DNA of 52,403 bases, filler included, from Basidioascus undulatus (taxonomy: Eukaryota), in the NCBI GenBank assembly GCA_000826855.1. It is 3 parts of 3 records of this genome, joined end to end, with 100 filler letters (N's around TTAATTAATTAA, not from the genome) between each part and the next. Parts side by side here need not be neighbours in the genome. Positions count along the whole stretch, not along the records: positions 17,523 to 34,936 come from JTLS01000533.1; 2 more parts are not named here. The stretch is one strand, 5' to 3'. The position numbers and the translations under genes were made by a program. Shown piece after piece: positions 1 to 52,403 of the stretch. Every line of letters begins with the position of its first letter. Positions within the stretch are counted from its first letter, which is position 1. The notes beneath the pieces were generated by a model that worked only from the letters and a program-made list of their open reading frames with translations, was not told the DNA's origin and made no database searches.

Positions 1-446
1 CCCCCCCAGCACACGCCGGAAAGCGCTCCAAGCCGCTCGTCCCCCTCGGGACGCTCGAGCCGCTCCAGCCGCCCCGGAGGCCATCGGCCCTCCAGCGATC
101 ATGGAGCGAGAGCTCCGCCGTCCCTAGCCTCGTCACGGACCCGTTCTCCGCTGCTGGATCGGACGGCATCGGGTACGTCCCCAGCCGGCATCGGAGTCGC
201 GCAAACGACCATCTTCCGTCCAGGAAGGACGACGAGTGGACGTGAGTTGCCTTGAGTCGCCTTGGCCTTCTCCCCTTCTCCCCTGCTTCCTCGCCTTCCC
301 CTGAGTCAGTCTGACTTATTCCTCCCCCCGGAATCTCCAGACCGAGCTGTACAGACTCCGTCAAGCGCTCCTTCCGGACATTCAGCCTCCAATTCCGCTT
401 CGGCGTCTTCCGCGCGCGGAAGCGCGTCGAGCGGAAACTGCAATGA
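1..446 (+). CDS. 3' end of an unknown protein (Ser/Arg/Pro-rich, ends ...SVKRSFRTFSLQFRFGVFRARKRVERKLQ*), 5' partial
   Basis: Open frame from the contig start. Two GT-AG introns (GTACGT near 173, GTGAGT near 242) splice to a last exon ending TGA at 444-446. Confidence 0.5.
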
Positions 447-835
447 CCCACCCTGCCGCTCTCTCCCTCCCCCCTGCGTCCCCTCGCCCTGCCCTTTCCC
501 CTTCGCCATCTCCACACAGCTACCCTACCGTCCCGCTTACGCGCGCATGCTCTTCTTCACTTTTCTTCGCACTTCATTCCCGCATGCGCGCCTCCCGATA
601 CCCCTTTCCCATTCGGTGTCGTTTCCTTTTCGTCTTCCTTTTCTCACGGGACTCGCTTGCCATATCTTCTTATTCGACCCCCATCTCTCTTCTCGGATCA
701 GGCTCGTACCGCACTACCGCACTTGTACAGTCTCAATCTTCCCTGCCCTCTTCCCATCTCCTCACCCCCCGCCCCTCGTTCTTGTCTTCTGTTTCTTTGT
801 TTCTGATGTGATTTCATTTAATTTGGTCCGAGTAG

Positions 836-1114
836 CTCGACGCGGGCGTGGACGAGAAGATGATGCTCGTTTCCCGCGATGAGCAGAGCTGCCTCGTCGT
901 GAGCTATCGCGAGGTGAAGAACTGCATTGAGGCGGCTTATGGGTGCGTCCTTCCTCTTATCCTACCTCCCTCTCTCCCCTCGCCGCGTTCTCTCTCCTCC
1001 CTCCCTCTCCCTCTTCTTTCCTTCTCGGTTTTCTTTTCTCTGCTGGCTTGCTGTTTTCTCGCGACTGATTCACAGAACCCGTCTCACAGCGACCTCGCCC
1101 GCGCCAATCGCTAG
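836..1114 (+). CDS. PAN3: Last two exons only of PAN3 (PAN2-PAN3 deadenylase subunit, C-terminal knob)
   Basis: Exons 836-942 and 1090-1114 translate to LDAGVDEKMMLVSRDEQSCLVVSYREVKNCIEAAYGDLARANR*, the recognisable PAN3 C-terminus. No upstream PAN3 exons are visible. Confidence 0.8.
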   Translation, partial: LDAGVDEKMMLVSRDEQSCLVVSYREVKNCIEAAYGCVLPLILPPSLPSPRSLSSLPLPLLSFSVFFSLLACCFLATDSQNPSHSDLARANR

Positions 1115-1748
1115 CGCCGGATGACCGACCCGCCAACCCCCCAATTTTACGCAGAAAAGACCTCAAAAAACAGTCGTAAAACCTCGTGCTCGCCCGTGTT
1201 CCGTTGCTGCGAATTTATAAACCTTCTGTGCTGCACTTGCATGCTGTGTGGGTTGGATGCAAAAGGCAGAGACGGCGAGATTTTTGGGCTTGGGCGGTGG
1301 AGGGTGATGATGGTCCGCGGGAACCGGATGTTGTCCGGCTGCGAGTCGGCCGGCTGAGAAAGGAGGGCGAACGCTGCAGACTTTTTGTGCAGTCTTGGAT
1401 CACCGCCTGCAAAGCTTAAATTAATGTGAATAGGAAGTAGTTTTGGGATGGTGAAGAGGAAAAGTGAAAAAGTGAAGGAAGACAGCGACAGTAGTGTGGC
1501 TTTCAAATGCTTAGGGCCGGCGGCAACGGACTTGGGTTCCTGGCGACCTACCGCGACTGTTGTCTATTCCCATACACAACCAACCTCCTTCACCTCCCTC
1601 CCAAACTTCCATCTCAAAAACCATCAGCATCTCCATACCCACCGCCGCCGACGCGCGTACAGCCAGCAGCGAACCAGCCAACCTGGTGGACAACGCCCGA
1701 CGCCTGCACACCCTCCTCGCCGCCGCCGCACCCGCCGCCGTCACCGCG

Positions 1749-1885
1749 ATGCAGGCGGACCGCGAGCTCTCGCCCCGGGCTGCTGCGTCCCAGGCGCACC
1801 CTCAACCCGCCGCCGCTCCTCCCCCTCATCCCCCGCTTCCGATCTCCGTGCCCGCGCAGCAGCAGCAGCAGGCGCAGGCGCAGGC

Positions 1886-1920
<35 letters not shown>

Positions 1921-3075
1921 GGGGGACGCGGGAAGCGTTCGCGCAGGAGCTCACCGCGTGCTTGTTCTCCTTCATTCTGCCGCTGCTGCCAACAGCTGAG
2001 GAGTGTGAGTTTCGGTGGATGCGGGGAGGGGTGACGGGAGAGGGAGAGGGAGGCTCATGTGGGCGGGGGATCGCGCAGATGCGATCAAGGAGCAGACGAG
2101 GCTGCTCCTCGAGAAACTCATCGGGAGAGTCTCGCCCGGCGCGAGGCTGCTGGCGTTTGGGAGTATGGCGAACGGGTTTGCGTTGAGAAACTCTGGTACG
2201 TCCCGATTCGTTTTCTCTGCGGCGGGCAGCGGGGCGGGAGAGCGCTAACAGCGGTGTTGTTCCTTTGGGCAGATATGGTCCGTTGTTTTACGCGTTCGAG
2301 ATCCACGAACGCGAGCGGTAAACTCATGGGTGTTGGTGAATTGGCAGGACCTGCAATGTCTGCTGGACGACTCAAGTCAACAGCTCAGTCCCTCCGAGCT
2401 CGTCACCATCATCGGCGAGCTCATCCGGCAAGGTGCCTCCCTCCTCCCTTCAGCCACGGCGCCCTCCTCCATCCCCGCGCAAACTCACTTCCCTCCCCTC
2501 ACTCCCTACGCTCCCTCCCTCTCGACGGCTCTCCTCCCTCCCAGAAACCAACTTCCAAGTCAAGCCGCTCCCGAAAGCGCGCATCCCCATCATCAAGCTT
2601 ACGCTGAGCCCGACGCCCGCGCTGCCGTACGGCATCGCGTGCGACATCGGCTTCGGCGGCAAGCTCGCGCTCGAAAACACCCGGCTCCTCCTGAGCTACG
2701 CGTCCGTCGACCCGCCGAGATTGCGCACGCTCGTCTTGTTTAGTGCGTTGGCTCTGTTCACCTGAGGGTAGCGTGAGGGTCTGGGGCGCGGGGCTGAGCG
2801 GCGGATTGGGACGGACAGTCAAAGTCTGGAGTAAACGACGGTGCGTTCGTCTTTCGAGCTGTGGAGAAGGAGGGCAGCGCGGGGTGGGATGGGGCGGTGG
2901 GCAGCCAGCGCGAGGGACTGAGGGGCGTTCGGATGGGACGGGACAGGAAAATCAACTCCGCATATCGCGGCACGCTCTCCTCCTACGGCTATACCCTCCT
3001 CGTCATCTTCTTCCTCGCGCACGTCAAGCAGCCGCCCATCCTCCCCAATCTCCAGCGCATCCCCCACCTCCCCCC
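1749..3075 (+). CDS. Cid1/Trf4-family non-canonical poly(A)/poly(U) polymerase (TUTase-like), 3' truncated
   Basis: Spliced motifs FGSMANGFALRNSDMDL, KARIPIIKL, CDIGF, ALENTRLL, IKVWSKRR, GTLSSYGYTLLVIFFL and LPNLQ. The PAP-associated region is absent after the poly-C tract near 3070-3080. Confidence 0.85.
1856..1919 (+). repeat. CAG/CAGGCG microsatellite encoding poly-Q/QA
   Basis: (CAG)5-(GCGCAG)3-(CAG)~10 run inside exon 1 of the nucleotidyltransferase. Confidence 0.95.
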
Positions 3076-3085
3076 CCCCCGCGCT

Positions 3086-3828
3086 CTACTGCCCCTCCCC
3101 GCGCCGTTCCTCCAACCACCGCGCGACCCACTGCTCGACGCGCTCCAAGTTTCCCTCCATGTCGCCGACGTCCTCGCTCACGAGCTCGACGACGGCGCCC
3201 TCGCCGGGGAAGGCCTCGAGCGCCTCGGAGAGACAGGTGCCGAAGATCTCGGACTCGTTGTTTTCTTGGATCTTGTGGAGGGGGTAGTTACTGGAAGGGG
3301 GGCCGCCTCAGATGAGTTCCTGAGAGGTGTAAAGATGGGATGGGGGTGCAGAAGGAGGGAAAGGAAGGGGGGAGAGGGAGGGGGAAGTACCGAGCCTCGA
3401 GCCGCTCCCAGAGCTTTGTATGGTCGCAGCGAAGGACGAGGATGAGGTCGAGCCATGCTTCGGGGAAGATCTCGGACGAGTGCCAGTCGAGGATGAGCCC
3501 GCCCTTGTCTACGAGGGGTTCCAGTGCGTCGAGGACCTGGCGTCCCACCCATCACCCTGTCAGTCCCTCCTCCCCTTCAAAGGAAACACCGAGCCAGACA
3601 ACGCACCTTATCATCATCAACGATCCAGCTCTCCCACTCCTCGTCCCAGCCCTCATGCAGTCCCTTGTCCTTGACCCAGTCGCCGACGTTGACGTGCGTC
3701 CACTCCTGCTCCACGCTCGCCGCCGCGGAGAGGGATGCGTGGAGGGACTGGGCGTGCGTGGTCTTGCCTGTGCCGGGCGTGCCTGTGATCAGAATGTTGG
3801 GCAGCCTGCGCGCTGGTGGTGAGGACAT
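3086..3828 (-). CDS. FAP7: Adenylate kinase 6 / Fap7 P-loop ATPase (40S maturation), 3 exons
   Basis: PNILITGTPGTGKTT, WIVDDDK, LILDWH, LRCDHTKLWERLEAR, NYPLHKIQENNESEIF. Stop TAG at 3088-3086. Confidence 0.93.
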
Positions 3829-4022
3829 TCTGAGGTGGGAATAGGGAGAAGATGGAGGCTGAAAGGCAACGTGCACTGTGCACAGAAGTCGAAACTTTTG
3901 GATCCGGCCCGGGGCGAGTCTTCTCGCGTCGCTTGCCCTCGAGCCATCACCATCGCCGCCTCGAACACTTGCACCCTCACATTCTCCTGCTCGTAGACGC
4001 CGCATTTAATTCAAAAGTAGCA
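3829..4022. promoter_or_regulatory. Short bidirectional promoter between FAP7 and RPC37
   Basis: The two ATGs are head-to-head, about 195 bp apart. Inferred from geometry only. Confidence 0.5.
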
Positions 4023-5212
4023 ATGGCCGACGCAGGACCCTCTACCGTGCCCGCGCCCGCGCCTGCTCCGGAGCCCGCCCCGGCCGACTCGCTCGAGGCC
4101 ACTCCGACGCCTTCGCTCTCCCTGGCCGACGACGACGCGCTCGACTCCAAAGCGTCCACTCCCCTCCCCCCATCTCTGCCGGAGCTCCCGCCCTCCCTCA
4201 CCCACCCCCAAGCGCCGATTCGGCGCATTCCCTTGTACCTTGCCCCGCGCCTCGCGCCCTCCCTGCACCTGCTGCAGTTCCCCGTGCACACGCGCCCCCT
4301 GCGCACGCCCGCGAACGCAAAGTCCGCGATCTCCGCGCGCTGGAAGAAGGGCGTGCGGCGGCTCGAGGTTGAGGTGCCTTTGGACACGCGGCCGGTCGTG
4401 TGGAACCGCGAGAAGGCGGAGGAGCTGGGGAAGGGGTGGGAGGAGGAGGGCAGGAAGGAGCGCGGCGAGGGCGCGGGCAAGCCCGGTGGGCGGGGGAGGA
4501 GGAAGAGGGACGCGGAGGTTGAGGATGAGAAGACGCCTGTGCTGGATCGCCAGAAGTTGGATAGCACGGTCGTCCCGCAGCAGACTAACTACTTTGTTGG
4601 GGTCATGAAGGACGGTGCGTCCCAGCTTCCTTCGTCTCACGTTCTCTCCCTTCCTTGCTTCCATCCTTCTCTCCCTCAGGCGCCCTCCACCTCACCCCCC
4701 TACACCACACGCTCCAGCTGCGCCCCTCCCTGACCTATCTCGACGCGCTCGACACGCTCTCCAAAGAGCGCAAGCGCGCCGAAGCGGCCGACGCATCCTC
4801 CGACGCCGAGGACGAGGCTACGACAAACGGGAAGGGCAAGGCGCCCGCGGCGCAGGACACCGGGCGCGTCGTGCAGGTCCAGGCAATGGCGTCTGCCGGA
4901 GCCGGCGCGTTCAACGCCCCGCAGAGCGCGGGCGGGCCGAGGAACCCCATCCTTGCGCCCCTGCGGAAGGACGAGGACGAGCCGTTTGTGGCATTTGGGT
5001 GGCGCGGGTTCGAGGTGCGTTCCTTCTCCTTCCCCTTCCTTCCCTCCATCCTTCTGTGCCCCAGGAGAGGAAGATGCTGATGAGCTGTGGGTGGGTGTGC
5101 GTGCGTGGGGCGACAGAGCGCCGAGGCCGAGCGCGTGTACGCAGATATGTTTGCACGCAAGCAGGAGGCGCTCAAGTGCGGGATGGAGGCGAGGGAGTAC
5201 TTGGGGCTGTGA
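4023..5212 (+). CDS. RPC37: RNA polymerase III subunit C37/RPC5 (Sin_N domain), 3 exons
   Basis: IRRIPLYL...LHLLQFP, RLEVEVPLDT, TNYFVGVMKDG|ALHLTPLHHTLQLRPSLTYLD. Canonical introns; ends EAREYLGL*. Confidence 0.85.
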
Positions 5213-6163
5213 GGTGTGGGGCTGGGAAGTGAAACTTATTGGGCTGTCGGGCTGGCTTGTGGGAGTGTGTGGCTTGAAGTGGGATCTGGGACGCTGAAGG
5301 CAAGGGTCAGCCTACATGAAGTGCATCAACTCATGCAGCCCGTGCTTGACGTCGTCCCGCATAAAGCAGAAGGAGCTCGTCCGTGCTCGCTGCAAGCCGT
5401 CGCAAACTCCCGCGTTCTCATTCAGGGTGATCTTCCTCTCTGGCGAGAGAAAAACCAGCAGCAGCTGGCAGCCGTGGTCATATGCGTGCCACCCCAAGCC
5501 CGCGAGGGACGGTAGGAGGGAGGGAGGGTACTTGAACCCCAATCACATGCACGAGACTTCACTTTCAAAGGTTCGTGGAAAGGACACTCGTGTACTTTGA
5601 GCGTCGAGAGGGCCCTTTTGCCGATTGTAAGATAGCGCTTCGGCATACAGTGACAGCCGGGCCGCCTCTAGATGGACACAAGGTCATTCAGCCGGCTGGG
5701 TGTCCAAGATACCGAAGAGGCCGAAAGAGATATTTTTCTGAGATTTTTGGTGGGCCTGCAAGGGCGGAGAGGAAGACTAAGGCTGGGCGCAAACGAGTCG
5801 GTGGTGAGAAGGCCTCACCTAGCTCACGGCTACTTCTTCCAGAATTTCTTGACTATATTGCAGGCCAAACCCGGCATACAAAGCGGAGGGCGCAAGGCAT
5901 TTTGCTCTGCTGTGGAGGACATGTGGACACAGCTTTGGCAGTGCAATGCACAGCATGCAGCAAAGCACGCAGAACAAGCGAATGTATGCAGCACAAGGGA
6001 CAAGGGGGGAGGGGCAGGTAGCACAAGGAGCGTCCCTCTGGAAAATAGAGTTCTGAAGATAGCTTTGGTCTGATGAGAAGGAGGGGAGATCCTAGAGCAA
6101 AGTTGAACTCATCCGCCGGCGCAAAAAGTGGACAGCAAGCTGCAACTGCAAGCCTCGCGGCCT

Positions 6164-7055
6164 TCACGCGGGCTCCTCAAAGGTAAGGGTCCGGTCTTCT
6201 TCCTTCACCTTGTTGCCTGACCACTTTGAAGCGCCAAAAGATCATGTCAGTCGTATCCGAAGGAGGAGACGGAAGTCCAAGCATGGGGGGTGCGTACGTT
6301 CAGGTACCCGCCGTCGCCGATGAGCGTGAACGTGCCGGACTTGGCGAGGTCTGCAGGGCGTTGTGAATCAGCGTTTCCTCTCAATTTTTTTATAACTGTG
6401 ATATAAGTGAGATCCTACAGATCTCATAGCTGTGTCGGTTGCAAGTCCACGAGGTACGTCAGCAGCAGCTGCACGGCAACATGACCACCTCCAAGTAGAC
6501 ATACCCAACGGTCCCTCCAATGGCGAGGTCAAACTCCCCGTGCTCGTGCTACCAGTCCACGCCATGCTCGCCCTACCACGCGGTTTCATGCTCCGTGTGT
6601 ACGATCACAGCCTACGCGAGCAAGCAACGCAAGCAAGCAACGCAAGAGGTTCAGTGTGCCATGAGCTAAAAGTTGCATGGGCTGGAGTGCTGGTAAGCAC
6701 AACGCACTTTGAAGTTTGGCCATGTCTTGCGAAGCTCGCTAACAACGTCTTTGGTAAATTCCCCGCGTTTCTGTTTGGGGGAATCGTCAAGGCACTTGGG
6801 AGAAGCTGGGGTGCAGGCGCAGTTCCATGGGAAACGTACCTTGACGTCCTCCGCCGCCATCCGGACCAACGGTTGAGTAATGCCGCCGATGGCCACGCTG
6901 ATGATACTAAGGGGTCCAGCACAAGGGAGGAGCGGTCCTCATACCTGGCGCACATCGAGCTTCGCACCGCTGCTCGAAGGTGCGGGCAGCGCAATGGACA
7001 TGCTCGCGAGCGCGATGACGGATGCGGCAAAAGTGAAGCGGTTGAGTAGCTTCAT
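6164..7055 (-). pseudogene. Small secreted protein of a YvgO-like family (GDGGYLNW motif), 6 exons, three in-frame stops
   Basis: Signal peptide MKLLNRFTFAASVIALASMSIALP. Spliced product ...KRGEFTKDVVSELRKTWPNFK AVIVHTEHETAW*GEHGVDW*HEHGEFDLAIGGTVG YEIYLAKSGTFTLIGDGGYLN WSGN.... Stops at 6939-6941, 6573-6575 and 6549-6551. Confidence 0.7.
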
Positions 7056-9792
7056 GTTGAACTGTTGTTGTAGTGATACGGAGGTTAAGGGTGGTGGCTC
7101 TGGGGATGATTCAAGAGGGAGAGGCGCCTGATGGGTGAAAAGAGAAACACCAGCCGGAGGCAGGCGTTTTATGCAGTTGCACCCGTGGACACGCAAGTGC
7201 AGGGGCCTACAGCGGTTCAGAACAACGGTCGGCGCGGGCGACCATCGTGCACACGGCTGTGTTCTGCAGGAGAGTGTGTTCATATGTGGTGCATTGACAG
7301 AGGTGGAAGGAGGGCGGTTTGCCCGTGCGAGTGATCCATAACTAGTTGGCACTGCCACTGGCCGTCGTGCTGACCCTTTCTTGTCTGCCTCCCCCTACCT
7401 CTGGCCCCATTCATCACTCCATATCCAGTCCTCTGCCTAGACTGTGTGTCACTGAAGCTCTGCACTTAGTGGACAGCCGAAAGCCGACAAGCGGAGGCTC
7501 TGCCTCCTCAGCTGCCGTCCAAGCTCCACCGTCGTGTCCTCATCATCGCAGTTCTTCTGCCTCTAAAATATAAGGGCCCAATATTCCTACTCGGGTTCCC
7601 GTCGCAATGAAAGCCGGCTGAGCCGAATTTGTCTTCCCCGATGACGCGGGAATGTGCTGAATCTAGTTTACGACGACCGCTCACAAGGGGTGATACTGTA
7701 TAGCAGCCTTCAAAAGGTAATGCTTTGAATAAACTTGAACAGTCTATTTTGACTGGTAACCTCCGGTTCAAATAACGCACAGCCCCCTCCAATCTGCTTC
7801 ATTGGCAGCTGTTTACAGTTCATCTTCGGTGGCGAAATGTCGATCAGGCTCTCTCCGGGAGCTGAGCCCGATGGTAGCGCCTGGTCCGTCTTCCTGTGCC
7901 AAGACAGTATATTCAAGCTTCTGGAGGGGGGACTATACTTTAGAGGACTCACTTTACCACCCTCGGGCAATGAAATCGGTCGCCATCCGCTTTGTGCTTT
8001 GGATGTCGAGTCGTCGGGGTTCGGGGTTTCGAGAATGGTTGTCGATGCACCAAACTGACAGTCGGCCAACGCAACAAATCGGATGTCAATAACGTCTCTT
8101 CATGAGTTAGGAGAAATGGTGACTGTACCAGGAGCAGGGCGCGGGGGGCGTTTCTCGAGCTGGAGTATTTTGCCTGGGAATCTGACCAGCGAGCCCTACG
8201 CAACCGCACCCGCACCTCACGGCTACGCGAGAGTATCCCGCGCGTATGCCCTGTTGTACCAGATAGCTCACGAGCTGTAGACGCAGACGGAGTTGGATAT
8301 AGGAAGCTGTAAGAAAGAAGCGGTGTTTGAGCCCCCGAAAGAGACTTACTTGGGTCGCCTGGACCGCTTCCTCGCGACTCTTCCTAGCCTCCTCGAGCGA
8401 AATCTTCTGCTCGTTGATCGCGCGCAAGTTCGCTTGAGTCCATTTGAGAAGTGACGGGAAAAGCAGCCCCTCTGTTAAAGATCAATTCGACAGTTGAGCA
8501 CGTGCACGAGTAACGGGACAGTGGGACGGAGGGCACGGACTCGATATGAGCACAGCGGCCTGGCTTGCCAGCAGACCGAGTACGAGCAGATTTCCCTCCA
8601 AGAACGGATATTCCTCCCGCGACGCAATGTAGAGAGCACCTTGCAAATGAACAATGATCAACAATGAGATCGTCAGCTAAGGAGCTGCTGAGCATACCGA
8701 GGGTGAAACCTTTGCTGCGGACTGCGTGAGAGCGAAAGCGGTTGTCAGGTCTTGAACTTTGGAAAACAGTACTCGGAGTGTATCTCACGTACTCGGCAAT
8801 GCAGCTATGGAGTGAAGGTCCGTGTTAGAGTCTTGCACGCTAGGACCAACGCGCAGGTCTTCGGTTGCCCAGGGAAGAATGAGCGCTTCTCGAGAGCGCA
8901 GAACTAACATCACGGAATGCGCAGCGGAAGGTTAGCACTCATGTTTCCAACAGACGACTGAATGAAATAGCGAACCGTGATGTATGACACGCAGGACAAG
9001 ATTGTTGCCCGGCGAGGTCTCGCCGGTCAACGGAAGCGGTGGGCCTGTAATGGCGCAGTCAGTTGACAGGCGGCGGTAAAGCGCGACCCGCAAAGTGCTC
9101 ACTCGAACGCGAGCGAGCAGTTTTACAACCTTTTTACGCATAGAATGCATAAAATATTTCTCTTTAATGGTTTTGTAGGCATTCCTCTGCAAGGCCCCAA
9201 CTTGCTAGGGTAGCAAGGTAGTCGTAAGGTTGACACGCAGTCAAGGAGACGCAGACGACGCTCGAGCCTTTACAGCGACTGCTGAATGGTTGGTTGCAAT
9301 GCAATTAAAGACTTTTGGATTACATATGATTTTCAGGTGATCTGATATAAACACCTCCATCGGCTGAAAGCCGTTATACACTCTTACGCTCCTGCACATC
9401 AGCCAGTGAGGACGCTGGCTGGTTCGGGCGATGTTGAAGGCCCCTTTTCCAGGGCTGATTGGCGTTACGTTTCGGTGGCTGCTCTGATCTTTTAACCATT
9501 CCTTGAGACTGGATGATGTCGAGAAAGGGTTTCTGGCTAAATTCGGTCGCGGGAGTAGTACCGCGAAGAGAACAGCTTGTATGTGCACCGCAGATCGAAA
9601 TATACCGCGAATTGGGATGGATACTAACTCCTATACGTACTTCAAAGAGCTCTAGTGCTCAAGAGACAGAGTTTCAAGTGGACCGTAGAGCTGATCAAGC
9701 ATCCCCTCATCCTTTCGAACCTCCTTGGTCGAACCATTCACCTACTCCCCTTTGCCTGGACTTGTCGCTTAACGAGAGAAGGACACTTCGCC

Positions 9793-11147
9793 ATGCTCCG
9801 TAATTTTTGTTCAGCCAGGTTGGGTTCGATACCCTCGCGCTCAGCTGGCCGTACAGCGCTCGCAGCCCGTGCCACGCTGGCGACTTACTCACAGCTGGAC
9901 ATCTCCCGTGAGGTGAGCCTCGAAGGCACTTGGGCATCGTGGGGGAGAGCGCGAGCGCTCAACGTCCGTCTTTGAACAGACTGTGGTCGACCACAATAAC
10001 ATCAAAGAGCTCTATGTGAGGTGGTGGCGAAAAGGGAATGTTGAAGAGTGAGTTCACCATTGCAGGCTCACGCTCGTGTGGGGCTATTCATCCCCCGGAC
10101 GATGGGTACTCCCGACCAGAGATAAGATTGCAATCAAGAACACTCTCATTCGGGAAGTTGCCGTCCATTCCGAGGCAGAAGAACTCTTGGTGCGTCGTCA
10201 TTCACTCATAAGGCCGGAGAGGATCTACTGAACTTCGAAGTGCAGGTGTACAATTACTTGGAGAAACTCGGCAAGACGAAGGAGGCCAAGAAATTGAGGG
10301 ATGAACACAAACATTTAGAGGAGCTGTGGATGGGTGTGGAGGCAAGTGTTATTATCAATCTGAGAGGAAAAGAGGGCAGCTTGATGGAACTTGCGCGATG
10401 GAACAGATGCGGGCATTCGACGAGATCGATTTCGAGCCTGGCAAGTCACGCTCTCTGCAGTGCCTTGAGAAGGGTCTAGGGTGCTCAAAAGATGTGCTCC
10501 AGTCTTTAAAACAGCGATGCGCACTTTCGTCGAGCATGCCACGCACGAAGAAAAGAAAGTGCTGCCAGAGCTGCTTGAGCGGCTGTCGCCTCGGGAAAAT
10601 CATGATCTAGCAGAGAGTGCGTTTCTCTCTAGTCCTGTAGTTCCACAGCTTGGCTCATGGACCCGAAGAAACAGGGTTCTTGAAGGTATCCACTGCGTGC
10701 AAATAAGCCGAGGATCAATTGCTGATCGGGTGACTGCTGAGGCAGTCTCGCCGTATCGCCCCAACACACCCTCATCCAAACAAGCCTCACGACGCAAGCC
10801 CAACACACATCGTCGTCGACGTTTTAAGTGAGACATCATCTTGTCCGGGTTATTTCCCTCATCAGTGAGATGACTGCCTCCCCTTGCAGCCAAACCAATC
10901 GACATCGTGCGCGCTTCTTGTGTCCCTGGACTATCGCTGCCGTTCCACTCACATTACGACGAGTTAGCTTCTGGACACCACCCGTAAGTATGTTGACCTC
11001 AAGTACGAGCATCCTGCTAAGCCTGGCGACCGTGAGTGCCTACACTGCCCCGCGAGCCTGCCGTGTTTCTGGTGGTTCCTGAGCTTCCCAGTCTCCTGTA
11101 CAGGTGCCGGCATTCCCCTTCGCATCGACCCAGAATACTTACACTGA
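9793..11147 (+). CDS. Hemerythrin-like (HHE cation-binding) protein with a probable mitochondrial presequence, about 10 exons
   Basis: The manual splice model is open throughout: LDISRE|TVVDHNNIKELY, NTLIREVAVHSEAEELL|VYNY, DEHKHLEE, FVEHATHEEKKVLP, RIAPTHPHP, YVDLKYEHP. It requires two GC-AG introns. Confidence 0.75.
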
Positions 11148-11569
11148 CAGGGGGGGGCTTCGAGCATACGGTGTGGCAGAAGGGCATGTACCTGGGTGGC
11201 ACGAATGGCTGTGGTTAATGAGAGGCGGCGGCTGTTACGAGGGTCCCCATGGGGGCGAGGATATGTGTGTCGCCCAACTCGTAGTAGAAGTCTTGGGCCT
11301 ACACGTACATGCGGAAAAGAAGCAAGGCCTCTAGAAAAGAAGACGCAGCCGAACCAGAAAGCTAGCTTCAAATAGGAATATCTGAGACAAGCCCATGTGC
11401 CTCCTGCGACCTTAGCAGGCACCTTCGCTTGGGCCTCTTGAGCTCGTTGCCCTGCAATGCGATCGCGTTTGCATTTGACGCCCCTTTCACCCTTCACTCA
11501 CCCCTCTGCACGCCTGCGGCTCCACCGACGACGACAGCTCCACCGACGACGACAACGGCGCCGGTGACA

Positions 11570-14193
11570 ATGTCTGGCCGCTTTGTTCGCCGCCAAACCG
11601 CGCGCGTATTCGGCCCGGACACGGTCGAGCGCACGCACGAGGATACGGCGAACGCTCACATCGCTCGCGCCGACCAAGCGAGCTCCTTCCCCGGCCACAT
11701 TCACGATCCAGCGCCGCCGCCGATAAAGACATCGACATCGAGCATGTCCTCCCCGTTCCCTCCGTCGAGCTCGTCTTCGTCCACGTCCCTCGCCCAGCAG
11801 CCGGACTCGCCGTTCTCCATGATCTCGCTCGCGGACTCGGCAGCGTCTTCCTTTGACACACCCTCGACCAACACCTTCTCTCGCCATGATACCCTCCGAT
11901 CTCGTCCCCACTGCTGGTCTACTCCCGCCACACGCGATTCCACTCTCTACTGCAGCGACGGCGCCGCCTGGGACCCTCGTCCGTCCCTGAGCAAGCTCGA
12001 AATGCGCCCTTTCCCTTCTGCCGTCGAAGGCGTTCGATCGGCTGCTAGGCCTGAGCCACCATTCATGTGGAGAGGTGGTCGACCTTATCACAACTGGGGC
12101 GATGCGGCTCCGTGGCCAGTGTCGTACTCGCAGCTGGCGCTCGACGGGTGAGCTTTCCGCTGCTATCGCGCGGTCTCTCCGCTGCGACGTCGCTGAGTGT
12201 CCGCGCTTCGCAGGGACGTCGTTTGGCATCAGGCCATGAAGATGTACCGAGGAGGCTCCAATATTCTTCCTGGGGAGCTCAAGCGTCCTCCGAGACGCGT
12301 GCTCGATCTCGGTGAGTACGAGGATACGCTATTATGAGAGATCGCGGAGCATGGAATGCTGAGGGGTCCTTGCGGCAGGCTGCGGGGTGGGAACTTGGTG
12401 TCTCGATGTCGCCAGAACTCTGTGGCCAGAGTACGTCCCTTCGTCGGCTGCAGTCTTCGAAGCACGCTTATCTTCGCTCCCACAGTGCGGAAGTCTGGGG
12501 ACTCGACCTGGTGCCGATACAGCCGGACGTAGCTATGCTAGGCGATCCGGATCTTTCGCAACGCATACACTGGGTTCATGCGAACTTGTCAGTACAATCG
12601 AGCGAAACGCAGCTCGCGCCGAGCTGACGTCGGTCGCCCATTCGGACAGTCTGGAAGAATTCCCTTTTGAAGATGGCTTTTTCGACTTCGGTACGCCTCA
12701 GAAGCCTTCTACCTGATTACGAACCAGCTAACGAGCTCGTTTCTCTGCAACAGTCCATATGCGATTCGGTAAGTAGCTCCTTCTGGACAACGGCCATCGC
12801 TGCTGACGGAGCCCGGCATCATCTTCTCTTGCATCTCTAGTCGGCCTCGGGTAGGTTAAACCGAACCAAGTGCTTGTTTGCGCATGCTTACCCGTTAGTT
12901 GTACGCCACAGCATTCCTGAAACCAAGTTCTACCATGTCTTGGACGAGGCATTTCGGGTGCTATCTTCGGATGGGTATCTTGAGGTCCGCCGTCACTTTT
13001 CGCAACGTACACTGTCTTTGCTCACTCCCCGTGCTGCAGGTCCATGAGCGGTCATACCCTTTTATTGCTGGTCGCCTGCCGCTCCCGCCTCAGGACCCCG
13101 CAACAGCACCTCCGGCCGAGAAGCATTCGTACCCGGACCTGGAGAACGTCTACGAGTCTGTGAGTACACGGGCCTCGCTAGGCGCGGTGCAACTTATGAC
13201 GAACTGCTCTCGTCAGGTCCTCACTGCCCACACCATCAATCCGACACCTCTTACCGTCCTGGCGTCAGCGATTGTGCTCTACGACACACAGGTACGAATC
13301 TTGCCACGCTCTTCGACTTCTCTCGTCGTTAAACGCACTCTCGTACCCCAGTCGCTCGTCCAGGACCCCATCACGTCCGGCACATGTCCTGCGCCATCCT
13401 ACGCTAAGCGGAGTGCAACCTCGCGGTTGCAAGAGCTCCGGTACCGCCCGTGGGGTCCCCGCGCCGCGTCCGGCGCGACGAGGGACAAGACGGCCTCGGC
13501 TCTGGACTACGCGGCTGTCGCCGCTAGTCCCGACGGCGCGACGAAGCTGGGCGCGACACTCGAGCCGCCGTCGGGCTCTGCGAGCGCGTACCCGCTGCCG
13601 AGCCCCGCCGAGCTCGATTATCGGCTTCGCTTGTTCACGACGAGCTGCATGACGACAGTCCAGGAGGCGAGCGACTGGCTGTGGGACCAGTTCGTGAGCA
13701 AGGGTTTGGCCCTCAGCTCCGAGCCGGCAACCAAGGACAGGGAGCGTGGTAACCGCCGCATGAGCGAGGTGCCTGCGCCGCCGCGCCGGCTGTGGAATAC
13801 GAAGGAGGCATTCGACGCCGAGGTGGCGGAGTGGGCGTCGGACCTCGTATGTTTCTCAATGCATCATTTCTGGGATTGGGAATGCTGGCTGACCAGCACG
13901 TCTTCCTCAGGCACGACGCGCCGGAACGGACCTATTTCTGGAGGAGCTCTGCGGATGGGAGGACGGGCGGGAGGAGACCTACGCGCCAGGCGGTCGCAAA
14001 CTCGTCGGCGCCCGCACGTGGCGCGTCGAGCGTACCTTGGAGAGCGAAGGACCAGACGATAAGCTTGGAACATGGCAGATGTGCGTCGCCTGGTCTCCAT
14101 CAACCCCGTCCGATCGCTGACTCTGATCCTCTTTCCCTACAGGTGCGGATTCCGAGCGCAGAAGCGCTAGTCTTTCTGGGGTTTGTGTTGTAA
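11570..14193 (+). CDS. Class I SAM-dependent methyltransferase-domain protein, multi-exon
   Basis: RPYH...APWPVSY, RRVLDLG|CGGGTW, GLDLVPIQP, RIHWVHAN, LEEFPFEDGFFDF|VHMRF, EAFRVL. Exact exon boundaries were only partly resolved. Confidence 0.7.
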
Positions 14194-14499
14194 TAGTGGA
14201 TACTTATTGCATGCCTACCACCGTACGTTCCGGGAAGCTGGCGAGCGTTGACTGCGTTCTGCGACGTCTGGAAAGCAGCATTGTCATTGCAGGGCGTCTG
14301 ATTTCTGGGCATGAAATAGCTATGTCGAGCGTCCCGCCAGCGTGCAGTACTGCGGAGGGCAATAGCTTCAGGATCGCCTTCTACCGTACACGCGCAAAAC
14401 AGCGTCGACGCGCTGCTTGCCGGCTCTGTCAACCCGGCAATGAGCAGTCAACATGATTCGTGTTTCGATGTTAGAAGCTCTCTTCTTGCAGAATTGATG

Positions 14500-15753
14500 T
14501 CAAACATGTGCATGGACACGAGTACCAAGAAACAAGTTCAGACCTGCCCGCAGCGGCCCCTGCCGAACCTCGAAAAGCGGCCCCGACCTATCACGGCGCG
14601 TCCCATCAGGAGACCACAATACAGCACTTCCAGCCGCTCGCCGCCTTCGAGAGCTCATCAGCAGCGCTGCGCCTCACCCCCCGCGCCGTCATCGAGCTCC
14701 TCCCCCGACCGCGGGCCGTCGTCGCTAGGCGTCGCCCCGGGCAGGGCGCCGCTCTCCCGCAGCGCAAACAAAATGAAGAAGAACAGCACGCACGTCGTCT
14801 CGTTTGCCGCGCACTTCTGGAAGTTTGCCCGCTCGAAGGTCTCGGAGAAAATGGAAGAAATAGAAATGAGCGGAGTCGGTTAGGACGAGGCGGCGGCAGC
14901 GGTGCTTTGGGGCGGAACTGTGCGAGAAGTGGTCGGGATATCAGCGAAGCTCGGGAATAAAAGTAGAAGGAAGCTCACCATAGGATGTGGGACCTGATGT
15001 TTACGGCGTCGGCGACCCAATCGGAGTAGACGAGCGTGCCGAGCTTCTGCGATGACATGGAACAGGGCAGATCAGACCCACTCGAACCGCCTCTCAACGA
15101 GGTTCGCTCACAAAGATCTCGACGACAACGAGCGCGTGCGCGTGCTCATCCGTGCGGCCCACGAGAAAGCAAATCAAGCCATGACGGATGTTCCCCACAG
15201 CGCTCTCCGAAGAACGAGTAGATCTCGCTGTAGAACATGGTGTCTAGGAAGAAATGCTGTGTGATGAGCTAACAAAAAATGCCGGATTAGGAGAACAATA
15301 CGCACCCTCTTCGAAGCGGAGGTGTCTCCGAGCCAGAGGCGGAGCCGAGAAGGGACTGAGCAAGACGCTGGACCGGATGCAGGACTTGCTCATCGGCAGC
15401 CGCCCTGCGTTCGCATGGGAGAAGGCCCTTAGGATTAGGAGGTCTTTGTGGAAGCGAGAGGTCCACCCAACGACTTGCCCTGTATTGATCGCATCCTTGC
15501 ATATCCAGTGGTCTCCGCGATCGAGGTCCAGAGAAAGATACGGCGACTGGACTTCTTCGGGGAACATTCGAATGAGGAGGCTGCATTGGAACTGGGCAAG
15601 AGCGGGGTCGGTCTCGAGGGAGTTCGATTCATGAGGAACGAAGTTGGGCGAGGTGCGTGCGGGTGGGTCAGTAGACGGCTGTTCGAGCAGCGTCTGGATG
15701 GCACGGTTGAGCTTGGGAAACGGGCGGTCGACAAAGTCAGCGTAAGTAGGCAT
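14500..15753 (-). pseudogene. Degraded fungal F-box-like/hypothetical gene
   Basis: N-terminus QFQCSLLIRMFPEEV resembles the Q-SPL-LP-E start of fungal F-box-like proteins. Downstream frames are interrupted and the boundaries are approximate. Confidence 0.3.
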
Positions 15754-16198
15754 GTGGGCGATAGTCAGTGTGATTATGGATGTATATTGGAGTTTTGATT
15801 GGGATGATGGTCGCGAGGAAAGGAGGTGGGGGGGTGAAGGATCGGCAAGAGCACGCGGCTCGCACGCGTCGGGTTGCTATTGGCTGCCACTGTGAATTCA
15901 CATCAGACAATCGACACTACTCAAAATGGTTGAATATTCTTGAAAATCACAATTGTACGCGATAAACAAAGGAGTATTCAAGGAAGGCCCCTTTCTTGAG
16001 GCGGTGCCGCGCACGCGTTCTCGACGCGTCACGGCTCACGGCTCGCTGACGCTCTCGCTCCCCTTCGACGCTCGGACAACCAACGACAGCAGCCTTGATC
16101 CCGGACCACCATCATCACCAGCTTAGCATACACCCACCGATCTTACAGCCAAATCCATCCTCGCTATCCGTAATTTAACCCGCACCTCAGCAACCCGC

Positions 16199-17422
16199 AT
16201 GGCCCGCCCGTCGACCGTCGGTCCCGCACCGACACCGAGGGTCGTCCCCAAGCTCGCATTGGATGGTTCGGCGAACGAGGATGGGCATGTTGCATTCTCG
16301 TACTTTGCAAAGGTCCGTCCGCTCCATCCTTCCTCCTCCCGAATCCGGCTGACATCCACCCACCCCACCCAGCTCGCCCTTCCCGAGTCCCCCCAGGCGC
16401 AGTCGTACCCGCTCTTCCCGTGTGCGCCGTCCTCCCAGATCACAGCCCTAGCATACACTGACTCCCAATCCATCAGGTGGCTCCCTCACCCTTAAAACGC
16501 ATTCACTCCACCCCCTCGCGCCCTCCCTCTCCTCCGCCGCGGGGCGCACCGCCCGTCGTGCCGCCCGGCGCCTCGGCATCCCCGTCAGCCACTCGCCCGC
16601 GCCGGAGACGCCGCTGCCACCGCAGGTGCGCGTTGCGGACGGGCAGGTCGTTGTCTACGTCCCCGGGTCGGGCGAGGGCAGACCCGCTAGCAGGCAGGGC
16701 GCGGGCTCGCCGCCTGGTGGGGAGCGCTCGAGCGGAGGAGGGAGCAGGGGGTGGTTGTTGTTGCTTGAGGTGTCGACGCGGGTGGTAAGGGGCTTGCCGA
16801 GATGGGCTCACACTGTGCGCCCTCCCTCTCCTACCCATCCTACTTCCCTCGTACGCTGACACGCACATACCCCGCAGCTGTATCTCCCCATCCCCCGCTC
16901 GCTCTCCTCGACGCTCCGCTTCCGGCCGCCCCTCCCCTCCTCCCCGGAGCACCTCGACATCCAAGTGAACCCTCGGCTCATCGCGCGCCCGCGCTCGCGG
17001 CGGCCCTCGCTCGTCCTAGTCGAAGAGCCCCTTTCCTCCGGGTCGTCCTCGGACGCGGACGACGACTCCGGCGACGCCGAAGAGGAGTCGTACGTCGAGG
17101 GGACGTTCCAGGCCTCCGAGCGGCTCGAGATCAAGTGGGCGGTCGCGCTGCCTGAGGAGGAGGGCGGGCGGCGGCTGCGCGCGGATGCGGCGAGGGAGGA
17201 CGTGCGCTGGACGGTCGGGGAAGCGGAGAGAGAGGACAACGTAGTTGTCCTTGATTGGGAAGCGCAGATCACGCTCCAGGGGCTGCACCACCCAACAATC
17301 GCCGACTCGCTCATCCTCCCGCTCACGGTCGACTCGTTTGGGCAGCGTACGCGTTTCTCGAACCTCTCCATCTCGCTCCCCTCCTCGCCCGAAGGAACTC
17401 TGGCGTCCTGGGACTTTCTCCC
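16199..17422 (+). CDS. Hypothetical protein, 3' partial (runs into the contig end)
   Basis: High GC3. Three canonical introns give an open frame: MARPSTVG...SYFAK|LALP...FP|CGSLTL...EVSTRV|LYLPIP...EGTFQASERLEIKWA.... Confidence 0.65.
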
Positions 17423-17522
17423 NNNNNNNNNNNNNNNNNNNNNNNNNNNNNNNNNNNNNNNNNNNNTTAATTAATTAANNNNNNNNNNNNNNNNNNNNNN
17501 NNNNNNNNNNNNNNNNNNNNNN
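17423..17522. other. Artificial contig spacer
   Basis: 44 N + TTAATTAATTAA (stops in all six frames) + 44 N. Confidence 0.98.
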
Positions 17523-17811
17523 CCGCCCCCCCCCCCCCCGCCCCCCTCTCCAAGCCCCTCCGTCCCATCTTCCTCACGCCCGAGAGCTCGTCTCTCCCCG
17601 TCCTCGACCCGGAGGAACTGGGGTTCTATCCGGTCGTGCTGGTTTCGGCTTCGAGGTGCGTCCTCATCCCAGGCAAGGACAGAGAAGGGAGAAGGTGCTG
17701 ATTGGGGTGGTGCGGGTGCGGGAAACCAGATACGTTCCTGATCGGGTGGAGAGGCGCGCGTGGGGGGAGTACGTCCAAGGGAGCGGGGACGACCATGAGC
17801 TGTGGAGCGAG
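17523..17811 (+). CDS. RIT1: Internal exons of RIT1 (initiator tRNA A64 2'-O-ribosylphosphate transferase)
   Basis: PLSKPLRPIFLTP...FYPVVLVSAS|RY...YVQGSGDDHELWSE, matching the RIT1 motifs KPLRP and YxQGxGDDHE. Intron at 17656-17729. Confidence 0.8.
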
Positions 17812-17890
17812 GTGCGTTTGCCGCTCCCCTCCCCTCTCCCTCCCCTTTCCCCCACATCCCTGGCTCATATGAAATCGCGCTCGTGTACAG

Positions 17891-18019
17891 CCCGGCCACA
17901 TCGCCCGTAACTGCCCCGAGGCCGGCGGCGCGCCCGGCGCAGGCGCGTACGGTGCGGGCGCGTACGGGTACGGCGCCGGTGGGTTCGGCGGTGCGGGCGG
18001 TGCAGGGCGCAGCTGCTAC
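17891..18019 (+). CDS. Single orphan exon of a CNBP/Gis2/Byr3-type CCHC zinc-knuckle protein
   Basis: AG...GT-bounded 129-nt exon: PGHIARNCPEAGGAPGAGAYGAGAYGYGAGGFGGAGGAGRSCY. This is the end of one knuckle, a Gly/Tyr linker and the start of the next. Confidence 0.75.
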
Positions 18020-18076
18020 GTGTGTTTTTCCTCTCCTCCCTCCCCTCACCACACCTCCTCCCCCCTCCCCCGACAG

Positions 18077-18319
18077 GCCAAGGACGCGCACGTCGGCCAA
18101 GTCAAGACCTTCTCCGCGCCCGCCGCCCCCTCCGTCCCCGAGCTGCCGTCGGACTTCGCGTCCGCCCTCTCCGCGTACGACGCCGCCGAGCCGACGTTCG
18201 AGGCCCCCGCCGCGGCGAAGAACGCCGGCGAGGCGCCCGAGGACGCGGGCAAGGGTAACGTTGACGGGTTCCTGGCTTTCCTCGAGAAGGACTTCCCCAA
18301 GGAGGAGGCGCACCACTGA
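18077..18319 (+). CDS. ATP14: Terminal exon only of mitochondrial ATP synthase subunit h
   Basis: AKDAHVGQVKTFSAPAAPSVPELPSDFASALSAYDAAEP...FLAFLEKDFPKEEAHH*, a typical fungal subunit h C-terminal portion. Confidence 0.8.
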   Translation, partial: AKDAHVGQVKTFSAPAAPSVPELPSDFASALSAYDAAEPTFEAPAAAKNAGEAPEDAGKGNVDGFLAFLEKDFPKEEAHH

Positions 18320-19289
18320 GGTGTGTGAGGGGAATGGGGGTTGGGAGGAAAGGTAGATGAGGCGGAAGAGCGTGGGCGGGGATGAAACCGGATTGCACTC
18401 CGCACATCGACTCGCTTCGCATGCCTGACGTTGGCCATTGGAGTGGTTGTGTGGGGGCTTGCGAAGGCGCCCTTTGTTCTCACCCGTCTTCTCACACCCC
18501 GTACCTTCCTACGCACTCACCTCGCCCTCTTCGCCCATTCACCTACCCATACGACGCGTGGTTTTCGGCATCGAGCACTACAACTCCCATTCTCCCGTTG
18601 AACCGCTGAACCTCCCGTCCAAGTTTGTAATTCTCCGCTCCCCTGCTTCGCACGCCTGCCCCTTCGATCGACCGCCCGTGCCGAACTTGATCGACCTACC
18701 CTGCGCAGGGCACATCGGCGCATAATGCCGCCCCTGCCGCTCGACTGGCGAACCTTCGTTCTCGCGCGCATCACGCTCTGCTTCCGCTTCTCTTCTCGCT
18801 CGCTCATCCACTTCGCCTTCCTCTCTCACCTTGCCTGTCACCGTCCACGTCCCACTCATTTCTCTCCATCCCCCTCAACCTACCAGCGCCGCCTTCTCTT
18901 TCCCCCTTCCCCTCCACTATCCAACCTCCTTCCCGTTCCGTGCGACCCGAACTCCAGCCCGTGAGTCCTCACCAAGGCCCGCAGATACCACCATCCTACT
19001 GCGGTTGTGCACTCACCCAAGATGGTGCATATATGAAGTCTGTCTGATCCTCGTTCGGCCCGGCAACTTGCGCTATGGTTAGACGTGCGCTGATGTTGCG
19101 TGTGGGGGTGAGCGGCGGGTGGGTGCTTGCGCTATGGGTAGCTCGATCGGATCGGGTGTTAGACTTGCTGGGCTCAACCGAGGCGGTGTAAGTTGTTGCT
19201 GCTTGCTGGCTTTTAGGATAATCTAGGTGGCATGGTGGTTGCTGGGTGGTGAGTCAAATGTGTCAGCCTTTTTGGCTGACGGAACTTTC

Positions 19290-21700
19290 ACTCTTCATTT
19301 TGCATTTGCTTCGGACCATGGATCATCTGTTTCTGTCTTCTGCCGCGCAAGCAGTTAGTGAGCGACCTCGTCTTGTCCACATTCTTGAGCCGCTCCGGCG
19401 AGGCTTTCAAGAATGCAACAACAAGCATCGGTGCTCCCCATAGAGCAAACTCCAATCGCAACTCTGGCGGCGGGCGCTCACCGCGGTTGAGGAAGGCTTG
19501 TGCGCGCCGGGCGTAGCGGGGTTTGAAGTCTTTGAAGTCTGGCGTACAGCGAGGGCTTTCAGTTTCGCTGCCATTTGGATCAAGTCGAGTAAAATGACTC
19601 ACAGAAGACATAGACTATATTGGCGGCTATAAGAGTAATCGTGCGGAAAATGCGGAGGCACGCAAGCCATACATACCGACGCACCGACACCGCCTGTGAA
19701 CTACGGCAGCAGATACAGAGCCTAGAGAATAATGGAAGGGAGTCTTACTTGGAACAAGAACATGCTGCCAGACTGCGGGGAAGGCTGTTGGCTTCCATGC
19801 GGGTGTGCATTACAATGGAGAGTAGACGTACCTCGCCGGCGTTGAACCCTTTGTACTGAACGAAGATGATGGGTACCGCAGCGAAGAGCAGCTAATCATC
19901 TTGGACAATTCAACCAGGCGTTAACTCGGGTTTCGTCGACTTCCCATCACCTTGAAAACATCGCCTCACCACACCGTAGATAAACTGCTCGTTTGGGACA
20001 GATAGTGAGCGAGTAACCCCGCAACTTCGGAACACGAACAATGTACCGACATGTATATCGTAATTGCCGCAAGCAGCGGCTCCTGAAACAGCATGGCGAA
20101 CGGGCGCTGGAGGATGAGCCGGATGCGCTTCGACGTCTTCTGCGTGTGCCGTCCGAGAGGGACGTAGATCCGCGATTCTTTTGGCCTTCCGGACCAGAAT
20201 TGTGGGTGCGTACATCTCAGGAAGGCAGAAGAAGATGATCGTGCAGACGAAGTCCTAAGAAAATCACTCAGTCTCGTCAGGGCAGCAGGAAAGGCGAGGC
20301 GGAAACGCACAAAGCCCGTGAGCAGCCAGTAGATCGCTCGCCATGCTATCCCGTTGACGGACATGACTACACGAGCCGTTTTAGATGGTTTTCCCCCACA
20401 AAGCAGGGCGACCGGCACTCACAGCCGCTACATATTGGACCCAGCGCTGGACCCTAAACGATGATCTCAGCATGGAAGCAATTTCTTGCGGAAAGAAAGC
20501 ACCCACCAAGAAGGGCATGAGCCCGAACACAGACATGCTGATGCCTCGTTGGACAGGGTCCCACATGTCGGCGAGTGTCCCTCCGCACACCACGAGCGGT
20601 GCGGAGCTGTACATTGGCCAGGGGCACAGTGGTCAGCGTCGCTCTTTCCGTATATGCAAGCGTCCTGGTGCTTACGCAAAACATCCTCCGATGAAGCGCG
20701 TTATGAACAGGGTTTCAATGTTCTGCGCAAGTGCTGCGCCAAGGTTGAAGACGTTGTACACGCTGAAAGCTGCCAGCATGACCTTCATGCACCAAAACGA
20801 CATCAGCGCACGCACGACAGCACCAGCCTACGCGTGCACGACAGCAGCAGCCAAGCAGCAGCGGTACACACGCCGGGATTGGGTAGGTGGAACGACAAGC
20901 TCACCTTTTTCCTTCCCCAGCTCTCGGACAGGCTGCCCCAGAGGAGGGTCCGACCCCGAACGCAACTCAGTCAGGCCCGAATACGAGGTCCACGCTGTTG
21001 CGAACAACATACGGCATAACCAGCTACTGCGTCGGCGTTCAGTACAGCACCTTGGGCATAAGAAGAACAAGGGACAACGAACAACGTAACGGGCAGAATG
21101 GCGGCGATTCGCTTGACCTGAAAGTACTTAATGACGTCCACGGTGATGCCGGATGGGGCTGAAGAAGCTGCACGAGGAGGTACTATCAGCTCGAATGAGC
21201 GAGCGTTGAGAGAACTGAATGGTACACACCAAACTGTGAACAGCAGTACAAATCTTCAGATAAATCCCTCGGTCCTCCTAAAATCCACCGCTCACCGTCG
21301 CACTGATGAGTGAAGCATATAGTTCGAGAAGGGACGCCTGCAGATCGACGATCGATCACCCGCTTTAGTACCAGCAGCCCGATAACGAAGGTCAGCCACC
21401 AACGACAGGCGACCCCCAAGTTCTGGAAGTACGATTGAGCGGGTCCCGTCTGTATGAGAGTAGGCGGGTGGTCCAGGTCTTCGTCGCTGAAGCTCACGCC
21501 AAAGGGATCCTTGCCCTCGGTCTTCGCCCCCTTCTCATTCTCTCCAAATTCCTCGTCCAACGGCGCCGGGAGACCGCGACCGAGACCCTCTCCCGGGGCC
21601 GTCGCGCCCGAGATGGACACGATGCCGCTCAAGACCGTGCGCTTCAGCTGGAGTTGGTGCCCGTCGGCCTCGGACAGCGTCTTCTCGAGGTTTCAGAGGT
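19290..21700 (-). pseudogene. MFS drug:H+ antiporter (DHA1-like), frameshifted and lacking the final TM segments
   Basis: SSAPSG, GP/LLWGSLSESWGRK (1-nt frameshift near 20945-20950), LAQNIETLFITRFIGG, GGTLADMWDPVQRG, WRAIYW, PEMYAPTIL, RPFAMLFQEP, PPELRL. Boundaries are approximate. Confidence 0.8.
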
Positions 21701-22908
21701 GCTTACCGAATGGGGTGAAGCGTCTTGCGGTTTGTACACCGCAAGAAAATATGGGGGAAGAGTGCAAGGAGGGATCGTTGCATTGGAGAATGTCGTATGC
21801 GGCAGTTGCACGGCAACTGCTCGGGCGGCACGCAATAACACTGCACGGCCGAGTTTTGACAGCAGTCGCGTGCTTGTCAGACGACTTATCATGTCACGGA
21901 GATATCATTTGGCGTTCTGAGGGGAAAGTATTGAACGTCCATGCGGCCCCGGTGAGGAACAGGCCCTCAGAAGCAAATTCCCGATCACCGACGCTGGAGC
22001 AGCGTTCTCCCAATTTTCTTTAACATCGAGAGCCAAAGGGAGGTCTTCGACATCCAACACATGGATGCAACTTACGAATAGGCTGTGGTTCATTATGAGT
22101 TCATTACCTGCATCCTTTGAAGCATGCAGGTCAAATTGAGCACTTCACAGCGGCAAAACACACTCGAATGCACTGGAGTACTTCGATTCCGAGTCGCTCC
22201 ATGGCAATTACCCCAGCTTACGACCTTCTGCATCATGACCGACTTAGGCTATGATCCTATTTTTTCAAGTAAGTTTTACATGACAACGCAGTCGGAGCGA
22301 GATCACGGCGGGTGTCGATTGATGTCGCAGCGAAGTGTACTGGACGTTCTGACAAGTCAACCCGCGTTGAGCCTGTACACATGTACACATCCCCGTACAT
22401 GTCCTCGCATGATAATTTCGCTTTTACAGACTATGTCGCGCCTCTCAAGAGATAAAGCGTATGTGTGGAAAGTGTACGACTGCCGCACCGCGGCCTCCAG
22501 AATGTCCGGCCAATACCGGGTGTGCTTTTATTATTGAGCAAGAATTGAAGATTGGATTGAAGATTATTATTGAAGATGTATGTGGGAGGTCAAGGAATAG
22601 AGCGACGCCCATTGTAAAAGTTTGTTCAGGGCCGGCCCTTCGGCGAAGGAGGCCCTTAGGGTTCTTTTCCTCCCCTCATTATTCTCCACCTCCTCCTCCT
22701 CACATCTTCCCTCTTTTACCCTTAACACCCTTAAAAGGTGCGGTCGCTTCACCTATCGCCCACCCTACGCCGCCGCCGCCACCCTCTGTCGCCGTCGCTC
22801 GTTCGATTTTCGGCTCCCGCGCGGTGGCGCGAGGCGGGCGGAGCTCTGTGGCGGCACTTGGAGCTGGTCAACTGACCGGGGAAGTTTCGGGGGGATGAGC
22901 AGTTCGAG

Positions 22909-23769
22909 ATGTCCGACGACGAGGAGCGCCACAACCAGACGTTCGAGTCCGCCGGTGCCGGCGCGTCTCTGACGTACCCGATGCAATGCTCGGCCCTTCG
23001 CAAGAACGGCCACGTTGTCATCAAGGGCCGCCCGTGCAAGGTGCGTGCGGGTGCGGCTGCGAGCTGGCGGAGAAGGGGGGCGCCTGACGGAGGTGGGGAA
23101 CACAGATCGTCGACATGTCGACCTCCAAGACCGGCAAGCACGGTCACGCGAAGGTCCACCTTGTCGCCATTGACGTGAGTCTTACACAGTCTTTAGGGGA
23201 AACTTAGCTGCGTGCGGATGGATGCGGGCCAGGGTCTGGAGGTCCCTCGACGTTCCTCTGCCCCTGCGTTCGCCGGGAATCCACGCAGTATCCCACATCT
23301 CCCCATAGTACACTGACATTACCGATATGCCCCGCCGGTAGATCTTCACTGGCAAGAAGCTCGAGGACATCTCCCCCTCGACCCACAACATGGACGTCCC
23401 CAACGTCACCCGTACTGAGTACACCGTACGTCTTTCACCTCGCTTTGGGAATCCTTGCCGCGAGTTCACCTTACGGGGCTCTTAGCTCGTCAACATCGAC
23501 GACGGCTTCCTCAACCTCCTCACCAACGACGGCGCTGAGAAGAACGATGTTCCTCTCCCCGAGGGCGAGCTTGGCGAGAAGATCGAGGCCGACTTCGATG
23601 ACGGCAAAGAGCTCATCGTCACCATCGTCACTTCCGTGCGTCATCCCTGTTTTCCGAACAGGCGGGGTTTGGACTGGAGTCGGGCTGACACGGGAGGGTG
23701 CGTTGGTGGTATGGGTAGATGGGCGAGGAGCGCGCGCTCTCGTACAAGGAGGCTCCCAAGGGCAACTAA
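22909..23769 (+). CDS. HYP2: Translation factor eIF-5A, 5 coding exons plus a 5'UTR intron
   Basis: [68 protein letters not shown], with the hypusine motif [12 protein letters not shown]. Stop TAA at 23767-23769. Confidence 0.98.
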
Positions 23770-26596
23770 GCGTTGTCCCCGCCGGAGTTTGCTGTGCGTG
23801 AGGAGGGTGCGGCGTTTGTGTTGTAGGGCTGGCTTCTTAGTGGTGGACTCTCATATCTTTTTTTCCTCCGCATCTGTGCATGTTTTGTGTAACGTTACGA
23901 GGCGCAGCATTTTACGCGTCCGCATTTGAACATCAGCTGGCTGCGTCGAACTGCTACTGCTAGGTTAGCATTGTGTCGCAAAGATCTTGGAACGTCCGTG
24001 CACACGTAGCTCGCGTGCCTGTCGCCTGCCATGAATGCTCGCGTGACGTGCTCGCAGACATCGTTGTTGCTCGAAAGGCACGCAGCTACCGCGCTGGTGT
24101 CTTTGACTTGATGACCATTGCATCGGGCTGCGAATGTTGGGACGAAAGCACAAGCTGGGATAAAGCGGCAAGAGACGGGGGGTCGCTTGTCATGATGAGG
24201 GAAAACGCGGCGGAGACACGCAGTGTGATGCCGTTGAAGGCTGACCTGCCTACAACCTTTTTTCTTATAATTATCGTTGAGGCCCTTCAAGTAGGGCTCA
24301 ATCACCTTGAATCGAATTGGTATCAAACCCTCGGATGGATTTTCACACACCCCCGCCTCCTCTTCCAGAGCGGCATCGGCCCGCGCGAGCAGGTCATGAA
24401 CGTAAAGAACAGCTCCATGGCGGCGTGGTTGCCGGATGAGAGCGAGTGGATCGAGCTGCCTGTTGGGTGAGTGGCCGTGCCGGAACGTATCGTAAAACTT
24501 AGCTCTTGGTTCAGCTGAACAGTGCCTCTCTACGGTGAGCACTTTATCGACCACCCCTCAGCTTCAACCTCGGCTACTCGAACGTGGTAAAATTCCTCAC
24601 AAACCCTCCTTCTCTCTCAGCTCTTTTTGGAACTGACCCTCTGCGAACTCACAACAGTCCTTCTTCGACGCCACCGCGGCATACGACGGTTTATCGAATC
24701 AGTGGCTTCCTTCATGAGTGTAGTTCCAGAATTACCATCCCTATTCTTTATCCATTACATACCCTCACGCGCGTGTTTGATTTTTGACAGCGTGAAGCAG
24801 AGCCCACTGAGCCTGAGCAACGGAAATGCGGAAAGCCAACCCGCACCGCTTCGCTGCGTGCGCCCATCATCTCTCACCTCATATTACTTACCATCCGTCT
24901 TGCCGCAGTGGCAACACCGCACGGACCCTCCCGCTTCGCGTTTTTGAGAGACTCTCCATCATACTCCCACATACAATCCTCCTCCTCCGCGCCATCTCCG
25001 TCTCGCCACTGTATAGCGAAGAGTGGCCCTTTTTGCGGATCGTTTCGTTCAATCCAAAGTAGTCCGGTAAACAATTTCAATCTTGTCCATTACAGTCCCA
25101 GAGAGTCCATGAATGATGTTAGTCAGTTCACGAATGGTTCGGATAATTCTTGGATAGCTTTGGTCTGGCGGGTGTCTCGACACTATCCGGACCGTGTCTG
25201 GCTGGCGTCCGTCGGATAGAGCCCTGTTCGCCGAACTGCTCAGAAACACAAGAGACAGTCTATGGATTAGTAAAGGCAGTTCATAGATTGATCCGGATTA
25301 TCAAGGACTGTCTGCAAAAAAAGGCCCTTTCTTCGCTATCTTCCAGGGCTAACAGTCAGACCAAGGGCGTGCTTTCTCCCGCCCACACCCCGCACCCCGC
25401 TCCTGTGCTTCAGCGGCGGCGGACGGTGTTGAGGATGGGGCCGCAGGGGGACACCGCTGAGTTCATTGGTTCGGAAATCCAGCGGCGGCGAACGCATTCG
25501 ATGATCAGCCATGCTGGAGCGCTGGCTCTCGGCTGTATGTGCGACCAGTTCGCCGGCGGCAGTCTAATTTCATGGAGGCTCGCGACAGGGGGACGTCGAA
25601 CTGAGGTTGAATGCGCGACGGTCTAGAAGGACGAGAGTGTATGGAGGGTACCGGACCGAGAATTCTTGTCGTACCAAGCTCCGTCTCGCCACACCGTCCC
25701 GTGTCACCGCACCTGCCACCGTTCCACCCCATTTACCACCTTTACGCCATGCCGTCCTACCGTTACACAGAATCCAGCAAGGAGTGGATGTTGCTGGCAG
25801 GGATGCGTAGTTCACCCTGATCAACTGATCTTGTCAAAGCAGCGATAGGCTCGCTCCGTCACCACCGCACCAACTCGCTCGATCAGACCCAGTCTCCCTG
25901 CCATCTTACTGGATTTCTCAATCTTGCTGGATTTCTCATCGTACTGATACTGTCGCTGTGCTTGTTCATTCGATGAGACTGTGCTGCTCCCCAGTTATCT
26001 CGATCAATACACTCATCAGCCGTACAAGGCTTGTTTACAGTACTAGTATGGGCGCGCTGCGCTGGCCCCTTGGTCGCCTTTGTCGATGGAGGGCGGCCAG
26101 CTACCGGCGCCCTTGCGCCCATCCACAGCGGTGGCTTACCACTCAGGCAGATCAACCGGCTTGAGCGCCAACTGCGCGGAGACACGTGGAGTCTGGCACT
26201 GACAATCCTGCGCTATTACTACAAAACCTGGTGTTCGAAGACTGGACAAGCTGTGCTCACCAAGAAAGTCTTCTGGGGTGCAGATCAGAGAGATTGCGAG
26301 AATAAAGCTGGAGAAGGGAGGCTGTGAGGTTGAGGCGTGAGTGCGACGTTTTGCTGTCGCCTCTGACGTGACATCGGTCATCTGTCGGCTTGCTCAGCAA
26401 GTCGCATCCTCCCAAAAGTTTGGTGAGCGCCTTCGCGACTGCCGCTGCCGGGGTTGGCTTCGCACCGCTCGCTGCCCTCGGTGGCTCGGCTTGATTGTTC
26501 ACTTCAACATCTGTTTTATTCTCTAGACTCACCGCTGTAGCTCTATTCTCGACTCCGACAACAGACAGTTCCCTTCCCCCTCCTTCTCTCCCCAAA

Positions 26597-27820
26597 ATGC
26601 CGACGTCCCTCGCCGCGCAGCTCCCGGCGCTGCAGTCGCTCGACGCCGCCCGGCTCGCGTCGCACACGCAATCGACGGCGTCGTTCCTGTTCACGCCCGC
26701 ACAGGCGCAGTCGCACGACCTCGACACTGTGCACACCCTCGGTCTGAGTGGGCTGGATGAGCTCAAGGAGCTCGACCCGGCGCTCACCGCGTTCGAGGAC
26801 GCGCTCTTTAACGATGCGGCTAAGAAGACCGACCGGACGATGTTGAACAAGGCGGAGAACGAGAGCTTGGATGCTACGGTTGATGGGCTGCTCAAGAGGC
26901 TGGGGCCGCACTTGCCTGTGCGGGCGGCGGCGAAGGTGCTCGAGTGGTTGATTCGCAGGTTCAGGTGCGTCCACCCACCGTCTACCTTTTCTTATCCCTT
27001 GAGCCGTTTAGACTGATTAAGGAGGACAATATAGAATCCACGAATTCAACATCCCCGCCCTCATCCTCGCCTTCCTGCCGTACCACGACTCGACGCCCTT
27101 CGCGCGCATCCTCTCCCTCCTGCCTCTCTCGTCCCCCTCCGCCCCCGCCCTCTACCGCTTCCTCCTCCCCTCCCAGCGGTCCTCCCAGGCCCTCCCACGC
27201 GCCGTCCTCGTAAACGCCATGCTCAAGGACGCCGACGTCCTCCGCCTCGTCGCAGAGGCCGTCCCCGAGTCCACCGATGCCCCGCACCGCGCGCTCGCCT
27301 CGTTCTGGAGCGTTACGCTGCTCGAGTACCTTGCGCGCGTGAGGGAGGTCGAGGATGGCCCGAGGACAAGCATCGTGATGGCTGTGAAGAAGGGGCTCAC
27401 GGCGGACGGGTGGCCGGACGCGCAGGTGCGTGCTTTCTTTCGTCTCGTCTGCTTGGACCCCGTGCTCATGAAAATGTTCTGGTAGGCCGGCGCTCGAATG
27501 GTCTTCGCCGCCCTCTCCCAAAAGGTGCAGCTCCCCGACAAGGCCGTCGCCGCGCTCCTCCACCCGCTCGCCCGGCACCGAGGCGACGCCGAAGCCGCGC
27601 ACGTCCTCGCCACCGTCTTTGCCGTCGTTGAAGCGCAGGAGGAGCTGGAGACCATGCCGGACGCTGTAGTCGACGCGGTCCTCTCTATCCCGTGTGTCCC
27701 TCCTCCGTCTCCTCATTCCCCTTACTCTCACGCTTACCCTCCTCCACCAGCGACGCCCCCACCCACCTCCTCTCCTCCTTCCAGCGCTACGCCCTCCCGC
27801 GCACTTTCCCCCTCCTCCTC
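26597..27820 (+). CDS. UTP10: UTP10/HEATR1 N-terminal part only (about 330 aa), truncated
   Basis: MPTSLAAQL, SFLFTP...DLDT, DRTML...EN, KVLEWLIRRFR|IHEFN...LPYH. The expected long HEAT-repeat remainder is absent. Confidence 0.88.
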
Positions 27821-28317
27821 CCGCCCCTCCTCCTTCCTAAGCAACTCCAGCTCCCCCACCCGCGCCCGCGCCTTGCTCACGATCCGCCTGCCCACCGCCC
27901 ACCCGTACGCGCCCAGCGCCGCGCCCGCCCCGCTCGCGGCGAAGAGCAGGTTCCGCGCGCGCGGGTGCTTGTACGCTGCGGAGACGAGGTACGAGAGCGT
28001 GGAGGTGAGCAGCAAAGGAAGGCGCAAAGCTTGGAGGTGCGTGTGATGCGTCAGGAGGAGGCGCAGGCGCGCGAGCGTCGAGAGCCGCTGGGAGGGTGGC
28101 GCGCCGCGCTGTAGGTTCCGAACTCACCATTTGCGCTTCCTTCGAGGAGGAAGAAGAACAAACGTACCGTGGATAACTCGTCCAACGCAGGAATGAACAC
28201 TCCGAGTTGGGCGAGGTGGACGCCGGCGAGCAGGCCTGCAGACAGAGGGCCTAGCAGCCGGAAGAGCCGCTCCAGGTCCGCGGTGGGATGGAGATGCACG
28301 TGCGTGTTGATGGGCAT
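27815..28317 (-). CDS. Small membrane protein, DUF1772-like, apparently 3' truncated
   Basis: Hydrophobic segments LLGPLSAGLLAGVHLAQLGVFIPAL, PLLLTSTLSYLVSAA and LLFAASGAGAALGAYGWAVG. The family call is tentative. Confidence 0.45.
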
Positions 28318-31259
28318 TGTTTTCAGTCCAAAAGTGAAACAGAGAGCCGGTGAGGAGAGATGAAAGGCAGTGGGAGCGGAATCTCGGGAATATTGAGTTC
28401 GTGAACTCGTGACGCAGTCCAGCTTGACGTTCCGAGAGTGCAAGAACATCGATTTGCCTTCCATAAGGTGGACTGCAGAACAGAGATAGGTGTATCTGCT
28501 GGCGGTAAAACGGCAAAGGACGAGCTAGAAAGACACTACTGGTAAGCGGCCTGATGCACCGCGGCTGCAGTGCCGTAGGTCTGGCAGCGCTCACAGTGGT
28601 GCTAGCCGTCTGAATAATCCAGTAGAATCGGTTTATATGGCATTGTCTGGAAGTGTGGAGCACTTCAGAGAGGAGGGATTGCAAAATCTTATAGTCGCGT
28701 TGTCCGTCGCTGCGGCGGCAGCCCCTAAGGTCGCTCACTTCTTTTCTCTTTGCTCCCAAACCTCCTGCACCCTTCCATACCTCTCTGTACGGACAGAACT
28801 GACCCGAACTGACAAATTTTTTTCAAGGAAGGTTTGACTGCTATCGTGATGGCTTGCTGTTGCAGTTCGGTAAGACTTCAAGGCGGTTTCTATTCTTCGC
28901 CTCCCGCTTCACCTGCGGGGTCTCTCGAGGAGAAGGCCCCGCTATGCCCCTCGGATATGCGTCTTCTTCCTATGCCCTAAAGCAACTCGAATCACCATCC
29001 CATATTCTTCATTTCCATCCTCATCCTGATCACCTCACCACCGTCGTCTGGTCGACGCCATCACGGAATCCGGGCCGTTCCTTTCCAGTTTCGACCGACC
29101 GAAGACCACTTCCGCGCTGAAGACTCTCAACGCTCCGCATGTCGCGAACACCCTCGCCCTCTTTCGGGGCGCCCCACAAGTCCTGCCTCCCCTACTCGGA
29201 CGATTCCCCTCGACATTCGACTTCCTCTGCATTCCACGATGACGACCCCTTCCGATCGAGGTCCAACTAGCCTGCTGACGAGGTAGCCGGGGCTTCAGTG
29301 CCCCAGCTACACTCGTACGAGCAGGAAGACTACTTTGATACATCACATCTATCCCCAGTGCGTATCTATGTTCGCCTTCCAACCAAAAGGGGCTCTCAAC
29401 CCGCCTCTCCCGCAGCCGCACCGTTTCTCCTCACACTCCCTAGCATCTACTATCTCCGCCGCGTCCGGCTCGCCCGGCGGCGGGTTCACGAACCCCTACG
29501 GGCGCACACCCGCTGCAGGATCCCTCCCCCTTTGCTCTCCCCACGCTGTCTTCGAAAGAGGCTGTTTCAGCCGGGAAGGCGGAGCAGAGCGCGTGGCTCG
29601 CGAAGCAGCAGCGCGGGCAGCGCTGGAGCTCAAACTGGGTCGCACTGGGGTCGGTCGTGCTGATCGCTGCTGTTGTTGGTAAGCATGAGGAGTTCCAACT
29701 ATTTGAGATGTCACTATGGAGAAAAACATTTAAAGTTAATGAGAAATTTGGTGAGGGGCGGAACGCTGGTCATAACAACGGTACAATGTCGACCGACCTG
29801 TCGAGCTCGAATAGTAGAACGAGGGGGGCTGGGTGCTGTAAATGTAAGCTTGACTATCCTGTTTCCCCTCACTCTCCGCTCTCCGCAGTCCAGATGGCGC
29901 TCTGACGCTGCGTGTGTTCTCGGCGCAGAGCACCGATCCTTCCAAATTCGACAACAATACGGCTCAACACTTTCTAGTGCGTTTGTGCTCTCGTCGCCTG
30001 TGGTTAATGCACTGATAGTTTCAATGACGCACACAGCGGCATCGCCTACACGCCGTATGGCGCTCTCCTGCCTTGGTGCGGGGCGACGCAGGGCAACGTC
30101 ACGGAGGATATAAAATCATGTGCGTAATCTTGTTAAATATGTCTTATAATATTTAGAGATTCTGGTGGGTCTATACTGCAGACGGGTGCCCTCTTGCAGA
30201 TCTCAGTTGACGACACGCATCCGGCTGTACGCTGGCGACTGGTGCGTAGCTTCCAATGTGACAGCTGTGCCGCATCCCCTTTAGCTGATAATTACTCAAC
30301 GGTGCAGCAACTACACTGCGCTGGTTATTCAGGCTATCCAAGAACACCAAGGTCGACTTGCAGGTCTGGCTCGGTATCTGTGCGTTCTTAGAGACCCATT
30401 TGTCGCTGTTGGTAGCTAACCAGTAACGGCTGTAGACATCAACGACAATGACACTGTGAGAAAGTAATAACGCAATCTCTTTCTGGACAAAACCTGACCG
30501 AAGAATGCGTCCAGGTCTACGAGCGTCAAGTAGATGCGATTTCAGACGCTTTGAAGACCTATGGCGCCGACCACGTGGCATCACTGTCCGTCTGATATTC
30601 CCTTCCTCTTCCTATCGTACTACAAGCTCTGAGTCAGACATAAATTCAGGTTGGAAACGAGTACATCCTGGACGTACGCCCGCTGTCCTTTTTGTGTCCC
30701 TGCTAGTATATGGTCGTCTCAGGCGGTCCCCCAAAAACTATTATGGTCGGTGGAGTCATCGGGAAGTTCGTCTTGTCTTCAGTGCTCCATTGGGGTACAT
30801 ATTCGCTCTGTGCGGCGAATCGCTGAGTCTCGCTGCCAGCGCAAGATGACGGCATGTGCCGTATACTTGAGCAAAATTTAAGTTACCAAAAACATATACT
30901 TCTTAAAATAACTATTAAAAAGCTGAGTGGAGGTCTCAAGTTTCCTTCAGAACAAGTGCTTCAGCCAACGGAGGAGCGTACGTTGTCGTTGTGGCTGACG
31001 CAAGACCTTCGCAAACGCGGCCCGAGACGGTTTTCTACAGGTATACCTTATGTGTTCTGCTCTGAAAGAGGCCCAATAAATGTTACAGTCCAACCGAGCG
31101 CAGCCGCAGTGCCGTTCACGCAGCGTAACGGTGCAAGCCAGTGCATGAGTCGCGCAAGAACAGAGCGTATCGCAGAAGGAGACGCGCATATGAGGAGTGG
31201 GGAGTGGTGTGTGAAAAGAATGAAAGAAGGAAGCGTATCGCAAGGGAAGAGGGGTATAT

Positions 31260-32090
31260 GAGGGAGTGAGGACTGGTGTGCGACAAGAATGAGAGGAAAG
31301 AACCGTTGAAACATCAACCGCAACAAGAGGTGTTCGTGAAGTACGGCCCCTACGCGTCCGCCGCCCGCCCAGATGCCCCCACGACGTCGCCGGCCTGGTT
31401 GGCGACCGGACGGAGCTCGGTAGCGTCTTCCCCGACTGAGTCCCTCTCAATACCTCCCTCCTCCACATCGGGCAGCCGGCGCGAGGGAGGCCGCGCGGCG
31501 GAGGATGACAATCCCCCGCCCTGGCGGGCATCGAACGGGCTTCGGAACAGATGAAAAGGCTGGAAGCCATGGCCTTCTGAGAGGGCTCATCGGTGTGGTC
31601 GGGGGACGAGGGTGGGCGGGATGAGGAGGATGTTATGGGGAGTACGGGGGAAGAAGGACGGCGCTGAGCGGCGTTACCCGATGAAGCGGCGGGAGAGTGC
31701 AACGAGCTGGCCTCTGGGTAACGCGCTATAACAAGAAGAGGTCAGCTTTGTGTCCAAGCCGAAGGGGCTTCACAGCGGCTCACCATTAATGGCAGAGCGT
31801 GCCTTTGACAGCGCCTCGCGTGCCTCCTCAGCCGCCGAATCCGCACTCTTCAGCAACTGCGATTCTTGGGTAGCGATATCCGGCAGATCTTCGCGCTTCC
31901 CAAGGATAGCGGCGTAGAGACCAAACACCTCGACGCGCTCCTCGTAGTACTCGAGTTTGCGGTAGCCGTTCGACTGTATGCGAACAGGGACAGCGGAGTC
32001 GGGAACATACTCAGAGTACGGATGCAGAAGGCGAGCATTGATGACGTAAAGGTCAAACTTCTCCGTGTCCAAAGGGACTTACGACATGGG
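31260..32090 (-). pseudogene. Hypothetical gene remnant
   Basis: Protein-like 100-aa frame (31770-32072) preceded by ATG-TCG-TAA, followed by an intron-like break and a Ser/Pro-rich frame. Confidence 0.3.
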
Positions 32091-32596
32091 ACTAACCCCC
32101 TTTTCTCCCAGGTAAGATAGATACTCATCGCACACGCAGTGCAGAGCCCGTGGGACTTGAAAGTCGTTGCTTGCCCTCAGACAAAGCTCCTTGTCAATAG
32201 GTCGCTTTGGTCTCCTTCGAGTTTCACGGGGTGACATTAATTTGGGACCCAAACCTTCGATTCAGCTCCAAATCACTCTTTTAGAGAACTTCCGTGCTGC
32301 AGTGGACCGTCTCGGAGACGCCCAGAAGCGTGCCCAAGTACATCCCCTCAGGACTGATACATTCTCCTAAAGCCTTCTCAGCGGTCTTAAATCCACCATA
32401 AAGACTTGTATGGCTCTTTCTTTTTGCTGTGACTGCAAGGCGTCAGTTGCATGGCGACGCTGCTGGCCTTTCGGTGTTCAATTTCTGAACGCCGATGAGC
32501 TGATTCAGCAAGTCTCTCGTTCAGGAATTTGGCGAAGTTGCTTCCCCTTCCGCGGCTGCGCGTATCGCTCGTCCTTCAACACACTCATTAGCCACC

Positions 32597-34936
32597 ATGG
32601 CACCTTCATCTAAAGCTCACGCCAACGGCAAGATCAAGGCGGGAAAGCCGAAACCCGGCGCTGGCCGCAAGCCCGCTCCCTCACCCGCGAAGGGCAAGGG
32701 CAAGCCCCAGTCCAAACCTGCCGCCGCCGCCGCCTCCGTCGCGCCGAAGTCCAAGGCCCCGAAGGCCAATGGCAACGGCGATGAGGACGAGCTCCACCGC
32801 GAGGTGCTCGCGCTTGGGGGGGACGAGGAGGACTGGCGGATGATTCAGGGGGTCGGGAGCGACGACGAGTTGGACGCCACGGATGCGGCTGTCGATGTGC
32901 GTCTTCTCTTTCTCGGTCTTGCTGTGAAGGGTGGGGAGCTGATCATTCTGGGGATATGTCTGCAGCCGAAGCTGGCAAAGGAGCTCGCTAAGTTCGTCAA
33001 GGGCCTGAAGTTCGAGGACGTCCGGCCAAGTGCTGCGCCCGAGCCGGAGGCAGCAGAGGAGAGCGGCGAGGAGGAGGAGGAAGGTGATGAGGATGAGGAG
33101 GAGGAGGAGAAGCCTGCCGTGAAGGCGGCTCCGGCTGTGCAGGAGCCGCAAGATCCCGTACGCTCACCCTCCCCCATCCGTGCCCCGCCTCTCGAACTCA
33201 TCTGTTCCATCTCTCGTCCCCAGAAAAAGCTCGTCCCCATGCCGCAATGGTACCTCCAGCCCCTTCCCACTCTTCGCCCTCTCGCCTCCGCCCCCCCTGC
33301 CCCCTCAGCGGACTACATCTCGACCCTCCTCAAGCGCGGCACCGACGTGCTCCGCGCGCTCCCGCCCCCTCCCTCGCAAGCCTCCGACTCCAACTTCCTC
33401 AGGCAGATCCTCACGTCCGGCACGCTCTCGGACCGCGTCTCGGCGCTCGCGCTGCTCGTGTCCGAGTCGCCGCTGCACGCCGTCGACTCGCTCGAGACGC
33501 TCAAGGGCATGGCGAAGAAGGCCAAGCGCGAGGAGGCCGTGCGCTCCGTGCGCGTCCTCGTCGACTGGTTCGCTGGGCCAGGCGGCCTGCCCAGCGACCG
33601 CAAGCTCAAGTACTTTGGCGACCAGAAGGACCTTGCCCACCCCGACGTCGGCGACAAGCACCTCGTCCTGTGGGCGTTCGAGGACTACCTCAAGAAGTAC
33701 TTCTTTGAGCTCCTGCAGCTGCTCGAGGTGCGCCCGTTCCAGACCAGTTCTTGTCTACGGCTTCCGCTCATTCCGCTCGCGCTGCAGTCGTTCTCGCACG
33801 ACACCCTCCCCTTCATCCGCGGCCAAGCAGTGGGCTTCATCCACCAGCTCCTGAAGGAGAAGCCCGAGCAAGAGCAGAACCTTCTCCGTCTCCTCGTCAA
33901 TAAGCTCGTGCGCCTGTTCCCACCCCCCTCCCCCGCCCAGGCAATCCTCGCCGCGTGCTTACAGGCATTCTAACCCATCAGGGCGACACCTCCAAGCCGA
34001 TCGCGTCCAAGACCTCGCACCACCTCCTCCTCCTCCTGACCGCGCACCCGGCCATGAAGTCCATCATCGTACGCGAGGTCGCGTCGCTCGCGTTCCGGCC
34101 GGGCACGGCGCCCTCGGCGCAATACTACGCCGTGATCACCCTGAACCAGACGATGCTCGCACGCGGCGAGGCGGAGGTGGCCGGGCGCCTCGTCGAGCTC
34201 TACTTCCAGCTCTTCGAGGACGTCCTCCGCGTGTCGGGCAAGCGCGAGGGCAAGAAGCCCGATGCCGCGGCCGGGAAGGCGGACGCCAAAGGCAAGGGCA
34301 AGGGGAAGTCGGCCGCCCCGCCGAAGAAGGGCGGAAAGAAGAAGGGCAAGGACGCGGGGGAGGAGGAGCAGGACGAGATCGAGGAGCGCGACGCGAAGAT
34401 GATCGCTGCGATCCTGACGGGCGTCAACCGCGCGATGCCCTTCGCGCAGATCGAGGACGCGGTGTATGTTCCTCCCAAGCGCTTCCATTCTCGGTTTCAG
34501 CGACTGACTTGCCGGACTTTTTACGCAGTTTTGAAAAGCACATGAACACCCTCTTCCGCATCACCCACTCCGGCACCTTCAACACCTCTATCCAAGCGCT
34601 GCAGCTCATCCTACAGGTCACTTCCGCGCGCGAGGTGCGTCGCCGTCCATCCGTCCTCCTCTTCTCCTATCTGACTCTGACTCGACATGCCACACCGGCA
34701 GGCCGTCTCCGACCGCTTCTACCGCACGCTCTACGAGTCGCTGCTCGACCCGCGCCTGGCGTCGTCGTCCAAGCAGGCGATGTACCTCAATCTCCTCTTC
34801 CGCGCGCTCAAGCTCGACCCGTCCCCCCCGCGCGTCGCCGCGTTCGTCAAGCGCCTGCTGCAGGTCCTCGTGCAGCACACGCCGGCATTCATTTGCGGCG
34901 CGCTGTACCTCCTCGGGCAGGTGCGTCCTTCCCCCA
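32597..34936 (+). CDS. MAK21: MAK21/NOC1 (CEBPZ) ribosome biogenesis factor, 3' partial
   Basis: [11 protein letters not shown]...[64 protein letters not shown]...KQAMYLNLL. Confidence 0.95.
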
Positions 34937-35036
34937 NNNNNNNNNNNNNNNNNNNNNNNNNNNNNNNNNNNNNNNNNNNNTTAATTAATTAANNNNNNNN
35001 NNNNNNNNNNNNNNNNNNNNNNNNNNNNNNNNNNNN
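34937..35036. other. Artificial contig spacer
   Basis: 44 N + TTAATTAATTAA + 44 N. Confidence 0.98.
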
Positions 35037-36041
35037 CTGGAAGGGGCTGGGCGGCGTGCCGGGGAGGGGGGACGATGCGGAGCGGAGGGTAGCGGGGGAG
35101 GAGGTCGCGCTCTCGGGGGAGGAGGGCACCGACGCTGGGCGGGCGTACGGGTGCGCGGAGGACCTCGTAGTGCAGCGCGACGCCGACTTCTTGGGGGAGG
35201 AAGAGGCGGACGAGCGCTTCGGGGACTTGACGGGCTTCTTCTTGAGTTCCCCCGGCGGGGGGTACACCCCCGCACGAATGCTTGCGTGCGTGTAGACCCA
35301 CGTGTCTGCGTGCGCTTGGAGGGGGTCGGAAGGGTCGCACGTACAGGAGTGCTCAACTTGGAATGAGTAGTTCTGGGTGAGGGGGCCGGGCTGTCAACCA
35401 GTGTTGGAGGGAGGGGAAGAGGGAGGGGAGAGGGAAGACCTACCCCCGCTGAGCGCTGCCACGCTGACCAGGAAGCGGACGCTTGCGACTTGGCGTCCCG
35501 CGGGAGATGGCGGCGGAGGTAGTCGAGGAACTGAGGGGACGCAGTGGGCGTTTCAGCTGCGTCTTCGGCAGGCTGGCTCGAGCGGCAAGGTGGACATACC
35601 ACAGGCTATTTGAGAGGCAATCCCAGACTCTTTTATCAGTACTAAAGACGATAGTCTGGAGAAAGGGAGGCATCAGACACACCCTGTCGATGATCATGCA
35701 CTCGCCACGCGCACACCACGACATGCCCGACCCGGGCGTCTGCAGCGCGCTGTATGCCATCCGCCCAGCCCAAAGACGACCCCGGTCAGCCAAATGCTTC
35801 TCACTGGCTAAAGCTGGAAATCCAGGAATGAGCGGACGCACGCATACTGGCGCGGTAGCCAAGAGCGGCGGGTGCTACCCTTGCTCTGGATGATGCTCGA
35901 GTCGGAGGCGGTGGCGGTGGCGAACTCGGTGTAGACCTGTGGAGCGATGTATAATGAGAAATAAAACATGGTAAATGGGTATAGAGTGAGACTACGCACG
36001 GGAGGAGAGTCTGAAGGAACACAAGTGCGATAGGGCGGCAT
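35037..36041 (-). CDS. Hypothetical multi-exon protein, 3' partial (Ser/Pro/Lys-rich)
   Basis: ATG near 36041 (MPPYRT), several GT-AG introns and a GC-rich frame PPPGELKKKPVKSPKRSSASSSP running to the contig end. Confidence 0.45.
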
Positions 36042-38790
36042 CGTTGCGACGGATCGAAGAGGTAGAATGACGAGGATGACGACGACAATGGGTCGGAAAC
36101 GCGTGAGAAATGGATTCCAATGCAATTGGCGTTTCAAAGTGTCGAGGAAGTAGCGAAACACTGGGTGGCGTCGATGAGGACGAGAAAGGGAGAGGAGAAG
36201 GAGAACAAGCAGCGCGAAGTCAGCAGAGCTGGTCTTTGTGCTGGGCACCCGCAAGCAAGCTTGCACGCTGAAAGGGACAGTCGGCCGCCCAAACCCGTGT
36301 TCCCAGAACAAACAAACCTTTGTCGGGGTCTGTTTGGTCTTGGTATGGGCCGGAGGAGGAGGACGAGGAGGAGGACTGGGGTTCCCACCATCAAGTCAGG
36401 CCACATCGACGACAGAACCCTCGCAGCGGACGCGAGCGTGCCCCATGATCCGCCGTCGCTTCCCAGCGATGAGCAGCGCACGCAATATCCCAGTGGCGTT
36501 GTAGCGGCGGAGGTGGACTAATTGAACCTGACGCAACGCAAGGTCGATTGTCGGACACGGAACATTCGGGTATCCACCTATCCGTCGCGGCAGAGCCTGT
36601 CAACGCATTGCAAAGTTACGGGAACGCCAACACTGCGTATACGTCCAGCGGAGGGAGCGACTCGGGATAACACGAGGCATGGCAGGTCCTTTGTCACCCG
36701 CGTTACAATTTACGGCAAACCCCCATGTGATCCTCGCTTTTTCCCTCCGACGATCCCGTCGACGATCGCGTCAGCAGCTTGCACCGTCTCCAGGCCTGAG
36801 GCCTGTTTGCGCAAAGGTTCGGTTCTGTGGATGCACCCGGCGCCGGCCCGCCTCCCGAGCAGTGAGCAGTGATTGTCCGTGCACAGCTGATAGCGCAATT
36901 TAACGAGTTGCAGCAAGGCAAGGCAGGACTGCGAACCTGTGAGCGTAAGTATGCATGTGCAACATCTACGATCCCGACGCCGTATCCGCCGAGATTAAAA
37001 CGTGTACCGCTTCCACGTGTTTTCCCAAACCACAATGCACCGTCTTTGCTGGGACACGTGCCGACATGTCGTACCTGAACGGAGCGTCCTGCCGCTGTTG
37101 CGCAATTGATGGAAAACTGGTGGAAGCACCCAAAATCCCCCCCATCCACCTGCTGATCCGCCTATCTGTACGACCAACCAAATCCCACCGACGCGCCTTT
37201 CCCGCACTGCGGCGGTGGACTCCTTTGCGCTCGAAACAAAGGCAGACAGACGGCGGTAGACTTTACGCAGCCTTCTGGCCCTTTGTCATCACATCATGAC
37301 ACTCGCTGATCCTTCGCGGGAGTTCAGCACGACGATCAGTCATTGCTGATAGTGATGATGTGCGTTCCCAGGCTGTGTTGTTTGCACGGCACGACGCACT
37401 TGAACTTTCACTCGGTAAGGCGGTGACTGAGGGCTGTTTGCGCGGCAAGAGGATTGAAAGACGTCATGGCGTGATACCATTTGTGAGAAATGGGCGAGAA
37501 ATGATGGAAGGGAAGTGTGTGCCTGTGTATTCGAAAGTGAATTGGGAAGTTGGAAAGCGTAAGCGGTGCGAGACAAAGGAGGGAAGAGGGGCAGTGCAGC
37601 CTGGCAAGATGGGACCGCAGCAGTGCGAAAATATTTCTTGCCCTACTGCTTTCCCAGTAAGATCATACATAATCATAGCCACATTGAATCTGGAAGCAGA
37701 TAGTCCGCCAGGCAAACAAATCAACCTCTGAAACGAGAGCCCCGCAGTCGAAGTCCTGAACGGCTGTGAGCCAGAGTCCGACCGTCCATAGCCAGTGGAG
37801 TGGCACTGCCGTGCATTGAGGAAACGCAAAACAACGGCCGACTCCAGGCGCTTCAACTCAGGATGATCATGAGAGCCGACCCAGCTTACCTTTTGTGCAT
37901 TAAACTCAAGTTGTAAATACACATTGCCAAGGGTAGAAAGAGTCAGTGCTGCACCTCTCTTTACCGGCCCTGCCTGATCCGAGAAATGACCTTTCTCTTC
38001 AGTCTTGCCGACGGACCGAAGGCCGAAGAGACTGAAACGCGCAGCAAACCAACTAACCCCTGACCAAAAAGCATGAATCAACCGTCTCGTATCCCCTAGT
38101 CGCCCTGAAGTTCGGTCCGCTCTCATGGCTGGTCAGGATCCAGCTAGTGTGGACGGTCGGACTCAGGACCGCGGGTACTGATTAGATGGCTGTCAGAGGC
38201 ATGGCTTTTTTGCCTGGCTTGTGGCTCGCTTGAAAGCGCCACCTCACTGTTGGATTTGAGTATATATAAATATATTCATATCCCGCCTCTATGCAAGGAA
38301 AGTCTTCGCAGCGCTGCATTCTCGCTGCATTGCCTGTTGCACAGCTTTGCCCCTCGTCCCTGCTTTGTTCCGCACAGCCATACCTTTCCACACCTACAAC
38401 TCACTTGCATTCTATGTCTCAGGCTCATTAAACATAAACCAAGCGCGGCACGCACCTTCAACCTCATGCGGCCCCAACAACCCCCAACGACCGCGCACCA
38501 GGATTTTTGGCCCCGGCCTATCATGCAGTTTCCTTGGCGCTGCAGCTTCCGGGAGCACATGCCCTAATTATCGTGGTCAAGGGAGTTGTTCTTTTGTGAT
38601 TCATGGCTGCATCGCGCGCCATACACCGCCGAAATGGAATCCGCGACCACCCGGTTCCAGTGCCGACGTCGGCCCGCTCCTCTGCCGGCGTCAGGCCGCT
38701 GTCTCTTGCCCTCAAACCACCACCATCGCTCAGCCAGCTCATCGCCCTCACCAAGCTCCTAGCCGCTCACTCCCAAACCGCTCCCTCACC

Positions 38791-39700
38791 ATGCCTGTTT
38801 CCGTGCCTATCGACGTGGTTGCGCATATCGTCGCCTGTTTGGCTGAGCCTTCGCACCCGCTCGCTTACGGACATGCTCGCGACGTGCTCGGTGCTCTCTT
38901 CGCGCTCACTCCCGTCTCGCACAACTTCAGAGACGTCACGCTTCCTCACCTGTTTCGCACCTTTGCCATTCGAGATTCGGAGGAACTCTTGTCATTTGCG
39001 CACTCGAAGCATCTGAGCTTTCTCCACCCCCTCCTGTTGTACGATAACATTCTAGTCGATGTTTTCTCACCCCCCGTGCACGCCTTCGTCAAGGTGTTTG
39101 AGATGACGGAGCCCTCCTCGCTCGTCTTCTCTTGACTGCAACAACTTTCGAGCGGTTGGGAAGGCACTGGAAGCTCATTAGCGCTTTCAAGCACGAGCTG
39201 AAGGAACTTTGGCTGTTTGGCACGATGGTGGAGTGGGAACATGGTTTCGACTGGATGAGTTTTCTAAAAGCCAGCTCGACCCCTTTTGGGGGTTGTGTCA
39301 CTGCTTCAAGTTAACGGGTGACCGTCCTTGTACCTTTTTGAGCCGTGAATTCTGTGACGGTGGTTTTGACACTCGCACATAGAGACTCCTGTACCTAGCA
39401 GGGACCGAACCCCATTCGAGAATGGGAAGTCTCCACAAGCCTGCCTGATCATATTGCAACGTTTTGGAAAAGTGAGACCGAGAGCGGTTGAGTGGCACAG
39501 CCCTGCTTGTTGCAGAAACCCCAGGTACCGGACTGCTCTTTCAAAGTGTTCTGGCGTACAGGGCACCGAAATCAGCGTTCGTCCTTCTTCTTCCTTATTT
39601 TCTGTCTTCAGCTCGCCCTACCCTGGCAGACTGCTTATGGGGCGTAACAACCGTGAACTGCTGTCGAGACTTTTGGGAGCATTTTGCAATGTATATATAG
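38791..39700 (+). pseudogene. F-box-like gene, tandem copy 1, disrupted
   Basis: MPVSVPIDVVAHIVACLAEPSHPLAYGHARDV...VSHNFR...PHLFRT. Frameshift near 39120; the AFKHELKE segment is in another frame. Confidence 0.6.
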
Positions 39701-39942
39701 TCATCCCTCAAATATACAGGTTACACTCTGCACCTTAATTATTATAACATACGATAAAGAGAGTGCAGATGCGGGAGCCGTAAATTGCGACAAACTCGTT
39801 TCCTCGCGCACTGCTTCTTGATCGGAATGCAACGCATGCAGCGTCGGGCCCCGACTCTCTTGCCGCCGAACCACCATCATCCCCTCACCAGCTCATCGCC
39901 CTCCCAAGCCTCCAGTCGCTCAAATTCGGACCACCCCTCACA

Positions 39943-40835
39943 ATGTCCATTTCCATCCCCATCGACATCGTTGCGCATGCCATCGCCCGCTTGGCTGAAC
40001 CCTCGCACCCGCTCGCCTACGGACACGCTCGTGACGTGCTCGATGCTCTCCTCGCTCTCAGTCTTGTTTCGCACGACTTCCGGGCGGTCATGTTCCCGTA
40101 CATGTTTCGTACAATCCGTGCTCGATCGGCTGCAGAGAATTCGTCTCTTGCCCAATCGCCGCTCTCGCTGTTCCATGTCGATGACCTGAAATCACGCGGC
40201 TTCCGAGTCGATGAAAGCCTATCACATGCCGCACACAGCTTGCTCGAGGTGTTTCAGCTCACCGAGCCTCGTCTGAGGCGTCTCATCGTGGACTACGACA
40301 AGTTCTATTTGCTGCCAAAAACAGCCTGCCTCGAAGAATCATTTGGCGCCTTGAAGCACGAGCTCGAGAAATTTGCCATGTTCGATATCTATGAGACCCT
40401 AAAGAGCACAAGTGACTTCGGCTGAACATGTTTCACTGAGGCCATCAGTTCGAGGCCCTCGACGTTGAGGAGACTCCCCTCATCGGCCGTGCTCCTCACC
40501 CCCGAACACGCTGCAACCACCAGCAAGTTCACCTCGCTCACACATATGCCCTGATTCACGCAGAGTACCATTAAAGAGCTCTTGCCGAAGCTCTGCGGCC
40601 TCTTCCACGATTGTGGCGTGTCCATCTGATCATTGGCGACTTGGCATCGCTCTCGCTGCAGACAGAACTGCGAGCCGTTGACGACGCCTTTCGCGAGAGG
40701 TTGGTAGAAGTCTTGGTTCATTCGTTTAACAGAATGCCGACCTGTGCGTTTTTGGAGGCAAATGAGTGGGCTCAAGAAAAGTTGATGGACCGGACGCTGT
40801 TAATGTGGGTGGGTTGCCCTTCAGGGAGGCTCTGA
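39943..40835 (+). pseudogene. F-box-like gene, tandem copy 2, disrupted
   Basis: MSISIPIDIVAHAIARLAEPSHPLAYGHARDV...VSHDFR...PYMFRT. Stop at 40423-40425, with a protein-like tail at 40611-40835. Confidence 0.6.
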
Positions 40836-43800
40836 ACAAGGCCGACTGAACGTACGGGGCTTCGGGAGGATGAATGAAACTTCAAAGGGACTAAAAGCGG
40901 CTGACCACGTGTATTATTTGTTCATGCTGTCCATAGGTTTCGTCTTAGGCAAGCGTCAAGCCGGAAATCAATGGAACTCCACCATGTCACATCAAGTGAA
41001 GCAGGATGCGCATCCTCCCCAGCTTTGCATACCGGAAAACTTGACATTGCGCGCTGGTGATTTAGGTACAGGGATAAAGAAACAGTTGGATGGCATCGTT
41101 GCGTAAGCTACGCTGTTGCGAATGTCATCTATTGTTGTTTGTATTGCTGACGGTTGTCGATATTTCTGGAGGGTGTTGTAAATATACAGGAGCTTCCTAT
41201 GCAGCAATAAACATGCTGTGTCGGACTCATGCAAAGGTCCTTTGACATGACAGGACCGGCGGGCCTCTTGTGAAGTAGACCCTCGGGCAGCTGGAGAACC
41301 ACTGGTAACCCATTCTTCGTGCTCTCCTCCGAAGCTTGTACGGAGGGGCTTTTCCGATTCCCTTGAATTGGCTTTGGGAGTGCACTCTGCGCGCTTGTTC
41401 TCCGTGGACAGTTTACACGCATTATGAGATGCGCCCTTTCGGCTTTGCGAGTGCTGCAGTATTCCCCTTCTCTTCCTTGCTTACCTTTTTGATCTTTTGA
41501 TTTCGGACTTAAATTTGGTCTTCAGCTGTGTCTTGCCCTTTACTAGTCTTTCCTACAAACCCCATATATTGCTTGATTCAATGAATGCTAATGCACTTTA
41601 CTGAACAGTTTGCATTGGTCTTGCTAATTTGGTATTACCTTGCATTCATTAGTACCTGGTGGTTGTCTGTCTTGAATTGGCACAATCAGTGCCGGCAGTC
41701 TTTCTGCAACACCTCGATGCTATCTCTCTCTTGAAGCTTCAAGTCAATGCAAGGAATGAACTAAGCCCAGGAATAGAGAAAGGCGGAAGTATAATGGATT
41801 GGATAGGCTAAGGCTGAAGGCATCTGCCCATACAGGTTGTGGTTTAAACTGACTTGCAGTGTGACACAAGTGGAAAGGACCAACAGATTTAGCTGGGTCA
41901 ATTTGACATATCTGCTTCTCAATGGAACAGGCTTAAGGACAATTAACCCTGTTCTGGGTGTAGTGGGTGTGGTTGTGTGCGTGGCGGTTTGACAACCATG
42001 CCAGATGCCAACTACGAACTGCAATGTGGACAATCACACTGCTTTCTACTTACTATACAACCCTGGACCCCTAATTAGGCTCAGATGCAAAAAGTTACAT
42101 AGAGAAGGCGACCGGCTTACCTTTAAAGTGTTCTGACTTTGGGAAGGGGAATCGGAACCCGCCGTGCGCCAGCGACGGCCCCACTTTCCGCAAGTCCTCA
42201 GGGCCGATGTTTTCAATGCAGTGCGGATGCTTGGCTCAAGTCACCCAGTCGAGCTTCCGCTGTTCCGCTTCATCCGTCCTCTCGTGACCTCGTCGGCTGG
42301 ATTGCCGTCGGCCTCGGTAAGGCCGATTTGGATGCCCAGTGCTCTTTTGTGAGAACAGAGGCCGCCAACGTCTCAAGGACGCCCACGCTCGTTGTGCAGA
42401 CTGTGGCTTGAGGCTCATTCCCAATCAGCTGCCGCAGCGCCATAACAACCAAGGACCCGCTCTTTGCTCTTTATCACTCACCATCATCTTGAAATGGGGC
42501 CTCAAAGCTCCGTCCAGATTTTCTATACCACCCTGTCTTCATCACCGTCACCGTCACGCGCGACGCCGACCGCTGCCGCGGCCTCATCTCAACCGCATTC
42601 CGCCGCCAGCCTCTCCCAATCTCAAGCTCGCAACAGCCTTTTTGGACCAGCAGCCCAACCTCTCACACAATGCTGCGGAGAGTTCCACGCCGCGCTCTCC
42701 GTCCCGCGGCCCGTGGACCTCTACAACCTGTACATCGCACGCTGCTGGTGCCCAATGTTGAACGAAGACAAAAAGTGCGTTCCGTGGATCTGTGCCAGCT
42801 GCCTATCCAGGAGCGGCTCTTTCAACTTTCAGGTGTTGAGACACACTCTCTTTGGACCGCAACGTTTGGGTGCGATATAGGTGCCGCTGCAACCCGTGCA
42901 AATACGTGTGAGCGGACGCGCGGGCGAAGGAAGTGTGGGAGTTGTGGACCGCCGGAAGGATGAAATAGTATTGGTAATTTCCCATCTGGAAGTGTGTCCG
43001 AATTTCGGAGTGCGGAAACGGGAGGTCTTGATGTGGGGATATGTTGGATGGTGTGCCCGTTGCATTCAATGCGCAGAGCAGCCGATGAGCAACTATGCGG
43101 TGGAATGTTGTACCCCTGAGATGATTCTGGCATGATCCCAGCAACTGCCGCAACTCTTGCTCAAAGGTAGTTACCTCTCTGAAGAGCCGTTTGCACAGCA
43201 AGGCGATACACAGCCCAGTCCAACGCTCATCTCAGGCCTCGACAGCAATCAGCTCCAAAACAGCCTCCTTATCTATCTCGTAGTTCTTAGATATATAGTG
43301 TGGATGCTCTCCCGGTTCTGGCTAAGCTGACTGTCCAAAATCAGCCAAATGCGTATTGTCGCCATGCAGCGCTGGCTACCGGTCGTCCTCTCTCGCAGCT
43401 TGTTTCCGGAACGCTCGCTTGCGCCTTGGATACGTGAGTAAAACTCTAAGAGAATAGGGGATAAACTATCCTTCCTCTATTGTCATTTGTGCTGGCTCCC
43501 TTGCTATCTCAGCTGTGCACGCTGGACGCTGGTGTCTGTCAAGAAGGCAGGGCTCATGAAGGCTGTCACGGTCTTGTTTGGGGGGCGGCAGGTAGGGGTG
43601 ATTGGCCTTCAATAAGGAGCTATATTAGGAAAGTTTTTGGCTGGGCGAATCAAAAGATCACCGTGGGCGGCGTTGGTTCTGTGGCAGTCTAGACAGGAGC
43701 ATGTGAAGACGTTAGCACCTCACAGATTGTTCTGCGCACTGCGTGTGTGCGTGCGCGCTGAGGCAGGGACTTGCGGTTCTTCCCTGTACCAAACCTGGAA

Positions 43801-45411
43801 GAATTCAACCGCTGGTTCGTGGTTAGGTATGTGAGGTACTCGCGTCATGAGAAGGGGTACGCCTGGGACTTTCTGCAATGAGTGCGCTGTGTTCTGCAGC
43901 CACACTGGAGAATAAACACCGCATGCACGCTCTCGAGACTAAAATATATTCAAGGAACACTCAGATAACTGAAAATGCGGAGTGCTTTACCTAGCGATAC
44001 CGCGCCGCTCAGCTCCGTCCGGCCCGCATTCTGTCAGACTTCGACTATCCCTGGGCGAGCGTGTCCAGACCTCGTCAAGCTGCTCAACGACCTCAACGAC
44101 ACCAAGCACGGAGTCCGTCGTCTCGTATTCGATACTGCTCTTCTCTTAGGACTAGACAAAACTGTCGTTCGCCGCAAATGGGCGGTGGTTTGCCGAGAAC
44201 GGCAATATCATGACCTAAAGGAAATCAGTTTCATGGCCCTGGGTATGATAAACGGCTCCAAACGGCACGACTTTCTGTCAGCCCGACCTTACGGAATGCG
44301 GCGCTACTTTGAACCGTGCATTTCAGCCGATACGAGCCTGCAACTGGGGGGAACTCTGTTTCATAACCAATCTTGTCCTAACCTTACCTTACCAATCGGA
44401 CCCAGATGGTCTGCAAAATATCATCCCTAGTAGATGTGGAGAGTGAAGGGCAGATCTGCAGACAGCTTGCCAAAAAAAACCGCTCACGCAAGCAATTCCT
44501 CAGTACTGCACTTCACTTGTGGAGACCGGCAAAATGTGATGGAACAGAGTCTACTTTCGTTTGGAGATGCACAGAACCAATGTGTTAGTTGGACTGGGAG
44601 GGTCTTTCGCCTCGTGTCACACTGAACGTCGTCAACAACAATCAGTGACCGCATTCATATGCATGGCCACACAGTCAGCGAACAATTGCTGTCGGAATCC
44701 GGCCCAGATTCCTTGGCCGACTTCCAACTGTTGGAGCTCAGATGAGCAGGGAGTTCTGTGGTGACTGCTGCGCCTATGGCAGAATGCATCAAGGCATGTC
44801 CTGCCGCACCGAAGTTCTCACCGAAGCTCCACTATACAACTTCGCGACTCGGGCCGCTGTGATGTCTAACGCATCTTTCAATCTGAACAGCTTTAAGACA
44901 CAGCACAATATCTCGCAGATCAACCCAACTGCCCTTGGATTGGGTTGGATTTTTGCATTTGGGCCCCGTGCATTGTCAACCAGGGAGTGTGACCAGGTCA
45001 GCTGAGTACAGCGGAACAGCCTGCTTGCCTTGGATGGGTCATTGCCCGTACTTAGGCATGGCATTTGCCTGAGTCTATTCCCAGGCGGACGTTGGTAAGT
45101 CCGTCGGGAAGTTACCCAAGGGCCCAACACCCCACCGTATTTCAAGGCATGGATTTCCCTTTCGTCTGGATGAGAGGAGGATGGACCCTGTACAGTAATA
45201 TATGGAAATAGTTTACACTGTGGCACAAGCTAGGCGGTCCCCGATCTAACTGCTCAGTCTTTGGCGCTGAGGCCGCCAGAGCCGTGGTCTGAATTTATGT
45301 AGCTGTTCGCCGACGCGCCTTGCGCCTTGGGTGTCCACCCCCACGCCCACCTCGCAACAACTCACGAAGTCTCCATGCCGTTAACACCATCTGAAGTAAC
45401 AATTATTCGCC

Positions 45412-46260
45412 ATGACCTGTCCGCCGTCTCTCGAGCGTCTTCCGGTCGAGCTTCACCGCGAGATCGCCGGCCATCTGGGCGTCCGGGATCTGAAGAATCT
45501 CTCCTGTAGCTCTTCCTATCTCTGCCCTGTGTCCCAGGCGCTCGCGTTTGGAGTCAGTGGCATTCGACTTAACAGCCATGAGAATCACGATCGACTGAGC
45601 AATGCTGTGCGAGCGTGGCCGCGAATGCGCACATTGGTCTCGTGCGTATCGCTTCATTCGAGTTGAGTTCTTCCCGGAGCTCGCCCTTACGTGTTGCGAG
45701 TTACATCACCGTCACAATCGAATCAGGACTCCTACACTTTACCTCCGATGGCCCTCTCAAGGTGCCTCCAATGTCTGCTTCGAAGCTCGCGAACGTCGGT
45801 TCAACGGTTGCCCAACCTCGAGCGCGTCGCGCTCTCTTGTTGGCCAGCCCAGCTCAAGGACGCCTGGATGATCGGTCGCGCTCTCGCTCAAAGCCCTCGC
45901 CTTCGCACGATCGATTTCGACTTTCTTGGGCGCACGCCTGCATCTTTCGTTCTGCCAAACTGGCATAACCGATCTGGTGCTTCGCTACTCGCCACCCTGG
46001 TTCCGAGGTACCTGGTACGCTGCGCACAAGGCTCAGACGCTCGTTGACAGCTCTTTGTCCATCGCATGGAGGTCGGCGCCAAGTCTGCGCGGGGAACTCT
46101 CATCGTTCAAGTCCATTGGTTGTGCGAGGGAGGGTTACGAGCAGGCGCTGCGGGGCTACGCAACACACGACACTGCGCACATGCATCTTTCATTCAGTTG
46201 CAACGTTCTCTCAGCCCAGGCAATCACGCGCGCTGTGGCAGACTATCGACCAGTATGATT
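45412..46260 (+). pseudogene. F-box/LRR-like gene remnant
   Basis: F-box-like LERLPVELHREIAGHL...DLKNLS followed by a stop at 45666. LRR-like LPNLERVAL and PRLRTIDF occur in another frame. Confidence 0.6.
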
Positions 46261-46435
46261 GCGTGCAAGGAGGTCGAACGAACCATGGTTTTGTGGTAGG
46301 TCGACACTGCGCACATGCATCTTTCATTCAGTTGCAACGTTCTCTCAGTCCAGGCAATCAAGCGCGCTGCGGCAGACTATCGACCAGTATGATTGCGTGC
46401 AAGGAGGTCGAACGAACCATGGTTTTGTGGTAGGT
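46168..46435. repeat. Head-to-tail tandem duplication, 2 x 134 bp
   Basis: 46168-46301 vs 46302-46435, with three substitutions by eye. Confidence 0.95.
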
Positions 46436-46859
46436 AAGACAGCAAGTGAGACGAGCGGAAAGGAAAATGCTATACGACTTGATTGAGATGAGAGAGCGGG
46501 ATGGAATGCTATAACTACTGCCTATACTAAAGCTAAACTACCTTGTTATGACTAGCTACGAGATGGGACCGATGATCGAGGCGAGCGGCGGCTTATTCAC
46601 AGGAGACGTGGATGGCGAAGAGGATGAGGAGGGGTATCGCATGCGAAGATGGACGACACTGCGGATGGACGGCGATCGAAGTGGATCGGGGAAACGGAGA
46701 GATGAGGAAGAAGGGTGCGTTCACGATAAAGGGGAGACTAGCAAAAAGCAAAAATGAAAAGCAAGGAAGCCCTAAGCAAAGGAAGACAAAACAGAATTGA
46801 TGACAGGAATCTACAGAAAGCGGGAGGGAAGGTGAAGGGAGGCGAAGGGCGCGGGGCGA

Positions 46860-49800
46860 CTACAGGTTATACCGGTCGCGCAGGCGCTCCTGGATGGGCG
46901 CGGGCAGGGCGGCCATTTGCGTGGGCCAGTTGTCGCCTGCGGCGGCCTTGAACGAGTTGAGGAGGGTGTTGAATTGCGCGTTGAGCTCGGCAGAGGGCGT
47001 GCTCCACCGGACGACGGCGTTGCAGAAGAAGGGGAGGGACTGCGAGCGAGCGAGCGCGAGGACGGCGAATGTGTCAACTCGACCTGCTCCTACAGCAGCC
47101 GCACGGCATCTATCGAACGCACCTTCGCCAGCCCGCTCGGGTTCGCCTGAACCATCGTGCAGAACCCACGGAACGCCGAGTCCTTCTCCTCGTTGTCCTT
47201 GATCTCCCACAAAGATTGACACCTATTCCCACCTCCATCCGATTAGCATTGGGACAACCCACGCGTCTCAAAGTCCACCCGCACTCACCAAGCGGTCGCG
47301 AAGTGCTCCAAGTGCGGGGCGACGATCTCCGGGCAGACTAGGCCGATGCGGCCGATCGTCACCGCCGCGTTCTCGGACAGGCTCTTTACGCTCTTGGGGT
47401 TGAGCAGGATAGGGACCAGGCGCTCGATGAGACCAGGCACGAACGGCTTGAACTCGCTCACGTCCGGTACTAAATCCCACCGACAATGTCAGCACGCACT
47501 CTCACCGGTAGGAGGAGAATGAAGCGTTCACGCACCGCGTGTATAAGACATGGCGACCTCTCCCGCTGCCCAGGCGGCGTTGTTGCAGACGCTGACCGAG
47601 TCCATGCGCGGGTCGACCTCGATCTGGTGCGTCATGTCGGGGAGCAACTGGCCGAGGGCCGGACGGAGGATACCGAAGCACGAGACGGCGAGGTCGCCGA
47701 GGAGGGCGTAGGCGGACTGGCGGACGGAGGGCTCGGGGTACTGTTTTTTCGAAGGCACGAATCAGCTTCCGTCTTCGATCTCAGAGGGAAGAGTGGGGAA
47801 AGGAAAAAGGAAGAGCGGGAGAAGAGCGGGTAACGCACCTTCAAGCAGTACGACAGCAGCTGCAACAGGGGCGGGTCGCTGCTAGCAATAAGCTGCTCGG
47901 CGTTCTGGCCGAGGCCCTGAACGAGCCCCGAGAGGAGGTCGAGGGCGACGATGACGAACGTCTTGTCGGGCTGGTCCACGTTGGCGTTCTCGGGGAGCAG
48001 GGTCGCCTGGAACGCGGCGAGGTTGGCGCGGATGATGCGCACGCAGCGCTCGAAGACGGGCTGCGCGTAAGGTGCGAACGAGTGGCCCGCGGCGACGGTT
48101 ACGGAGGAGAGGCACTACGGGCGTCCCACCGAGCACCGATCAGCCCCTTCGTCTTCCCTTCTCACACCTTTAACCGAACAGCGCAAAGGAACGCAGACGC
48201 ACCTCGAACAGCGGAATGAGATCCTCGTCCTCGTCCTTGAGCTTCTGCCACTTCTCCACGAGCGGCTGCATCAAGACGTCGACAAACTCCTTGTTGTCGA
48301 GCGCGTCGCCGACGGCGTCCGCGAGCGTCCCGATCGCGTCGTACAGGATGAGCAGGTTTTTCTGCTGGTACTTGGAGAACGCGAACACGAGGTTGCCGAG
48401 CACGGGGTGCAGGAAGGGCGCGAGCTCGCGCCCGGCCTCTTCCTCGAGCGTCGCGAACGCGCTGCATCCCGCCTCTTGCACGCGCTTGTTGTTGTCCAGG
48501 ACCATGCGCAAGAGCTGCATGATCCCACCATGAACTTGTCAGCTGCCGCTGGTTCGAAGGGGCACGGACGTGCGAGGCGGGGCCGGTGGGGATGGGCGGC
48601 CAGCGAGGAATAGGGAAGGAAGCGGAGGGGAGGGGAGGAAAGGGGAACGAGACGCACCCCTTCCATCGCAGGGATGAAGTACGTATTCCGGTGCTCGTCT
48701 GAGAGCGGCTGGACACACCAGCTCGAGTACCGCCCGAGCGTCCAGCACGTGATGGAGCGGACGAGGGGCTGCGGGCCGGGTGGAGTGGGGTCGAAGAGGG
48801 TGGAGAGGGGAGAAAGGGGGAACGGAGGGTGTAGGGGAGCGCGGGGGGAAGGGAGAGAAGGGAGAGAAGGGATGGGAGGAAGAAGGAGGAAGAAGAGATG
48901 AGCGTTCGATCCAGCGGGGTGGGATGAGAAGGCGGAGAAGCAGCGCACCTTCGGGTCGTTGAGGGATTGGATGAGGAATGGCACGAGCGTGGGGAGGTGA
49001 GGCTCAATGCCCTCGATGCAGCCTGCCCGTCCCACCCCGCACACACATCAACGGCCGTCCTCCTCCCTCTCTCCCAGCCCCGCCAGCCAGCCCAAAACGC
49101 AAACGCACCTTCGGCGATCGCGCCCAATGCGAGGATGCCCGACTCGCGGTTGAGCCAGTCGGGGGCGAAAAGTCGCTCCTTGAGGAGGGGGAGGAGGATC
49201 GCGAGGAGGTCGTCTCCGTAGTTGACGGCCATGACATCGATCGCGGCGGCAGAGCACTTGCGGAGGTTCCACTCGGACGTGAGCTCGTCGTCGTCAAAGT
49301 CGTCGTCGTCGTAGTCCTCATCCTCGTCCTCCTCGTCCTCGTCCTCCGCCCCGGCGTCCCGCCCCATCTTCGCCATCCCTGCGCCCGCCGCGCCCTCGCT
49401 CGCCTGCGTGTGCGCCTTCCCGCCGTAAAACTTGGGCTTGATGTCGGACTCGCGATCCGGCACCGCCGCGTCGTCCTCGTCCGTATCGAGGAGGATGAGG
49501 TCCGTCTCGGAGTAGACCATCCCCTGGAGGAGGACGGGCGCGACGAGGGGGAGGAGCGGGCGAAGGTGCTGCGCGAGCTCGTGCTCCTCGGCGAAGGTGA
49601 GCCAGAACTCGCACGCCTCGAGCGCGACGGCCTCGTCCTTGTCCTGCGTCGAGTAGAGCATGAAGGTCGCGACGTTGTCCATCTCTGGCATGAGCTTGTC
49701 AGGGCGCGCGGCCAGCAGCTGGACGAGCGCCGCGCAGACGTGTTGCCGGACCTCGGGGATCTCGTCCGACGCGCGCTGGAAGAGCGCGGCGATGAAGGCG

Positions 49801-50708
49801 TCGATGGAGGCCGCGAAGGAAGGCGTGTGGAGCGGGATAAACGAGTTGAGCGACTTGAGCGCGTGCGTCCGGATCCGCGCGGAAGGGTGCGTGAGCATCG
49901 TGATGAACTTGGGGATCATAAAGTCGAGCGGTCGGATCCCGGCAATCTCGGCGTCAAGCGAGCGCGGCATGTCCTCGCACACCTTGGAGAGGGTGCCAAA
50001 CGCGCCCTGCCCAGTTCCCAATCCCTCATGAGCCTCGCCCCCTTCGACCCTCTCAGCCCCCCTTCCCTTCCCCCTTGACGCACCTCCTGCTCGAGCTCGT
50101 TCGGCGAGTCAAGCGCCTGGACGAGCTTGCTGAGCGCCTGGGGCCAGTTGGCGGGCCCGCACTCCTGGAGGACGGTGACGACGACAGTGCCCGTCGTCTG
50201 GCGGACCATGGGCATCGGGTCCGAGATGCCGTCGACGAGGACCGTCTTGACGTACTCGGTCACGTCCGGCGGCAGCTGGCGCCAGAAGTACTTGACGTTG
50301 TTCTTGAGGATCAGCCCGGCGACGGAGCGCACGCGCTCTTCTTGCTCCGGCATGCGCACAAGGACGTGCGTGAGGTAGTTGTTATAGTCGGGGATCGAGT
50401 TGAAGGTGTCCAGGCGCTGTAGGACGGGGCGGGGTGTCAGCGGGCTGGTCTTGTGTGCGGTGCGGTTGCCTTCCTCCTTCCCCTTTCCAACGCCTTCCTT
50501 TCCCTGATTCCTCCACTCCGAGCTCTCCCTCAGCCCAGCACCATCATCCCACTCCCACGTTCCTGCCCTTCCCGCCTTCCCCTTCCCGCCATGGAGATCA
50601 ACAAACCTTTGTGACCGCGAGTTGGACCTCGGTGTTGTCCGAGAGCGAATCAGCGAGGAGCTGGAGGAGCTGCACGAGCCCGTCCGGCTGGGGAGTCCAG
50701 GACGCCAT
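46860..50708 (-). CDS. KAP104: Transportin-1 / importin beta-2 (Kap104), multi-exon, apparently complete
   Basis: [37 protein letters not shown] plus acidic loop, [62 protein letters not shown]. Ends RLRDRYNL*. Confidence 0.96.
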
Positions 50709-51267
50709 CTCGTATGCGGGGAGGGGGCGAGAGTGGCTCAAGTGAAGGGGGAAGACTGCTGTGATTGTGAGGAGGGAGGTTCAGTGTGTCGCTGGGGGTG
50801 GGTGGGGAGGGTATGCCGCCACGCACATGCAGAATGGAAAATAAAAAGAAACAGTCGGCCCCGGCGGTGACAGTGGTGGTGGATTGGGGGGGCGCAGTGG
50901 GTGCAGTGGGCGAAAGGGGGGCGAGGAGGGAAGGGGCACGCGGGGAAGCAGGGCGTTGCAGCTTGCAGCCTCGAGCGCGCACTTCTCGCGGGCCCAAGTC
51001 GACAGTTGAAGTTACGGTTTATAGTCCTCTGACTGTCGCTTTTTTCTGCCTTTTTTGCAGGCTGCTGTGCATAGTCAAATAAACAAAATGTACGCATTTT
51101 GTAAAACACTTGGGTTGAATAGACTGTCGACTTCGAGGCCTTATCCTGCTTGAGCTTCCCGGTCCTCCTGACAGTGTGTACGTTCGCCAATCCAGCGCTT
51201 CTGCTTTCTTTCTCCTCTCTCCCTCACCTCACATCCTCCCTCCCCACCCACCTCACACTGACCCATC

Positions 51268-52403
51268 ATGCCCACAATCCTGAATACCTCCCACCGCCAC
51301 TCAAACTCGATCGACTTCGGGGATTCCTCGGCGGACTTCGAGTTCTCCCTCCCCTCCTTCCGCGCCCAGTCGAATGCCATCAAACAGCAGTCGAACGACA
51401 TCTTCAACCGCTTGCATTCGATCGACGAGTTGCGTCTCGTCTTATAGCCTGAGGAGAGCGGGGCAAAGGGATGGGAAAGAAGCTGAGAAAGGGGGAAATA
51501 GGGACGCAAAGTTTGTGGAGGAGGTCGCTAGGGCTTTTCCGGACTTCCCGCTGGTCGGTGCGTGCTTTGCTTTGCATCGTTTTCATCTCGAATACGTCTC
51601 TCGTGTGTACTTACTTGTTCACGTCGACAGCGAATCAGCGCTGCGGACCCTGGTACACTCCCCCGTCCCTCGTCCGTCCCCCTTCCATCGCCCTATCTGC
51701 CGTCACCCTTCCTTATCTTCTTCCTCTCGCACTCATCCACCCCCCAGCCCAACTCCAGCCCCCAAACGCACGCCTATTTCAAGGTCCCTTTCTTCGTTAT
51801 CTGATGAGATTGAGAGAGAGAGAAAGCTGATGCGTTGTGCTGGGGGCAGAGCACCGACGGCCACACGCACGTATGGTCATTCTCGCTCCGAAGACCAAAT
51901 CTGCACCTTGTACCTTTGATCGTACAACATGGGGGGTGCGCGCCTTTCCTCTTCCCTTACACTCCCATCATCCCCTTTTTTCCCTCCTCTTTCGGTCGTT
52001 CCCGCCCCTGACCTCCCTCACAAATCCAGCATAGTCCTTACCGACTCAACCCGCCGCGGCAAGCGCTTCCCCGACGCGCTGTCCAAGACCGTCCCGCTCT
52101 GGTGTGCGACGCTGAACGCCGCGCTATACACACCCTGCTTTTGCTCTTCCTCCCCCGATGGCGGGCTCCATACGCCCGGCTCCGCCGTCAGCCCGAGCGA
52201 GCACTCTTCAATCTCTGCGCTCGTTCCGGGGTGGGCGGAGAGCTTGAAAGTGCGTTGCCCTGCCCCTTGCCTTCTCTTCCCTTCCCCTCTCCCTTCTCCT
52301 TCCTCCTGTTCTTCCTTCTTCCTCCTCGACTTCCCTCCCTGGATGCCCTTTCCAAGAGTAAAGAGAGCAGAGACTGATCCCAAGTCAACATTAGGCCTCC
52401 GCC
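51268..52403 (+). CDS. RIT1: RIT1 N-terminal exons, 3' partial
   Basis: IFNRLHSI..D..FV, ANQRCGPWY, AYFK|STDGH...WSFSLRRPNLHL, DSTRRGKRFPDALSKTVPLWCA, VSPSEH. Confidence 0.92.

Follow-up and report, generated by a model that had tools for sequence, protein, structure and literature searches.

Positions 17523-18319 of the 52-kb window (the whole stretch of DNA analysed) contain four exons that are drawn from three separate fungal genes: two exons assigned to RIT1, one that encodes part of a CCHC zinc-knuckle protein, and the last exon of ATP14. RIT1 encodes tRNA A64 2'-O-ribosylphosphate transferase, and ATP14 encodes subunit h of the mitochondrial F1Fo ATP synthase. The coordinates of the exons and introns proposed for this region in the initial annotation all hold, and the RIT1, CCHC and ATP14 exons were found to splice, as had been described, into one uninterrupted open reading frame (ORF) of 585 nt with a single stop codon at its end. 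The spliced frame corresponds to 194 codons; it runs off the start of the contig and has neither a start codon nor a promoter context. The intron between the two RIT1 exons (17656-17729) begins with GTGCGT and ends with CAG. The two introns at which one gene gives way to another (17812-17890, 79 nt, and 18020-18076, 57 nt) begin with GTGCGT and GTGTGT, respectively, and both end with CAG. The coordinates of all features are listed in Table 1.

Table 1. Features of the three-gene region and the preceding linker. RIT1 and CCHC (CNBP/Gis2) are the likely family names of the respective fragments; X1, X2 and X3 are the sequencing runs described in the text.
Feature	Position	Strand	Remarks
Artificial linker	17423..17522	.	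N44 + TTAATTAATTAA + N44; next contig begins at 17523
RIT1 exon fragment	17523..17655	+	Rit1_C match; starts in poly-C; frame open to contig start
Genuine RIT1 intron, 74 nt, GT..AG	17656..17729	+	skipped in spliced X3 record 10
RIT1 exon, phase 0 end	17730..17811	+	Rit1_C match
RIT1 intron 5' start, RIT1-only part	17812..17823	+	in X1 record 1 and X2 record 4; CCHC contigs match only from 17824
Probable mis-join 1: 26-nt C/T word common to RIT1 and CCHC-gene introns	17824..17849	+	sole overlap of X1 records 1/2 and X2 records 4/8
CCHC-gene intron 3' end	17850..17890	+	X1 record 2, X2 record 8
CCHC zinc-knuckle internal exon	17891..18019	+	half knuckle, Gly/Ala/Tyr-rich linker, start of next knuckle
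Next CCHC-gene intron 5' start	18020..18027	+	X1 record 2, X2 record 8
Probable mis-join 2: 21-nt C/T word common to CCHC-gene and ATP14 introns	18028..18048	+	sole overlap of X1 records 2/3 and X2 records 8/9
ATP14 intron 3' end	18049..18076	+	X1 record 3, X2 record 9
Last coding exon of ATP14 (ATP synthase subunit h), including stop	18077..18319	+	Pfam ATP_sub_h; true ATP14 locus onward

The exons were compared to Pfam profiles for assignment to gene families. When the two RIT1 exons were scanned separately against Rit1_C (PF17184), 17525-17655 matched profile positions 174-209 of 271 (E 0.0023, 17.8 bits) and 17730-17811 matched positions 222-239 of 271 (E 8.9e-5, 22.5 bits); the matches follow each other collinearly along the profile, and each falls below the gathering cut-off of 27 bits. 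When the RIT1 exon of 43 residues was used in a word-based search for homologues among longer proteins (E up to 10), 182 candidates were returned, of which none was scored, and thus the RIT1 assignment rests on the two sub-threshold Pfam matches. The CCHC exon reads PGHIARNCPE, followed by the linker and then by ...RSCY, where the next knuckle starts. The beginning of this exon matched zf-CCHC (PF00098) over profile positions 9-18 of 18 (E 0.013, 16 bits versus a cut-off of 20.8). Judged from sequence, RIT1 and CNBP/Gis2 are the likely family names for these two fragments; the names do not bear on the verdict about the joins. The ATP14 exon (18077-18319) matched ATP_sub_h (PF10775) over profile positions 32-68 of 69 (E 1.2e-10, 41.7 bits), which is above the cut-off of 25. 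In an alignment with six subunit-h proteins from basidiomycetes, the exon corresponds to their C-terminal 80 residues and shares 57-68% identity with them. The N-terminal ~48-51 residues of the same six proteins have no counterpart in the window.

Compared to the parental genes, the fragments in the window match parts of the RIT1, CCHC and ATP14 family profiles, namely about 66 of 271 Rit1_C positions, one knuckle and half of another, and 80 C-terminal residues out of the ~125 of subunit h. No further pieces of Rit1, zf-CCHC or ATP_sub_h were detected by a Pfam scan of the 95 stop-to-stop frames of at least 110 residues in 12899-39132 (196 such frames window-wide), a size limit by which short exons would be missed. 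The same scan revealed only ATP_sub_h, eIF-5a and a sub-threshold U3snoRNP10. The latter two lie downstream on the same contig and strand (+) as the three-gene region: an eIF-5A exon at 23486-23926 (E 7.5e-17) and a U3snoRNP10/UTP10-like piece at 27486-28043 (E 2.5e-6, below cut-off).

The window is composed of three contigs split by two linkers, the second of which (34937-35036) is of the same make as the first (N44 + TTAATTAATTAA + N44); the middle contig spans 17523-34936. Since the linkers are artificial, sequences on either side of a linker are not assumed to be genome neighbours. The three-gene structure forms the opening 800 bases of the middle contig, directly after the linker, and this contig opens with a poly-C run (17523-17546). 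The contig ends in the window (17410-17422, 17523-17546 and 34921-34936) are of low complexity and rich in C or C/T; the last letters of contig 1 are ...ttctccc, and contig 2 stops at gtgcgtccttccccca, after the first 16 nt of an intron. On the plus strand, an open frame that resembles a multi-exon gene (16199-17422; start MARPSTVG..., with a later exon of 187 residues) reaches the end of contig 1. No Pfam profile matched this frame at an E-value of 10 or lower, and on the evidence of Pfam it does not represent the 5' portion of RIT1.

Logan contigs of three public runs from two studies were placed on 17523-19500. Runs X1 (2014) and X2 (2025) are genomic, and each contained 98% of the words sampled from 17523-20500; run X3, from the same sample as X2, contained 57% of these words. 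Both X1 and X2 are marked as runs from which this DNA may derive; they represent at most two studies that are not clearly independent of the window. Logan contigs show presence and not absence: rare variants are dropped and some records are filtered.

Of the 20 contig pieces from the three runs, 18 were listed, and none of these 18 bridged a join while carrying unique sequence to its left and right. In X1, the region was divided between record 1 (17536-17849), record 2 (17824-18048) and record 3 (18028-19500). The break points were the same in X2, where the pieces belong to contigs of 8,652, 12,851 and 26,160 nt (records 4, 8 and 9) and the matching parts, at record positions 5994-6320, 6265-6489 and 22477-23949, are at least ~2.2 kb from the contig ends. 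X1 record 3 (4,361 nt) and X2 record 9 (26,160 nt) continue through to 19500. The only sequence common to adjacent contigs is a word of 26 nt (17824-17849) at the first join and one of 21 nt (18028-18048) at the second; to either side of these words the contigs differ. Past 17849, the RIT1 contigs carry at least 146 letters unlike the window, and the CCHC contigs carry sequence unlike the window both before 17824 and after 18048. X1 and X2 gave identical consensus sequences for these loose ends. Four loose-end words of the parental continuations were searched across the window with up to three mismatches and gave 0 matches each; the missing exons are, therefore, absent from the three contigs of the window. 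Sequence up to and including 17849 is the RIT1 locus, 17824-18048 is a CCHC-knuckle gene located elsewhere, and 18028 (or 18049) onward is the ATP14 locus. The parental continuations present in X1 and X2 led to rejection of a real chimera that replaces the parental genes.

We also considered a real chimeric locus that exists besides intact parental genes and arose by exon shuffling or by capture of gene fragments through recombination at the pyrimidine tracts. A true fusion would look the same in the assembly, with a 194-codon frame that is open and GT..AG ends at both hybrid introns, and short shared tracts could in principle drive microhomology recombination. Contigs cannot, moreover, prove absence, as a bridging path of low coverage could have been dropped. 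Against such a locus, neither join was bridged by the listed contigs of the three runs, and the X2 contigs are unbroken through both tracts, which a second context at like depth would break. Contig depth was alike over the three pieces (12.8, 11.3 and 16 in X1; 50, 45.8 and 43.7 in X2), such that no piece had a depth raised relative to the others. With a word length of 31, the X2 contigs, which pass unbroken through the tracts, show one genomic context for each piece. The three-gene structure coincides with the end of a contig, and a real locus would have to arise by two rearrangements in succession, no more than 250 nt apart and both located exactly in a repeat word. On this evidence, a real chimeric locus is considered very improbable. 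A fusion of low copy or subclonal nature, formed via the 21-26-nt intron microhomologies and dropped from the contigs as a rare variant, is judged to be just as unlikely.

The spliced contigs of X3 provided a second view of the exon borders. None of the runs listed is on record as RNA; X3 is on record as 'DNA?' yet is cDNA-like, in that an intron is left out of its contigs and the contigs break off at the borders of exons. Its depth was 113-174 on the ATP14 and CCHC exons versus about 5 on RIT1. The first RIT1 fragment (17523..17655) is covered by the spliced X3 record 10 as well as by X2 record 4. X3 contigs start or stop one to three bases at most from an exon border (at 17812, 17889, 18019 and 18074), and their loose ends were translated by hand in the frame of the adjoining exon. 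By this approach, the RIT1 exon ending at 17811 was found to be followed by 125 letters of another exon, absent from the window, which starts GLTPALFWAR. X3 record 11 covers exactly 17889-18019 and has other exon sequence on both flanks: the residues before 17891 (...ECYRCSK) complete, with PGHIARNC of the window, a CX2CX4HX4C knuckle, and those after 18019 (QCGGVGHLAR) complete the next knuckle. The sequence before 18077 translates as KELQGYKAPAQ; in the six orthologues, AKDAHVG comes directly after a segment with the consensus R-E-x-K-x-Y-K-x-P-x-x, and the translated residues agree with it. As translated, the CCHC and ATP14 exons are thus spliced to sequence that reads as that of their own genes, and the RIT1 exon appears to be spliced to other exon sequence. 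No chimeric junction was detected among the X3 spliced contigs listed, each of which runs into other exon sequence; this result also stands against a real fusion locus. Taken together, the proposal of real exon shuffling, which the initial annotation had offered as its alternative, found no support. The run contigs show the parental contexts and no others.

Both switches between genes were confirmed to be inside C/T tracts; the words that the joined loci share exactly span 17824-17849 and 18028-18048. Tracts of this type are extremely common in this DNA. A pattern of 21 pyrimidines had 128 overlapping matches in the window compared to 0.07 expected from shuffles, and the 52 kb contain 17 pyrimidine runs of at least 21 nt and 57 of at least 15 nt, with 61% C. 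Long pyrimidine (or purine) runs are observed elsewhere in the window, e.g., at 988-1026, 3350-3387, 35406-35438, 48843-48898 and 52270-52307. Within the three-gene region, the pyrimidine runs sit in introns. Different runs inside the window have exact words of up to 15 nt in common, and the second tract has 14 nt in common with the run at 988-1026. When scaled to a genome of ~34 Mb, the size suggested by run contig totals, with a per-letter match chance of ~0.52, the number of locus pairs that share at least 21 nt is roughly expected to be in the thousands, and that of pairs sharing at least 26 nt in the hundreds; these figures are our own estimate and not a measurement. An assembler that uses words or overlaps of ~21 nt or less would often meet such ambiguities.

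Template switching occurs at microhomologies of this kind. An artefact that precedes assembly was weighed, in which chimeric templates, formed for example by polymerase template switching at C/T tracts during library amplification, were assembled faithfully. The joins coincide with exact microhomologies, 26 nt long in one case and 21 nt in the other, which agrees with such an origin, which would also explain a chimera at a contig end. It would, however, require two independent switches within 250 nt that were both sampled and both preferred by the assembler, and no 31-mer path over the joins was left in the contigs of the runs that may have supplied this DNA, whereas graph ambiguity at a word length of 21 or less covers both joins with one cause. 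We regard template switching as a highly doubtful source of the structure.

The three-gene fusion is an artefact and no real biological feature, and almost certainly represents a chimera that the assembler created at the end of a contig. Mis-joining by the assembler through shared pyrimidine tracts was the reading preferred in the initial annotation, and it is supported by the lack of a bridging contig among those listed and by overlaps of only 26 and 21 nt. In the proposed error path, RIT1, the CCHC zinc-knuckle gene and ATP14 would be three unlinked single-copy loci, each with a pyrimidine-rich intron tract, and an assembler with a word or overlap length no longer than the shared words would have walked from locus to locus. 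By this path, the true ATP14 contig would have gained 326 nt from RIT1 and some 200 nt from the CCHC gene at its front. We infer both the word length of the assembler and the exact path of the error. Each hybrid intron would be composed of the 5' half of one real intron and the 3' half of another, and the GT..AG ends would, thus, be proper. Such canonical ends are expected from mis-joins inside introns and are not evidence of function. As the exons are all real coding sequence, matching phases are enough to keep the frame open. The suggestion that the match in phase at both joins could be chance is reasonable, as this has a probability of roughly 1 in 8 when the usual excess of phase 0 among introns is used.

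The structure was compared to two known types of event. Like other mis-joins through short words in low-complexity repeats, it has joins in short words of unlinked loci, at a contig end, that are not reproduced by other assemblies of the same DNA; it is unusual only in that both joins are in phase-matched introns and so mimic a spliced fusion gene. Exon shuffling and other intron-mediated events give rise to chimeric genes, including chimeric young genes in animals and plants. The region resembles exon-shuffled genes in its unrelated exons in one frame, canonical introns and phase 0 at both joins, but differs from them in that the run contigs, both genomic and spliced, provide no support for the junctions.

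A fusion protein was sought in protein collections with the ATP14 exon as query. The searches at 'near' and 'longer' lengths returned 99 and 11 hits, respectively, none of them near-identical. All hits carry PF10775 except one, which has no Pfam entry. The best BLASTP identity was 64%, with 58-64% over the full query for the best matches, and one partial protein was 83% identical over half of the query. Every named protein among the best matches is from Agaricomycetes. The source is probably a GC-rich basidiomycete, and the searched collection probably lacks both its own proteins and those of any close relative. No such fusion appears to be present in the searched collection yet, and the error seems not to have spread to protein databases.

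The value of this finding is for annotation, and it has no biological significance beyond that. Gene calling on this assembly would yield a false RIT1-knuckle-ATP14 fusion protein from the first 0.8 kb of the contig, and the three parental genes would be left with models that are truncated or missing. Our results suggest that the assembly systematically breaks or mis-joins at C/T tracts. The frequent C/T tracts of introns are systematic weak points of this assembly, at which breaks and mis-joins arise, and other contig ends therefore deserve the same check.
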